Positions 1 through 64,000 of a stretch of 64,000 nucleotides of DNA are shown here, piece after piece (the stretch's first letter is position 1; every line of letters begins with the position of its first letter). The position numbers and the translations under genes are program-made. The notes beneath the pieces were generated by a model. The model ran no database searches and was not told the DNA's origin. It worked only from the letters and a program-made list of their open reading frames with translations. The stretch comes from an uncultured bacterium (GTDB lineage: Bacteria; Krumholzibacteriota; Krumholzibacteriia; LZORAL124-64-63): positions 1,344,001-1,408,000 of the forward strand of contig CAVSGO010000007.1 of the NCBI GenBank assembly GCA_963727525.1, in the 5' to 3' direction.

Positions 1-39
1 CGCGGTTTCCGCCGGAGCGAGCGTTGTCGGTGCAGGCAT
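1..39 (-). CDS. 5' start of a gene running off the left edge (MPAPTTLAPAETA...)
   Basis: ATG at 39-37 preceded by purine-rich GGAAAGGAAAGG and a sigma70-like promoter; only 13 codons visible. Confidence 0.5.
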   Translation of the reverse strand, partial: MPAPTTLAPAETA

Positions 40-71
40 CGCCTTTCCTTTCCATTGGCGTGACGCGCGAC

Positions 72-100
72 AGGTTAGCCTCCCGACCGCAGCCAGGCAA
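72..100 (-). promoter_or_regulatory. sigma70-like promoter
   Basis: Minus strand TTGCCT-17 nt-TAACCT, upstream of the ATG at 39. Confidence 0.5.
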
Positions 101-120
101 GGTCGATGCACACGAATGCG

Positions 121-152
121 AAAAGGGTCGGCCCCCAGCGAGGGGCCGACCC
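121..152 (-). terminator. Intrinsic terminator
   Basis: 11-bp stem GGGTCGGCCCC/GGGGCCGACCC with a 6-nt loop, followed by TTTT on the minus strand. Confidence 0.7.
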
Positions 153-315
153 CGAAGCAACCTGCGATCGCATCCTCCGATCAGGTTGCGCCAGTACGCC
201 GCAGATAGGATAGTGCGTATTCGATCTGCTCGAGAGCGCCCCGGCACTGGCCATGTCCGAAGACGGCCGCAGGTTTGTCCACAAGCAGGCGTCCGCCGTG
301 ACACCCGGGGCCATG
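121..315 (-). ncRNA. Candidate structured small RNA (alternatively a 33-aa small ORF at 282-181)
   Basis: Several hairpins, including GTC-TTCG-GAC, GCAGAT/ATCTGC and GCAACCTG/CAGGTTGC, ending in a terminator; no known family recognised. Confidence 0.3.
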
Positions 316-329
316 ATGCCGCGCGTCTC

Positions 330-346
330 TCACGATTCCATCACAA
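330..346. promoter_or_regulatory. Direct-repeat box TCACGATTCCATCACAA (copy 1)
   Basis: Identical 17-mer at 50835-50851; TCAC half-sites 11 bp apart. Confidence 0.5.
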
Positions 347-526
347 GAAGTGTCTATTTTCTGGATAGCCCCGATTTTATCTTAAAATACGATATTATGC
401 GCTGATAAAAGTCCCGATATCGGGATGAATATTATAGTTGGCCACGATCTATCAAACTGATATAATTGCAGTTAGCAAAGAGTATCACGATCGGCATTTC
501 GCCAGGGATAGCTTCAGGAGCGCACC

Positions 527-1255
527 ATGGAAAGTCTGCAACCGCAATCCCGCCGCCTGCTCATCATCGAGGACGACCGCGAACTCATCGATTTGCTCAG
601 TCTGCACCTGCAATCCGAGGGATTCGACGTGGCTGCGGCCGCGGACGGCGAAGCCGGTCTGCGGGCCTTCCAGTCGGGCCCCTGGGCTCTGGTGATTCTC
701 GACTGGATGCTGCCCTCGATGAGCGGACTGGACGTGCTGCGGGAGATCCGCCTCGGCGACACCCGCACCCCCGTCCTCATGCTCACGGCCCGCGGCGAGG
801 AGGCCGACCGCGTGCTCGGCCTGGAGCTGGGTTGCGACGACTACATGACCAAGCCGTTCAGCGTGCGCGAACTGATCGCGCGGATCAAGGTGCTGCGGCG
901 CCGGATCGAGCGCGCCGAGGAACTGGCCCGCATCGCCGCCGGCGACCGCATCATCGACATCGGCCCGCTGAAGATCGACCATAGCAAGCGCAAGGTGCAG
1001 GTCGATGGAACCCCCATCCAGCTCACGGTGAAGGAATACGACCTGCTCTATACGCTCGCGTCCCGGCCGGGCCGCACGTTCAGCCGCCGCCAGCTCCTCG
1101 ATCTGGTGTGGGATCAGGATTCCGACGTCTACGAGCACACCGTCAACTCGCACATCAATCGGCTGCGCAACAAGGTCGAGAAGAATCCGAACCGTCCACG
1201 GCTCATCCTGACAGTGTGGGGCATCGGGTACCGCTTCACCGAAGAGTACCTGTGA
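527..1255 (+). CDS. OmpR/PhoB-family response regulator
   Basis: REC domain (IIEDD, LDWMLP, DDYMTKPF) plus winged helix (TVWGIGYRF); RBS AGGAG. Confidence 0.95.
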   Translation: MESLQPQSRRLLIIEDDRELIDLLSLHLQSEGFDVAAAADGEAGLRAFQSGPWALVILDWMLPSMSGLDVLREIRLGDTRTPVLMLTARGEEADRVLGLELGCDDYMTKPFSVRELIARIKVLRRRIERAEELARIAAGDRIIDIGPLKIDHSKRKVQVDGTPIQLTVKEYDLLYTLASRPGRTFSRRQLLDLVWDQDSDVYEHTVNSHINRLRNKVEKNPNRPRLILTVWGIGYRFTEEYL

Positions 1256-1257
1256 CC

Positions 1258-2775
1258 ATGCGCGCCCCCCGTTTCACGCACTCGCTGCACATACGGGTCA
1301 TGGCCCTGTTCCTGCTGCTGCTCGCACTGAGCGGCGGGGCCTACGCGTGGTGGGTGAACACCACGATCCTCAGGCCCTCGAGCAATCCCGTGGCCGATCA
1401 TTGGTGGAACGATCTCGCCGAGGGCGAGATCGACAGCCTCGGACTGGCCGTAGCCACGCATGTCGACGATCCGGTGCGGCTGTCCACCGACCTCACCCGT
1501 TACGGTGCGCGGGTGCGGGCGTTCGAGGCGGAGGTGGCCGTGGTCGACAGCAGCGGTCAGGTGATGGCCACGAGTGCGCCCGAGAGCCTCGCTGCGGCCA
1601 TCGGCGAGATCGATCCGCAGCTGCTTTCCGCCATGGCCCGGCCCGACTGGGACTTCGACAGCTATCCCGACCCCACGTCCTTCGACGCGTACGTCAACCG
1701 CATCTTCCAGGTGGAGGCACTGCCCTCGCCCGGCGACAGCACCATCGCTCAGGGCTACCTGGTTGCAACCTTCATGCCGGTCACGATCACGCCGGCGGAG
1801 CTGCAGACGAATTTCCGCCAGCTCTGGGTCCAGGCCATCGTGATCATGCTCGCCGCCGGCGCGCTCAGCGGTCTCATCGTGATGGTCTGGTTGAGCCGAC
1901 GCGTGCGCACACTGAGTCATGGCGTGGCCGCCTTCGCGGAGGGCGAGTTCACCCGCCGAGTGCCGGCCACCAGCGGCGACGACCTGGGACGCCTCGGCCG
2001 CAACTTCAACACGATGGCCTCGCATCTGGAGACGCTGATCCAGGAGCTGCGCAACAAGGAGCAGTTCCAGCGCCAGCTCATCGCCAACATCTCCCACGAT
2101 CTGCGCTCGCCGATGGCCGCCCTGCGCGGATACGTGGAGACGCTGGTCCTGCGCGGCGATCGTCTCGACGCCCAGGAACGCGACCGCTACCTCGAGATCA
2201 TTAGCGGCAACCTCGACCACCTCGACCATCTGGTCGACCATCTCCTGCAGCTCTCGCGGCTTGACGCGGGACAGGCGCGCTTCCAGATGGAGGAATTCTC
2301 GCTGCCCGAACTGCTCGACGGCGTGCTGGCGCGCTGCGCCGCCCTCGCCGAGCGCAAGGGGCTCACGTTGCGCGCCGACGTGCCCGACGATCTCCCCCTC
2401 GTGCACGCCGACCCCTTGCAGATCGCGCAGGTGCTGCAGAACCTGGTCGACAACGGTACCAAGTTCAATCACGAGGGCGGCGAGGTCGTGGTCTCGGCCG
2501 CGAATGTCGCCGGCCGCGTGAGCGTCGCCGTGCGCGACAATGGCGAGGGCATCGCGCCGGAGATCCTGCCGCGCATCTTCGACCGTTTCTACACCGCCGA
2601 CGTGAGCCGCCACCGCAAGGGCGAGAGCAACGGCCTGGGCCTGGCGATCAGCCAGAAGATCGTGCAGGGTCACGGCAGTGAGATCCGCGTGACCAGCCAG
2701 CAGAATCAGGGCTCGATCTTCACGTTCGAGCTGCCGGCGGCCGAGGCATTGCAATCGGATGCCGCCAAGGGCTAG
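1258..2775 (+). CDS. Sensor histidine kinase (two TM, HAMP, HisKA, HATPase)
   Basis: H-box ISHDLRSP, N-box NLVDNGTKF, G boxes DNGEGI and GLGLAI; begins 2 nt after the regulator stop. Confidence 0.95.
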   Translation: MRAPRFTHSLHIRVMALFLLLLALSGGAYAWWVNTTILRPSSNPVADHWWNDLAEGEIDSLGLAVATHVDDPVRLSTDLTRYGARVRAFEAEVAVVDSSGQVMATSAPESLAAAIGEIDPQLLSAMARPDWDFDSYPDPTSFDAYVNRIFQVEALPSPGDSTIAQGYLVATFMPVTITPAELQTNFRQLWVQAIVIMLAAGALSGLIVMVWLSRRVRTLSHGVAAFAEGEFTRRVPATSGDDLGRLGRNFNTMASHLETLIQELRNKEQFQRQLIANISHDLRSPMAALRGYVETLVLRGDRLDAQERDRYLEIISGNLDHLDHLVDHLLQLSRLDAGQARFQMEEFSLPELLDGVLARCAALAERKGLTLRADVPDDLPLVHADPLQIAQVLQNLVDNGTKFNHEGGEVVVSAANVAGRVSVAVRDNGEGIAPEILPRIFDRFYTADVSRHRKGESNGLGLAISQKIVQGHGSEIRVTSQQNQGSIFTFELPAAEALQSDAAKG

Positions 2776-2799
2776 GCCAGCGCCACCGCCGTCGTCGCG

Positions 2800-4554
2800 T
2801 CAGCGCCGCAGCTCCCGCACCACCACCACCGCTGCCACTGCCGCAATGGCCAGCAGGCCGAGCCCCGCGCCTGTGCTTCCCAGCACGAGCTTGCCGATCC
2901 CGAAGAGGATCCCGTACACCATCACGACACCGGCAAGCCACACGCCCACGATCCCCCAGGACAGCCCGTCGCACCGCACCTCCGGGCAGGCAGCTGCCAC
3001 CGGCCCCCAGGCCCCGCCCGGACGGACGCGGCGGTAGAATCCGGAGAGGCGGGCGATCGGTTCCGGCTGGGTAAGGAAGGTGGCCGTCAGCCAGACGACC
3101 AGGGTGAAGGGAACGAGGATGAGCACCTTGTGGTGGGTCTGCAGAACCATGCCGTGCAGGTGAAGCGGCGACGAGAAGAGCTGGTAAGCGCGCCCCGCCT
3201 GGATGCCCGCAGCCACCTCGAATCCTACGGCCCCCACCACGCTCGCGGCCAGGGCCGCGATCTCGCTCCACGCGTTGATGCGCCACCAGAACCAGCGCAG
3301 GATGAGCACGGGACCGATCCCCGCCCCCATCGCCCACACGAAGAGCCAGGCCTTGCCGATGCTCTGCAGGGAATACGCCACGAGGACGGCCAGGCTCATC
3401 AACACCGCCACCGCCACCTTGGCCGCAGCCACGGCCTCGTGTTCCCCGGCCTGCGGCCGCACGAAGCGCCGGTACACGTCGTTGACGAGGTAGCTCGCCC
3501 CCCAGTTGAGATGCGTGTCGACGGTGGACATGAAGGCCGCCAGGAAGCTCACGAGCATCATGCCGAGCAGTCCGGGGCCGAGCACCATGGCCATCACCTG
3601 CGGATAGGCCGCCTCGTCACTCATTCCGGCCGGCATGTTCGGTACGAGCACGAGCGAGCACAGTGCCACGACGATCCACGGCCAGTAGCGCACCGCGTTC
3701 ACCGCGACCGCGTACCACAGCGTGGCCCCGCGGGCGTGTCGTTCGTTGCGGGCCGCGGCCATGCGCTGGATCAGGTAGCCGCCGCCGTCGGCGTTGTGAC
3801 TGGCCCACCACATCACCGTCACGAAGATGAGGAACTTCCCGAAGTTGGCGTGGCCGGGAATGAACGCCAGCGTGTCGGGATGCACGAGTGGCGAGGCCGC
3901 GAGCTTCGCCTGAAGCTCCGCGATCCCCCCCACGCGCCCCACGGCCACCACCGCCAGGGTGATCGATCCCGCCATCGCGAGCACGAACTGCACCACGTCG
4001 GTGACGACCACGCCCCAGAAGCCGGCCATCAGCGAATAGCTCAGCGCCAGCGCCGCGCCGCCCACCACCGCGACCGTGGACGGGATGCCCAGCACGGTCT
4101 GCGCCACCGTGGCCATGCCCTTGAGCACCCAGCCCAGCACGATGAAGTTGTAGAGGACGGCGAAATAGACCGCCTTGAATCCGCGCAGCAGCGCCGCCGG
4201 CCGGCCCGCATAGCGCAGTTCGATCAGCTCGTTGTCGGTGACCACCTCCGCGCGCCGCCAGAAGCGGCTGAAGAGGAACACCGCCATCGTCTGGCTCAGT
4301 ACGTAATGCCAGCCGAACCAGTTGTACCAGATGCCGTCGTGGCGAACGAAGCCGGTCACGGCCAGCGGCGTGTCGGCCGCGAACGTGGTGGCCACCATGC
4401 TCGTCCCCAGCACCCACCACGGCAACGACCGCCCCGCGAGGAAGTACTCCTGACTGCTCCGGCTCGCGCGGCGGGAAAAGAGCAATCCCAGGGTGAGCGT
4501 CAAGACCAGGTAGAGGGCGATGACGATCCAGTCGAGCAGATGCAGATCGGCCAC
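2800..4554 (-). CDS. Sodium:solute symporter (SSS) family
   Basis: EYFLAGRSLPWW, SMVATTFAADTP, AAFMSTVDTHLNWG; many TM segments; GTG start after GAGGA. Confidence 0.9.
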   Translation of the reverse strand: MADLHLLDWIVIALYLVLTLTLGLLFSRRASRSSQEYFLAGRSLPWWVLGTSMVATTFAADTPLAVTGFVRHDGIWYNWFGWHYVLSQTMAVFLFSRFWRRAEVVTDNELIELRYAGRPAALLRGFKAVYFAVLYNFIVLGWVLKGMATVAQTVLGIPSTVAVVGGAALALSYSLMAGFWGVVVTDVVQFVLAMAGSITLAVVAVGRVGGIAELQAKLAASPLVHPDTLAFIPGHANFGKFLIFVTVMWWASHNADGGGYLIQRMAAARNERHARGATLWYAVAVNAVRYWPWIVVALCSLVLVPNMPAGMSDEAAYPQVMAMVLGPGLLGMMLVSFLAAFMSTVDTHLNWGASYLVNDVYRRFVRPQAGEHEAVAAAKVAVAVLMSLAVLVAYSLQSIGKAWLFVWAMGAGIGPVLILRWFWWRINAWSEIAALAASVVGAVGFEVAAGIQAGRAYQLFSSPLHLHGMVLQTHHKVLILVPFTLVVWLTATFLTQPEPIARLSGFYRRVRPGGAWGPVAAACPEVRCDGLSWGIVGVWLAGVVMVYGILFGIGKLVLGSTGAGLGLLAIAAVAAVVVVRELRR

Positions 4555-4647
4555 GGCGACGTCCTCGGGGTTCGTGCAGCTGAGGGCATGGCGTCGGGCC
4601 ATTGAATCAGCCGTATGTGGACATCGTCAATAGTCTTCGCGGCCGTC

Positions 4648-5805
4648 TCAGCGGAAGAGCGCCTTCACCGTGCCCCAGGTGCGTGGCTCGGTGGCCACCT
4701 CGCCCCCGGCCACCGGAACGACATCCACGACGAGACGGACATCCGGATCGTCGGCGTGATCGAGGATCCAGGCGGAGATCGTCGCCAGGTCGGTGGTGCC
4801 CCACCAGTTGCCGGTGAGGTCGGCGTGGTCGTCGCCGGTTGGCGAGCCCTGGCCAGCGCGGACGGACCAGGCATCCGGGGCGGTGCGCAGCACGTGCCCG
4901 GCCGTGAACGAGACGTCGGCGCAATCGTCGAGCGCGATCGCCGTCACGCCGCTGCTGACCACCGTGCCTGTGGCCATGAGCCGTGCGTCGTGTCCCACCA
5001 TGACGATGCCCGAAGCCGTCGGCTCGTCGACATGGGAATCGACAACTATCGCCGCGCTCGTGTCGGACACGAAGAAGGCGTCGCTGGTGTGGTCATGGAC
5101 ATAGCAGCGCCGGAACGTGCCCTGGCTGCCCTGCAGCAGCATCGCCCCGTGCATCCCACCGGAGAGGATGGCGTCCTCCACGGTCGCCTCGGTCACGCCC
5201 GCGCCGACGAGGCGCACACCGCTGCCGCAATCCTGGAACAGGCACGAGCGCAGCGCGAGCGGCCCATCGGTGCTCGACGCCTGGAACCCGATGTTCCCGC
5301 GCACGAATACGCAGCCGACCATGTCGCTGCCGTTCGCGAAATCGCCGCGGATGCCGTAACCGCAATCCGCGAAGCGGCACGCGGCGACGCTGGCGGCGTA
5401 GTGGTCGACGTCCAGGGCGATCCCCACGACGTTGCTCACCGCAAGCGTCTCCAGGGTGAGGTGCGCGATGCCGCGTCCCACGATGGCGCGTACGGTGCCG
5501 GGATCGTGGGTGCCCGACAGGTCGGGCCCGATGATCGTCTGCCCCGCGCCAGCGCCCCGGATTAGGAGATCGTCGGTCTCGACGAGGGCGTAGACGTCCG
5601 TGCCCACACCGCCGATGTCCACCGTGGCATAGTCCTGGTAATGGCCCGTCGCAATGCTGATGGTGTCGCCCGCGGACGCCGCGGCTAGCGCGGGCTGGAT
5701 CGTCGTGAAGTCGCCCGTGCCGTCCAGGACGACGCGCCAGTCGCGAGCGCTGGCCGGGATGGCCGCGAGCAGCAAGGCGAGGAATGCGAGGGTCGGGCGT
5801 CGCAT
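4648..5805 (-). CDS. Secreted right-handed beta-helix (pectin-lyase-like) protein with C-terminal TWGTVKALFR tail
   Basis: Signal peptide MRRPTLAFLALLLAAIPASA; DGTGDFTTIQPAL...GDTI..G.Y start; NWWG motif. Confidence 0.8.
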   Translation of the reverse strand: MRRPTLAFLALLLAAIPASARDWRVVLDGTGDFTTIQPALAAASAGDTISIATGHYQDYATVDIGGVGTDVYALVETDDLLIRGAGAGQTIIGPDLSGTHDPGTVRAIVGRGIAHLTLETLAVSNVVGIALDVDHYAASVAACRFADCGYGIRGDFANGSDMVGCVFVRGNIGFQASSTDGPLALRSCLFQDCGSGVRLVGAGVTEATVEDAILSGGMHGAMLLQGSQGTFRRCYVHDHTSDAFFVSDTSAAIVVDSHVDEPTASGIVMVGHDARLMATGTVVSSGVTAIALDDCADVSFTAGHVLRTAPDAWSVRAGQGSPTGDDHADLTGNWWGTTDLATISAWILDHADDPDVRLVVDVVPVAGGEVATEPRTWGTVKALFR

Positions 5806-5947
5806 GTCATGTCCTTCCCGGTGGCGTGACGGAGCCGTGGCTGCCGAGGATGGCACGTAAACCGTATCGGCGACCTCGCGCCAGCGCCCCTTGCGCCCCG
5901 GTGCGTGCCGCACCTACCATGGCGGCATGACCAGCGAGGAGACCGCC

Positions 5948-6514
5948 ATGAGCAAGACCGTGCTCGTTCCCATCGCCGACGGTTCCGAGGAGATCGAGGC
6001 CGTCACGATCGTCGACACGCTGCGGCGCGCCGGCGCCACCGTCACCGTCGCTGCCGTCGGCGACCGTCTCGAGGTACAGTGCTCCCGCGGCGTGAGACTG
6101 GTGGCCGACACGCTCCTGGCGCGCGTCCGCGATCAGCGCTTCGACCTGATCGCCCTGCCGGGGGGGCAACGCGGCGCCGAGCGCCTGCGCGATAGCGACG
6201 GACTCGTGGCACTGCTGCGCGACCAGGTGGCGCGCGATGCTCCGGTCGGCGCGGTGTGCGCAGCGCCCGGCGTGGTGCTGGCCACCCACGACCTGCTCGG
6301 CGGTCGGCAGGTGACGAGCCACCCCAGCGTCTTCGAGACGCTGCCCGCGGCGACGCGTCGCGAGGACCGTGTCGTGGTGGACGGATCGCTGGTCACCAGC
6401 CGTGGGCCGGGCACGGCCCTCGAATTCGCGCTGGCGTTGGTGGAACTGCTCTACGGCGCCGCGCAGCGCGAGGCCGTGGCGGGTCCGATGCTCGTGGCGA
6501 AGGGGATGCGATGA
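5948..6514 (+). CDS. DJ-1/PfpI (YajL/ThiJ) family protein
   Basis: GSEEIEAVTIVDTLRRAG, LPGG, AVCAAP nucleophile Cys, TSRGPGTA. Confidence 0.93.
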   Translation: MSKTVLVPIADGSEEIEAVTIVDTLRRAGATVTVAAVGDRLEVQCSRGVRLVADTLLARVRDQRFDLIALPGGQRGAERLRDSDGLVALLRDQVARDAPVGAVCAAPGVVLATHDLLGGRQVTSHPSVFETLPAATRREDRVVVDGSLVTSRGPGTALEFALALVELLYGAAQREAVAGPMLVAKGMR

Positions 6515-6894
6515 AGGCCCTCGTGATCGTGGCGCACGGCAGCCGCCTGCCCGAGGGCAATGAGCTCGTGCGGCGACTCGCGTCGCGCGTGCGCCGGCAG
6601 GCGAGCGGACGCTTCGTCCACGTGACCAGCGCGTTCATCGAGCACGGCACGCCCACCACCGCCGAGGCGATCGAGCAGTGCATCGGGCTGGGGGCGCGGG
6701 AGGTCCTGGTGCTGCCCTACCTGCTGGCGCCGGGCAAGCACCTGAACGACGACATCCCGGCCGCGGTGCAGTCGCGCCAGAAGGCGCATCCGGACGTGTT
6801 GATGCGCACGGCCCCCTGCGTCGGCTGCGCCGAGGGCATGGCGCGCCTGTTACTCGAGCTGGTCGGGGTTCCGCCCAGCGTCGATGATCTCTAG
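6511..6894 (+). CDS. CbiX/SirB-family small chelatase
   Basis: IVAHGSR, AFIE, PYLLAPGKHLNDDIP; ATGA overlap with the upstream gene. Confidence 0.85.
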   Translation: MKALVIVAHGSRLPEGNELVRRLASRVRRQASGRFVHVTSAFIEHGTPTTAEAIEQCIGLGAREVLVLPYLLAPGKHLNDDIPAAVQSRQKAHPDVLMRTAPCVGCAEGMARLLLELVGVPPSVDDL

Positions 6895-9605
6895 CGCGCC
6901 TGCTCCGCCACCACCTGCGGGACCATCGCGATCATCTCGCCGAGGCGGCCGGCGTCGGGCAGGCCGGCCTGAGCCGTGCCCGGCTTGCCGCCACCGCGAC
7001 CGCCAACCGCGGCAGCCAGGGCCTTGACCAGGTTCCCCGCGTGCAGGCGGCCGCTCGCGACCAGGTCGGGCGTGAGCGTCACCAGCGCGGTGGCCTTGCC
7101 GTCGAGCACCGCGCCCAGCACCACCACGCCGGCGTCGCCCAGGCTGTCGCGCACGTGGTCGCCCAGGCTCAGGAGTTGATCGCGCGCGTCGACCCCGACC
7201 TCCGCGGCCACGACCTTGAGACCCGCCACCGGCTGCGGCTCGGCGAGGTGGGCGGCGAGCGAGGCCTGCGCCTCGGCCTTCTGCGTGTCGGCCAGTTCGC
7301 GGCGCAGGCGGTCTCGCTCCGCCTGCAGCTCGCGCACCTGGTCGGCGAACGACCCGCCATCGCCGCGTAGCACGCTCCCCAGTTCGCCCAGCATGGTCTG
7401 GTCATCGCGTACGAGCCGCTGGGCCACATCGCCGGCGACCGCCTCGATGCGGCGCACGCCGGCAGCCACGCTGCTCTCGCTCATGATGCGCACGTAGCCG
7501 ATATCGCCAGTGTGCATGCAGTGCGTGCCGCCGCACAGCTCCAGGGAGAAGGTCGGTCCCGCGTCGGCCGGCGCATCGAGGGTGGCGACCGGTCCGCCGT
7601 GGATCTCGATCATGCGCACGCGCTCGCCGTACTTCTCGCCGAACAGCGCCATGGCACCGGCCGCCCTGGCCTCGGCGAGGGGTACGTCATCGCGGCGGAT
7701 CACGGCGCGATTGTCGAGTACGGCGCCGTTGATGAGCGCTTCCACCTGCGCGACCTCGGCCGGCGTCATGGCTCTGTCGTGCCGGAAGTCGAAGCGCAGA
7801 TGGTGCGGCGTGACCTCGCTGCCCGCCTGCTCCACATGGTTGCCCAGCACCCGGCGGAGCGCCGCGTGCAAGAGGTGGGTGGCCGTGTGGTGCCGCATCG
7901 TGGCCCGGCGGCGCGCGGCATCCACGGCGAGCGTGGCGCGCGGATTGGCGCGCAGATCGTCGCGCAGATCCGCGGCGTCGCCATGCACCACCAAGGCCGG
8001 CCCCTCCTCCGTCTTCAGCGTGGTGAGCACGTCGAGCACGACGCCCGAGGGATGCAGGGTGATGGTACCGGTGTCGCCGATCTGACCGCCACCCTCGGGA
8101 TAGAACGGCGACGGGGTGAAGAGCACGTGGCTGATCGCACCGTCGGCATCGTGACCCGCCGCACGCACGGCCAGCGGCTCGCCCTCGCAATGCAGGAGGT
8201 CGTAGCCGACGAAGCGCGCCTTCGGCAGGTCGCCATCGCCCTTCACCGGCTCCCAGGCACCGATGCCGGCCATGTAGACGCGTACGCGCCCGCTCTGCTC
8301 CCGCTGCCTCTGCATGGACGCCTGGAACCCGGCGGTGTCGATGGTAAAGCCGTCCTCCTCGGCCATGACCGCGGTGAGGTCCACCGGGAAGCCGAACGTG
8401 TCGTGCAGCTTGAAGGCTTCCTCGCCCAGCAGCTCGGTGCGCCTCTCGGCGCGCATGCGGTCGCGGAACTCGCCGTAGATCTTCAGGCCGGCGGCCAGGG
8501 TGCGCAGGAAACGCTCCTCCTCCTGGCGGATGACGCCGAGCGTGCGCTCACGGCGCTCGCGCAGCTCCGGGTACGCCTCGCTCATCTCGTCGATCACGAC
8601 AGCGGCTATCTCGTGCAGGAACGGTCGCTCGAGGCCCAGGCGATGGCCGTGGCGCGCGGCGCGGCGCAGGATGCGGCGCACCACGTAGCCGCGCCCCTCG
8701 TTGCTGGGGATGGCGCCGTCGGTGACGGTGAAGGTGACGGCGCGCGCGTGGTCGGCAATGACCTGCATCGAGATGCGGTCCTCGCCCGCGGGTTCGCGTC
8801 CGCTGAGTGCACTGGCCTTCGCGATGAGCGGGGTGAACAGGTCCGTGAGGTAGTTCGACCCCACCTTCTGCTTGACGGCAACCAGGCGCTCGAAACCGAG
8901 CCCCGTGTCGACGCTCTTCATGGGCAGCGGGTGCAGCACGCCCTGCTCGTCGCGATTGAACTCCATGAAGACGTGGTTCCACAACTCGAGCCAGCGGTCG
9001 CAGTCGCACACGCCACAGGCGCAACCGTCGGGGTGGTCGCAAGCCATCTGCGCACCCTGGTCGTAGTGCATCTCGGCGCAGGGTCCGCATGGGCCGGTGT
9101 CAGCCATCGACCAGAAGTTCTCCTCGTCGCCCTGCGCGATGTCGCCCAGACGGATGATGCGTTCCGCAGGAATGCCCAGCTCCTCGTGGAAGATGGCGTA
9201 GGCCTCGTCGTCGTTCTTGTAGACGGTGAACCACAGTCGGTCGAGCGGCAGACCCATCTCGCGCGTGAGGAACTCCAGCCCCCAGGCCAACGACTCACGC
9301 TTGTAATAATCGCCGAACGACCAGTTGCCGAGCATCTCGAAGAAGGTGTGATGGCGCGCGTCCTTGCCCACCTCCTCCAGGTCGTTGTGCTTGCCGCTCA
9401 CGCGCATGCACTTCTGCACGGACGCCGCGCGGACATAGTCGCGCTTCTCCAGCCCGAGGAACACGCCCTTGAATTGATTCATCCCCGCGTTCGTGAACAG
9501 GAGCGTGGGGTCATCGTGCGGCACGAGCGACGACGACGTCACGACGGTGTGACCGCGCGCGGCGAAGTAATCGAGAAAACGAGCTCGGATCTGCTTGGCA
9601 TCCAC
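6891..9605 (-). CDS. alaS: Alanine--tRNA ligase
   Basis: DPTLLFTNAGMNQFK, HHTFFEMLGNWSFGDY, editing motifs HTATHLLH and ELCGGTH, C-terminal GGRGGG. Confidence 0.98.
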   Translation of the reverse strand: MDAKQIRARFLDYFAARGHTVVTSSSLVPHDDPTLLFTNAGMNQFKGVFLGLEKRDYVRAASVQKCMRVSGKHNDLEEVGKDARHHTFFEMLGNWSFGDYYKRESLAWGLEFLTREMGLPLDRLWFTVYKNDDEAYAIFHEELGIPAERIIRLGDIAQGDEENFWSMADTGPCGPCAEMHYDQGAQMACDHPDGCACGVCDCDRWLELWNHVFMEFNRDEQGVLHPLPMKSVDTGLGFERLVAVKQKVGSNYLTDLFTPLIAKASALSGREPAGEDRISMQVIADHARAVTFTVTDGAIPSNEGRGYVVRRILRRAARHGHRLGLERPFLHEIAAVVIDEMSEAYPELRERRERTLGVIRQEEERFLRTLAAGLKIYGEFRDRMRAERRTELLGEEAFKLHDTFGFPVDLTAVMAEEDGFTIDTAGFQASMQRQREQSGRVRVYMAGIGAWEPVKGDGDLPKARFVGYDLLHCEGEPLAVRAAGHDADGAISHVLFTPSPFYPEGGGQIGDTGTITLHPSGVVLDVLTTLKTEEGPALVVHGDAADLRDDLRANPRATLAVDAARRRATMRHHTATHLLHAALRRVLGNHVEQAGSEVTPHHLRFDFRHDRAMTPAEVAQVEALINGAVLDNRAVIRRDDVPLAEARAAGAMALFGEKYGERVRMIEIHGGPVATLDAPADAGPTFSLELCGGTHCMHTGDIGYVRIMSESSVAAGVRRIEAVAGDVAQRLVRDDQTMLGELGSVLRGDGGSFADQVRELQAERDRLRRELADTQKAEAQASLAAHLAEPQPVAGLKVVAAEVGVDARDQLLSLGDHVRDSLGDAGVVVLGAVLDGKATALVTLTPDLVASGRLHAGNLVKALAAAVGGRGGGKPGTAQAGLPDAGRLGEMIAMVPQVVAEQAR

Positions 9606-9700
9606 GGTGCGTGATCCTCTCCTGGACGATCTCGTGAGCGTCTTTTCAGCGGCCTGGAGTGCGGAATTCTAATGATGGACGGCGATCGGGTCAACCGGTG

Positions 9701-9744
9701 GTCCGGACGCGTGGGGTCCGGACGCGTGGGGTCCGGACGCGGGG
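9701..9744 (+). repeat. Tandem 15-bp repeat, about 3 copies (GTCCGGACGCGTGGG)
   Basis: Copies start at 9701, 9716 and 9731 (last imperfect) in the alaS/arfB divergent intergenic region. Confidence 0.85.
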
Positions 9745-9805
9745 TTGCGTAAGGCGGATCCCGGGGCCATCATGCCTGCGGACCTGCAACCCGGAGCGAG
9801 CCGCC

Positions 9806-10234
9806 ATGCCCGCCGACCTTCCCGTGAACGCCAGCCTCGTCATCCCCGCCGCCGAGCTGGAGATCACGGCCAGTCGCGCCTCGGGGCCGGGCGGCCAGCA
9901 CGTCAATACCACGGATTCCCGGATCCAGGTGCGCTGGAACGTGGCGACGAGCGCGGTCCTGAGCGACACCCAGCGTGCCCGCCTGCAGGAGAAGCTGGCC
10001 GCACGCCTGTCTGCCGACGGCGCGCTGCTGGTGGCCTGCGACACGCACCGCAGCCAGCGACGCAACCGCGACGAGGCGCTGGCCCGGCTCGCAGCCCTGG
10101 TGAAGCAGGGCCTCCAGCGTCCGCGACCACGCCGGGCCACGACCATGCCCCGGGCCGCCCGGGAGGAACGGTTGCGGCAGAAGAAGCAGCGCGCCCAGCG
10201 CAAGCGCGACCGGCGGCCGCCCGAGGGCGATTGA
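9806..10234 (+). CDS. arfB: Alternative ribosome rescue peptidyl-tRNA hydrolase ArfB (YaeJ)
   Basis: SRASGPGGQHVNTT (GGQ motif), RSQRRNR, basic C-terminal tail. Confidence 0.93.
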   Translation: MPADLPVNASLVIPAAELEITASRASGPGGQHVNTTDSRIQVRWNVATSAVLSDTQRARLQEKLAARLSADGALLVACDTHRSQRRNRDEALARLAALVKQGLQRPRPRRATTMPRAAREERLRQKKQRAQRKRDRRPPEGD

Positions 10235-10247
10235 GCGACCTTGCCGG

Positions 10248-10823
10248 TCAGGCAAGCAGGAACACCGCCAGCATCACCACCCAGACGATGTCCAGGAAGT
10301 GCCAGTAGCGGACGAACAGCCGCACGCCGCCATGGTCGTCGGGCACCAGGGGCCGGCCGCCACCCCAGGCGCGGCGCAGCAGCAAGGCGAGAGGCACGAG
10401 CCCGCCGACGACATGCAGCGCGTGCAACAGGACCAGGAAGAAGACGAAGCCGAGCAGGGGGTTGCCCTCCGGGCGCAGCGTCCGGTGGGTGTGCAGGAGC
10501 TGTCCCAGCGCAGGGATCTGCAACGCCATGAACGCGATGGCCAGACCGCCCATGATTGTGATCCACATACGGAAGCCGGCCACGTCGCGCCGCCAGAGGC
10601 GGCGGCGCGCCACCTCGACCACCACGGCGCTCGCCAGGAGCACGGCCGTGCTGCCCCACAGCAGCCCCGGCAGAGGCAAGGCGAGGGCATCGCCGAGCCG
10701 CCTTCGCGTGACCACGTAGCCAAGGAGGCTCGCCGCGAAGAGCATCGTCAGCGACGCCAGCAGCACCCGCATGCCGAACGTGGCCATGCCGCCTGCGGTG
10801 AGCGAGGGTGCCGCCCGGTTCAC
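10248..10823 (-). CDS. Heme-copper oxidase subunit III-like membrane protein
   Basis: FFLVLLHALHVVGG and YWHFLDIVWVV motifs; GTGA overlap with the upstream gene. Confidence 0.85.
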   Translation of the reverse strand: MNRAAPSLTAGGMATFGMRVLLASLTMLFAASLLGYVVTRRRLGDALALPLPGLLWGSTAVLLASAVVVEVARRRLWRRDVAGFRMWITIMGGLAIAFMALQIPALGQLLHTHRTLRPEGNPLLGFVFFLVLLHALHVVGGLVPLALLLRRAWGGGRPLVPDDHGGVRLFVRYWHFLDIVWVVMLAVFLLA

Positions 10824-11389
10824 GGCTTTCCACCCTCGGCGCGCGCAAGGGGATGGCACCCACCGATGACGTACGGGCGAAACCGATCGACGATGAAGTG
10901 ACGCCACGTGGCCTCGACCACCCCGGGCCAGCCGGGTTGCACCTCGCCGGCCGCGTTCACGGCCACGGTCATCTTCGTACTGTCGGCCCCCTGGGGCGAG
11001 AAGGACCAGGTCGTGACCAGGGTGATGGCGTGTCCGGTCAGACCGAGCGGCCCCTCGAAGCGGAGCAGTTCCCCGCGCTTCGCATAGGTCACCTCGGCGT
11101 GACGGACGCCATCGCCAGAATCGTCGAAGATCTCCCAGAAGCCCCCGCCCGGCCGCGGTTCCAGCTCGAACCGCACGGGATTCGGGCTGAAGGAATGGTC
11201 CCACCAGCCGCTGATGTCGCCGGTCGCCGCGTCGTAGATCGCCGCCGGCGCGCCAGGCAGCGTGACCGCGAACTCGAAGCCGAAGCCCCCGACCGGCAAG
11301 TCGACCGACGTGGCGTTCGCGGGCATCGCTGTCGCCGCGAGCCACACGGCCACCGTCGCGGACATGATCAGAGCCAGACGTGAGGTCAT
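10820..11389 (-). CDS. Secreted SRPBCC/START-like domain protein
   Basis: Signal peptide; [31 protein letters not shown]. Confidence 0.75.
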
Positions 11390-12332
11390 GATTCCGTTCC
11401 TTCCGGGGTAGCGTCGCCCGCGTCGAGCAACGATTTGCCGAATGCCCGGATCGTGAACACGGGGCAGGGCGCCCAGCGCACGACCTTCTCCGCCACGCTC
11501 CCGAGCAGGAATCGCTGCAGACCAGTGAGCCCGTGGGTGGCGATGACGATGAGATCGATGTCCTCGTCGGCCGCGAAGTCGCAGATCACGGCCGCCGCTC
11601 CCCCTCGCGCACGTGCATCTCCACCGGCACCTCCGGTCCACCCGCCGCTCGCAGGAGCTTCTGCATCTCCTCGCGTCCACGCGGCACGATGTCGGGATCG
11701 ACCCGCAACATCGACTCCACCCCTGCGGCGTAGAACGGCGGCGGCACGGACTGCACGACCACGTGCAACAGGTGCACGGTGGCCCCGGACCCGGCGGCGA
11801 GCCGGCGCGCCTTGGCGATCGCGCGCCGGCTGGGCGGGCCGAAGTCGACCGGCACGAGGATGCGACGCAGTTCGCGCAGCGGACGCGGATGCCGGCGCTC
11901 CTTGACCGTGAACACCGGGCAGCGCGCGTGGCGCACCACCTCCTCCGCAACGCTCCCCAGAAAGAGCTGCCCCAGACCGCGCCGGCCGTGCGTGCCCATA
12001 ACCACGAGGTCGGCCTCGATCTCGCCGGCATAGGTGAGGATCTCCTCCGCCACAGACAGGCCCCGGCGCTCCACCCGCACCGTCTCGACCTGCGGCGGCA
12101 CCGGATGCTGTTCCATCTCGTCCGTGCGCGAGGCGGCAGCCTGGGCGAGTTCGTCCTCGAGCGTGGTCACGAACGACTCGGGCCCGTCCGCACCCTGTCC
12201 CATCCAGGCATGGACGTGCAACAGGTGCAGGGTGGCGCCGGTCTGCGAGGCGAGCTCGACGGCGTGCTCGAACGCCTGGCGCGCGCAGCGCGAGAAGTCC
12301 GTGGGCATGAGGATGGTCTGCATGGAGAACAT
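11386..12332 (-). pseudogene. Tandem universal stress protein gene with a frameshift near 11600
   Basis: USP1 and the start of USP2 in one frame ([18 protein letters not shown]); the rest of USP2 ([27 protein letters not shown]) in another frame; the shift lies at a G5 run. Confidence 0.8.
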
Positions 12333-12449
12333 GGCGCTCCTTCCGTGGCCGCGATCGGGATGACGACCACCAACAAGGAACATCCAGCGCGCCCGCCCGG
12401 CAATGGTGCCCGGTGGGGCCCGGGCACCGCGGACGGCGTCGGCCACCGG

Positions 12450-13826
12450 CTAGAAATCGAAGTACATCGAGAACTCGTAGGGATGCGGCCGCTTGTTGAT
12501 GCGGTTGATTTCCTCCCGCTTGATCTCCAGCCAGCGCCATATCAGCGCCTCGGGCATGACCTCGCCACGCAGGAGGTACTGGTGGTCGGACTCGAGGGCA
12601 TCGAGCGCATCGTCGAGGTTGCGGGGCAGGAACTCCACTTGATTGTCCCGCGTGCCCTGACTCGGCGCGTCGGCCGGTTGCCATCCGCGCGCGATGGGAT
12701 CGATCTTGTTGACAATGCCGTCGAGCCCCGCCATGAGGATCGCCGTGGTGCCCAGGTAGGGGTTGCAGGTGTAGTCGGGCGGGCGGTACTCCACGCGGCG
12801 GAACTGCGGATCGGTCACGTAGCTCGGCACGCGGATCGCGGCGCCGCGATTGCTGCGTCCGAAGGTGCGTACGGTTGGCGCCTCGAAGCCCGGCACCAGA
12901 CGCTTGTAACTGTTCGTACTGGGATTGGTGAACGCGCTCAGCGAGGCGCAATGCTCCAGGATTCCACCGATGTAGTACAGCGCCGTCTGCGAGAGACCGG
13001 CGTAGCCGCCAGCGTCGTCGAAGACGTTGCGCCCCTCGCGGGTGAGGAACTGGTGCAGGTGCCAGCCGCTGCCGGCATTCTCGTAGAGCGGCTTGGGCAT
13101 GAAGGTCACACGCAGTCCATGGCGTCGCGCGAGATTGTGCAGGATGTACTTCGTGAGCACCGCGTGATCGCCGGTGGTCAGGAGACTGGCGAACCAGCCC
13201 TCGATCTCCTGCTGACCGCTAGCCCCAACCTCGTGGTGGTGGTAGCGCACGGGAATGCCGAAGTCTCGCATCACGCGACTCACGTCGTCGCGGAAGTTCG
13301 CGTACAGGTCGAAGGGATTACAGGCGTGATACGCGTTCTGATAGAAACGTTCGGCGCTCGTGACCCGGTAGCTGCCCTGGCTCGCATTGGACTCGAACTC
13401 GCACGCCTCGAAGATGTAGAATTCGTATTCTGGCGCCCATGACGATGTATCGGCCACGCCGAGTTCGCGTAGCGTCTGCTCGGCGCGACGCGCGATGTGC
13501 CGGCTGTCCTGGTTGAACGGCGTGCGCTCGTGATCCGTCAGGTAGGCCTCCGCCAGCAGAGAAAGCGTGGGGTGCTCACGGAAGGGGTCGATGACGGACG
13601 TCGTCAGGTCGGGAATCAACACCATGTCGCTGTTCTCGACCTTGCGGAACCCGTAGCTCGAGCCGTCGAAACCGACGCCTTCCTGGCACACGTCGGGCGT
13701 GAAGCGATCGAAGGGCAGCGTGAGATGGTGCAGGCGGCCCGTGAGGTCGAGCATCTTCAGGTCGATGAACTCGACCCCCTTGGCTCCGGCTTCCTGACGA
13801 ACCTGTGCGAAGAGATCCCTGGACAT
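12450..13826 (-). CDS. glnA: Glutamine synthetase type I
   Basis: [41 protein letters not shown]. Confidence 0.96.
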
Positions 13827-13932
13827 GCGACGACCTCGGGGACGGTGTGAAGCGAGACGTTGTATGGCGCCGGCGCGGCCGGTGCGCAGCCATACCAATA
13901 TAGGAAGCGAGGGCGCGGTTGATAAGAAAAAG

Positions 13933-14841
13933 TCAGGCCGGCAGGAGGTCGTCGAAGGCGCGCTCCAGGTCCGGGAACGTGAAGCGGAACCCCTGCGCGC
14001 GCAGGGCCCCGGGCACCATGCGCTGGCTCGCCAGCAGCATCGAGGCCCGCGCGCCGAGAACGAGCCGCAGACCCCAGGCCGGGGCCGGCAGTTCGAAGGA
14101 CACGCCCGCTCGCGCCGCGAGTGCCTGGGCGAATTGGCGCTGGCGCGGCGGATCCGGCGCCACCACGTTCACCGCCCCGCGCAGGGCGGGCGTCGCGATG
14201 GCGAAGAGGCAGATATTCACCACGTCGCGCACGTGCACCCAGGGAAAGTATTGCTGTCCGGAACCGAGCTTGCCGTTGAGATGGCGCCGCGACAGGCCGA
14301 CGAGGCGCGGCAATGCCCCACCCTCGCGCGCGAGCACGACCGCCAGGCGCAGGCACACCACGCGGCAACGTTCCGAATCGGCGCTCAGCGCGTTGTGCTC
14401 CCATTCCGCGGCCAGGCGGGCGAGGTAATCCTGGCCCGGTTCGGCATCCTCGGTGAGAGCGCGATCCCCCGCGTCGCCGTAGTAGCCGCTGGCCGACGCG
14501 CTCAGGAACACGCAATCGCCGCCACGGCGCGCCGCCTCCGCCAGGTAGGCGGTGGGGCGCACACGGCTGCGGCGCAGCTGGCGCCTGCGCTTGGCGGTCC
14601 ATCGGCCCTCGGCCACGCTCGCGCCCGCCAGGTTGATCACGGCATCCGCTGCCGCGGCCTCGTCTTGCCAGGTTCCCGGCTCGGTGGTATCGGCCTCGCA
14701 CATGGCCACGTCCGCCGGCAGGACGGCGCGCGCACGCTGTGCATCACGCGTCAGGCACACGACCTCGTCCCCGCGGGCCAGCAGCGCCGCGATCACGTGA
14801 CGGCCGATCAGGCCCGTTCCGCCTGCCACCAGGACTCTCAT
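13933..14841 (-). CDS. TIGR01777-family NAD-dependent epimerase/oxidoreductase
   Basis: GGTGLIG, INLAGASV..RW, SASASGYYG, LGSGQQYFPWVH. Confidence 0.92.
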   Translation of the reverse strand: MRVLVAGGTGLIGRHVIAALLARGDEVVCLTRDAQRARAVLPADVAMCEADTTEPGTWQDEAAAADAVINLAGASVAEGRWTAKRRRQLRRSRVRPTAYLAEAARRGGDCVFLSASASGYYGDAGDRALTEDAEPGQDYLARLAAEWEHNALSADSERCRVVCLRLAVVLAREGGALPRLVGLSRRHLNGKLGSGQQYFPWVHVRDVVNICLFAIATPALRGAVNVVAPDPPRQRQFAQALAARAGVSFELPAPAWGLRLVLGARASMLLASQRMVPGALRAQGFRFTFPDLERAFDDLLPA

Positions 14842-14983
14842 GCCCACCCCTTCGATTGCAGACAAGCTAGAGGTTCCCGCCGTCGCTGTCCATCGAGGAC
14901 ATCCGACGACGACCGGGTTGGCTGGCCGGCGGCGACGCGTTAGATTTGTCGGGCAAACCGCGTCCCCATCCGAAAGGCCGCCT

Positions 14984-15799
14984 GTGCAGTACGAGCACTT
15001 CGACACCGAGATCCAGTCCGGCGTCGCCCATATCCGTCTCATCGGCGATAGCAACCCCAATCTCGCCGACCTATGTAGCGAGTTTCTCGACCTGATGCTG
15101 CGCCTGCAAGAAGACCGCGCCGTGCGTGCCATCCTGCTCACCGACGGAGAATGCCTCTTCGACCAGCAGCCGAACCTCCATGGCCTCGCCGCGGAGCGCC
15201 AGCGCACGCACGACTTCGACCTGGTGGCCGCCGACCTCGATCAGATCCGCCAGGTGGTCACGTTCCTCCAGGAGCTGATCAAGCCCATGGTGATCGCCGC
15301 ACGCGGCGACGTGCGCGGGGCCGGCCTGGGTCTCTTCATGGCCGGCGACGTCCACCTGGCCGGCAGCGCCGCCAGCTTCACGGCACCCGACGTGACGGCC
15401 GGACTCATGCCCGACTGGGGACTCACCTTCACGCTGCCGCGGCAGGCGGGCTCAGGCGTGAGTCTCGAGTTCCTATGGTCGGGTCGTACCGTGTCCGCCG
15501 GCGAGGCGGCCCGGATGGGGCTCGTCGACCGGGTCATCCCGGACGCGAGCTGGGACGAGGAGCTGGCCGTGTTCATGGAACGCCTCGCTCACCTGCCCCA
15601 GCCGATGGTGCGCCTCACGAAGCTGGCCACGCAGCAGGCCGGCCAGTTCGACCTCACGAGCATGCTCAGCCTGGAGTTCGAGGCCCAGATGCAATGCTGG
15701 GACTCGCAGGAGACGTTGGAAGGACTGTCGGCCTGGCAAGAGGGGCGCCGCCCCGTATTCCAGGCGCCGCAGTCGGATTCCGAGGACGACGACGCCTAG
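14984..15799 (+). CDS. Crotonase (enoyl-CoA hydratase/isomerase) family, PaaG-like but divergent
   Basis: KPMVIAARG...GAGLGL, GLMPDWG, EAARMGLVDRV, EGRRPVF. Confidence 0.85.
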   Translation: MQYEHFDTEIQSGVAHIRLIGDSNPNLADLCSEFLDLMLRLQEDRAVRAILLTDGECLFDQQPNLHGLAAERQRTHDFDLVAADLDQIRQVVTFLQELIKPMVIAARGDVRGAGLGLFMAGDVHLAGSAASFTAPDVTAGLMPDWGLTFTLPRQAGSGVSLEFLWSGRTVSAGEAARMGLVDRVIPDASWDEELAVFMERLAHLPQPMVRLTKLATQQAGQFDLTSMLSLEFEAQMQCWDSQETLEGLSAWQEGRRPVFQAPQSDSEDDDA

Positions 15800-15812
15800 G
15801 AGGCCACGAGGC

Positions 15813-17615
15813 ATGGGCCAGACCCTCATCGAGAAGATCATCGCGCGCCACACCGACCAGCCCGTGCGCCCCGGCGCAATCGTCGATGTCGCGATCGACT
15901 TGCGCGCCGCCCGGGACTTCGGCGGCGCCAACGTCGTGAAGAACCTGCAACGCGCAGGCCTCAGTGTGGCCGACCCACGCCGCACGCTCTTCTCCTTTGA
16001 CTGCAATCCCGGGGGGAGCGACCAGGGCTACGCCGCCAATCAGCACCTCTGCCGCACCTTCGCGCGCGAGACCGGTGTGATCCTGCGCGACGTCACCCAG
16101 GGCATCGGCACACATGTCGCCATCGAGGAAGGACTGGTGGGCCCCGGCAAGACCTTCGTCTCCACCGACAGCCACGCCAATATCATGGGCGCTGTGGGCG
16201 CCTTCGGGCAAGGCATGGGCGATCAGGACATCGCCGCGGCGTGGGCCCACGGCAAGGTGTGGTTCAAGGTGCCGCCCACGGTGAGGGTGGTGCTCCAGGG
16301 CAAGCCCGGTCCGTACGCCACGGCCAAGGACATCGCCCTGGCCATGGCGCAGCATCTCGGCGCCGACGGGTTGCTGGGCTGCGCCGCCGAGATCGAGGGC
16401 GACATCGTGGATACCCTCGACGTGGCCGACCGCATCACCATCGCCTCCATGGCCACCGAGATGGGCGGAATCACGATCCTCTTCGCACCGAACCAGGCGG
16501 TCCTCGACTTCTGCCGCGCCGCCAGCGGCCACCCCTGGGAGCCCCTCGCCGCGAGCCGCAGCGCCACCTATCGGGACACGATCACCATCGACATCGCCGG
16601 CCTCGGCCCGATGATCGCGCGGCCCGGTCATCCGGAGGACGTGGTGCCGGTGGCGGAGGTGACGGGGCGTCCCGTCGATTCCGTCTTCCTCGGCAGCTGC
16701 ACCAACGGACGGCTCGAGGACCTGCGCATCGCCGCCGCCGTACTGCGCGGCCAGCGCGTGGCCCCCCACGTGGTGCTGAAGGTGGTGCCGGCCACCCGCC
16801 AGGTGTGGGAGCAGGCCCTGGCCGAGGGGCTCATCGGCGAACTCATGGAGGCCGGCGCCCTCGTCGGCAATGCCGGCTGCGCTGGTTGCGCCGCCGGTCA
16901 GATCGGCCAGAACGGGCCCGGCGAGGTCACTGTCAGCAGCGGCAATCGCAACTTCGCGGGCAAGCAGGGCAAAGGCGAGGTGTACCTGGCCAGTCCCGCC
17001 ACCTGCGCCGCCTCCGCCCTGGCGGGCGTGATCACGAGCATGGATGCGGCCGACCACCAGACAGCCGTCGCGCCCCGACCTGCCGCCGTAATCGACCCGC
17101 CCGTGGCGGCCGCCGCACCCGCGGCCCGCTCCGTGCGCCCCACGCAGTTGCACGGCCGCGCCTGGCTCGTCGATGTCGACAACGTCGATACCGACATGAT
17201 CTTCCACAACCGGCACCTCGCGATCACCGACTGCGGTCAGATGGGCCCACACGCGTTCGGCAACCTGACCGGCTGGGAGGATTTCCCGCAGAAGGTACAA
17301 CCCGGCGACATCGTGATCACGGGCAGCAATTTCGGTTGCGGCAGCTCCCGGCAGCAGGCGGTGGATTGCTTCTGCGCCCTCGGCGTGGCGGCCCTCGTGG
17401 CGCGCAGCTACGGCGCCATCTACGAGCGTAATGCGATCAATGCCGGCCTGCCCGTGCTGGTGGCCGACCTGCGTTCCGCCGGTCTGGCGAACGGCCAGGA
17501 GATCGCGATCGATCTCGCGGATGGAACGATCAGCTGGGACGGTGGCACCATGCTGACCGAACCCTTCAGCAAGGTGCAGATGGACATCTACCAGCGGGGC
17601 GGATTGCTGGTTTGA
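15813..17615 (+). CDS. Fused LeuC/LeuD (isopropylmalate dehydratase/homoaconitase-type) [4Fe-4S] hydro-lyase
   Basis: DSH, GSCTNGR, CAGC, NRNF in the large-subunit part; DNVDTDMI, NFGCGSSR, YERNAINAGLP in the small-subunit part. Confidence 0.93.
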   Translation: MGQTLIEKIIARHTDQPVRPGAIVDVAIDLRAARDFGGANVVKNLQRAGLSVADPRRTLFSFDCNPGGSDQGYAANQHLCRTFARETGVILRDVTQGIGTHVAIEEGLVGPGKTFVSTDSHANIMGAVGAFGQGMGDQDIAAAWAHGKVWFKVPPTVRVVLQGKPGPYATAKDIALAMAQHLGADGLLGCAAEIEGDIVDTLDVADRITIASMATEMGGITILFAPNQAVLDFCRAASGHPWEPLAASRSATYRDTITIDIAGLGPMIARPGHPEDVVPVAEVTGRPVDSVFLGSCTNGRLEDLRIAAAVLRGQRVAPHVVLKVVPATRQVWEQALAEGLIGELMEAGALVGNAGCAGCAAGQIGQNGPGEVTVSSGNRNFAGKQGKGEVYLASPATCAASALAGVITSMDAADHQTAVAPRPAAVIDPPVAAAAPAARSVRPTQLHGRAWLVDVDNVDTDMIFHNRHLAITDCGQMGPHAFGNLTGWEDFPQKVQPGDIVITGSNFGCGSSRQQAVDCFCALGVAALVARSYGAIYERNAINAGLPVLVADLRSAGLANGQEIAIDLADGTISWDGGTMLTEPFSKVQMDIYQRGGLLV

Positions 17616-17628
17616 AGCGCGGGCCGAT

Positions 17629-20364
17629 TCACGCCGACGGCGGCGCGCTCTCGATCGCGCTCCGTACCTTGCGGGCCAGCTCGGCGCGCGAAAACGGTTT
17701 CGGGAGAAAGTTGACGCCGTCGTCGAGCACGCCGCGGTGGGCGATGACGTTGGGCGTATAGCCCGACATGAACAGCGTCCGTACCCGCGGGTGTTGCGCC
17801 TCGAGCCTCCTCGCAAGCTCGCGCCCGTTCATATCCGGCATGACGACGTCGGTGATCAGCAGATCGATCGCGCCGTCCTGGTGCGCCGCCACCGTCAGTG
17901 CCTCGCCCGGCGTGCTGGCGGTGATCACGACGTACCCGAGTCCTTCCAGCATCACAGCGCCGAGCGCGAGGATCGATGGCTCGTCTTCCACGAGCAGGAT
18001 CGTCTCGCCGTGGCCGACCGGGGGTGCCTCGTCGACGACGACGTCCGCGTCCGTGACCGCCCCGCGGTGTCGACGCAGATAGATGCGAAACGTCGTGCCG
18101 TTATCGGGCTCGCTGTAGACGTTGATGAAACCATCGTTCTGCTTCACGATGCCGTATACCGTCGAGAGACCGAGACCGGTGCCTTCCCCCAGCATCTGGG
18201 TGGTGAAGAAGGGCTCGAAGATGCGCCCCTGCACCTCGCGCGTCATGCCGCAACCGTCGTCGCTCACGGTGAGCACGGCATACTGGCCGGGCACGAAACC
18301 GATATGGTCGTCGCAGTAGTCCTGGTCGAGCTCGACGTTCGCCGTCTCGATGGTGATCTTGCCGACGCCCTCGATGGCATTGCGCGCGTTGACGCAGAGG
18401 TTGGCCAGGACCTGGTCGAGCTGCGACGGATCCAGCTTCACCGGCCATACATCGTTGCCGGGCAGCCACGCCAGGTTGATGTCCTCGCCGATCAGGCGTT
18501 TCAGCATGGACAGCAGGTTGCTCACGCTCGCGTCGAGATCGATCACCCGCGGCGCGATGGTCTGCTTGCGCGCAAAGGCCAGGAGCTGGCGAGTGATATC
18601 CGCCGTGCGGAGCCCCGCGTTCAGGATGGCCTCGAGGTCGGCCCGCAACGGATCGCCGGCCGGTACCTGCGCCAGGGCCAGCTCCGCATAGCCGTTGATC
18701 ACGCTGAGCATGTTGTTGAAGTCGTGGGCCACGCCGCCGGCCAGGGTACCCACCGTCTCCATCTTCTGCGCCTGCAGGAGCTGCTGGCGCAGGCCCTCGC
18801 GCTCCGCTTCGGCCTGCTTCTGCTCGGTGATGTCGTGCACGATGGAGTGCACGTACGAGCGCCCCTCCATCTCGATGACCGTGGAGTCCACCACGACGTC
18901 GCGCAGCGCACCGTCGGCCTTGAGGTGCTGCACCTCGAAACGCGAGGCCTCGCCGCTCTCCAGCTGGCTGATCGCCTCCTGCAGTCGTTCGGGCGCCATG
19001 GGATTGATATCGCGCACGTGCATCGTCACGAGTGTCTCGACCGGCCAGCCATAGTATGCGGCCGCCGCCGCGTTCGCGTCGACGATGGCGCCGTCCTGCG
19101 GATCGAAGATCAGCTTCACCGCGCTATGTTTCTCGAACATGTCGCGGAATTTCTGGGCGTCTTCCTGGGCCGCCTGGGCCGCCAGTTTCTGCGCGGTGAT
19201 GACCTCCGAGAAAATGATGATACCCCCCACCTCCCCCGAGGGTTCATACCACGGGCGAATCTCCCAGCGGACCCAGTCGACCGAGCCGTCCGCGCGCGGG
19301 AACGGATCCTCCTCGCTCCGCTCGGTGGCGCCGGCAAGGCAACGCCGGTGGATCTCCTTCCATCTGTCGGTTATCTCGGGAAACACGTCGTAGTGCGAAC
19401 GGCCGATGATGGCACGATCCTCGATGCCGTAGTCCTTCGCGAAACGCCGGCTCGCCGCGATGTAGTGCATTTGCGTGTCGAACATCGCGATGGCCGCTGG
19501 CGCATGCTCGACGAAGAGGCCGAGGATGCGCTCGCTGTGCTCGACTTCCGCCTCGATGCGTCGGCGCGTCGTCACGTCGGTGAAGATGATGAAATCCATC
19601 CCGTCGGCCGACGACTGGCGGAACTCGATGTCGCGGACGGTGCCGTCCTTGCAGGTGACGGCATAGACCAAGGGCTCGGCGATGCCGCCAGTGGCCCTGG
19701 ACCGCGCAACCACCTCGTCCCAGCGACGCCGCGCCACTTCGCGGTACGGAGGGTCGGGGTAGGCCAGCTCCCACCATTCGGCGATCGATGGGATCTCGGC
19801 CAGCGTGTAGCCGAAGAATTCGGTGAAGCGCGGACTGACGTAGAGGACCTGCCCTTGCCCATCGGTGATGGCGATGGCAAGCGGCGCCGACGCGGCGAAC
19901 GCGCGGAAACGCGCCTCGCTGCGTCGCAGCGCCGCCTCCACCTCGCGTCGCTCGGAAATGTTGCGCACGAAGACCAGCGCCCCCTGCTCGCCCTGGTACG
20001 TGATCGGTTCGCCCCGGGTCTCCACCCAGACCTCGCCGCCGTCGGGGCGCAAAAAGCGAATCTCGCGCAATTCGGTGATGGAAGTGCGTTCCTCGTTGAG
20101 CAGCCGGATCCGTTGAGCGGCGGCGGCGCGGTCGTCCGGATGGATGCGCTCGAGAACGGCTGTGCCGACCAGTCGCGCCGGCTCCGCCAGTCCGAAGAGA
20201 CGGCAGCAGGCGGAGTTCATGTAGGCGAAGAGTCCGCGCGTCTGGATGAAGATGGGGTCGGGCGCGCTTTCCACCATACTCTGGAAGCGGCGCTCGGACT
20301 CGCCCGCACCGGACGGCTGACCGGCGCCCTCCCAAGGTCGATCATAAAAGGTATCACGTACCAT
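17629..20364 (-). CDS. Multi-PAS hybrid histidine kinase (CckA-like) with C-terminal REC domain
   Basis: Four PAS repeats, LAGGVAHDFNN, FEPFFTT, GTGLGLS, LITDVVMP. Confidence 0.93.
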   Translation of the reverse strand: MVRDTFYDRPWEGAGQPSGAGESERRFQSMVESAPDPIFIQTRGLFAYMNSACCRLFGLAEPARLVGTAVLERIHPDDRAAAAQRIRLLNEERTSITELREIRFLRPDGGEVWVETRGEPITYQGEQGALVFVRNISERREVEAALRRSEARFRAFAASAPLAIAITDGQGQVLYVSPRFTEFFGYTLAEIPSIAEWWELAYPDPPYREVARRRWDEVVARSRATGGIAEPLVYAVTCKDGTVRDIEFRQSSADGMDFIIFTDVTTRRRIEAEVEHSERILGLFVEHAPAAIAMFDTQMHYIAASRRFAKDYGIEDRAIIGRSHYDVFPEITDRWKEIHRRCLAGATERSEEDPFPRADGSVDWVRWEIRPWYEPSGEVGGIIIFSEVITAQKLAAQAAQEDAQKFRDMFEKHSAVKLIFDPQDGAIVDANAAAAAYYGWPVETLVTMHVRDINPMAPERLQEAISQLESGEASRFEVQHLKADGALRDVVVDSTVIEMEGRSYVHSIVHDITEQKQAEAEREGLRQQLLQAQKMETVGTLAGGVAHDFNNMLSVINGYAELALAQVPAGDPLRADLEAILNAGLRTADITRQLLAFARKQTIAPRVIDLDASVSNLLSMLKRLIGEDINLAWLPGNDVWPVKLDPSQLDQVLANLCVNARNAIEGVGKITIETANVELDQDYCDDHIGFVPGQYAVLTVSDDGCGMTREVQGRIFEPFFTTQMLGEGTGLGLSTVYGIVKQNDGFINVYSEPDNGTTFRIYLRRHRGAVTDADVVVDEAPPVGHGETILLVEDEPSILALGAVMLEGLGYVVITASTPGEALTVAAHQDGAIDLLITDVVMPDMNGRELARRLEAQHPRVRTLFMSGYTPNVIAHRGVLDDGVNFLPKPFSRAELARKVRSAIESAPPSA

Positions 20365-20560
20365 ATTGTCCGGAGCCCCTCGAGTCTTGCGACAAGCTAG
20401 CACCGACGGCGCGGTCGTGACACCAGAAATCCCCGGTGCGCGCCTCGCAGCGCCCGATCGTCCGCTATCGGCCCGGGATCCTCGCTCTCGACAGACACAC
20501 CGCCACTCCCTATGCTCGCCGGGAACCGCCGGCGCGCCTCGCAGCCGAAAGGACCGGCCC

Positions 20561-22321
20561 ATGCCGTGGCTGATCGTCGCGATCCTCGGCCTCTTCTACC
20601 TGGTCGGGCTCCCCCTGGTCATCTTCCAGGTGATCCTGTTAAGACGGCGGGTGCGCGATCTGGAGCAGCGCCTCGCCTTGCGCGGTCCGCTGGCCGCCCC
20701 GCTACCCGCATCGCCCGGCCCCGCGTCCGCTGGCTCACCGGGCACGGTGGCCCGCCCGCCGCGCGCGGACGCCGGGGGTCTCGAGACGCTGGTGGGCGCG
20801 CGGGGACTCACCTGGGTGGGCGTGCTCGCCATCTTCTTCGGCACCGCGTACTTCGTGGCCCTCGATCTCACGGGCAGCCCGCTGTCCGGTGTGGTGCAGG
20901 TGCTGGTCGAACTCGCGGTGGCGTTGCTCTTCGTGCTCGCCGGTCGCTGGTTCTCCGGACGGGCCGGGCGTTTCCTCGGTCTGAGCCTGCTCGGCGGCGG
21001 CCTGGCGCTCCTCGACCTGGGCGCCTACGGCGCGTACGGTTTCCACCATCTGATCGGCGCCGCGACGGTATACCCCTTTCTCGCCGCGATCGCCGTGCTG
21101 GGTGCGCTGCTCGCCCTGCGGCAGAATGCGGCGGTGATCGCCGCACTCACGCTGGCGGGGGCGCTCCTCGCCCCGCTTATCCTGTCCGTACGGGGCGACC
21201 CGGCCGCGGCGCTCTTTCCCTACCTCGCGGCCGTGAACCTGGGTACCGTGCTGGTGGGGCGCCGCACGGGCTGGGCGGGTCTGCCCCTGGCCGCCTTCTC
21301 CGGCAGTGCGATCCTGCTGGTTGCCTGGGCCGATGCTCACTACGGGCCGGAGCAGCGCCTCGCATTGCTCAGCGTGGCGAGCTGGCTCTGGCTGCTCTAC
21401 GCGATCACCCCCTTGCTCGGCGAAGCGGAGCCGGGCTTCTGGAGCGTGGCGCGCGGTATCGTGGTGCTGGTCGACGGCCTTGCCTTCGCCGGCACGCTCT
21501 GGTTCCTGCTCGGGCCCGAACTGACCGGGCTGCGCGGCGCGACGCTCGCCGGGCTGTCTCTCATCTACGTCGCGAGCGAGCACCTGGCGCGACGACACCT
21601 GCCTGCCAGCCTCGGGCTGGAGCTGACGCGCGTGGCGGGCGTGGCGATCGCGGCGCTCGCCGTACCGGCGCAACTCGACCGCGGCTGGGTGACGCTCGGC
21701 TGGACGGTGCTGGCCGCCGTGCTGTTCTGGACCGATCGCCGCGGTACGAGCGCATGGTACCTTCCGCTCGCGTGCGGCGCTGTCCTCCTGGCACTGGGCA
21801 AGACCGTCACCGTGGATACGGCGGCGCTGTTCGCGGGGAGCGATCGCCCGGACGCCGTGATGAACGGCGGTTTCCTGGCCGGCCTCGCTATCGTGGCGCT
21901 CATGCTGCTCGTGTGCGTCGTGTACGGACGCCGGCCCCGGGACGCACGCGACCGGACGCTGAGCACGCTCGTCCTGGTCGTCGCTCTGGTGCTGCTCCTG
22001 TGGAAGATCACCTTCGAGATGGCCCTCTACTTCGACATCCGCCATGACGTCATGGGCACCGACCAGAACAAGAGACTGCTGCTGTCCTGGTCGCTGGTCT
22101 GGGCGCTCTACGCCTTCGCCGTGACGGCGTGCGGCCTGATCTGGCGCCGCGCCGCGCTGCGCACGCTCGGTCTGGTGTTCGCGGGGATGCTCGTCGTGAA
22201 GGTGTTCCTCATCGATCTACAAGCCCTCGAGCGCGGGTACCGGATCGCCTCGCTCGTGGGCGTGGGCGTGCTGATGCTGGTGGTCTCGATGCTCTTCCAG
22301 CGGCGTCGGGGGTCGGCATGA
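20561..22321 (+). CDS. DUF2339-like polytopic membrane protein
   Basis: LETLVGARGLTWVG, many TM helices, C-terminal KVFLIDL..L...YRIAS. Confidence 0.8.
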   Translation: MPWLIVAILGLFYLVGLPLVIFQVILLRRRVRDLEQRLALRGPLAAPLPASPGPASAGSPGTVARPPRADAGGLETLVGARGLTWVGVLAIFFGTAYFVALDLTGSPLSGVVQVLVELAVALLFVLAGRWFSGRAGRFLGLSLLGGGLALLDLGAYGAYGFHHLIGAATVYPFLAAIAVLGALLALRQNAAVIAALTLAGALLAPLILSVRGDPAAALFPYLAAVNLGTVLVGRRTGWAGLPLAAFSGSAILLVAWADAHYGPEQRLALLSVASWLWLLYAITPLLGEAEPGFWSVARGIVVLVDGLAFAGTLWFLLGPELTGLRGATLAGLSLIYVASEHLARRHLPASLGLELTRVAGVAIAALAVPAQLDRGWVTLGWTVLAAVLFWTDRRGTSAWYLPLACGAVLLALGKTVTVDTAALFAGSDRPDAVMNGGFLAGLAIVALMLLVCVVYGRRPRDARDRTLSTLVLVVALVLLLWKITFEMALYFDIRHDVMGTDQNKRLLLSWSLVWALYAFAVTACGLIWRRAALRTLGLVFAGMLVVKVFLIDLQALERGYRIASLVGVGVLMLVVSMLFQRRRGSA

Positions 22322-23616
22322 GGCGCGCTCCCGACCCGCGCCTCTGGCTGCTCGCCGTCGTGATCGGAATGCTGGGAAGCGTGCGCACCCACGCAGCCGT
22401 CCCGGACGCGGTGCGGGGCATGCCGTGGCGCCGCGAGGTGATCGTTCCGCGGATCGCGCCGGGCGACACGGCGGACACCTGGTACCTCATCGAGGCCGAT
22501 TCCCTCCTGGCGGCGGTCACGGACGGCGACCTCGCGAAGGTGCGCCTTGTGGATACCGACGGCGAACCGGTTCCGACCTCCTATCTCGAGCCGACATGGC
22601 CGGAGCTGCGCAGTGTCCCGGTGGCCACGGCCGCCCTGACGTGGCAACCGTCGCCCGGCACGCCGGGCCTGTTCTCGACCGTCGTGGCACTCCCCGCCGG
22701 CGACCACGTGGCCGTGGCCTGGGATGCGAACGACGTGCGCGACGTCCATCTGAGCGGCCGGGCTGTCCGGCCGGCACGCCCGGGCCATCCCCTGGATCCC
22801 TTCGGTGCGCTGTGGACGGATGAGGAGTTGCCGCGGCCATGGCCCGCTGGCGGCCAGCGCGTATGGACCTATCGCGAAGCCGACACGACGACCGCCATCC
22901 TCAGCGTGCGGGTACCGGACGGCCACGCACCGCCGGCCGTGGTCATCCGTCGCCTGCGGGAACGGACCGAACGCCTGCGGGCCGTGTCGTTCGCGCCGCC
23001 CGAGGTGACCTATCAGGGTACCCGCTTCACGGCGAGCGTGCTGCTGGCCAACGGCCCCCGGGCCGTGGCTCGGCTGGTGGTCGAACGGGCCCCGAACGCC
23101 CGCAGCGGACTCGTTGCGGTGGAGCTGCGCGGCCCGGATGGCACGTGGCGGCGGGTCGCGGCCGATCGCGGTACGGATGTCCGCCCGGAGGTCGCGGCCG
23201 CGAAGGCGCGAGCCGAGACGCTTCTCGTGCGCCCACAGCCACGCCTGGCGACGGCGGTGCGTCTGAGCTACGCCCACGCCGAACCGCCCAATCCTCCGTT
23301 CACGCTGCGCGAGATCAGCGAGGTGCCGCCGGCCCTCGCCTTCGCACCGGGCGCGCGAACCCAGGTCTGGCTGGCATACGGCGCGTTCGCCGCCGTGGGC
23401 GCGCCAGGCATCGCCCCGGCCATGCTGCGTACCACGGCTCGGCTGGTGCCGGTGGTCCTCGGTCCCGCGACGGCGAACCCATGGTTCCGCGAGCGAACAC
23501 TCGGGGCAACCTGGCTGCAGCGGCGCCCGGCCGTGCTGACGGTGGCCATGGTCGCGATCCTGGCGGTCGTGGCGTTGCTGCTGGTGAAACCGGCGCCGCG
23601 AGAGCCGCGCCGCTGA
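22318..23616 (+). CDS. Exported protein with C-terminal membrane anchor (DUF3999-like partner of DUF2339)
   Basis: ATGA overlap; signal peptide, DL..VRL.D..GEPVP, LAYG, NP.F then a TM tail. Confidence 0.6.
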   Translation: MRRAPDPRLWLLAVVIGMLGSVRTHAAVPDAVRGMPWRREVIVPRIAPGDTADTWYLIEADSLLAAVTDGDLAKVRLVDTDGEPVPTSYLEPTWPELRSVPVATAALTWQPSPGTPGLFSTVVALPAGDHVAVAWDANDVRDVHLSGRAVRPARPGHPLDPFGALWTDEELPRPWPAGGQRVWTYREADTTTAILSVRVPDGHAPPAVVIRRLRERTERLRAVSFAPPEVTYQGTRFTASVLLANGPRAVARLVVERAPNARSGLVAVELRGPDGTWRRVAADRGTDVRPEVAAAKARAETLLVRPQPRLATAVRLSYAHAEPPNPPFTLREISEVPPALAFAPGARTQVWLAYGAFAAVGAPGIAPAMLRTTARLVPVVLGPATANPWFRERTLGATWLQRRPAVLTVAMVAILAVVALLLVKPAPREPRR

Positions 23617-23618
23617 GA

Positions 23619-24464
23619 TCAGCCGGTGGCTTCCGACAGGCCCACGAGCTGCAGGCTGAGCATGCGCAGCTTGCGACGCGCCTGGCGATCATAGACCTGC
23701 GGATGGGCCCGCGCGCGTTGCTTGCCGTCGTAGTATTCCCCCGACTCGCCTTCCACGTCCGGCGACGCCGCAAGGTACAGCACGGAATAGGCGCCATCGT
23801 CGACACTCGTGAGCGGCTCGGCGAAGTAGTCGGTGTCGCGCACCATGCGCGTGTCCATGAGCGACGCCGGATGCAGGGCGTTGACGGTGACTCTCGTCCC
23901 GCGCAGCTTGTCCGCGAGGTCGAAGGTGAACATCACCTGCGCGAGCTTGCTCTGCCGGTACGCGCGCAGGCCATCGTACGCCTTCTCCAGCATCACATCA
24001 TCGAAATCGAGCGGCTGCTGTCCCACCGACGCCACGTTTACCACCCGCGCCGGCGCCGACCGGCGCAGCAAGGGCACGAGCTGATACGTCAGCAGGAACG
24101 GCGCCAGGTAGTTGACGGCGAAGCGAAGCTCGTGACCATCGACGCTCATCTCGCGCGGCTGGTCGCGGTAGCCGCCCCCGATGCCCGCGTTGTTCACCAG
24201 CAGGTCGAGCTGATCGTGCGTGGCGGTCACCGCACTGGCGAGGCGGCGCACCTCGGCCAGCGACGCGAAGTCGGCGCTGTAGTAGCGAAGATTCGCGTTA
24301 CCGGTCTGTTCCTGGATCTCCGCGATCGCGGCGGCGCCCTTCGTCCGATCACGGCCGTGCAGGAGCACCGTCGCCCCCTGGGTGGCCAGGTCGCGCGCAA
24401 TGCGCTTGCCCAGACCATCCGTCGCCCCGGTCACGAGAACAACCTGTTCGCAGATGGGTCGCAT
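23619..24464 (-). CDS. Short-chain dehydrogenase/reductase
   Basis: TGATDGLG, NNAG, YRQSK. Confidence 0.95.
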   Translation of the reverse strand: MRPICEQVVLVTGATDGLGKRIARDLATQGATVLLHGRDRTKGAAAIAEIQEQTGNANLRYYSADFASLAEVRRLASAVTATHDQLDLLVNNAGIGGGYRDQPREMSVDGHELRFAVNYLAPFLLTYQLVPLLRRSAPARVVNVASVGQQPLDFDDVMLEKAYDGLRAYRQSKLAQVMFTFDLADKLRGTRVTVNALHPASLMDTRMVRDTDYFAEPLTSVDDGAYSVLYLAASPDVEGESGEYYDGKQRARAHPQVYDRQARRKLRMLSLQLVGLSEATG

Positions 24465-24564
24465 GGGATCACCTCACCGGCAGTATCGCGCGGTGCGGCG
24501 TCACTCGCCAGCGCCCGGCCGCGCCTGGTGGTGAACATCCCGGTTCAGTGGTAAACATTCCGGT

Positions 24565-26928
24565 TCAATCGAGGCGCCAGTGTTCCGTCTGGATCTGCAG
24601 GACCTTCTTCAGCCCAGGCAAGTGATCGAGCCGGCAGTGTTCGAGCCGTGACAGCTCGGCCGGCGTGAGTGCGTCGAGACCCGCGAGTCGCCGCAACACC
24701 ATGCGCCCGGCGGCCTTGATGCCTGCCACGCTGTAGCCGCCCTCGAGCACCCAGGCGATGCGCCCGTCGCATACCTCGGCCGCGATGCGTCCGAGCAGGT
24801 CGGCGATCCAGCGGTAGCCCGCCTCGGTGAGCTGCAGTTCGCCGATGGGATCGTCACGGTGCAGGTCGAAACCACAGGATACGAGCAGGAACTGCGGACG
24901 GTATTGCTGCGCGATCGGCCGCAACAGCCCCCAGAGCAGGCGGGCGTACTCGTCGTCGCCCACGCGACGATCGATCGGCACGTTCACGCTGAACCCGCGT
25001 CCCGGCCCCTCGCCAACTTCGGTGGCGGCGCCGGTGAACGGGTAGGCACCATCGCGATGAATTGAGAAGTACAGCACGTCCGGCCGCTGCCAGAACGCGG
25101 CCTGTGTCCCGTTGCCATGGTGCGCGTCGACGTCGACGATCAGCACGCGCTGCAGGCCGTGATACGTGAGCAGGTGCTGAGCCCCGAGCGCGGCGTTGTT
25201 GAAGTAGCAGAACCCCATGGCCTTGTCGGGCTCGGCGTGGTGTCCGGGCGGCCGCACGAGCGCGAACCCGTGCCGGCCGCGGCCCGCCATGATCTCGTCG
25301 AGCAGATTCAGCAGACCGCCGACGGCGAACAGGGCGGTGTCCTGCACGCGCTCGCTGGCGAGGATCTCCTCGCCCTCGGGCACGGTGCGAGGGCCGAAGG
25401 TGCCGGCACAACGCTGCACGTGCTGGAGCGTGTGCACGCTCTGCAACTCTGCCACCGTGGCCTGGCGCACCGGCACCTTGCGCCAGCGACCCTCGAGTTC
25501 GGGATCGTCGAGGACCTCGAGGAGCGCCCGCAGACGCTTGCCGCTCTCGAACGAGAGGATCTTCTCGAGATGACCAGCGAAGCGATCGTCGATGACCAGG
25601 AGCAGTGGTGGCGTGTCGGGGGCCGAGCCTCGTTCGCGTACCAGGCCGTACTCGTGCGCGTACCGCAGCAGTTCCTCGCACCAGGGTACGCCCTGACCGC
25701 GTTCCACCAGCGCGGCCGCCGCCTCGCCGGCCCAGGGCAACGACCGCTTGGCCCGGAAACACTCCTCGAAGAAGAACGCGCCGGCCACGCGGCGCGACTC
25801 GGTATCCGGCCGCGGGAACGGGTCGCCGATCTCCGCCGCGATCAGGGCCCGTGCCTGGCGGCGCACGAGGAAGCTGATCTCGCGCTGCGTCGACTCGGGC
25901 AGCGAAGGCAGCCGGTTCGCCATCGCCACGATGTTGCGCAGGAAGTGGCCGCGCGGGTCCTCGAGCCGGTAGACGTAGGGCAAGGCATGCACGAACCCGA
26001 GCGACTCGTAGAAATTCACGGCGCCGGGCTCGGCGCGCGCCACGACATTGGCCAGCGTCGGTTCGTAGATCTTCCAGAGGAGCCACGCGCCCGCGAGGAG
26101 CATCGCTCCCGCCCCACGGTGCACCCACTCGCCCCTCACGGGATGGCCGTGGGGCCCGCCCTGCGAGGTGGCGAGGTACCGGATCTCCAGTTCCTGCGGC
26201 CCGGCGCCGGCCGTGAGGCCCACTTCCATCATGCCGGCCAGACGACCGTGTACGATGCAGGCGAAGAGGCGCCTGTGCTCGCCATGCCGCACGACGTCGA
26301 GCACGTGTCGCAGGTTGAAGAACTCCAGGTCGCGGTCGGCGATCTGCAGGAGGCAATCACGCGTCAACGGGAGTTGCACGAAGAGCGCCGAGGTGTCGAC
26401 CTCGACCACGCCCTTGAAGTAGACCGCGGCATGGGCCGGATTCCAGGGCAACGCATCCCCGGGAAAGTCGCCCCGCAGATCCTCGAGCAGGGTAAGGCAA
26501 GCGCTCGCTGTCTCGTCGAGCGGCTCCTGCGCGAGCTGAGCCTCGTAGTGAGCCGACTCCTCGTTGAGGCGGTAGTCGACCAGGTACGCCAGACCGGCGC
26601 GCCGTGCCTCGCGACGCTGACGGGACCGTTGCCAGCCAAAGTCGGGTGACGATTGCCGCCTCTGCTCGCGCAGCGTCCCGTAGGCCAGCAGGAGGCGCTC
26701 CACGAGGGCAGGGAGCCCCTGGTGCAGGTACTGATGCCGGCGCACGTGGATACTCTCGCCATTGAAGGCGAACGCGGGTTCCTGACCCGACCCCGACGCC
26801 ACGTCGTCATCGGGGGGCACCGGCGCGAGCAGACCCCAGGTGATCATCTCGGTCAACGTATGGGCCGCCTCGGCGTCGTGCCCGGCGATTTCGCCGATCG
26901 CCTGCTGCAATGCGTCACGGCCGATCAT
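24565..26928 (-). CDS. GNAT-like acetyltransferase domain fused to a Zn-dependent histone-deacetylase-family domain
   Basis: GNAT motifs HRGAGAMLL and GAVNFYESLGF; HDAC motifs RPPGHHA, GFCYFNN, DVDAHHGNGT, GFD...DP, LEGGY; ATGA overlap with the upstream gene. Confidence 0.88.
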   Translation of the reverse strand: MIGRDALQQAIGEIAGHDAEAAHTLTEMITWGLLAPVPPDDDVASGSGQEPAFAFNGESIHVRRHQYLHQGLPALVERLLLAYGTLREQRRQSSPDFGWQRSRQRREARRAGLAYLVDYRLNEESAHYEAQLAQEPLDETASACLTLLEDLRGDFPGDALPWNPAHAAVYFKGVVEVDTSALFVQLPLTRDCLLQIADRDLEFFNLRHVLDVVRHGEHRRLFACIVHGRLAGMMEVGLTAGAGPQELEIRYLATSQGGPHGHPVRGEWVHRGAGAMLLAGAWLLWKIYEPTLANVVARAEPGAVNFYESLGFVHALPYVYRLEDPRGHFLRNIVAMANRLPSLPESTQREISFLVRRQARALIAAEIGDPFPRPDTESRRVAGAFFFEECFRAKRSLPWAGEAAAALVERGQGVPWCEELLRYAHEYGLVRERGSAPDTPPLLLVIDDRFAGHLEKILSFESGKRLRALLEVLDDPELEGRWRKVPVRQATVAELQSVHTLQHVQRCAGTFGPRTVPEGEEILASERVQDTALFAVGGLLNLLDEIMAGRGRHGFALVRPPGHHAEPDKAMGFCYFNNAALGAQHLLTYHGLQRVLIVDVDAHHGNGTQAAFWQRPDVLYFSIHRDGAYPFTGAATEVGEGPGRGFSVNVPIDRRVGDDEYARLLWGLLRPIAQQYRPQFLLVSCGFDLHRDDPIGELQLTEAGYRWIADLLGRIAAEVCDGRIAWVLEGGYSVAGIKAAGRMVLRRLAGLDALTPAELSRLEHCRLDHLPGLKKVLQIQTEHWRLD

Positions 26929-27935
26929 GATGTCCAGAGCGTCTGCAGGTCGGGCCAGAGCTTCCAGAAGGTGAGGGCCACCACCACCAGACTGTAGGCC
27001 GGCACCACGAGGCGCCAGACACGTTCCGGGAACACCCGCGTGATATACGGGGCGATCACCGCCGAGAACGTCGTGGCTAGCATGATGCTCGGCAACAGCA
27101 CGTAGTCGGCCGGCACGCCGCTGGCTCCCATCAGCAACCATGCGATCGCCGCCAAGCCGCACACCACGCCCTCGGAGAGGGCCGTCACCGCGAGCATGCT
27201 CTTCACCGGCACGCCGGATAGCAGGCCGCCGACGGTGACCACCGGCCCGTAGCCGCCGCCGCCCACGCCCTTGTTGAAACCTGCCAGCGCCGCAAAGACG
27301 ATCATGCGATTGGGCCGGTACGGCCGCTCGTGGCGCGACTGCTTGAGCGAGATCAGACCCATCGCCAGCAGCAGAATAGCCACGTAGAGCTTGATCCACA
27401 GGCGATTCACCTCGAATACGCCGTAAATCCCGATCGTCGCTGCGAGCACGAAGACCGTGCCGACGCCGGCGATGATCAGGCACAGCCGCACCGTCTCGCT
27501 CATCGGCCGGAACTTCCACTCGACATTCTGGAACTCGCGATGCAGGAAGGCGCCGATCAGGCCGGCGAAGGACTGCTGGATCAGCACGGCCGGGACGATC
27601 TGGAGGGGATCGAAGCCCATCACCAGGAGCACCGGCGTGAGCGCCGTACCGAACCCCATGCCCGCAGCCGCGTCCATGAACTCGAAGACGAGCGCCAGGA
27701 CCACGACGCCCCAGATGATGCCCCATTCGCGGGTGCCGGCCCACCCGTATTCCGCCATCAGTGGATTACCTGGCAGGCGCGAGCTGTGGGAGGCCAGCCA
27801 GCACCCACCCAGAAAGACCAGAAAGAAGAGAACGACGCTCGCGAGCGCGGCACGCACCTGCCGCCACTCCGGCACGATGCGCTGCCAGACCGAACCCTTC
27901 TCGCGTTCGAGATCGCGCGCGACTTCCCAGCCCAT
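26925..27935 (-). CDS. TauE/SafE sulfite-exporter-family membrane protein
   Basis: FMDAAAGMGFGT, GFNKGVGGGGYGPVV; start could be 27992 instead. Confidence 0.85.
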   Translation of the reverse strand: MGWEVARDLEREKGSVWQRIVPEWRQVRAALASVVLFFLVFLGGCWLASHSSRLPGNPLMAEYGWAGTREWGIIWGVVVLALVFEFMDAAAGMGFGTALTPVLLVMGFDPLQIVPAVLIQQSFAGLIGAFLHREFQNVEWKFRPMSETVRLCLIIAGVGTVFVLAATIGIYGVFEVNRLWIKLYVAILLLAMGLISLKQSRHERPYRPNRMIVFAALAGFNKGVGGGGYGPVVTVGGLLSGVPVKSMLAVTALSEGVVCGLAAIAWLLMGASGVPADYVLLPSIMLATTFSAVIAPYITRVFPERVWRLVVPAYSLVVVALTFWKLWPDLQTLWTS

Positions 27936-28124
27936 GCGTCGCTCGGGTTTGCGATCCACGGACGCCTCCCCTAGATATTCTCGCCTTGCCACTGGACACG
28001 TGGCGGGAATAATAGCCGAAGTCGCCCCTTTCGGCCCAGTCCTGACATCACGCCGTCCCGAGGTTGACCCGATGCCGGTGCCGATCCATCCCCTGTCCCC
28101 TCTCCGGCTCGCCCGCGCGGTCTC

Positions 28125-28961
28125 GTGGTGGCCGGTATTCCGATCCTACAGACGCTGGACCTGGTGATCGGCGCGCTCGTCCTGCTGTTCTTCCTGATCA
28201 GCGCCTTGATCGAGGACGGCGACGTGTCGGGTGCCCTGGTCGGCGCCATGGGCGTGATGGGGATCATGTTCGTGGTCGGCGCCACGATCGAGGTGATCAT
28301 CGAGGCTCTGCGCGATTTGCCCGGCCTGGGCACGGTGATCGGGTTCATCACGAACGGACCGGAGGCGTTGTGCCTGATCGTCGGCCTGGCCGCCGGCGAC
28401 GTGCTCTTCGCCGCGAGCACGCCCCTCGGCTCGAACTTCATGAATCCGCTGCTGCTCTTGGTGGCGGGGCTGATCACCGGCAGCACGGCACTGATCTTCC
28501 GCCAGCACCGAGCCACGACCCTGATCACCCTGGGCGTGACCGCCATCCTGGCCGGCAGCTTCTTCCTCATCCCCCCGGCGATCTACCCCTGGTGGCTGGC
28601 GGCGACGGTGGCGGTGAGCGTCGTGCTCTTCCTGCGCCGGCCGCCCGAACCGTCCGAGACGGTGGACACCGCCGGACAGATGCCGCGCTGGGCGGTGTTG
28701 CCGGCCGCGCTCCTGCTGGTGGTGGCGGGATATTTCCTCGACCCGGTCGTCGGCTACGCCGCCGCGGCGTCGCACGCGCCCAAGGGCGTGATCGGCTTCT
28801 TCGTGCTGGCGACACTGACGAGCTGGCCGGAGTTCAAGTCCTGCCTGACGCTGCTGCGCCGCGGACGGCCGCTGGCCTCGGTGCTCAACATCACGGTCTC
28901 GAACATCACGAACCTCTGGCTCGCGAGCATCGGCGTGATCATTCACCTGCTCACCCGCTAG
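28125..28961 (+). CDS. Sodium/calcium exchanger (CaCA) family membrane protein
   Basis: Two alpha repeats: TNGPE...GSNFMN and TSWPE...VSNITN. Confidence 0.8.
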   Translation: MVAGIPILQTLDLVIGALVLLFFLISALIEDGDVSGALVGAMGVMGIMFVVGATIEVIIEALRDLPGLGTVIGFITNGPEALCLIVGLAAGDVLFAASTPLGSNFMNPLLLLVAGLITGSTALIFRQHRATTLITLGVTAILAGSFFLIPPAIYPWWLAATVAVSVVLFLRRPPEPSETVDTAGQMPRWAVLPAALLLVVAGYFLDPVVGYAAAASHAPKGVIGFFVLATLTSWPEFKSCLTLLRRGRPLASVLNITVSNITNLWLASIGVIIHLLTR

Positions 28962-28967
28962 CGGGAA

Positions 28968-29558
28968 TCAGTCGGCGTCCAGGGCGGCCTCGATACGTTG
29001 ATGCAGCTCCGGATCGTCCGGCGTCGTCTTCGGGCCGAAACGGGCCACCACGTGTCCTTGCCGGTCCACGAGATATTTCGTGAAGTTCCAGCTCGGCTCG
29101 TCCAGCGCCTGGGTGAGGTACCGGAACACGTTGGAGCGCTTCTCGCCCTTCACGTGATCCTTCCACATCAGCGGGAAGGTGATGTGGTACGTCGTGTCGC
29201 AGAACGTGCGGATCTCGTCAGGCGTGCCCGGCTCCTGATTCATGAAGTCGTTGCTGGGAAAGGCAAGGATCACGAAGCCTCGCGGTGCCAGCTCCTGGTA
29301 CAACTTCTCCAGTCCCTCGTACTGCGGGGTGAAGCCGCATTTGCTGGCGGTGTTGACCACCAGCATCACCTTGCCCGCGTACTTGTCGAGATTCACGGGG
29401 TGTCCGTCGATCGCGCGCGCGACCATGCCGTACAGCGTGCCCGGGACCTCGCGCGACGGCTCCTGCACGTCCGCAGCGAGGGCGCTGGCGACACGCAGCG
29501 CCACGAATGTGCCCGCGATCACGACGGCCACGGCCAGTGTGATGACGACGGTCTTCAT
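28968..29558 (-). CDS. Cys-type glutathione peroxidase-family protein with N-terminal signal/anchor
   Basis: NTASKCGFTPQY, FPSNDF..QEPG, WNFTKYL. Confidence 0.95.
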   Translation of the reverse strand: MKTVVITLAVAVVIAGTFVALRVASALAADVQEPSREVPGTLYGMVARAIDGHPVNLDKYAGKVMLVVNTASKCGFTPQYEGLEKLYQELAPRGFVILAFPSNDFMNQEPGTPDEIRTFCDTTYHITFPLMWKDHVKGEKRSNVFRYLTQALDEPSWNFTKYLVDRQGHVVARFGPKTTPDDPELHQRIEAALDAD

Positions 29559-29659
29559 GCTGACCTCCTCGTTGGCTGGTTCCCATGCCTATGATAGGAC
29601 GGAACGGCCACCGGGCCAGAATGCCCGGCCACCATACCGCGGCCGTCGTCTCACCACCG

Positions 29660-31207
29660 CTAGAGCAGCCGCGCCAGCGCGTCCCTGCGCACCTTGCCGG
29701 CCGCGCTGCGCGGTAGATTCGCCAGGAAGTGCACACCCCGCGGAATCTTGTACATGGCGAGGTTCTCGCGGCAGTGAGCGAGTACGCGCTCGGCCGGCAG
29801 CGCAGCGCCGGGAATGGGCACGACGAAGGCCTCGACCGCCTCGCCGAGCAACTCGTCCGGCACGCCGATCACGCTGATCTCCGCCACCTCGGGCAGTTCG
29901 GCGATCACGTCCTCGATCTCGCGCGGGCTCACCCGATTGGCACCGACCTTGATCATATTCTTGATGCGATCGACCAGGAAGATGTAGCCCTCGGCGTCCT
30001 TACGTCCGAGATCGCCGGTGTGCAGACCGTCGCGGTCGAGAACGAGGGCCGTCTCGGCCGGGTCGTTCCAGTAGCCCTGCATGATGTTGTCGCCCGTGGC
30101 CACGACCTCGCCCACCTCGTCCACGCCGCACTCACGCCCGCCCTCGCCACGGATGATGAGCTGCACGCCGGGGATCGGCAGCCCGATGCTCCCGAGCTTG
30201 TCGGACAGCCGCTCGGGGGGCACGTAGCTGAGGCGCGCGCTGGCTTCCGTCTGGCCATACATCACGAAGAGTCGCACGTGCGCCGGCAGCGCCTCGAGCA
30301 GGCGTCGCTTCAACGGCACCGTCATGCCACCACCGGCCTGGGTGAGGTAACGCAGATCGGGCCACGGCCGCCGCAGGAAATCGGTGCGTGCCGCCAGGAT
30401 GGCGTAGGTCGAAGGCACGCCGGAGAACCCGCTCACCTTGCTGCTCGCAATGGCATCGACCACCGCGGCCGGATAGGCGAAGCGGTTGTCCACGACGATC
30501 CGCCCGCCCACGGCCACGTGGGTCAGCAACAGGGAGTTGCCGAAACTGTAGTGGAAGGGCAGCACACAGAGCACGCTGTCGCGAGCCGTCAGCTCCAGGT
30601 AGGCCAGGATCTGCTGCGTATTGGCGACGAGGTTGCCGTGCGTGAGAGTCACGCCGCGGGGCCGTCCCGTGGAACCGCTCGTGTAGAGGATGGCCGCGAG
30701 ATCGTCGGGGCCGCACCGCGGCGCCGGACACGCGTCGCTGCACGCGGCCAGCTCGGCCGGTCCCAGCAGTGTCACGGACTCGGGCAGATCCCATGCGGGA
30801 TTGAATCGATCCAGCAGCACGAAACGGAGGTTCGGCGCGCCCTGGATCAGGGCCGGCAGATCCCGCCGCACCTGGGCAGCCACGGTGACCAGCCCCACGG
30901 CACCGCTGTCCTGCAGGAGTTCGGCCGTCGTGCGCGCCTTGTTCGCGCTGTTGAGGGCCACGCAGCAGGCCCCGGCCTTCAGGATGCCGAAGAAACCCTC
31001 GACGTAGGCGCGGCCGTTCTCCGCGAGCAGCCCGACCCGATCGCCGCGATCCACGCCCTGCGCGAGCAGGCGGTTGGCGACGCGGTTGGCACTCGCATCC
31101 AGGTCACCGTACGTGAGATGGGTATCGCCGTGCTCGAAGGCGACGACGCCGGACGCCGAACCGGCACTCGTCTCCAGCAGTTCCGCGACCGTGCGGGGGG
31201 ACGACAT
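29660..31207 (-). CDS. AMP-binding acyl-CoA/acyl-ACP ligase
   Basis: YTSGSTGRPRG, MYGQTE, TGDLG, PRSAAGK. Confidence 0.93.
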   Translation of the reverse strand: MSSPRTVAELLETSAGSASGVVAFEHGDTHLTYGDLDASANRVANRLLAQGVDRGDRVGLLAENGRAYVEGFFGILKAGACCVALNSANKARTTAELLQDSGAVGLVTVAAQVRRDLPALIQGAPNLRFVLLDRFNPAWDLPESVTLLGPAELAACSDACPAPRCGPDDLAAILYTSGSTGRPRGVTLTHGNLVANTQQILAYLELTARDSVLCVLPFHYSFGNSLLLTHVAVGGRIVVDNRFAYPAAVVDAIASSKVSGFSGVPSTYAILAARTDFLRRPWPDLRYLTQAGGGMTVPLKRRLLEALPAHVRLFVMYGQTEASARLSYVPPERLSDKLGSIGLPIPGVQLIIRGEGGRECGVDEVGEVVATGDNIMQGYWNDPAETALVLDRDGLHTGDLGRKDAEGYIFLVDRIKNMIKVGANRVSPREIEDVIAELPEVAEISVIGVPDELLGEAVEAFVVPIPGAALPAERVLAHCRENLAMYKIPRGVHFLANLPRSAAGKVRRDALARLL

Positions 31208-31215
31208 GAGTCCAC

Positions 31216-31467
31216 CTACGCCGCGGCCTGCTTGCGCGTGACGAAGTTCACGAGGTTGTCCACCGAGTCCAGGTTCTCCGGCACCAGTTCCTCGTCGGCC
31301 ACCTGGACACCGTGGTCCTTCTCCAGGAACGCCACCAGCTCCATCACGCCCACCGAATCGATGATGCCGCTGTCCAGCAGCGACATGGTGTCGTTCTGCA
31401 TCGGGGCGCCGTCACCGAAGAGGAAGTTCTCGATGATGTAGGCTCGAATACTCTCACGCATGTCCAT
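31216..31467 (-). CDS. Acyl carrier protein
   Basis: GIIDSVGVMELV phosphopantetheine site, PENLDSV. Confidence 0.92.
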   Translation of the reverse strand: MDMRESIRAYIIENFLFGDGAPMQNDTMSLLDSGIIDSVGVMELVAFLEKDHGVQVADEELVPENLDSVDNLVNFVTRKQAAA

Positions 31468-33505
31468 GGGGCTCCTCGCAGGGGGTCGGATTGCGCCAGG
31501 CGAGCGCCATCGGCGCCAGGGCGGCGTCATCAATCCGGTGATGGTAATCGGCACCGAAGAGGTCGGCAAGAATCTGGCCCGTGAGCACGCCGACGAAACC
31601 CATCGTCTCGCGCGCGCTGGTCAAGCGACCGGCCTCCCACTTGCGCAGGAGACTGGCCACACGGGTCGGCTCCCACAGGCCCGCCCCGGCCACAGTGGCC
31701 GGCGCGAGTCGCTCCTTCACGAGCCGGCGCCCCGCATCGCTGCCGAGGCACGCGAGGTCGGGCGCCCGGTACGGCAGCTTGGGACGGCGGACTATGGCCG
31801 GCGGCAGGAGATCGGCGACGGCGGCGCGCAGGATATCCTTCTCGGCCAGACACGGGAGTTTCACGCTGGCGGGCAGCGAGCCGGCCAGCTCGGCCACGTG
31901 CACGTCGAGAAAGGGGAATCGCCCCTCCACCGAGTTGCCCATGAGCATGCGGTCACCCTGGCTGCTGAGCAGGTAGCCGGCCAGAAATGTCGTCATCTCC
32001 AGGTACTGGGCGCGCGCGAGCGGTCCCCAGCCGGCGAACCCGGCCGGCAACCCGGCCGCAAGCCGCGCCTCGGGCGCGCTCGCATGGAACCTGGCCACGG
32101 CGTCCTCCGCGAGGAAGGTGGTCATCATGCCCGTGTTGTGCCAGCGCGGACGATGACTGAAGAAGGGCTCGTCGGGGTCGTCGAGGCCATGGCCGTAGAA
32201 CTGGCTGAGGATCTGCGGCGACGATTGCGCGAGGTAGGGGTAGAGGCGCGTCAGCAGCCGCGCGCGCGCCTGCGAGCGCGGATCGCGGGCCCAGAATCGG
32301 CGCACCTTCGTCTCGCGAAAGATGTTGTAGCCGGCGAAGACCTCGTCGGCCCCCTCGCCGGTAAGGACGACCTTGTAGCCCGCATCGTGCACGAGCTGCG
32401 AAAGTACGTGCAGGGGCGCCGGCGCCGTGCGCAGGATCGGCATCTCCGCGTGCCAGACCACGTCGACCAGACGCTCCGCGATGGCATCGCCGTCCACGCG
32501 CACGGAACGGTGGTCCGTTCCCAGATGCGCGGACATCGCGTGTTGCCACGGGCTCTCGTCGAAATCGCCGTCGACGAAGCCGACGGAGAACGTCTCGAGT
32601 CGCCGATCGGTGGTGCTGTGAATGAGCGCGGCGGTGGCGGAGCTGTCGAGCCCGCCCGAGAGATAGGCACCCACCGGCACGTCGGCGCGCAGACGAATCA
32701 CCGACGCCGCCTCCAGCGCGTCGCGCACCTGCCGCGCCATGGCGGCCCGCTCGACGCGATCCACGAAGCGACGATCCTCGTCCGCAGGCAGGAAGTCCGG
32801 CGTCCAGTAGCGCCGCACAGCGAGGCAGGCCGGCAACGGCGCCGGACCGGCCGTGGTCTCGGGATCTGTCCCCCGGCAGGTCGCCACATGGCCCGGCGGC
32901 AGCTGGGCCACGCCGGAGAAGACCGATGCAGGCGGCAGCGTCACCCAGTACGTGAAGACCTCGGCGAGTCGCGCCGGATCGAGCGTCCGCGCCAGGCCCG
33001 GCCAGGCGAGGATCGCCTTGACCTCGGAGCCGAAGAGGAGCACGTCGCCGTGTCGGGCCACGAACAGCGGCCTGATGCCGAAGCGGTCGCGCGCGAGGAA
33101 GAGGCACCGTTCCCGGCGGTCCCAGATGGCACAGGCGAACTGGCCGTTGAATCGATCGACGCAGCCCTCGCCCCATTCGGCGAAGGCCTGCACCAGCACC
33201 TCGGTGTCGCTGCGCGTGCGGAACACGCGGCCACGCGCGGCCAGCTCGTCGCGCAGCTCCGGGTAATTGAAGATCTCGCCGTTGAACGTCACCCAGTAGC
33301 GCTCGTCGGGCGTGCTCAGAGGCTGCTGGCCCCCAGCCAGGTCGATGATGCTCAGGCGGGCGTGACCGAGAAACGTCGTGTCGTCTCGCCAGGCCCCGAA
33401 CTCGTCGGGACCACGGTGACGCATCGCCCCGATCATCCGCTCGGGGGTGCCGGGCGCAAGCTCGAGGCGGCCACGCAGGGCCATCGCACCACAAATGCCA
33501 CACAT
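31454..33505 (-). CDS. asnB: Asparagine synthase (glutamine-hydrolysing)-family amidotransferase
   Basis: N-terminal MCGI, HRGPD, NGEIFN, LSGGLDSS, GEGADE, EGRFPFLD. Confidence 0.93.
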   Translation of the reverse strand: MCGICGAMALRGRLELAPGTPERMIGAMRHRGPDEFGAWRDDTTFLGHARLSIIDLAGGQQPLSTPDERYWVTFNGEIFNYPELRDELAARGRVFRTRSDTEVLVQAFAEWGEGCVDRFNGQFACAIWDRRERCLFLARDRFGIRPLFVARHGDVLLFGSEVKAILAWPGLARTLDPARLAEVFTYWVTLPPASVFSGVAQLPPGHVATCRGTDPETTAGPAPLPACLAVRRYWTPDFLPADEDRRFVDRVERAAMARQVRDALEAASVIRLRADVPVGAYLSGGLDSSATAALIHSTTDRRLETFSVGFVDGDFDESPWQHAMSAHLGTDHRSVRVDGDAIAERLVDVVWHAEMPILRTAPAPLHVLSQLVHDAGYKVVLTGEGADEVFAGYNIFRETKVRRFWARDPRSQARARLLTRLYPYLAQSSPQILSQFYGHGLDDPDEPFFSHRPRWHNTGMMTTFLAEDAVARFHASAPEARLAAGLPAGFAGWGPLARAQYLEMTTFLAGYLLSSQGDRMLMGNSVEGRFPFLDVHVAELAGSLPASVKLPCLAEKDILRAAVADLLPPAIVRRPKLPYRAPDLACLGSDAGRRLVKERLAPATVAGAGLWEPTRVASLLRKWEAGRLTSARETMGFVGVLTGQILADLFGADYHHRIDDAALAPMALAWRNPTPCEEPHGHA

Positions 33506-33675
33506 ACAGTTTCGCGCCTCCGGCGTCGTCGGGGTCGATTCACGATATCGGCAATCCAGGGGGCATCTGAAGCCCGGCCCGGGTGACGGATTCCGGCGTG
33601 TGTCGCGGGGAATCGTGGTCTATGCTAGAGGGATCCTGCTCGTCACCGTCGGACCAAGCCTCGGAGGTGAATCCC

Positions 33676-35742
33676 TTGCGCGCGTCGATCCTCGCTCTGC
33701 TACTCGCTCTCGTCGCGGCGCCGCCGCCGGCCATGGCGGCCGATATGCCGGCCCGCAACCACGATATCGTCCCGGAAGACTACCTCGATATCGCCACCTT
33801 GACCAGCCTCGCCGCGTCCCCTGACGGCACCCGCGCCGCCTGGACGGAAAGCCGCTGGGGCGAGGCCCGCGAGAATGACCTCTGGTTGCTCGACCGCCGG
33901 ACCAACGCGCCGGCGACCGTGCGCCGCCTCACCTTCGACGGCTTCGGCGGCAATGACCCGACGTGGTCGCCCGATGGTGCCTGGATCTACATGACCGGCA
34001 AGCAGACCCGCGCCGATGCCGACGCGCCACCTTACGACGGGACCACCCAGGTGTGGCGCATCGCTCCCGATGGAGGCCGGCTCGAACCGGTGACACGCGC
34101 CGCCGAAGGAGTGGGCCACTTCGTCCTTGCACCCAACGGCGCCACCCTCTACTACACCGTGGGGCACGAGGTCACGCAGGATCCCTGGCGTGAGATGAAG
34201 GAGACGTACAAGGACCTCGAGTACGGCAGCGGCGTGGATCACCTGGACGCCGTGGAGAGCCTGGACCTGACGAACTGGCGCGTGCACGAGTTGGCTCCCG
34301 CCAGCCGCTCGATCCGCGACCTCGCCGTATCGCCCGATGGGCGCCACCTGGCGTTGATCACCACGCCCTCCGCCGCCACGATCACCAGCGAGGGCTGGTC
34401 GCGCGTGGACCTGCTCGATGTCGCCACCGGCGACGTCACCGTGCTCACCGACGAGGGCTGGCGCGCCGACCATCCCTCGCCCTATGGCTGGCTCGATGAT
34501 CTGGCCTGGGCCCCTGATAGCCGCGCTCTCGCATTCACGATCAGCTACGACGGCTACCCCACCCGGATCTACGTCGGCGAACAGGTGGGCGACGGCTGGC
34601 CACTGCATGAGATCGTTCGCCACGACGAGGCCCACTATGACGGCGGGCTCTGCTGGCGCGGCAAGGACCGTGTGCTCTGCTGGCGCGGCGAACGCGATGC
34701 CTGTGTTCGGGTGCTGGCAACCGCCGGCGTGGAGATGGGTGGCCAGGGCCGCACGACGGCGCTCACGCCCGTGGACGTGGTGGCCGGGCCGTTCAGCTTC
34801 TCCCGGGATGGCCAGGTGCTGCTGGCGTCCCTGGCGACCACCAAGCGCCTGAACGACATCTACCTATGCGGAGCCAAGGGCTCGGACACCATGGAGTCGG
34901 CCACGGTGCTCACCGACCTCAATCCGCAGGTGGCCACCTGGAAGCTGCCGCAGATCTCGCGCATCACCTGGCAGGGCGGGGACGGCGACCCGTGCAGCGG
35001 CATCCTCGAGTTGCCGCCAGGTTACGATCGCAAGTCCGGCGGCCCCCTCCCCATGATCCTCGAGATCCACGGCGGGCCCACGGCGTCGACCCGCTACCGC
35101 CTGCGCCTATGGAGCTACGGCCGCGCCCTGATGCCGGCGAACGGCTACGCCCTGCTGAGCCCTAATTATCATGGATCAACAGGTTATGGCGATGCCTTCA
35201 TGGAAAAGCTCATCGGCCGCGAGAACGACATCGAGGTCCAGGATCTCCTGACGGGCGTCCATCACCTCATCGACACCGGCCTCGTGGATCCGCAGCGCGT
35301 GGGAGTGTCTGGCTGGAGCAATGGCGGCTACCTGACGAACTGCGTCATCGTGGCTGAACCCACCCTGTTCAAGGCTGCCAGCAGCGGCGCCGGCGTACTC
35401 GACATGGTGATCCAGTGGGGCACCGAGGACACGCCGGGCCATGTCATCAACTTCGCCGAGGGCCTGCCCTGGGAGGTGCCCGACCACTACCGGGCGTCGT
35501 CGCCGCTCTACCACCTCGACCGGGTTCAAACCCCCACCTTGATCCACGTGGGCGGGGCGGATCCCCGCGTGCCGCCAGCCCACAGCAAGGCCCTCTTTCG
35601 CGCCCTGCACAGGTATCTCGGCGTGCCGTGCGAACTCGTGATCTACCCCGGCGAACCGCACGGCCTGACGAAGGCGAAGAACCGCGTGGCCAAGATGACA
35701 TGGGACCTAGCCTGGTTCAAAAAATACCTGGCGGGAACTTAA
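33676..35742 (+). CDS. Secreted S9 (prolyl oligopeptidase/acylaminoacyl) peptidase
   Basis: Signal peptide, propeller repeats, HGGP, GWSNGG, DPRVP, EPHG; TTG start after GGAGGT. Confidence 0.92.
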   Translation: MRASILALLLALVAAPPPAMAADMPARNHDIVPEDYLDIATLTSLAASPDGTRAAWTESRWGEARENDLWLLDRRTNAPATVRRLTFDGFGGNDPTWSPDGAWIYMTGKQTRADADAPPYDGTTQVWRIAPDGGRLEPVTRAAEGVGHFVLAPNGATLYYTVGHEVTQDPWREMKETYKDLEYGSGVDHLDAVESLDLTNWRVHELAPASRSIRDLAVSPDGRHLALITTPSAATITSEGWSRVDLLDVATGDVTVLTDEGWRADHPSPYGWLDDLAWAPDSRALAFTISYDGYPTRIYVGEQVGDGWPLHEIVRHDEAHYDGGLCWRGKDRVLCWRGERDACVRVLATAGVEMGGQGRTTALTPVDVVAGPFSFSRDGQVLLASLATTKRLNDIYLCGAKGSDTMESATVLTDLNPQVATWKLPQISRITWQGGDGDPCSGILELPPGYDRKSGGPLPMILEIHGGPTASTRYRLRLWSYGRALMPANGYALLSPNYHGSTGYGDAFMEKLIGRENDIEVQDLLTGVHHLIDTGLVDPQRVGVSGWSNGGYLTNCVIVAEPTLFKAASSGAGVLDMVIQWGTEDTPGHVINFAEGLPWEVPDHYRASSPLYHLDRVQTPTLIHVGGADPRVPPAHSKALFRALHRYLGVPCELVIYPGEPHGLTKAKNRVAKMTWDLAWFKKYLAGT

Positions 35743-35760
35743 AGATCCTACGATCGTTTC

Positions 35761-35795
35761 AAACGGGGTCGGTTCCCTACACCGATCCCGTTTTT
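35761..35795 (+). terminator. Intrinsic terminator
   Basis: CGGGGTCGGT/ACCGATCCCG stem followed by TTTTT. Confidence 0.65.
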
Positions 35796-35809
35796 GGAAC
35801 TGGAGGACC

Positions 35810-36709
35810 TTGCCAAAAGTGCGTTCCCATAGATTCTGCCGAGCCGCCCATCGCACCATCGCCGCCATCCAGACGCTCACAGGCCACCCTCGGCGCGCCA
35901 TGGTGCCTGTGGATGCAGACGAGGTGGTCGCCGGGATTGGTCGCGCGACAAGCAGCGACGACACCCAGGACACGCTCACCATTGCCACCTTCAATATCAA
36001 GTTCGGCCTGGCGGCGAGCCGCGCGGCACAGGAGCTGGCCGAGATGAGCCGGTTCCGACGCCCGGACCTCATCCTGCTCCAGGAGATGGATCCGGTGGGT
36101 ACGGCGCGCATCGCCGAAAGTCTGGGCTACCACTACGTCTACGCCCCCGCGGTGGTGCACTCGCGCCATGGCCGCCTTTTCGGTCAGGCCGTGCTCTCGC
36201 CCTGGCCGCTGCGCGACGTGAACATCGTCCCCCTGCCCCACAAGCATCCCTTGAACGGGCAGCGACGCATCGCGTTGATCGTCACCGCGGAGGTAGCGGG
36301 TCGCGAGGTGCGCGCGTGCAGCGTCCACACCGAGACGGCCCTGCTGCCGGCGTCCTGCCGACGCGAGCAGGTGGCCACGGCCCTCGCCGCCCTGGACGAC
36401 TGGCACGGCCCGGCGATCGTTGCCGGCGATTTCAATACCGTCACCCGCGCCAACGTGCTCGACCTGGCACGAGCAGGCAGGGTAGCGGGCTTCCACCGCC
36501 TCGGCGGCTACGGCCCCACGGTGGAGTGGCGCGCGGCCGGCCTGCGCCTGCGCCGCTTCGTGCTCGATCACGTCCTGCATCGGGGATTGCGCCCACACGC
36601 GGATACGGCGACGCCCGCCACCGCGGCGAGCGACCACCGTCCGGTATGGGCGACCTTTGATCTGCCGCCGCTGCTTCACGTCCAACCCGAGCTCGCGCAG
36701 GCCGTTTAA
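35810..36709 (+). CDS. Endonuclease/exonuclease/phosphatase (EEP) family protein
   Basis: TFNI, LQE, AGDFN, LDH, SDHRPV; start uncertain. Confidence 0.9.
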   Translation: MPKVRSHRFCRAAHRTIAAIQTLTGHPRRAMVPVDADEVVAGIGRATSSDDTQDTLTIATFNIKFGLAASRAAQELAEMSRFRRPDLILLQEMDPVGTARIAESLGYHYVYAPAVVHSRHGRLFGQAVLSPWPLRDVNIVPLPHKHPLNGQRRIALIVTAEVAGREVRACSVHTETALLPASCRREQVATALAALDDWHGPAIVAGDFNTVTRANVLDLARAGRVAGFHRLGGYGPTVEWRAAGLRLRRFVLDHVLHRGLRPHADTATPATAASDHRPVWATFDLPPLLHVQPELAQAV

Positions 36710-36710
36710 C

Positions 36711-37933
36711 GTGCCACGAAGAATGTTGACGGGTCCAGCGCTTGCCTGGGCCCGTCCTCATGAACACCAAAACCCTCACTTCATGCCCTACGCTTCCTCC
36801 CCACTGCCCCAACCCTAACTGCAAATACCACAAGCCTCAGCCGCAACCCTGGCCCTTCGCGCTCTTCGGCACCTTCTCCCGAAAATCCCCACCCTACACC
36901 GTCCAACGCTACCTCTGCCTGGCCTGCGGCAGGACCTGCTCAGACCAGACCTTCCGCACCACATACTGGCTCAAACGCGCCGATCTCCTGCCCAAGGTCC
37001 ACAAGCACGCCGTCTCAGGCGCCGCCAATCGCCAGATCGCCAGGCTCCTCGACACCTCGCCGACGACCGTCGACAACCTCCTCGCCCGCCTCGGCCGGCA
37101 CTGCATCCTCTTCCATCGACACCTGGTGTCCCAGGCGTCACCCTTCGTGGACATCGCCATCGACGGCCTCGTCACCTTCGAGCACTCCCAGTATTTCCCC
37201 TACGAGATCGTCGCGGCCGTCGATCGCCCCTCCAGCTTCATCATCCACTTCGCCGAGGCCGAGCGACGACGCAGCGGGGCGATGACCGACGAGCAGAAAT
37301 GGAAACGGTCCCTCTTTGAACAAAACTATGGCCGGCCGGACCCCAGGTCGTTGATGCGGGCGCTGCTCGAGGTGCTCTCGGTCTCGCTCGACGGCGCCAC
37401 CGAGGCCCACATCTGGAGCGACAAGCACAAGACCTATCCCTACGCGATCGCGAAGCTACGGTATTGCAAGGTGATCCACGAGACGATCGACTCCCGTCAG
37501 CCGCGGACGAGTCGCAACCCGTTGTTCGAGGTCAACTTGCTGGACATGTTGCTGCGGCATTGTCTGAAAGACCACACGCGGGAGACGATCGCGTTCGGAA
37601 AGCGACGCCAGCATTCGATCTACCGGCTGGCGATCTTCCTGGTGTGGCGCAACACGATCAAGTTGCGTCGGGAGAAGCGGTGCTGGAGCACGCCGGCGAT
37701 GCAGATCGGGATCGCCACGAAGCCCTTGACCGAGGAGGAGGTGTTGTCGCGGCGGCTGTTCGTGTCGCATATCGAGTTGCCGCCGTTGTGGGATGACTAC
37801 TACTGGCGACGGGTCGAGACGCGGCCATTGAAGGTGAACCGGAGGCACAAGCTGACGTACGCCGTGTAGTGAGAAAGTCGGGCCTAGCGGGCGAGATCCC
37901 GGTGCGAAGCCTCGTCAACATTCTTCTTGGCAC
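36711..37933 (+). mobile_element. IS1-like insertion sequence with 21-bp terminal inverted repeats
   Basis: Left GTGCCACGAAGAATGTTGACG (36711-36731) vs reverse complement of right GTGCCAAGAAGAATGTTGACG (37913-37933), one mismatch; encloses a single transposase-like ORF. Confidence 0.8.
36760..37869 (+). CDS. Transposase-like protein (Zn finger, HTH, DDE-like core)
   Basis: CPNPNC...QRYLCLACGRT, RQIARLL HTH, IAIDG, WSDKHKTY, FEVN...LRH, TPAM. Confidence 0.8.
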   Translation: MNTKTLTSCPTLPPHCPNPNCKYHKPQPQPWPFALFGTFSRKSPPYTVQRYLCLACGRTCSDQTFRTTYWLKRADLLPKVHKHAVSGAANRQIARLLDTSPTTVDNLLARLGRHCILFHRHLVSQASPFVDIAIDGLVTFEHSQYFPYEIVAAVDRPSSFIIHFAEAERRRSGAMTDEQKWKRSLFEQNYGRPDPRSLMRALLEVLSVSLDGATEAHIWSDKHKTYPYAIAKLRYCKVIHETIDSRQPRTSRNPLFEVNLLDMLLRHCLKDHTRETIAFGKRRQHSIYRLAIFLVWRNTIKLRREKRCWSTPAMQIGIATKPLTEEEVLSRRLFVSHIELPPLWDDYYWRRVETRPLKVNRRHKLTYAV

Positions 37934-39092
37934 AAGTTGCGGCACGCCGCAGTCTTGCGATCGCCAGGTCGAGGGTTGCGCCGGTGCAGCCGAAGTTCAG
38001 CCGCACGAACCCCTCTCCCCGGAACTCGCGGCCGCAGTTCAGCCCCAGGCCGTGGGCCTCAAAGTGGGCGCAAGGATCGACGGCGCCCAGCCCCCGCGCA
38101 TCGATCCATGCCAGGTACGTCGCCTCCACGTGAGCCATGCGCAGCCCCGGCAGGCTCGCCACCGCATTCTCAAGCCGGTCGCGGTTGCGTCTCAGATGTA
38201 CGAGCTGGGCGGACAGCCAGTCCCCACCCTTCTCGTAAGCTGCGAAGGCCGCCATGTAACCAAGGGCATTCACGTGAGGTACGATCATGGCCATGGCCCG
38301 CGCGAATCGCCGCCGCATACTGTCGTCGGGGACCACCGCGAAGGCGCAGCCTAGGCCGGCCAGATTGTAGGTCTTGCTGGGCGCCATGAGGGTGACCGTG
38401 CGCGCGGCCACCTCCGGATCGAGGGTCGCCGTCGGCACGTGCGAGCGGTCGCCATCGAGGACGAGCTGATTGTGAATCTCGTCGGACACGATCACGAGGT
38501 CATGCCGGGCGCAGACGTCGGCCAGGCGCGCCAGCTCGTCTCGCGTCCATACGCGCCCGCACGGATTGTGCGGCGAGCAGAGCAGGAGCACCCGTGTCTG
38601 CGGCGTGATCGCCGCGGCCAGGGCGTCCCAATCCCAGCCCCAGCAGCCGTCCGGCGCCTGGACCAGCGCCGCCGTCTGGAGCTGCCGGTCCATCGCTGTG
38701 GGGCACGACAGGAAGGGCGGGTAGACTGGGGTGGTCGTCAGGACCGCCTCGCCGGCGGCCGCGAAGGCGCGGCAGCACACGCTCAGGCCGGTGACCAGTC
38801 CCGGCAGCCAGACGAGCCAGTCGGGCTCCACGCGCCAGCCAAAGTCCCGGTGCAGGTGGGCGAGTACCGCTTCGACCAGGCAGTCCGGCGGCAACCCGTA
38901 GCCGAAGACGCCGTGGTCCACCCGGGCCCGCAGTGCCTCGAGCACGGCGGGCGGCGCGGCGAAGTCGGTGTCGGCCACCCACATCGGCAAGACGTCGCGG
39001 CCGGCATAACGCCCCCATTTCAGGCTGTCGGTGCCCCGGCGCTCGATGGGCCGGTCGAAATCGAAGTGTTCGTGGGCGCCATCACCGTTCAT
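37884..39092 (-). CDS. MalY/PatB-family PLP-dependent C-S lyase
   Basis: PMWVADTDF, CSPHNPCGR, SDEIH, APSKTYNLAG, RLNFG. Confidence 0.93.
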   Translation of the reverse strand: MNGDGAHEHFDFDRPIERRGTDSLKWGRYAGRDVLPMWVADTDFAAPPAVLEALRARVDHGVFGYGLPPDCLVEAVLAHLHRDFGWRVEPDWLVWLPGLVTGLSVCCRAFAAAGEAVLTTTPVYPPFLSCPTAMDRQLQTAALVQAPDGCWGWDWDALAAAITPQTRVLLLCSPHNPCGRVWTRDELARLADVCARHDLVIVSDEIHNQLVLDGDRSHVPTATLDPEVAARTVTLMAPSKTYNLAGLGCAFAVVPDDSMRRRFARAMAMIVPHVNALGYMAAFAAYEKGGDWLSAQLVHLRRNRDRLENAVASLPGLRMAHVEATYLAWIDARGLGAVDPCAHFEAHGLGLNCGREFRGEGFVRLNFGCTGATLDLAIARLRRAATCAKKNVDEASHRDLAR

Positions 39093-39586
39093 GCGCGACC
39101 GAGCTCCTCGAGCCGCGCCGCCACCGCTGTCACCGCCGCATCGGGCGTGGGCGCGAGGATCCAGCGGCCCGGTCCACAGGCATCGAGGAAAGCCGCGCCG
39201 GGGTCGAAGTCGAGCAAGACGACGGTGCGCGCGAAGCGAAGAGCGATGGCGATCTCGCTGAGCGTGCCGCCGGTGCCGCGGCAAGCCACCACGACATCGC
39301 TGGCCAGTACGTTGATGACGTTGCGTCCGGCCCCCATGCCGGTGGGGATGACGATGTCCAGGTCGGGGCTGGCGGCGTCATGCGCATCGTCGAAGAGCAC
39401 GCCGACGGTGAGCCCGCCCGCCTCGCGCGCGCCCTGGGCCGAAGCCCCCATCACGCCCGTGGGGCGGCCGCCGTTGAGCAGCACCCAGCCACGCTCGGCG
39501 ATGAGGCGGCCAAGCTGGTACGCGAGGTCGGTGGTGCGCGCATCGGCCTCGGTGCCGCCCATCACGCCGATGATCGTGCGTCGCAT
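39089..39586 (-). CDS. TIGR00725/LOG-like (SLOG) nucleotide-binding protein
   Basis: IGVMGG, GVMGASAQGA, TGMGAGRN, GTLSEI. Confidence 0.88.
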   Translation of the reverse strand: MRRTIIGVMGGTEADARTTDLAYQLGRLIAERGWVLLNGGRPTGVMGASAQGAREAGGLTVGVLFDDAHDAASPDLDIVIPTGMGAGRNVINVLASDVVVACRGTGGTLSEIAIALRFARTVVLLDFDPGAAFLDACGPGRWILAPTPDAAVTAVAARLEELGRA

Positions 39587-39619
39587 TTCCGATGTCTCCT
39601 CTGTCTCGGCTCCCGCAAC

Positions 39620-40357
39620 CTATCCGTCCCCGGCGGATGCCCCGATCTCGGGAATGGCTGCCTCGATCCGCGACGTGTCGACCGTGGGCTGGAACGTGGG
39701 CGTCGTCCTGAACTCGAACTCGGCATGGTGTCGGCCCAGGCTCTGCGCGAGCGATGTGAGCGTGCGGCGTGCCGAGGCCTGCGCCGCAGCCGTCGCCTTG
39801 CCCACGAGCGAGCCGGCGAAGCGCGTGGCCTCCTGACGCGTCTCCTGGATGAGCTTGTTCTTCGCCTCCACCGAGAAGCCGCCCGTGAAGAACCGATTGA
39901 CCATCTCGGGCATCAGCCAGGGCAGCAGTTCGGTATTGTCTTCGCTGTGCACGCGCATGTCGCGGATGAGCACCTCGTGGCGGCACGGCGGCAGCACGAA
40001 GCGCACGGCATCGGCACCGCGCTGCTGGATCTGGAACGTGGGGTCGGTGAGGTCGTAGCGGAAGTCGACGTCGAACTCGATGATCAACGTGATCCGGCGC
40101 GACGACAGCAGCCAGTGCAGGTACTTCTTGCCGAACTCGCCCAGCCAGTGGTCGCTCGCGGTGATGACCTCCTTGGTCATCACGCGAAATACCGACAGCT
40201 CGCCGACGGCCCGCATCGAGGTGATGAAATGTTCGATGCTGACCACCTGCGGCGCACGCGACCCACGGCGGCGCCCACGGCGCGCCAGGCGCCAGGTGAG
40301 CAACGTCGCCAGGGCCAGAAGTACCCCCCCGCCAAAACCGATCAGGAGATTCGACAC
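39620..40357 (-). CDS. DUF4230-like membrane-anchored protein
   Basis: N-terminal TM, VGELSV, F.YDL, LP; start uncertain. Confidence 0.65.
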   Translation of the reverse strand: MSNLLIGFGGGVLLALATLLTWRLARRGRRRGSRAPQVVSIEHFITSMRAVGELSVFRVMTKEVITASDHWLGEFGKKYLHWLLSSRRITLIIEFDVDFRYDLTDPTFQIQQRGADAVRFVLPPCRHEVLIRDMRVHSEDNTELLPWLMPEMVNRFFTGGFSVEAKNKLIQETRQEATRFAGSLVGKATAAAQASARRTLTSLAQSLGRHHAEFEFRTTPTFQPTVDTSRIEAAIPEIGASAGDG

Positions 40358-40467
40358 ACCGGCACTCCTCGGGACCATACCGGGGCGCACCCGTCGCGCA
40401 CCGGCCGCTCCCAGGATGGCATCGCGGGGGCCAGGGCGCAAGCGGAGGCCAGCATGGGCCGACGGCG

Positions 40468-41700
40468 CTAGACCGTCACGAGCGACGCCAGACGCTGAAT
40501 ATCGGCGCGGGAGAAAACGTACGGCAGTTCAGGCAGATCGGCGAGCAGCTCGGGCGGCCACGTCGGCACATCCGCGGTGCGCAGGGCAGCCGTGACGATG
40601 GGCTGCTGGCGTAGAAAGGCGAGCAAGCGCGCGAGCTGCTCCCGCGTCACGCCGCTGGGATCCAGCACGACCAGCTTCACGTGGCGCGCGCTCTGTTCGC
40701 GTCCAAAGAAGTCGCGCGCCGGATACTGGGTATGTCCGAAGTGCTCGAGCAGACCACCCACCCAGCGCTGAGTCTCGGGGTCGGTCGAGACGAGCACCAC
40801 CGGAAACGCATCGTCGTTCGCGGACCTGGCCTGCCCGATCGTGCCGTCTTCGTCGGCGATCTGCAGGAAGATCCTCATCTCGTCGATCTTGGCGTGCATC
40901 CGGTTAAGAGCGCCACGGAGCTGGTCCGGCTCCAGGCACCACAGCCGCAGCAAGCGGCTCACCGCGTTCTCGCTCGCGGGGCGCTCGAATGCACCGCCAT
41001 GGATGCAAGCCAGTACGTCGCCGAGGGCCACCAGCGTGGTCAGCGGTTGCTCGCGGCTCGCCGTGATCCGCAGCGAGTGATGGTAGCGCGCAGCGTCCTG
41101 GAGGGCCGCCGGAAGCTGCCAGAATTCCATCAGTTTCTGCCCCACCTGGGCGTGGCTCATGCCGAGGGCCACCTTCTCGGCCAGGAGGGGATCATCGGCG
41201 TCACCGCTGGCCTCGCAGGCCTGCGTGTAGGCGCCGGGTGCCGCACTGGCCAGGATGAGGTGACCGATGTCGTGCATGAGACCCGCGATGAAGGCCTCCT
41301 CGGGATCGTGGCGCAGGCAGTCGGTCATCTCGGCCAGGGCCTGCGCGCCGGCTCCGGTGGCCAGGGCGTGGTCCCAGAAGTCGGACATCGCGCGGCCGCC
41401 GCCCAGCTTCTTGAGCGCCGAAACCATGCCGAAACCCATGGCCACGTTGCGCACGCCGCTGAAGCCGAGCACGACCACGGCACGCGTGATCGTCGAGATC
41501 TCGCCGGTCAGACCGTAGAAGGGACTGTTGACGAGCTTGAGCACCTTGCCCGCCAGGGCCTGGTCGCTGGACAGCACCCTGGTCACATCGTCCGCGGAAC
41601 TGTCCTCGTCGTTCATCACCGAGAGCAGCTTCGACACAACGATCGGCAACGGCGGCAGCGTGCGCATCGCCGTCATCACCTTGGCCTTGATATTGGACAC
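40468..41700 (-). CDS. HDOD domain protein with degenerate receiver-like C-terminus
   Basis: LPPLP, DQALAGKVLKLVNS, AGLMHDIG, HAQVG...W.LP, YHH. Confidence 0.9.
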   Translation of the reverse strand: MSNIKAKVMTAMRTLPPLPIVVSKLLSVMNDEDSSADDVTRVLSSDQALAGKVLKLVNSPFYGLTGEISTITRAVVVLGFSGVRNVAMGFGMVSALKKLGGGRAMSDFWDHALATGAGAQALAEMTDCLRHDPEEAFIAGLMHDIGHLILASAAPGAYTQACEASGDADDPLLAEKVALGMSHAQVGQKLMEFWQLPAALQDAARYHHSLRITASREQPLTTLVALGDVLACIHGGAFERPASENAVSRLLRLWCLEPDQLRGALNRMHAKIDEMRIFLQIADEDGTIGQARSANDDAFPVVLVSTDPETQRWVGGLLEHFGHTQYPARDFFGREQSARHVKLVVLDPSGVTREQLARLLAFLRQQPIVTAALRTADVPTWPPELLADLPELPYVFSRADIQRLASLVTV

Positions 41701-41778
41701 GGCCGGCCTCCGGGCGCGGGTCAGGCTTGAAGGATCCGTAGGGCTATCGGCCGGCGGCAGTGGGACTTGAGCCGCGCC

Positions 41779-42969
41779 TCAGTCGCGTTCGTCGCGCCTT
41801 GGCGGGCCGCCACGTCGCAGCATCGTGCCGAACCGCTCGTTGACGCGGTCGACGATGCGATCGAGGGTGCGCTCCCGCTCGCGCGTGGGATCGCCGAAGA
41901 GTTCGCTCTGGCTCGCGCCGGCATGGTCGAAACCCGAGGTGGTCACCCCGATGAGCCGCAGGGGACGGCCGCGCCGGCCCAGCCGCTCGGCGAGTAGCCT
42001 CCGCGCTGCGGCGCGGATGGTGATGGTGGAATCGGTGGGCTGCGGCAACGTCTGGGCCCGCGTGTGCGTCGTGAAATCCGGATAGCGCGCCTTGAGCGTC
42101 ACCGTGCGCGCGCTCAAGCCCGCCCGCCGCAGGCGCCAGGCCACCTTCTCGGCCAGGCCATCGAGGATCTCCTGCAGCGTCGCGGCATCGGCGATATCCT
42201 CCGCGAACGTCAGCTCGTTGCCTATCGACCTGGCCTCATGCTCCGGCACAACCGGGCGCTCGTCCTCGCCCACCGCGAGTTGCAACAGATGGTCGACCTG
42301 ATCACCGAGGCGGAAGGCGAGCACGTCCCGCGGCGTGGCCAGCAGGTCGGCGACGCGGCGGATGCCGAGAGCATGCAGTTCCCGCGCCGTCACCTTGCCC
42401 ACGCCCCAAAGTGCCTCCACCGGCAGGGCGGCCAGCCGCGCCCGGGCATCTTGCGGCGTGAAGACCACGAAACCGTCAGGCTTCTCGAGGCCGCTTGCGA
42501 GCTTGGCGAGGAACTTGTTCGGCGCCACGCCCACCGAGGCCGCCAGTCCCAGTTCGTCGCGGATCGCCGTCTTGATGACGCGGCCGACCGCGGGCGCCGG
42601 ACCGAAGAGGCGCTGGCAACCGGTGACGTCGAGGAAAGCCTCGTCGATGCTCAACGGCTCCACCAGCGGCGTCATGCGCGCGAAGATGGCGAAGACCTGC
42701 TGCGACACCTCGAGGTAACGGGCCATGCGGGGGCGCAGGAACACGCCCTCGGGACAGAGCGTCACCGCACGCGCCGCGGGCATGGCGCTGTGCACGCCGT
42801 GGCGACGCGCCTCGTAGCTGGCCGCGGCCACCACACCGCGGCCCTCGGGCGTGCCGCCCACGATCACGGGCTTGCCGCGCAGCGAGGGTTCGTCGAGCAC
42901 CTCGACCGATGCGTAGAACGCGTCCATGTCCACGTGCAGGATCGCGCGTCCGGGCGTGATCGCCATCAC
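41779..42969 (-). CDS. dinB: DNA polymerase IV
   Basis: HVDMDAFYASVE, SYEAR, SIDEAFLD, NKFLAKLAS, RLIGV. Confidence 0.96.
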   Translation of the reverse strand: MMAITPGRAILHVDMDAFYASVEVLDEPSLRGKPVIVGGTPEGRGVVAAASYEARRHGVHSAMPAARAVTLCPEGVFLRPRMARYLEVSQQVFAIFARMTPLVEPLSIDEAFLDVTGCQRLFGPAPAVGRVIKTAIRDELGLAASVGVAPNKFLAKLASGLEKPDGFVVFTPQDARARLAALPVEALWGVGKVTARELHALGIRRVADLLATPRDVLAFRLGDQVDHLLQLAVGEDERPVVPEHEARSIGNELTFAEDIADAATLQEILDGLAEKVAWRLRRAGLSARTVTLKARYPDFTTHTRAQTLPQPTDSTITIRAAARRLLAERLGRRGRPLRLIGVTTSGFDHAGASQSELFGDPTRERERTLDRIVDRVNERFGTMLRRGGPPRRDERD

Positions 42970-44459
42970 GGCTCTCCGCGGAAGGTCCGTTCGAGGTGGG
43001 CGAGCTTCATTTCCAGCTCCCGATTCCAGATGCGATTCAGGGCCGTGTCAGCGCGCCGGCGCCACAGGGGCGACGCATCCGCGAGCGCGGCCTCGAGCTG
43101 CCAGCGGTGCTCGAAACTCCGCCCGGCGAGCCCGCGCAACGCCCGGAGCTGATCGAGGCTGAGCCAGTCCGCGTCGACACTCAGGTTGATCCGCCCGAGG
43201 TCGACCTTCAGCGGCAACACCTCGGCCGCTTCCACCGCGGCCCGCGCCTGGTCGCCCGAAAGGTGCGTCACCTTTTCCACGCGCGACTGGAGAGCCACGG
43301 CATTGTCGAAATCCCGCCCGGCGAGGGCGTCGAATCCCGCGCCAGGAATGCCGCGCGCCTCGAGGTGGGCCACGACTGCGCTGTCGATACGGTAGGTCAC
43401 CGCGCGCGCCACCGGCTGGTCGAAGACGTTCTCCACGAAGAATAGCAGGAAGAACGCGATCGCTCCCGCCGCGATCGGCGTGATCAGCCAGCCCAGACCG
43501 ATCTCGCCGAGCGCACGCCAGCGGACGCCGCGTCCACCCTTGAGCAGTCCGAGTCCGATGATCGCCCCCACGACCGCCTGGCTCGCCGAGACGGGCACGA
43601 GCGGGAAGGTGGGCAAGCCATGCTGGGCGAGCCACGCCTGCAGCCCCTCGCTCGCGAAGAGCGTGAGCACCAGCGCGGTGGCCAGCACCACGACGATGGC
43701 CGCCTCCGGCGAGATGCGCATGAGTCTGCCGCCGACGGTGCGCATCACGCGCCCCGAGTACGTGAGCACGCCCGAGGCGATGGCCAGTCCGCCGAGCAGG
43801 AACAGAAGCTGGTCCGCGGAGAGCGTGAAGAGTCCGCCCACCGATGCGGCGCGGAACGGGTTGTCGGGCACGAAGACACCCACCACGTTGGCGATGTTGT
43901 TGGCTCCGAGGCTGAACGAGCCCAGCGCGCCCACGACGATGAGCGCCGCGCGCACGTACGCATCCTGGCGCATCATGTGCGGCCGCGTGGCGCGCAGCAA
44001 CCACCGCATCAACAGGTAAAGGAGCGCCGCCGCCAGTGCGGCGATCGCCGGGCTGAGCACCCAGGTCGTGAGGATCATCAGCAGCACGCTCGTGTCGGTG
44101 AGCGACGCGGTGTAGAGGTTCCAGCCGAGAATGGCGCCGACCACGGCCTGGCCGGTGGAGATGGGCAGTCCGGCGCGCGTCATGATGAGCGTGGCGAGCG
44201 CCGCCGCGAGCGCCACCGTGAACGAGCCACCGATCGCCGTCACCGACCCCAACCGTGCCAGGGTACCGGTCGGGCCGGAGCCGCCGATCACGGCGCCCGC
44301 CACCACGGCCACGGAACAGATGATCGTCGCCATGCGCAGCGTCACCATACGGCTGCCCACCGCGGTGCCGAACACGCTGGCCGCATTGTTCGCGCCCAGC
44401 GACCAGCCCAGAAAGAGGCCGCTCGAGAGGAAGACGAGGATTCCCAGGCCCAGGTTCAT
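42966..44459 (-). CDS. Inorganic phosphate transporter (PiT family) with soluble C-terminal extension
   Basis: GANNAA and GANNIAN signature repeats, PVS.SQAVVG. Confidence 0.9.
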   Translation of the reverse strand: MNLGLGILVFLSSGLFLGWSLGANNAASVFGTAVGSRMVTLRMATIICSVAVVAGAVIGGSGPTGTLARLGSVTAIGGSFTVALAAALATLIMTRAGLPISTGQAVVGAILGWNLYTASLTDTSVLLMILTTWVLSPAIAALAAALLYLLMRWLLRATRPHMMRQDAYVRAALIVVGALGSFSLGANNIANVVGVFVPDNPFRAASVGGLFTLSADQLLFLLGGLAIASGVLTYSGRVMRTVGGRLMRISPEAAIVVVLATALVLTLFASEGLQAWLAQHGLPTFPLVPVSASQAVVGAIIGLGLLKGGRGVRWRALGEIGLGWLITPIAAGAIAFFLLFFVENVFDQPVARAVTYRIDSAVVAHLEARGIPGAGFDALAGRDFDNAVALQSRVEKVTHLSGDQARAAVEAAEVLPLKVDLGRINLSVDADWLSLDQLRALRGLAGRSFEHRWQLEAALADASPLWRRRADTALNRIWNRELEMKLAHLERTFRGEP

Positions 44460-44467
44460 CGCGCCGC

Positions 44468-45109
44468 CTACATCTGCCGCTTGATGGCGTAGATCGCCAG
44501 GCGTCCGGCCACGTGCTCGGCCGTGTCGGCCACGAAGTCCACCGACTCGGCGAAGTACCGGAGCTGCACCTTGTGCGCGAGTTCGAGATCGCCGGCGAAA
44601 ATGCGCCGCTTCAGCTCCAGGCCGATATGATCCGCCTGGCCCTCGAAGTGGTATACCTTGACCAGGTGGTCCGACACGGCGGCGGGATCGCGGAAGAATC
44701 GCCGCGCCGCCAGCACGACGGCCTCGGCGGCCTCGGCGGCCGATTCGGTGAGGCGCCGGAACTCGTCGCCCAGCGGATGCGGCACCTGCGGCCGTTCCAC
44801 GTCGAAGCGGTGCAGGCAGCTCTTGGCGCGGTCGATGATGTCGTCGGTGTGCTCGAGCAGGCCGAGCACGTCGCCGCGGTGCTCGGGGATGAGCGAGTGG
44901 CTGTAGAGGAACGACTCGACCTCGCGGCTCAGATGATCGGCATTGCGCTCGAGTTCGTCGATCAACGCCAGCTTGGCCGCGAAATCGCGCTCGCGATCGC
45001 CGAGGTAGTCGTCGATGCCGTCGCGAAAGATGAGGATGCCCTTCGTGATGGTGTCGAGGAAATCGTCGATCTGCTTCTCGACCACGATCGTCTTGCCGAA
45101 GAACGGCAT
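44468..45109 (-). CDS. DUF47/PhoU-like phosphate transport regulator
   Basis: LERNAD and FEGQAD helical repeats; adjacent to PiT. Confidence 0.88.
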   Translation of the reverse strand: MPFFGKTIVVEKQIDDFLDTITKGILIFRDGIDDYLGDRERDFAAKLALIDELERNADHLSREVESFLYSHSLIPEHRGDVLGLLEHTDDIIDRAKSCLHRFDVERPQVPHPLGDEFRRLTESAAEAAEAVVLAARRFFRDPAAVSDHLVKVYHFEGQADHIGLELKRRIFAGDLELAHKVQLRYFAESVDFVADTAEHVAGRLAIYAIKRQM

Positions 45110-45125
45110 GTCTACCTCCCGGCGT

Positions 45126-45590
45126 TCACCAGCGCGAGTAGGGGTTCACGGCAAGCTGCGAGTTCTTGTAACGGTGGTCGTCGGTCACCTCGGCACCCAC
45201 CCAGGGCGGCCGCGGAAACGTGTCGGCGGCGTGCTCCAGCTCGAGCTCGGCGAGCACGAGACCGGCGTTCTCGCCGGCGAACACGTCCACCTCCCAGACC
45301 CGCTCACCGTGCGCCACACGGTGGCGCACCTTGCGGATGATCGGTCCGGGGCACAGCGACAGGAGCTGCCTCGCGTCGTCCACCGGAATCGCGTACTCGA
45401 ACTCCAACCGCTCGGGTCCACGCGACGCACCCTTGATTGTGAGCCAGGCGGCTTCGGCGGCCCGGCGCACGCGCACCGTCGGCGTGGTGCCACTCGTGAG
45501 GTAGCCCTGTTCGTATTCGGTACTCGTGACGACGTCGGCACGCCAGCCGTCGTCCGCCACCAGGAACTTGCGCTCGATCTCGCGTCCCAC
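45126..45590 (-). CDS. CYTH domain (triphosphate tunnel) protein
   Basis: EIERKFLV, QGYL, RVR, LTIKG, WEVDVF, AELEL. Confidence 0.93.
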   Translation of the reverse strand: MGREIERKFLVADDGWRADVVTSTEYEQGYLTSGTTPTVRVRRAAEAAWLTIKGASRGPERLEFEYAIPVDDARQLLSLCPGPIIRKVRHRVAHGERVWEVDVFAGENAGLVLAELELEHAADTFPRPPWVGAEVTDDHRYKNSQLAVNPYSRW

Positions 45591-45751
45591 GGCCACTCCT
45601 TCCGCGCTCCCCAGCATAGTCCGCGCGACGCCGGCTGTCCAAGACCATTCCCCCTGGCGATGGCCATGCCGGGCGGCTAAGCTGGTGCCTGTCCGATGGG
45701 TGGCCGGGTTCGTCGTCGAGGGGATCGGGCGCCGGCAGGAGGAGTCTCGCG

Positions 45752-46453
45752 ATGTGCGGCCGCATCACTCTGAAGTCGCCCGCTCAGCTCGTGGCCGAGG
45801 AGTTCCAGCTCGCCCACGTGCCGGAGCTGATCCCGCGCTACAACATCGCCCCCACGCAACCGGTGCTCGCCGTCCTCCTGGACTCCGACGGCCGGCGGAC
45901 GCCTCGCGCCCTGAAGTGGGGCCTCGTTCCGCCCTGGAGTCGCGACCCCCGCAACGGTGCCAAGATGTTCAACGCGCGCGGCGAGACGGTGATGGAGAAG
46001 CCGGCCTTCCGCGAGGCCTTTGCGCACCGCCGCTGCCTGATCCCGGTCGACGGCTTCTACGAATGGCGCAAGCAGGGACGTGAACGCTTGCCGCTCTACT
46101 TTCACGCCGGCGACGATCGGCTGCTGGCGCTGGCCGGATTGTGGGAACACTGGGAGTACCCGGGCGGCGAGGTCATCGAGTCGTGCAGCATCCTGACAAC
46201 CGCCGCCAACGATCTGATGCGTCCCATCCACCACCGCATGCCCGTGATCCTGGACCGCGCGTCCCGCGAACCGTGGCTGAGGACACCGCCCGACGCCGCT
46301 GCGGCGTTGCTTCCCCTGCTGCAGCCGGCGCGCGAGGGGTGGCTGGCGGCCCACCCGGTGGCGTCCCTGGTCAACAAGCCGGCGAACGACGGTCCGGAAC
46401 TGATCGTGCCGCAGCACCGCACGCCGCCGGGGCAGCTGAATCTCTTCTCATAG
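45752..46453 (+). CDS. SOS response-associated peptidase (SRAP/YedK/HMCES family)
   Basis: N-terminal MCGR, RYNIAP, NARGET, GFYEW, HHRMPVIL. Confidence 0.95.
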   Translation: MCGRITLKSPAQLVAEEFQLAHVPELIPRYNIAPTQPVLAVLLDSDGRRTPRALKWGLVPPWSRDPRNGAKMFNARGETVMEKPAFREAFAHRRCLIPVDGFYEWRKQGRERLPLYFHAGDDRLLALAGLWEHWEYPGGEVIESCSILTTAANDLMRPIHHRMPVILDRASREPWLRTPPDAAAALLPLLQPAREGWLAAHPVASLVNKPANDGPELIVPQHRTPPGQLNLFS

Positions 46454-46461
46454 ATCGTCTT

Positions 46462-47805
46462 CTAGATCGTCTTTTCAGAGATCTTCGCCGTCGCGACGCG
46501 CCCGGTCTCGTACTGCTCGAGCAACTCCGCCAGCAGCCGCGGCACCAGAGCCAGGTGTTCCGGCGTTTCCACGTACGCGATGCGCATCTGCGTGGCCCCT
46601 GGATTGGGCGCGCCCGGCGGCAGGCTGTAGAAGCCGGCCATCGGGGCCGTCAGCAACGTGAGCTGCCGCGCGTCGACGTCCACGGCCCCCTCCCGCGCGC
46701 ACCAGGAGACAAAGGCTTTCGCGTCGAAGCCGGACTGCACAATGTCGCGCACGTCCACCACCGAGTAGATGCTTGCGTCCGGATTCGAGACGATGATCCC
46801 GGGGATCGTGCCGTGCAGCCCCTCCGTCACTCGCAGCAGCAGACGGCGGTAGTACTCGCGCTGGCTTGCGAACCAGCGCCGCAGATCGTCGCGCGACTCG
46901 TGGGCGATGGCTCCGAAGATCCACTGGCCGATGTGGCTGCTGCACAGGCTGGCCGTGTTCTCGGCGACGGCGCGTGCATGCAGCTCGGGGTTGTCGGTGA
47001 CCAGGGCGCCGATGCGCAGGCCGCAGGCGTTCCAAACCTTGCTCGTCGTCTCGATGCTCACACGCCTCCCGGTGATGCCGGGCACCTCGTCCTCGCTGAT
47101 TCCCCAGATGCTCACCGGGCCATCGCCGGTGTAGTACAGTTCGCGGTAGGCCTCGTCGCTGATCAACCACATGCCGTGCTCCACGCACAGTCGCGCCAGG
47201 TCGCATAGCTGCTGCCGCGTGTAGAGCTGGCCGGTGGGATTGTCATACGGGATGACGACGAGCGCGCCGGGGCGGTGCTCGCGGATGACGGCCTCGATCT
47301 GTGCGATGTTCGGCAGCGTGAAGCGACCATCTTCCTGCAGGTTGCGCGTGATCGACACCGTGGCGCGGCCCAGGCGATCGGCGAAGCTCTTGTAGTTCGT
47401 GTAGGCCGCGTCGATGAGCATGAGCGGCTTCTCGGCGCTGCCGGCTGGACCACAACAGCCCACGATCACCAGTTCCATCGCCTGACTGCCCCCGTCGGTG
47501 ATCTGCACGTGCAAACCATCCACGGGCAGATCGCTGGCCGCGATGATCGTACGGAAGGCCAGGATCGTCTCGGGTAGCCCCACCGTGGCGGTGTACTTCA
47601 CCACACCGTCGGCGAATGGGCTGCCGGGCGTGCCCAGATGGCGCAGCCGATCGGTCATCGCGGGATGCATCGGCAAGGTGACGTTGCCGATCGCCACGTT
47701 GATGGCTTCCACCTGATCGGTGCGCCTGGCGAACTCGATCTGAGCCATACGGATGACGCTGGGCTGGCGGCTGGCGTAGTGCGCGGAGAGCGTGGCCTCG
47801 GCCAT
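46462..47805 (-). CDS. Class I/II PLP-dependent aminotransferase
   Basis: DNPTG, SDEAYREL, TSKVWNACGLRIG. Confidence 0.9.
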   Translation of the reverse strand: MAEATLSAHYASRQPSVIRMAQIEFARRTDQVEAINVAIGNVTLPMHPAMTDRLRHLGTPGSPFADGVVKYTATVGLPETILAFRTIIAASDLPVDGLHVQITDGGSQAMELVIVGCCGPAGSAEKPLMLIDAAYTNYKSFADRLGRATVSITRNLQEDGRFTLPNIAQIEAVIREHRPGALVVIPYDNPTGQLYTRQQLCDLARLCVEHGMWLISDEAYRELYYTGDGPVSIWGISEDEVPGITGRRVSIETTSKVWNACGLRIGALVTDNPELHARAVAENTASLCSSHIGQWIFGAIAHESRDDLRRWFASQREYYRRLLLRVTEGLHGTIPGIIVSNPDASIYSVVDVRDIVQSGFDAKAFVSWCAREGAVDVDARQLTLLTAPMAGFYSLPPGAPNPGATQMRIAYVETPEHLALVPRLLAELLEQYETGRVATAKISEKTI

Positions 47806-48407
47806 GGTCGACTCCTCAGCGGGGTTTGGAAACGCGGGTGCCGGACCCCGAATCTGGTCAATGCCGTCGCCATCGGCAAGGCGCCACGAGACCGGGAGCA
47901 CACGCCGGCACACCGAAATCGGCGATCGACTCCCCAACCCCCGCGACCGTACGGCCACCGTAGTTCATGCAGAACCCGAACGATAGTATGGTAATCGCTT
48001 GAAATATTATACAGTTGCGAACGCGGATCGCGCGATCCAAAGGACCTCTCGAGGCGGCTGTCCGGGCTCACCCGCCCCGAGGCTCTCCCACGTTCTGATG
48101 GAATACATGGCGCTCGCGGGAACGGTTGTCGTGGCCGACGAGACGAACCGTTGCCAGGTTCCCAAGCGCCTCCAGAACCTCGCCAGGGTCCCACACGAGG
48201 GCGCGGACGGCCGGCGAGAGAACGTGGACGTCGCTGAACCCCGCGGTCAGCAACGTGATGGCCTTGCCATCGATGGTCACGAGGCACTATCCTTCTGGCG
48301 CGATTTCGCCGTTTGCGGCGATTTCGCGTTCCGCGGCGATCTTGGTCCTTCAGTCCCGTGAGGGCAGGCCGAACCCGCGAGACACACCCGCACCCGGAGC
48401 GTGAGAC

Positions 48408-49514
48408 ATGAAAGTGGCGTTCGTCGACCTCAAGGCCCAGTACGCGAGCATCAAGCCCGAGATCGATCAGGCCCTGGCTGCCGTGGTCGGCGACTGTGCG
48501 TTCATCGCAGGCAAGTATGCGACGGCGTTCGAGAACGACTTCGCGGCGTACATCGGTCGGCAGCACTGCGTCGGCGTGGCCAATGGCACGGACGCACTCT
48601 ACGTGGCCATGAAGGGGCTGGGCCTCGGCCCGGGCGACGAAGCCATCACCGCCGCCAACACGTTCATCGCCACTGCCGAGGCCATCACGCACACCGGCGC
48701 TGAGGTGGCCTTCGTCGACAACGATCCCCTCACGTACAACCTGGACATCGACCGAATCGAGGCCGCCATCACGCCGCGCACGCGGGCCATCGTCCCGGTG
48801 CATCTCTACGGCCAGCCCTGCGACATCGAGGGCGTGATGAGGATCGCGGCGAAGCACGATCTCCTCGTGATCGAGGACGCGGCACAGGCCCACGGTGCGA
48901 AGGTGGTCGACCGCAACGTCGGCACGTTCGGCCACTGCGCTTGCTACAGCTTCTATCCGGGCAAGAACCTGGGCGCCTACGGCGACGCCGGAGCTATCGT
49001 CACCGACGACGCGAAGCTCGACGCCTTCGCGCGCAGCTTTGCCAACCACGGCCGCAGCGAACAGTACTTCCACGACATCGAGGGCGTGAACAGCCGCCTC
49101 GACGGGTTCCAGGCGGCCGTCCTCGCCGTGAAGCTGCGCCACCTCGAGACGTGGACCGAGGCCCGCATCGCCACGGCCCGCCGCTATGACGCGGGGCTGC
49201 AGGGCGTGTGCGTGACACCCGCCGTCTCCCCCGGCGTGCGGCACGTCTACCACCTCTACGTCATCCGCGTGGCCAATCGCGACGAGGTGCGCCAGCACCT
49301 GCAGGAGGCCGGGATCGCCACCGGTATCCACTACCCCGTGGCGCTGCCCTATCTGCCGGCTTTCGCCCGACTCGGCCACCGGCCGCAGGATTTCCCGGTG
49401 GCCCACGGAGCCATGACCGAGATCCTCAGCCTGCCCATGCACGGCGATCTGACGAGCGACCAGATCGACCATGTGATCGAGACGGTGCGCCAGGTGGCCC
49501 GCATGCCCGAGTAG
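48408..49514 (+). CDS. DegT/DnrJ/EryC1/StrS sugar aminotransferase
   Basis: NGTDAL, PVHLYG, EDAAQAHG, SFYPGKNLGAYGDAG, NSRLD. Confidence 0.95.
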   Translation: MKVAFVDLKAQYASIKPEIDQALAAVVGDCAFIAGKYATAFENDFAAYIGRQHCVGVANGTDALYVAMKGLGLGPGDEAITAANTFIATAEAITHTGAEVAFVDNDPLTYNLDIDRIEAAITPRTRAIVPVHLYGQPCDIEGVMRIAAKHDLLVIEDAAQAHGAKVVDRNVGTFGHCACYSFYPGKNLGAYGDAGAIVTDDAKLDAFARSFANHGRSEQYFHDIEGVNSRLDGFQAAVLAVKLRHLETWTEARIATARRYDAGLQGVCVTPAVSPGVRHVYHLYVIRVANRDEVRQHLQEAGIATGIHYPVALPYLPAFARLGHRPQDFPVAHGAMTEILSLPMHGDLTSDQIDHVIETVRQVARMPE

Positions 49515-49537
49515 CCTGCCACCGCGCGGTCAGGCCC

Positions 49538-49572
49538 AAGAAACGCGGGGCCGGGGATCTCTCCCCGGCCCC
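49538..49572 (-). terminator. Intrinsic terminator between convergent genes
   Basis: 11-bp stem GGGGCCGGGGA/TCCCCGGCCCC; GTTTCTT follows on the minus strand. Confidence 0.7.
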
Positions 49573-49604
49573 AAACGTCCCGCCGCAGCGTACTCAGCTC
49601 GAGC

Positions 49605-50645
49605 TTACTCGAAGAGCGCCTTCACGGTCGACCAGCTGGTCGGCACGGTGGCGATGTCCGGCTCGATGCCTGTGATGCTGGCCACGTAGTCGTACATGTT
49701 GGGATCACCGGCTGGCGGCGCAAACACCGTCGGGCCGACCCAGAACCACACCGCTGCGCCATGGGCGTAGCCGGTGATCGTCATATAGGCCTCGAGGCAA
49801 GGACCGCCAGTCGCCTGCTGAGCAACGGCGACGCTCGCGCAGTCCTGGGGGCTGAGTTCGAACATGTAGGTCGCCTGCTCGGCATCCAGCGTCACATCGA
49901 TCGCCAGATCCGGCCCCATGAGCAAGATGAACCAGTCGGTGTCGCGGTACTGCGCGCCACCGGGGGAGCTGTACCAGCCGCTGACGCCGCACAACGTGAG
50001 CGCACCGTCATTGTTGTTGTCGATCAGGTTCTGGAACGGGAAGCCCGCCGAGTTGCAGCCACCGTTGTAGTGGTCCACGTAGCCGTCCATCAGGTCCGGC
50101 TCACCCTCGGCGACAGCGTCGCCGCCCGGGCATTCGAGGATGCAGGGCTGGTGCCACAAGACGGTGATCGTGTAGTCGCCATTGGCGGTGGAGTACCCGT
50201 CGACGACGATGTAGTACTGCACACCGGCCATCACCGGAGCCGTGAGCTGTGACTGCAAGCCACAGAAGTCGTCGTTGCAGGCGACTTCCACCAAGCCCGC
50301 ATCAAAGACATACAAGCCGGTGTCATAGGTGGAGCCGCAGAGCGAGATGTCCAGGGCTCCGTCCTCCGTCGGCGTGTAGGTGTAGACGACATCGGGTGCC
50401 CCCGCGTCATAGACGCACGCGCTCGAGTAGTCGTTAACGTAGCCTGTCGTGGTGCCCGCGTCGTTGTAGGGCAGACTGGAGATCACCGTCGCGTCGAAGA
50501 TGGTGTCGCCGCCCTGGAGCGCGGGGTTGGGAATATTCACGGGATAGACGGACGGGACCTTCACGGGAGCCTGGTTACCGACATCGGCGGCGGATGCAGC
50601 ACCGACCAGACAAAGTACGAGTGCAATCGTGAACAACTTCCACAT
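49605..50645 (-). CDS. Secreted Cys/Asp/Tyr-rich protein (PPC-like domain), paralog A, with WSTVKALFE tail
   Basis: Signal peptide MWKLFTIALVLCLVGAASA; PDVVY, YDT.LYV, CNDD.CG, YYIVVDGY. Confidence 0.85.
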   Translation of the reverse strand: MWKLFTIALVLCLVGAASAADVGNQAPVKVPSVYPVNIPNPALQGGDTIFDATVISSLPYNDAGTTTGYVNDYSSACVYDAGAPDVVYTYTPTEDGALDISLCGSTYDTGLYVFDAGLVEVACNDDFCGLQSQLTAPVMAGVQYYIVVDGYSTANGDYTITVLWHQPCILECPGGDAVAEGEPDLMDGYVDHYNGGCNSAGFPFQNLIDNNNDGALTLCGVSGWYSSPGGAQYRDTDWFILLMGPDLAIDVTLDAEQATYMFELSPQDCASVAVAQQATGGPCLEAYMTITGYAHGAAVWFWVGPTVFAPPAGDPNMYDYVASITGIEPDIATVPTSWSTVKALFE

Positions 50646-50834
50646 GGCTGCTGTCCCTTCGCTTGAGATCTGTGTACTCCATATCGGTCGCTCGTAGAAA
50701 TGCGGGCGATCGTATCCGAGGGTCTCGAGAACGGGGGCGATGCGTGTTCGCGATGCTGCGTCTTCAATCAGCGGCCGGCGGGTCCCCGCTGCCCCCATCA
50801 CTCGTCAATGACGAGATCCTATCACATCGGGATA

Positions 50835-50851
50835 TCACGATTCCATCACAA
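50835..50851. promoter_or_regulatory. Direct-repeat box TCACGATTCCATCACAA (copy 2)
   Basis: Identical to 330-346; about 190 bp upstream of the 50645 start in an AT-rich region. Confidence 0.5.
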
Positions 50852-51012
50852 AAGAATAAAGATATCCGTTTTTATAGAGACATCATCGGTGTAATTGCTC
50901 AATCAGGCCACCGCCAGTCAGGACCTCCCGGAACGGCGGGAACATCAAGGCGCGGATCGCGTTGGCCGTGCCCCGCCCCATCAACCGAACGGCCCGGAAC
51001 GCCATGACACGC

Positions 51013-51048
51013 AAAAAACCGGGACCGGCGCTTGCGCACCGGCCCCGG
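51013..51048 (-). terminator. Intrinsic terminator
   Basis: CCGGGGCCGG/CCGGTCCCGG stem followed by T6 on the minus strand. Confidence 0.8.
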
Positions 51049-51079
51049 CATGACCAGAAATCTGGTTCTCGAATCAGGC

Positions 51080-52138
51080 CTAGTTGAACAGGGCCTTCAC
51101 GGTCGACCAGTTCGCGGACTCGGTGGCCACATCGGGCTCGAGACCGGTGAAGCTGTCGACGTAGTTGTACTCGTTACCCGCACCGGACGGCGGTGCGAAG
51201 ACCGTCGAGCCGTTCCAGAACCACACCGTCTGGCCCTCGGCGTAACCGGTGATGGTCATGTAAGCCTCGAGGCACGGGCCACCGGTGGCCTGCTGAGCGA
51301 CGGCGACGGAGGCGCAGTCCTGGGGGCTGAGCTCGAACATGTAGGTCGCCTGCTCGGCGTCCAGCGTCACGTCGATCGCGCCGCTGGGGCCCATGGTGAG
51401 GATGTACCAGTCGGTGTCACGGTACTGCGCGCCACCCGGCGAGCTGTACCAGCCGCCAACGCCGCACAGGGTCAGGTTACCGGAGTTGTCGCCAATGAGG
51501 GTCTGGAACGGGGTACCGGCCGAGTTGCAGCCACCGTTCCAGTGGTCCACGTAGCCGTCCTGCAGCGTGGGCTCACCCTCGGCCACGGAGCCGGCCGGGC
51601 AGCTGATGATGCAGGGCACGTTCTCGGTGACGTCCATGGAGTAGTCACCGAACGAGCCGCCGTAACCGTCGACGATGATGTAGTAGGTCTGGCCGGCCGT
51701 CATGGCCACGTTCTCGACCTTGGAGGAGTACACGAAGCAAGGAGCGCTCAGGTAGAAGTCGTCGTTGCAGGCGACCAGCGCGAGCGAGCTGTCGTACACG
51801 TAAACCTTCGTGTCGTAGCTCGAGTTGCACAGGTCGACGTCGACGGCGACGTTGCTCGACGGGGTGTAGGAGTAGCACACGTCCGGCGCGGTCGAGCCGG
51901 TGTACGGGCAAGCCTCGTCGTAGTCGTTGACGTAGCCGGAGGTCGTGCCGCTGTCGCTATAAGGCACGCTCGAAATCACGGTCGCGGAGAAGATGGTGTC
52001 GCCACCCTGGAGTTCAGGGTTGGGGACGTTCTCGGGAACCACGGGAGTAGCCTTGACGGGAGCCTGAATGCCAAGGTCGTTGGCGGCGGCGACGCCGACC
52101 ATACACAGGACCAAGGCAATCGTGAGCAACTTACGCAT
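51080..52138 (-). CDS. Secreted Cys/Asp/Tyr-rich protein (PPC-like domain), paralog B, with WSTVKALFN tail
   Basis: Signal peptide MRKLLTIALVLCMVGVAAA; colinear with 49605-50645. Confidence 0.85.
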   Translation of the reverse strand: MRKLLTIALVLCMVGVAAANDLGIQAPVKATPVVPENVPNPELQGGDTIFSATVISSVPYSDSGTTSGYVNDYDEACPYTGSTAPDVCYSYTPSSNVAVDVDLCNSSYDTKVYVYDSSLALVACNDDFYLSAPCFVYSSKVENVAMTAGQTYYIIVDGYGGSFGDYSMDVTENVPCIISCPAGSVAEGEPTLQDGYVDHWNGGCNSAGTPFQTLIGDNSGNLTLCGVGGWYSSPGGAQYRDTDWYILTMGPSGAIDVTLDAEQATYMFELSPQDCASVAVAQQATGGPCLEAYMTITGYAEGQTVWFWNGSTVFAPPSGAGNEYNYVDSFTGLEPDVATESANWSTVKALFN

Positions 52139-52406
52139 GGTTCATTTTCCCTTCGCTTTAAGTGGGCCAACCTGAGTTGCGAGGGCGGATCCGGGCTTGC
52201 CGGGCCGCCCAATCGTTGGCGAGTGGTAACCTCTCTTGTCTATCCGGACCAGGTCGGGCCAGCCGCCCTGAACGAGGTCCAAATCACTCGCACATCGGAC
52301 TGTATCACGAATTCCGACTAAATTTCTAGAAGAAAATACTACAGAATCCATTTTTTTTTGTTCACTGCGGTCTGGATATCAGGAAACGCGATACCAGCGA
52401 GACGAC

Positions 52407-52441
52407 GACGGCCCGTGGCGCTGCGCGCGCCACGGGCCGTC
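52407..52441 (-). terminator. GC-rich hairpin downstream of hppA
   Basis: 15-bp perfect stem GACGGCCCGTGGCGC/GCGCCACGGGCCGTC; no clear U tract. Confidence 0.5.
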
Positions 52442-52461
52442 ATGCATTGCGAATAAATCAT

Positions 52462-54483
52462 TTACCGAACTAGCAGCGGCGCCACCACGACCGAGATCAC
52501 GGACATGAGCTTGATCAGGATGTTGAGGCTCGGGCCACTCGTGTCCTTGAACGGGTCGCCCACGGTATCGCCAACCACGGCGGCCTTGTGAGCGTCGCTG
52601 CCCTTGCCCCCGTGATGTCCGCCCTCGATGTATTTCTTGGCGTTGTCCCACGCACCGCCCGAATTCGACTGGAAAAGCGCCATCAGCACGCCCGACACGG
52701 TCACGCCGGCCAGCAACCCGCCCAGCATCTGGACGCCGCCGAGAAAGCCCACGGCCACCGGGGTGACGATGGCGATGAGGCCCGGCAACACCATCTGCTT
52801 GATGGCCGCCGCCGTCGAGATGTCCACGCAGGTGCGGTAGTCCGCCTTGGCCTCGCCGCTGAGCAGGCCGGGGATCTCGCGGAACTGGCGCCGCACCTCC
52901 TCGATCATCGAGAAGGCCGCCTTGCCCACGGCGAGCATGGCGAGGCTCGAGAAGAGGAAAGGCAGCATCGCGCCGAAGAACAGCCCCACCAGCACGTGAG
53001 GCTCGAGCAGGTCGATCTTCTCGAGGTGGACTGCCTGCTGGTACGCGCTGAACATGGCCAGCGCCGTGAGGGCAGCCGAACCGATCGCGAAGCCCTTCCC
53101 GATCGCCGCGGTAGTGTTGCCCACGGCGTCGAGCTTGTCGGTACGCGCGCGGACGTCCGGCCCGAGGGCGGCCATCTCGCTGATGCCCCCCGCGTTGTCG
53201 GCGATGGGACCGTACGCGTCTACCGCGAGCTGGATCCCGGTCGTCGACAGCATGCCGAGTGCTGCGATACCGATGCCGTAGAGGCCCGCCGTCGCATAGG
53301 CCGCGAGGATCACACCGCAGAGCACCACGATGGGCAGAGCGGTGGAGAGCATGCCGGTGGCCAGGCCGGTGATGATGTTGGTGGCCGACCCGGTCTCGCA
53401 AGCCTTCGCGATGTTGTGCACCGGGCGGCGATTCTCCGCCGTGAAGTACTCGGTGAGCATACCGATGGCGATGCCGCCGGCGAGCCCGGCCACTGTCGCC
53501 CAGAAGACGCCCATGGCCTTGTCGGCAGGCAGCATGTTGCGCACGAGGAAGAGCGTGACGATGACCATCAGGATTCCGGCGCCGAAGGTGCCGGTGTTGA
53601 GCGCGGTCTGAGGGTTGCCGCCCTCGCGGGTGCGCACGAAGAACGTGCCCGCGATGGAGACGACGATGCCGATCGCCGCCACGGCCAGCGGCAACAGCAC
53701 CGCCGGCAGCGGGTTCTGCGGCACGAAGCCCACCGCCAGGATCATGGTGCCCACGATCGAGCCGACGTAGCTCTCGAAGAGGTCGGCGCCCATGCCGGCC
53801 ACGTCGCCCACGTTGTCGCCCACGTTGTCTGCAATCACGGCCGGGTTGCGCGGATCGTCCTCGGGGATGCCCGCTTCGAGCTTGCCCACCAGGTCGGCGC
53901 CCACGTCCGCCGCCTTGGTGTAGATACCGCCGCCCACGCGCGCGAAGAGCGCGATGCTGCTGGCGCCGAGGGAGAAGCCGGAAAGCACCTGGAGGATGCG
54001 CTGCATTCCCCAGGTACCGCCAAAGAAATGATCGTAGGCGATGAAGAGTACGCTGAGCCCCAGCACACCCAGACCCACCACGCAGAAGCCCATCACGGTG
54101 CCGCCGCTGAAGGCGACGACGAGCGCCTTGCTCAGCCCCGTGCGCGCCGCGTTCGTCGTGCGCACGTTGGCCACCGTCGCGATCTTCATGCCGAAGTACC
54201 CGGCCAGCGCCGAGCACACGGCGCCGACCACGAAGCTCAGGCCGATGAGCATCGACGATTCGGCCTGGTGAGCGTTGCCGACGGCCAGCAGCACGCCGAC
54301 CACGACCACGAAGACGGCCAGCACGCGGTACTCGCGGGTCAGGAACGCGATGGCGCCTTCCTGGATATGGGCGGCGATGGTCTGCATCTCGGGCGTACCG
54401 GCGTCTTGCTTGCGCACCCAGGCCGCCTTGTAGGCAGCGAATGCGAGGCCCAGGATACCGGCGAGAGGAATGAGGTAGATCAT
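52462..54483 (-). CDS. hppA: Membrane-bound pyrophosphatase, K+-dependent and probably Na+-pumping
   Basis: [46 protein letters not shown]. Confidence 0.96.
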
Positions 54484-54672
54484 CAGCGCTAGCTCCTCAC
54501 GGTCGGGACTGGTGGGGTCGTCCAGCCTTGTTTCATGGCAGGCGGCCCCGACGTGGATCGCGATCGTCGGGGCCTGCCTGGAAGCAGAAAAGGGCGTATC
54601 AGTCCGCCGGAAACGCGCCCAAAGGTACCCTGCTTCGCCAGGACACGCAAGGTCGGGTTGAACCCGCTCCGC

Positions 54673-55770
54673 CTACCGCCCCTTGATCTCCAGCATCTCG
54701 ATGTCGAAGATCAGGGTGGCGTCGGGTGGGATCACTTCCTTAGGTCCCATGTGGATGCCCCGCGAACCGTACGCCAGATCGGGCGGGACCGTCAGCTCCC
54801 GCAGCTCGCCCTTCTTCATGCCCAGCAGACCGGCCTCCCAGCCCGGGATGACTTTCTTCTGGCCCAGCTTCAGGGTGAAGGGTCGTTTGCGATCGCGGGA
54901 GCTGTCGAACTTGTCGCCCTTGTTGCCGTCGGCATCGGCGAGGTACCCGTCGTAGTGCACCGTGCAGATATCATCGACCTCGGCAGCCGGGCCCTCCCCT
55001 TCCTTGAGCACCTTGATGCCGACCCGCGGGATCCCCACGACCTCGACCTCGAAATGCAACGTCGCATTGGCGGGGATGTTGGTGGTGCCGCGCTCGCCGT
55101 ATCCCAGCTCCGGTGGGATCACCAGCTCTCGCTTGCCGCCCAACCGCATGCCCACGATGCCGCGGTCCCAGCCCTTGATCACCATGCCCGAGCCCACCTT
55201 GAAGGAGAATGGCTCGTTGCGGTCGTAGGAGCTGTCGAACTTCTCGCCCTTCTGGCCGTTGTCGTCGAGCCAGCCGGTGTAGTTCACCTTCACGAAGTCG
55301 CCATCGGCCACCTCGGGGCCATCGCCCACGGTGATGTCATGGATGTCGACGCGGGGCACGTTCACGAGCTCGATCGTGTACTTCAGGGTGCTGTTCGCGG
55401 GAATCTTGGGCAGTTCGCGCTCGCCGTAGCCCAGCTCGGGGCCGATGATGAGCGTGCGCTTGCCGCCGACGCGCATCCCGATGAGGCCCTTGTCCCAGCC
55501 CTCGACCATGGCGCCGTGGCCGACCTGGTAGTCGAATGGCGCATCGTGGCTGCGATCGAACTCCTCACCCTGCTTGCCGCCGTCGTACAGCCAGCCGATG
55601 TAGTTGACCTGGACGAAGTCGCCGTCCTGGACCGTCTCACCGGTGCCGACCACCTCGTCCTCGACGAAGATGTAGTCGCTCTTCAAGGCCTTCTCGACCG
55701 GATTGCCGCATCCGGCCACCAGGATGATGGCCGGCAGAACCAGCCACCAGATCCTCGCGTCGCACCGCAT
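54673..55770 (-). CDS. Lipoprotein with three FKBP-type peptidyl-prolyl isomerase domains
   Basis: Lipobox LVAGC; three repeats of V.Y.G.L...FD.S...GW..G..GM..G..R.L...P.L.YG. Confidence 0.93.
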
Positions 55771-55905
55771 GGAATCCCCTTCTGTATGGGTCTATTGTCT
55801 CGGGACAGCCTTGAGGTTGACATTCTCGCGCGAAAAGTCAAGGTTCAGGCGGGCGGCCGATCGCCCGGGCATCCGGCTCCACCATCACGCTTCGCAGGAC
55901 TGTCC

Positions 55906-57240
55906 ATGTTCGAACGCGCCCGTCAACACCTGGTCTGGCTGCTGGGTTTCCTGCTGATGGCCAATCTCTACCTCGTGCCCACGCTGGCCGCTTCGCCGCG
56001 GGCCACGGACCTGGTGGGCATGGTGCTCGGCCTGTGGGCCCTGCGGCGCCTCGCCATGGGCCGCCTGCCCGTGGCCGCCCTGGCCGTGCTCGCCCTCGTC
56101 GACCTCGGCCCCATCGGCTGGCTGTTCATGAGCCTGCTCAACCCCGACCAGGCCACCCTGGCGCAGAGCGCCCGCTGGCTGCTGGCAGCCCCCTGGGCCC
56201 TGGCGCTTCTCGTCTTCGTACAGAACGAGGACGCGTGCCAGCGTTTCGCCTGGGGCCTGGTGTGGGGCGGTGCCACGAACATCGCGGTGATCATCGCCCA
56301 GTTCGTGGGCCTCGAGGGGCTCCTGCGGCGCGCGGGACTATCGAGCAACCAGTCGGTATTCTACTACTACGTCTACAACACCGTGCGCATCCCCGGCCTG
56401 CACGGCACACCGAACGCGAGCGCGGCCATCGTCAGCCTGGTGGTGCCGGCGAGTTTCTACCTCTACTTCCGCAAGCGCGTCTCGCTCCTGATCCCCCTGG
56501 CCGCCCTGGGCGGTTTCGCGATCGCGCTCAGCCTGACGAGCACGCGCAGCCCCCTCCTCGTCACCGTGGTCTTTCTCGCCTATGCCTTCGTCGTCGCCCG
56601 CGAGGTGGGGCGCGCCCTGCTGATCGGCACCCTCGTCATCGCCCTGGTCGTGCCGGCCTTGCTCGTCTTCGGCCCCCCCGGTGGACGCAGCCGCTGGGAA
56701 GACACCATGGCCATTCAGGTGAACGCGAGCGAACGTCTGGAGACGAACCGAGCTTCGGTGGGACTGGCGCTCGCCCATCCCCTCGGGCTCGGCGTCACAC
56801 AGGGCAAGGAAGCGCTCTACGACGCCGCCGGGATTTCCGCCACGCACGACGCCTTCCTGCAGGCGGCCGTCTTCCTCGGCCTTCCCCTCGCGCTCGCGCT
56901 CATCACCGCGATGCTCGCGCTCATCGCCCGCGGCATCGCCGGCGGGGGCAGTCCGACGCTGCTGCTGCTTGCCCTGCTCGCCTTCCACACGACCGGGCTC
57001 TTCCTGTTCGAGGAACACCTCAACAACCCGAGCTTCGTGATCCTCGCGAGCTGGTTCATCGTGGCCGCGAGCCGCTTGCACGGTCGGGGCATGGGCGTGG
57101 CGGGATCAGTCGTGGAAGATCTCGCGCCGGTGCCGATCGACGTAATCCCAGCCGAAGGCGAGCACGAGCCCGCCGAATATACCCAGGAACACCAGGATCG
57201 TGATGGCGCGCAGGGGCCGCGGCCGTACGGGTTTCGATGA
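55906..57240 (+). CDS. O-antigen ligase/Wzy-like polytopic membrane protein
   Basis: R.PG..G.PN, LTSTRS, HPLGLG, THDAFLQ; the 3' end overlaps the convergent gene. Confidence 0.75.
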   Translation: MFERARQHLVWLLGFLLMANLYLVPTLAASPRATDLVGMVLGLWALRRLAMGRLPVAALAVLALVDLGPIGWLFMSLLNPDQATLAQSARWLLAAPWALALLVFVQNEDACQRFAWGLVWGGATNIAVIIAQFVGLEGLLRRAGLSSNQSVFYYYVYNTVRIPGLHGTPNASAAIVSLVVPASFYLYFRKRVSLLIPLAALGGFAIALSLTSTRSPLLVTVVFLAYAFVVAREVGRALLIGTLVIALVVPALLVFGPPGGRSRWEDTMAIQVNASERLETNRASVGLALAHPLGLGVTQGKEALYDAAGISATHDAFLQAAVFLGLPLALALITAMLALIARGIAGGGSPTLLLLALLAFHTTGLFLFEEHLNNPSFVILASWFIVAASRLHGRGMGVAGSVVEDLAPVPIDVIPAEGEHEPAEYTQEHQDRDGAQGPRPYGFR

Positions 57241-58371
57241 CACGATCGTCGTGCCCACGCGCTGCAATGGCGCCAGGGTCCCCAGCTTGACGAGGCGTCC
57301 CCGGATCTCCGTCTTCAGGTCGCGCCGTTTCATGGGCAGTTCCACGCGGATCTGCGCTTTCAGTTCGCCGATCTTGCGGTGAGCATCCGAGCGTTTGGCG
57401 GCGATCACGGTGGTGCGGTCGATACCGAGGCGCTCCTGCTGGAATCCGAGGCGCTTGATCTCGAGGGCGAAGCTGTCCTGCCGCGACTGGTTGCGCCACA
57501 GGGCCTGCTCCACCGTCACCTTGGCCAGCACCAGGTTGTGCTGCAGATCGCTGCGGTCGAGCACGGCATCGCGCTTGACCCAGGCGGGGATCTCCGCATC
57601 CCGCGCGTTGGACCCCTCGTTCTGTACTCGCGCGAGCGCGTCCTTGAGGGAGTCGAGGTCGTTCGCCAGACGTGGCTCCTGGTCGGTCAGCACCTCGAGT
57701 TGATTCTCGCAGCGCGCCTGCTGCGCCGTGGCCATGGCGAGGTCGATGTCGAGCTGCTTGGCCTGAGCCTCGATCTGGGCCGAGTCGGCGATGGCCGCTT
57801 CCAGACGCAACGCGGCGTTGTCCGTATCCTGTTCGAGGCCCGCGATCTGCGTCTCGAGGTTCTCGATCTGCAGCTCGAGGCCATCGCGCGTGAGGTTCAG
57901 CTCACTGGATAGCGTATCGCGTTCGGCAAACTCCATGAACAGCGTGATCCCGGTATCGAGGGTGGCCGTGGCCATCTCCGGGCTCGCGGCCGTGGTGGAC
58001 AGGGTGACGACGTCGCCGCCTTGCAGATTCTGCAACCCCTGCGCCACGAAGTCGGCCTTGATCACCGGCCGCGCGGCCGATGGCAGGTCGAGACGCTTCA
58101 CCAGTTCCCGCCGGTAGAGCATGTTCTCGTAATACTTCGTGATGTCCTTGAGCTGCCACTGGCGGTACGGGCCACCGTCGGGACTGAAGGCTGTGATGCC
58201 CGGACGCACCGTGGCGGTCGCCTCCCAGCGTCGCGTCCCGAAGAGGCCGTAGAGCACGCCCACGAGAAGGCCGAACACGGGCGGCAGGATGACCAGCAGC
58301 CGGCGGCGCCACAGGATGTTGAGGAGCGACGCCAGCGTCGCCTCGGACGCCGGTTCCTGGATCACTGTCAA
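57106..58371 (-). CDS. Wzz/GumC-like polysaccharide chain-length determinant with long coiled coil
   Basis: LL..LWRRR plus TM1, coiled coil, KPVRPRP plus G-rich TM2. Confidence 0.8.
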   Translation of the reverse strand: MTVIQEPASEATLASLLNILWRRRLLVILPPVFGLLVGVLYGLFGTRRWEATATVRPGITAFSPDGGPYRQWQLKDITKYYENMLYRRELVKRLDLPSAARPVIKADFVAQGLQNLQGGDVVTLSTTAASPEMATATLDTGITLFMEFAERDTLSSELNLTRDGLELQIENLETQIAGLEQDTDNAALRLEAAIADSAQIEAQAKQLDIDLAMATAQQARCENQLEVLTDQEPRLANDLDSLKDALARVQNEGSNARDAEIPAWVKRDAVLDRSDLQHNLVLAKVTVEQALWRNQSRQDSFALEIKRLGFQQERLGIDRTTVIAAKRSDAHRKIGELKAQIRVELPMKRRDLKTEIRGRLVKLGTLAPLQRVGTTIVSSKPVRPRPLRAITILVFLGIFGGLVLAFGWDYVDRHRREIFHD

Positions 58372-58425
58372 CCCGATCCTCCCTGATCTGGAGTACCTAC
58401 GCGCGACTCCACGAGCTTCGCGCGA

Positions 58426-58989
58426 CTACAAGAGCTTGCCCAGGGCCGCCTGCGAGTCGGCGAGCACCTGCGTGTGCAAGGACCCGCCGTGCGAGTCCAT
58501 CGTCACCACGGCCGGGAACCGATCCACCCGGAACATCCAGATGGCCTCGGGCGAGCCGAACTTTTCCATCAGATGCACGCCCTCGACCGCCACCACCCGT
58601 TCGGCCAGCACCTGGGCGGCGCCACCGATGGCGTGCAGATACGCGGCACCCACCTTCTGGCAGTACTCCAGCGTCTTGGGCCCCATGCCGCCCTTGCCGA
58701 TGACGCCACGGATTCCGTACTGCGCCATGAGCGGACCCTGGTACGGTTCCTCGCGGATGCTCGTCGTCGGGCCGGCCGCCTTGACCACCCAGCGATCGCC
58801 CTCGCGCACCACGACCGGTCCGCAGTGGTAGATGATGCTGTCCTTCAGATCGACCGGCGGCTTGCCGCCGTCGTGCAGGTACTTGTGGACGGCATCGCGG
58901 CCAGTGTACAACAGGCCCGTGATCTCGACCATCTGACCCACGCGCAGCTCGCGCATCTTTGCTTCGGTGAAGGGCGCTTCCAGCAACAT
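58426..58989 (-). CDS. Class I fumarate/tartrate hydro-lyase beta subunit
   Basis: TGRDAVH, YHCGPV, AGPTTSIR, IGKGG, DSHGGSL. Confidence 0.92.
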   Translation of the reverse strand: MLLEAPFTEAKMRELRVGQMVEITGLLYTGRDAVHKYLHDGGKPPVDLKDSIIYHCGPVVVREGDRWVVKAAGPTTSIREEPYQGPLMAQYGIRGVIGKGGMGPKTLEYCQKVGAAYLHAIGGAAQVLAERVVAVEGVHLMEKFGSPEAIWMFRVDRFPAVVTMDSHGGSLHTQVLADSQAALGKLL

Positions 58990-59024
58990 GGTCGGTACCT
59001 CTCGAACTCGGGTGACGAGTGGGC

Positions 59025-59915
59025 TCAGGGTTCGTACAGCCAGCTCGTGATCTTGCCCGACGGCGACACGCGCATCCCGTTGCGCCGGTACGCCCAGCAC
59101 ATGTAGGACACCGAGACGAAGAACGAGGCCGGGAGGCGATTGCGATGCGTGATCTTGCACCCCAGCAGCGTGGTTGCGCCGCCGAAGCCCATCGGGCCGA
59201 TGCCGAGACTATTGGCTTCCTTGACGATGCGCTTCTCGAGCTTGGCGAGGCTGGGTTCTGGATTCACGTCGTCGAGCGCACGGAAGAACTCCTCCTTGCT
59301 CGCCACGTAACCGGCACCGCGGTCGCCGCCGATGCACACGCCGAGGATGCCTGGCCCGCAACCCTTCCCCTGAGCCTGCATCACGGCATCGAGGACCGCC
59401 CGACGCACGCCCTCCAGATCGCGCCCGGCCCCGAGGCGGGTATCGGGCAGGCTGTACTGCGCCCCCACGTTCTCGCAGCCGCCACCCTTGAGGATGAGGC
59501 GCACGGTGAGGCTCTTGCCGGTGGTCTGGTGCAGATGGTACGACGGACTGCCCGGACCGAGGTTGGTCCCCGAGTTCTTCCCGGTGAGCGAGTCCACGGA
59601 GTTCTGGCGCAGGTAGCCGACACGGGTGGCCTCGACCACGGCCTTGTCGAAGACGCGACGGAACGTCTTCTCGTCGAGCCACGCCGGCAGGTCGGCGTAG
59701 CAGATGATGGTGCCGGTGTCCTGGCACAGCGGCAGGCTCTTGTCCCTGGCGAGCACGATGTTGTCGAGAATGACCTTCAGAGCGTACTTGGCCGTGGAAT
59801 CCCTGGCCTCCCGCCGGTGCCCTTTCTCGATGACGCGCACCACGTCGGCAGGCAGCTCGGAAGAGGTGCGCCGGACGAGCTCCAGCAGGTGCTTCTCCAA
59901 GAGTTTGGCGTCCAT
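59025..59915 (-). CDS. Class I fumarate/tartrate hydro-lyase alpha subunit
   Basis: PLCQDTG, KGGGCEN, GCGPG, GIGPMGFGG, CWA.R. Confidence 0.92.
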   Translation of the reverse strand: MDAKLLEKHLLELVRRTSSELPADVVRVIEKGHRREARDSTAKYALKVILDNIVLARDKSLPLCQDTGTIICYADLPAWLDEKTFRRVFDKAVVEATRVGYLRQNSVDSLTGKNSGTNLGPGSPSYHLHQTTGKSLTVRLILKGGGCENVGAQYSLPDTRLGAGRDLEGVRRAVLDAVMQAQGKGCGPGILGVCIGGDRGAGYVASKEEFFRALDDVNPEPSLAKLEKRIVKEANSLGIGPMGFGGATTLLGCKITHRNRLPASFFVSVSYMCWAYRRNGMRVSPSGKITSWLYEP

Positions 59916-60125
59916 GCTCGCTCCTTTGCGCTGGCAGGGGACGGACGGCGACGACGGGTGATCCCCGGTGGCCACGCGGCCGAACCGATGGTAACGGGCG
60001 GGACTGGCGCGGTCAAACCCAGTTCCGGCGCGCCCCGTTCCGGCGAGATCCCGCAGATCAGGGCGACGGGACACGGCCCCGGGATGCCGACTTGCCGGCC
60101 CGGGACCGGTCGTGATAGTTTTCAT

Positions 60126-60303
60126 CCCACCTTATTCATGCTATCGCGTAGCGAGGCGAGTGGAACGGTCTCTGTGAGCGGGATCTCGCAGGGTTTGTGA
60201 GGGAGCCGTACCCGCCGGGGTACGGTGACCGAAACAAACCCGAGAAAGCCCGCTCACAGAGACCGTTACGCCGCCGCATTAGCGATAGCATGAATAAGGT
60301 GGG
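60126..60303. repeat. 178-bp long palindromic element (ERIC-like MITE candidate)
   Basis: Perfect 22-bp terminal IR CCCACCTTATTCATGCTATCGC, nested perfect 19-bp IR, inner GGGTTTG/CAAACCC and CCGTACCC/GGGTACGG stems. Confidence 0.85.
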
Positions 60304-60354
60304 TTCACAGCCAGATCGCGTCAGGCGACCGCGCCAACGTCAGAGGAGACCGCC

Positions 60355-61536
60355 ATGAAGTACCTGTTGCTCGGTGCCGGCCTGCAGGGTACGGCCATCG
60401 CCTTCGACCTGCTCCAGCAGGCGCCCGACACGACCTCGCTCGTCGTGGTCGATTCCCGCGCGGACGCGCTGGACCATCTCGCCACGCGTTTCGACGATAG
60501 GCGCCTGCGCTGCGTGCAGGGCGACGTGAGCGACGGCGCTTTCCTGGCTCCCCTGGTCGCGGCCGCCGACTGCATGATCAGTGCCGTCAATTACTGGTAC
60601 AACGTCGACCTGGCCCAGGCCGCGGTGGCCGGCGGGGCGCATTTCGTCGATCTGGGCGGCAACAATGACGTCGTGGCCCAGGAACTGAACCTCGACGCGG
60701 CCGCCCGGGCGGCCGGCGTGTCCGTCGTGCCCGACTGCGGGCTCGCTCCCGGCCTGGCCAATATCCTCGGCTACTGGGTCGCCAGCCAGCTCACCACCTG
60801 CGAGACGGTGCGGCTGCGGGTGGGAGGCCTGCCCCAGCAGCCACGGCCGCCCCTGAATTACCAGCTCGCGTTCTCCGTGCAGGGCCTGATCAACGAGTAC
60901 CTCGAGCCGGCGCTCGTGATCCGCGATGGCAAGGTGCGGACGGTGCCCTCGCTCACGGAGCTGGAGACCATCGCCTTTCCCCCACCGTTCGGCGAGCTGG
61001 AGGCCTTCCAGACCAGCGGCGGCACGTCGACCCTGCCGCACACCCTCGAGGGCCGTGTGCAGCAACTCGACTACAAGACCATCCGTTACCGCGGGCACTG
61101 CGACCAGCTGCGTACGCTCCACAGCCTCGGGCTCTTCGGCAACGACCCGGTGATGGTGGCCGGCGCCGAGGTGAAACCCCGGGACGTGCTGGCCGAAATG
61201 CTCACGCGCACCTTGCCGACCAGCGGGGACGATGTTGTCTTGATACTCGTCGAGGCCGAGGGAACCGTCGCGGCGGGAGGGAACTTGCCGCCGCAGCCGA
61301 TCCGGCGTTCGGTGCGGATCATCGATCGCAACGACGTACGGACGCGGCTCTCGGCCATGATGCGCATGACCGGTTTCCCGGCCGCGATCATCGCCCAGAT
61401 GCTCGCCCGGGGCGACATCGCGGCCCCCGGCGCCCGCCCCCAGGAGCTGATCGTGCCCGCGGAGCGCATGCTCGACGAGCTGAAGCGCCGCGGCGTGCAG
61501 GTGGAGTCCTGGCAGAGCGAACCGCGCAAGGCCTAG
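60355..61536 (+). CDS. Saccharopine dehydrogenase / lysine 6-dehydrogenase family
   Basis: LLGAGLQG, DLGGN, DCGLAPG, VGGLP, LEAFQTSGG, YKTIRY.GH. Confidence 0.92.
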   Translation: MKYLLLGAGLQGTAIAFDLLQQAPDTTSLVVVDSRADALDHLATRFDDRRLRCVQGDVSDGAFLAPLVAAADCMISAVNYWYNVDLAQAAVAGGAHFVDLGGNNDVVAQELNLDAAARAAGVSVVPDCGLAPGLANILGYWVASQLTTCETVRLRVGGLPQQPRPPLNYQLAFSVQGLINEYLEPALVIRDGKVRTVPSLTELETIAFPPPFGELEAFQTSGGTSTLPHTLEGRVQQLDYKTIRYRGHCDQLRTLHSLGLFGNDPVMVAGAEVKPRDVLAEMLTRTLPTSGDDVVLILVEAEGTVAAGGNLPPQPIRRSVRIIDRNDVRTRLSAMMRMTGFPAAIIAQMLARGDIAAPGARPQELIVPAERMLDELKRRGVQVESWQSEPRKA

Positions 61537-61551
61537 ACCTCGAGCCAAAGG

Positions 61552-62643
61552 ATGTGTGTCTTGAAGCTGTCCGGATCCCTAGGTACCGCGACGACCGTGG
61601 CGGCTGCCATCGTGGCGACGGCCGCCCTCGCGACGGCGGCCTTACCCGCCGGCACCTCGAGCAAGGAATTCGCGCCCGATCCGCGCGAGGTCCACTTCTC
61701 CACCCTCCATATGCTCACCGATGGCGCCGAGAACGCCGAAGCCTACTTCAGCGGCAACGGTCAGCATCTGCTCTTCCAGAGCAACCGGCCACCGTACGGC
61801 TGCGACCAGATCTATCTCATGCCCACGACGGGCGGCACACCGCAGCTCATCTCCAGCGGCAAGGGCCGCACCACGTGCTCATACTTCATCGGTGACGCCG
61901 ACCGCTACATCATCTACTCCACCACCGCACTTGCCGATGCCGCCTGCCCGCCGCCTGCCGACATGTCCAAGGGTTACGTGTGGGCCGTGTATCCAAGTTA
62001 CGACATCGTGCGCCTCGACCGCGTGAGCGGCGAACTGGTGCGGCTCACCGACCAGCCGGGCTACGACGCGGAATCGACCGTGGGCCCGGACAAGCGCACG
62101 ATCGTCTTCACGTCCGATCGCGACGGCGACCTCGACGTCTACACGATGGACATGGATGGCAAGCATGTGAAGCGCCTGACCACCACGCCCGGCTACGACG
62201 GCGGGCCGTTCTTCTCGCCCGACGGCAAGCTCATCTGCTACCGCGGTTTCCACCCCACGGATCCGCAGCAACTCGCCGACTACCAGAACCTTCTCTCGCG
62301 CGGGCTCGTGCGCCCCACGGTGATGGACATCTGGGTGATGAATGCCGACGGCAGCGATCAACGGCAGGTGACCCACCTGAACTGCGCGTCGTTCGGACCC
62401 TACTTCCATCCCTCGGGCAAGAAGATCATCTTCTCGAGCAATTACCCTGATCCGCACGGGCGCGAGTTCAACCTGTGGATGGTGAACGTCGACGGCACCG
62501 GCCTCGAGCAGATCACCTTCGCCGACGGCTTCGACGGTTTCCCCATGTGGGGCCCCGACGGCAAGACATTCGCCTTCTGCGCCAACCGCCACGACACCAA
62601 GCCCGGCGAGACGAACGTCTTCGTGACGCAGTGGAAGGAGTAG
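61552..62643 (+). CDS. Secreted TolB-like (PD40) beta-propeller protein
   Basis: ENAEAYFS, GYDAE, FTSDRDGD, GYDGGPFFSPDG, FDGFPM. Confidence 0.88.
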   Translation: MCVLKLSGSLGTATTVAAAIVATAALATAALPAGTSSKEFAPDPREVHFSTLHMLTDGAENAEAYFSGNGQHLLFQSNRPPYGCDQIYLMPTTGGTPQLISSGKGRTTCSYFIGDADRYIIYSTTALADAACPPPADMSKGYVWAVYPSYDIVRLDRVSGELVRLTDQPGYDAESTVGPDKRTIVFTSDRDGDLDVYTMDMDGKHVKRLTTTPGYDGGPFFSPDGKLICYRGFHPTDPQQLADYQNLLSRGLVRPTVMDIWVMNADGSDQRQVTHLNCASFGPYFHPSGKKIIFSSNYPDPHGREFNLWMVNVDGTGLEQITFADGFDGFPMWGPDGKTFAFCANRHDTKPGETNVFVTQWKE

Positions 62644-62661
62644 ACCCCTTCCCGGACCGCG

Positions 62662-62701
62662 AAAAGACGGGGCACGGTGTCCACCACCGTGCCCCGTTTT
62701 T
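62662..62701. terminator. Bidirectional intrinsic terminator
   Basis: 13-bp stem ACGGGGCACGGTG/CACCGTGCCCCGT flanked by AAAAG and TTTT, between convergent genes. Confidence 0.85.
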
Positions 62702-62743
62702 CGCGGCGCGTCGTTTCAGGAATTTTCAAAGGAATTTCGAACG

Positions 62744-64000
62744 TCAATTCTCGCCGTTCAGCAGTCCACGCAACCGATCCTTGTGAACAAGGATCGTCAA
62801 CATCTTCAGCTTGATGTAGTCGCCCTCATAGAAGTAATACCCCTGGAACCGACCGAGCCGACTCGAGCGATTCGAGTCCTTGATGAGGAACCAGTCGCGC
62901 CCCTTGTAGCGCTTGAAGGCGACGGCGTGGATGCCGTGGTCGTCGGTGGTCTGATGGGTAACGATGCGGAACTCGCGTGCGCCCTGGTCGACCGCGTCGT
63001 GCGGGATGTCGAAGGACGGGATGACCGCCACGTCGTGCTGGCCGTCGAGCCCGGGCTCGCTGACGTCGCCGCCCAGGCACACCGAGTACCCGTTCTGGAG
63101 CGACTCTCGTAGCACCCGGTACCACGTGTCGAGCGGCAGGTTGAGGTAGTCGTCGTTGCGACGCCAGTTATCGGGCACGTCGAGCAGCACCCGCGTGCCG
63201 AAGGGCTCGTCGAGGCGGGAGACGCAGCCGACGTAGTCGTCGAGATCGAGCTGGCACACCTCGTCGCGAAACGTCTCGGGCGTGTACTCGCGGCCCTCAT
63301 AGGTAAACCGCTCCGGCACCGGCCCCATGAACGTGTCGAGAATGGTGCGTACGACGGCGAGGTTCTCCGCCTCGTTCCACGTCCTGCTCGCCTTGACCCA
63401 GTCGAGATAGCCCTCGAGTTCCGCGATGAGGGGCACGTGGTCGTAGCGCCCGTCCGCCCTTAGCACGCCGGCGTAGGCGCTGGCCGGCACGGCGCCGTAA
63501 AGCTTCATGACCTCGATCGTACCGTCGTCCTCGCTGCCCTCGGCGATCGGGCTGTGGCCGTACTCGCGGATGAAGCGGCGGGCCTTCTCCACGTACTCCC
63601 AGTAGACGGTATACATCTCCGAGAGCTTCACGTCGCGCCCGTGCAGGCGGTGGATCTCCGACTCGAAGTACGACGTGGCACAGAACGCCCAGCAGGTTCC
63701 CGTGTAGTATTGCGGCACCGGCGGATTGTGCCAGACGGCGTCGAAGACCTCGGGTCCTTTCGGCACGGCGATGGCGCTCAGATCGACGCGCAGACTGCGC
63801 GCCGAGTCATCGCGGGCCTTGGCCTCGGCCTTGTAGCGGGCGTCGGTGGCGGCGATCAGCGAGTCGCGCACCGCATCGATCCGCTCGCGCTGAGCGTCCA
63901 TCTCCTCGAGCACAGGATAGCGAGTGGCGGGACGATAGACGGGCTTGTCGTCGGCCGTGGCCATTGAAGCCAGCGCCGCGACCAGCAGGGACGCCGCCAC
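62744..64000 (-). CDS. Secreted C1-family (papain/bleomycin-hydrolase-like) cysteine peptidase, 5' end at or beyond the window edge
   Basis: QYYTGTCWAF, LSEMY, GGDVSE, TDDHGIH, IKDS. Confidence 0.88.
   Translation of the reverse strand: MAASLLVAALASMATADDKPVYRPATRYPVLEEMDAQRERIDAVRDSLIAATDARYKAEAKARDDSARSLRVDLSAIAVPKGPEVFDAVWHNPPVPQYYTGTCWAFCATSYFESEIHRLHGRDVKLSEMYTVYWEYVEKARRFIREYGHSPIAEGSEDDGTIEVMKLYGAVPASAYAGVLRADGRYDHVPLIAELEGYLDWVKASRTWNEAENLAVVRTILDTFMGPVPERFTYEGREYTPETFRDEVCQLDLDDYVGCVSRLDEPFGTRVLLDVPDNWRRNDDYLNLPLDTWYRVLRESLQNGYSVCLGGDVSEPGLDGQHDVAVIPSFDIPHDAVDQGAREFRIVTHQTTDDHGIHAVAFKRYKGRDWFLIKDSNRSSRLGRFQGYYFYEGDYIKLKMLTILVHKDRLRGLLNGEN

Follow-up and report, generated by a model that had tools for sequence, protein, structure and literature searches.

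The dedicated acetylation circuits known from bacteria mainly concern acyl-CoA synthetases. Opposing activities within one polypeptide are found in GlnD, GlnE, and RelA/SpoT. The closest described system appears to be that of Bacillus subtilis, in which, according to the accessible part of the report, the GNAT acetyltransferase AcuA and the Zn-dependent deacetylase AcuC control AcsA under the CBS-ACT protein AcuB (PMC13039410). Pat/PatZ provides a GNAT domain within a large multidomain protein, as described in the accessible text of PMC11254643. For the deacylases, the accessible portions of Graf et al. (PMC11532494) define the catalytic set of the classical enzymes, made up of the HH dyad, the charge-relay Asp/Asn, the Asp-His-Asp Zn ligands, GFC, and the Tyr of an xGGY motif, and take RPP together with EGGY as the mark of robust acetyl-specific enzymes. 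The same portions count small-molecule amidases among the cluster-1 deacetylases and report Ala in place of the second Pro of RPP in small-molecule amidases.

The gene analyzed here encodes a GNAT-deacetylase fusion protein that, by analogy, would work most like AcuA/AcuC, yet it fails to qualify as a member of AcuABC as described in that part of the report. In both cases a GNAT and a Zn-dependent deacetylase are encoded together, and CBS-domain proteins lie nearby in the form of the locus found in Desulfobacterales. In contrast to AcuABC, the fusion family usually occupies one chain, carries additional N-terminal and linker domains, has a class II-like deacetylase, and adjoins a transporter and sensor kinases rather than an acetyl-CoA synthetase, of which none occurs in the Desulfobacterales loci examined. 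Unlike AcuB, the Desulfobacterales CBS partner has a receiver domain and gives no ACT match, and a second, lone CBS protein likewise gives none. Neither protein is encoded at the window locus (the window being the whole 64,000-nt stretch of DNA that was analyzed), and no such partner was identified in the genome from which the window derives. As in Pat/PatZ (in the accessible text), the GNAT domain is part of a large multidomain protein, but the fusion protein lacks an acyl-CoA-synthetase-like or known effector domain and has its own Zn-dependent deacetylase. GlnD, GlnE, and RelA/SpoT share with the fusion family opposing activities in one chain, plausibly switched by accessory domains, but their folds and chemistry are unrelated and the comparison is an analogy only.

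A conserved gene for a four-part protein

The gene and its parts occupy the following positions of the window.

24565..26928, minus strand: whole gene, 787 aa, comprising the N-terminal domain, GNAT domain, helical linker, and Zn-dependent deacetylase
26434..26928, minus strand: N-terminal domain, residues 1-165, in which a pair of helices and a short beta-hairpin are accompanied by long helices (model pLDDT 90.7)
25957..26424, minus strand: GNAT domain, spanning residues ~169-324; the ~15 residues inserted ahead of the CoA-binding loop are modeled with low confidence
26107..26118, minus strand: CoA pyrophosphate loop R271-G272-A-G274, from conservation in 151 sequences
25993..26031, minus strand: motif B, E300 ... 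F306-Y307 ... G311-F312, from conservation in 151 sequences
25651..25947, minus strand: helical linker domain, residues 328-426, with five helices in the AlphaFold model
24565..25608, minus strand: Zn-dependent deacetylase, class II-like, with RPPGHH, GFC, DxH, GFD, and EGGY intact
25546..25554, minus strand: L1 loop, which reads SFE where the family has HLE; the window's clade combines this change with loss of the L2 DxDT motif

Translation of positions 24565-26928 (minus strand) yields a 787-aa open reading frame with no internal stop and with every motif quoted earlier, which bears out the single reading frame proposed in the preliminary description. No transmembrane segment is predicted. 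A protein search with the 787-aa query returned 155 matches, 120 of which were listed; among those listed, at least 78 homologs span at least 95% of the query, with identities of 31 to 74%. By their source names, the close matches come from Ca. Krumholzibacteria and the distant ones from Desulfobacterales, Syntrophobacteraceae, and other deltaproteobacteria. Precomputed Pfam annotation of the homologs gives PF00850 only; databases label the fusion proteins solely as histone deacetylases, so the GNAT domain is currently invisible. The fusion family gave no match in an NCBIfam search, and a PHROGs search gave just weak acetyltransferase matches (2/36).

Of 201 genomes searched from the window's phylum, 9 contain the N-terminal GNAT module (8 strong matches and 1 marginal), as do 3 of 401 Desulfobacterota genomes and 41 of 401 Desulfobacterales genomes. 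Of the loci, 45 were examined: the window itself, 7 from its kin, and 37 that come from 36 genomes of Desulfobacterota, with 6 of the 41 left out. The gene is an intact fusion in 32 of these loci, cleanly split in 7, and broken in 6. The halves of split genes stay adjacent, five splits having gaps of -23 to +3 nt and one a gap of 257 nt, and across the 45 loci the GNAT module is never far from its deacetylase, except for one truncated second copy. The possibility that two genes had been joined by an error, raised at the outset, is ruled out, because the full-length homologs and the conserved fusion exclude an assembly join or sequencing error. Judged from its sequence, the gene yields a single soluble protein in which a predicted GNAT fold is combined with a Zn-deacetylase active site that looks intact. 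Frameshifted or truncated copies occur in L017, L016, L136, L156, L164, and L135, reflecting either decay or assembly error, and genome G739 holds two copies of the gene.

GNAT domain

An AlphaFold model of residues 1-435 (pLDDT 90.4, pTM 0.89) contains the full beta0-beta6 GNAT fold, with elements running from E169-175 to E319-322 at pLDDT 90. The structural matches of this region are GNATs (Z 8.6-10.2; for 2oh1, Z 10.0, rmsd 2.8, 133 aligned residues), as the preliminary description had supposed for the middle of the protein. Protein, tRNA, and small-molecule acetyltransferases score alike among these matches, the Streptomyces lividans Pat GNAT included at Z 9.6, so the comparison supports the fold while naming no substrate class. 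Profile-profile comparison (hhalign) of the region with the genome's own GNATs, represented by 15 of its 18 PF00583 matches, gave a probability of 95% and an E value of 2.9e-8, against at most 1.4% for 20 column shuffles and under 0.5% for other domains. Eight of 11 weak matches in a profile search of the PDB are named acetyltransferases. The Pfam GNAT score of the query lies below the curated cut-off (18.3 versus 23.6 bits, E 0.0024); in a scan at E<=0.5 of the 62-sequence alignment, which consists of the query and 61 of the 78 full-length homologs, Acetyltransf_10 is matched by 49 members and any family other than GNAT or HDAC by 1.

Motif B of many GNATs usually has an Asn where the fusion family has a Glu, and its Tyr is the general acid in many of these enzymes. 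The Asn is seen in several GNATs of the window's genome. The pattern A-x-x-F-Y-x-x-x-G-F, including the Tyr, is present in the fusion protein. Among 151 distinct sequences, G232, G272, G274, E300, and Y307 are invariant, F306 and G311 are each found in 150, and R or K occupies position 271 in 143. Compared with the canonical P-loop (Q/R)xxGx(G/A), as given in the accessible text of PMC11254643, the first Q/R is missing, with R at position 269 in only 6 of 62 sequences; a Q or R that follows strand beta4 in 94 of 151 may be the P-loop residue displaced by the insertion. Purifying selection acts on the GNAT domain (for example, pN 0.06-0.13 versus pS 0.39-0.56 in four pairs of close kin) much as it does on the deacetylase, pN is well below pS for all domains within the window's clade, and linker and GNAT both match the deacetylase in conservation. 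No stand-alone relatives of the GNAT domain were found among the short proteins searched, and atlas scores under 0.9 are leads only.

N-terminal and linker domains

The first 165 residues belong to no recognized family, and searches with them gave no Foldseek match, no atlas match, and no clear fold match among 48,161 structure chains (best Z 5.0). This lack of a match to a predicted structure does not prove a new fold. About 215 residues of unrecognized N-terminal sequence had been proposed; the unrecognized character stands, whereas the length shrinks to ~165 residues because the GNAT domain begins near residue 169. The helical linker stays with the GNAT domain in split forms, the split point falling after it. 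When residues 1-440 were used to search the whole library, 71 cluster representatives were recovered, several of which are stand-alone modules of 427 to 468 aa.

Deacetylase domain

Residues 441-787 form the deacetylase (PF00850, E 4e-87). H563, H564, D599, D601, H603, N606, D688, and Y732 do not vary across the 62 aligned sequences, nor do RPPGHH and EGGY, and the Phe of GFC is present in 61, all of which agrees with the earlier claim of a complete Zn-dependent deacetylase. The best PDB matches are class II-like (HDA15 at 200 bits and HDAC6 at 189, versus 129 for ApaH). By motifs and similarity, the domain has the RPPxHH, EGGY, and class II resemblance of cluster 1 (HdaH/class II-like), and it shares catalytic motifs, RPPGHH, EGGY, and best PDB matches with the HdaH-type deacylases of that cluster and with class II HDACs, as far as these are described in the accessible text of PMC11532494. 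It differs from the cluster-1 enzymes in its association with a 435-aa GNAT module, whether by fusion or by coupling, and in forming its own clade. The second Pro of RPP is retained in the family. Polyamine deacetylases (ApaH of cluster 4, HDAC10) are marked by an extended L2 loop that sets polyamine specificity or by a gatekeeper Glu in a PEG motif (PMC11532494). The polyamine gatekeeper Glu (PEG) is absent from the 62-sequence alignment, the window having D-P-I-G and most other members D-R-L.

In a tree of 117 deacetylase rows, the outgroups were ordinary deacetylases, which made up most of the matches in a scan of genome contigs (1 of 80 is a family member). The fusion family accounts for a single clade of 57 rows in this tree (support 99), apart from 59 stand-alone deacetylases of the loci. 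Split forms lie inside a subclade that also holds fused forms (support 88); the order of fusion and splitting is just suggested, since the tree was built with a quick method and rooted at its midpoint. The window's clade (9 rows, support 100) sits on a long branch.

The rim loops distinguish this clade. Replacement of the usual HPE pocket motif by SFE had been proposed; SFE is indeed present, but the motif replaced is the family's own HLE/HME, and SFE is a clade trait, the L1 His being kept in 51 of 51 sequences outside the window's clade and Ser standing in 10 of 11 within it. Among 105 distinct deacetylase sequences, 96 keep the L1 His and L2 Asp-Thr; 78 of those have a sensor match in the locus, and 16 of the other 18 come from loci under 6 kb. 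The remaining 9 have both loops changed and lack sensors in every case, and they form one clade and thus represent one event. These changes suggest a shifted target surface in the window's lineage.

Other GNAT-deacetylase fusions

A second fusion of a GNAT with an ApaH-like deacetylase (~580 aa) is encoded in the same genome (G000 C5:219951-221702, minus strand) and is followed by another GNAT (C5:219538-219804). It belongs to a 580-aa family of GNAT plus acetylpolyamine-amidohydrolase-like proteins (JGI 'AcuC-like/GNAT') that resembles the 787-aa family in placing the GNAT N-terminal to a Zn-dependent deacetylase in one chain. The N-terminal modules of the two are without detectable similarity (probability 0.2% with a single-sequence template), however, and the 580-aa family has a deacetylase outside the fusion-family clade and a GNAT that Pfam recognizes. 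The fusion-family deacetylase shows no extended L2 insertion of the kind present in the 580-aa proteins. A common family was rejected on the dissimilar N-terminal modules and the position of the deacetylase; by these sequence comparisons the 580-aa protein is an independent fusion, and the GNAT-deacetylase architecture itself is not unique.

The supplement of Graf et al. (PMC11532494), in its accessible part, lists UniProt entries with a GNAT-deacetylase fusion, and also D. alkanivorans DSCA_38890, with the deacetylase at 422-714, whose layout fits the fusion family and makes it a candidate member. The accessible main text of the same paper does not discuss GNAT fusions. Our literature search, in which coverage of subscription papers was thin, found no description of the fusion family or its operon. 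Within that search, the proposal of an undescribed system holds for the family but not for the architecture, as 580-aa fusions are already labeled in databases.

Linkage to a TauE transporter and a sensor operon

Directly upstream of the fusion gene lies the transporter gene to which a link had been suggested.

26925..27992, minus strand: TauE/SafE (TSUP) transporter of a distinct clade (PF01925, E 1e-18)

The start of the fusion gene overlaps the stop of the TauE gene by 4 nt, and the encoded transporter is 61% identical to that of the Desulfobacterales operon. TSUP proteins are poorly characterized and are predicted to move sulfur compounds (PMC5840216, accessible part). The suggested link holds well: within the window's phylum, the fusion gene (strong matches) and the TauE clade are carried by an identical set of 8 genomes out of 201. 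In 5 of the 8 the TauE gene is unlinked, lying on another contig or 177 kb away. All 37 TauE-clade genomes among the 401 Desulfobacterales carry the GNAT module (all within the 41), and in the 4 module genomes with no TauE-clade match the module sits at a contig end. TauE is the constant partner gene and the sole one retained across both phyla. Note that kinship and linkage inflate these counts: the 8 window-family genomes are kin, and in Desulfobacterales the two genes are inherited together mostly because they are physically linked. The correlation between the distances of TauE and those of the GNAT module is only weak (rho 0.29). Lys13, in the N-terminal tail of TauE, is conserved in 35 of 36 sequences and is a candidate acetylation site. 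A tie to sulfate or sulfite reduction was rejected for this organism, because its genome (96.7% complete) contains no NIR_SIR sulfite-reductase domain.

The gene, fused or split, lies within a sensor operon in Desulfobacterales. The usual order there, and in the kin genome G193, is PAS kinase, sigma-54 regulator, lone CBS, (antiporter), TauE, small membrane protein, receiver-CBS, dCache kinase A, fusion gene, dCache kinase B, and receiver; G193 has neither CBS gene in the stretch fetched. Kinase A (L143:6902-8578 and orthologues) has the H-box with its phospho-His in 0 of 28 sequences but keeps the ATP-binding boxes, whereas kinase B, which flanks the other side of the gene, and its paralogues have the H-box in 38 of 39. 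Among 80 metagenome loci, some duplicating genome loci, 63 include enough upstream DNA, and the gene directly upstream is kinase A in 58, TauE in 2, and an exchanger-like gene in 3. The receiver-CBS protein (L143:6013-6864), matched in 33 of 45 loci including some paralogue matches, keeps the phospho-Asp motif and could be a nucleotide-sensing adaptor. The small membrane protein (L143:5017-5544; 32 of 45 loci) has no Pfam match, and its conserved C-x(n)-CG ... C-x2-GH pattern suggests a metal site. In 7 of 45 loci (L131, L133, L150, L156, and L164 among them; Desulfobacterales), the operon is followed by a gene for a DASS/SLC13 transporter, which has a dCache kinase of its own.

A profile search with a control detected no orthologue of kinase A, kinase B, or the small membrane protein in the window's genome, where sensor profiles score at most 37.5 bits, versus 321 to 382 in the control locus. 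Kinase B is also absent from the five kin genomes searched, while the sensor is present in G193. The partners left in the window's lineage are just TauE and a divergent gene.

28125..28961, plus strand: Na+/Ca2+-exchanger-like membrane protein, divergently oriented (PF01699, E 3.6e-6)

Of the 45 loci, 8 contain the exchanger-like gene; 7 of these belong to the window's family, in which it usually adjoins the fusion gene.

Proposed mechanism and alternatives

The comparisons show that two folds of predicted opposing catalysis are kept together, remain coupled when split, are under selection, and travel with one transporter clade. A GNAT joined to an intact-looking deacetylase and co-inherited with TauE points to an uncharacterized acetylation on/off switch linked to the transporter, and a bifunctional switch is the likeliest reading of the sequences. 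To the full proposal, a reversible lysine-acetylation switch coupled to the TauE-clade transporter, we would give somewhat less than an even chance. The GNAT domain would bind acetyl-CoA and transfer its acetyl group, the deacetylase would remove acetyl rather than long acyl or polyamine groups, and both would act on lysines of the same dedicated protein target; docking, or a switch between the activities, would be supplied by the N-terminal and linker domains. The job of the target is probably tied to the co-inherited transporter. In Desulfobacterales the input would likely come from the flanking dCache sensors, one of them without a phospho-His, and from the receiver-CBS protein. Since the window's lineage has no such sensors, the switch there would need a different input, for example the acetyl-CoA level.

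Part of the evidence can be read differently. The missing P-loop Q/R, the insertion ahead of the loop, the Glu at the usual Asn, and Pfam GNAT scores below the cut-off would suit a GNAT domain that is a non-catalytic acyl-CoA sensor or scaffold switching the deacetylase, which would make the protein a regulated eraser instead of a writer-eraser. The module is not found far from a deacetylase, bar the one truncated second copy, and the adjoining kinase A is also degenerate. We nevertheless consider this rather unlikely, given a motif-B Tyr and a Glu that are invariant in 151 of 151 sequences and a model that retains the full beta0-beta6 fold. It is also conceivable, if unlikely, that a small amine or organosulfur metabolite moved by TauE is acylated and deacylated in a trap-and-release or detoxification cycle. 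The transporter is the only partner kept in both phyla, sulfur compounds are the predicted cargo of TSUP proteins (PMC5840216, accessible part), cluster-1 enzymes include small-molecule amidases (PMC11532494, accessible text), and the rim loops are changed in the window's clade; yet conserved enzymes of biosynthesis or catabolism are absent from the 45 loci, whose neighboring genes encode signaling proteins, the domain lacks the polyamine gatekeeper Glu and keeps the second Pro of RPP, and the genome has no NIR_SIR domain. That the gene in this lineage is the leftover of a decayed operon, with halves functionally unrelated or fading, we regard as improbable: the sensors and small membrane protein were not found in the window's genome, the clade is on a long branch, and frameshifts affect 2 of the 7 loci retrieved for the window's family, but pN is well below pS in all domains, linker and GNAT are conserved like the deacetylase, TauE is retained even when unlinked, and the catalytic residues are intact.

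A more specific version of the acetylation switch, which we put forward as speculation and think doubtful, is that a single chain directly gates TauE by acetylating and deacetylating the transporter or a tightly bound partner. Ancestrally it would have been driven by a His-less sensor kinase that passes a membrane signal to acetylation instead of phosphorylation, via an N-terminal domain with no solved-fold match, and in this lineage it would have been rewired to run sensor-less. More generally, a single chain that both writes and erases acetylation, and that is connected with sensor kinases and a transporter, would put acetylation to a new use in signaling, would show how a futile cycle is avoided, and would provide a handle on the poorly understood TauE/TSUP transporters. 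Because fused, split, and sensor-less versions occur in nature, the mechanism lends itself to direct tests.

Other genes near the fusion

The window also encodes an AMP-binding enzyme within positions 29660-33505 (minus strand), together with what are presumably an acyl-carrier-like protein and an asparagine-synthase-like gene. The AMP-binding enzyme lies near the fusion gene in all 11 window-clade loci matched and in no other locus; its position probably reflects synteny among kin, and it is possibly a target. A 375-aa open reading frame with an HTH match at 36742-37869 (plus strand) resembles, we presume, an IS transposase. Elsewhere in the genome, a CBS-containing open reading frame is directly followed by a small GNAT (G000 C7:2108611-2110608, plus strand).
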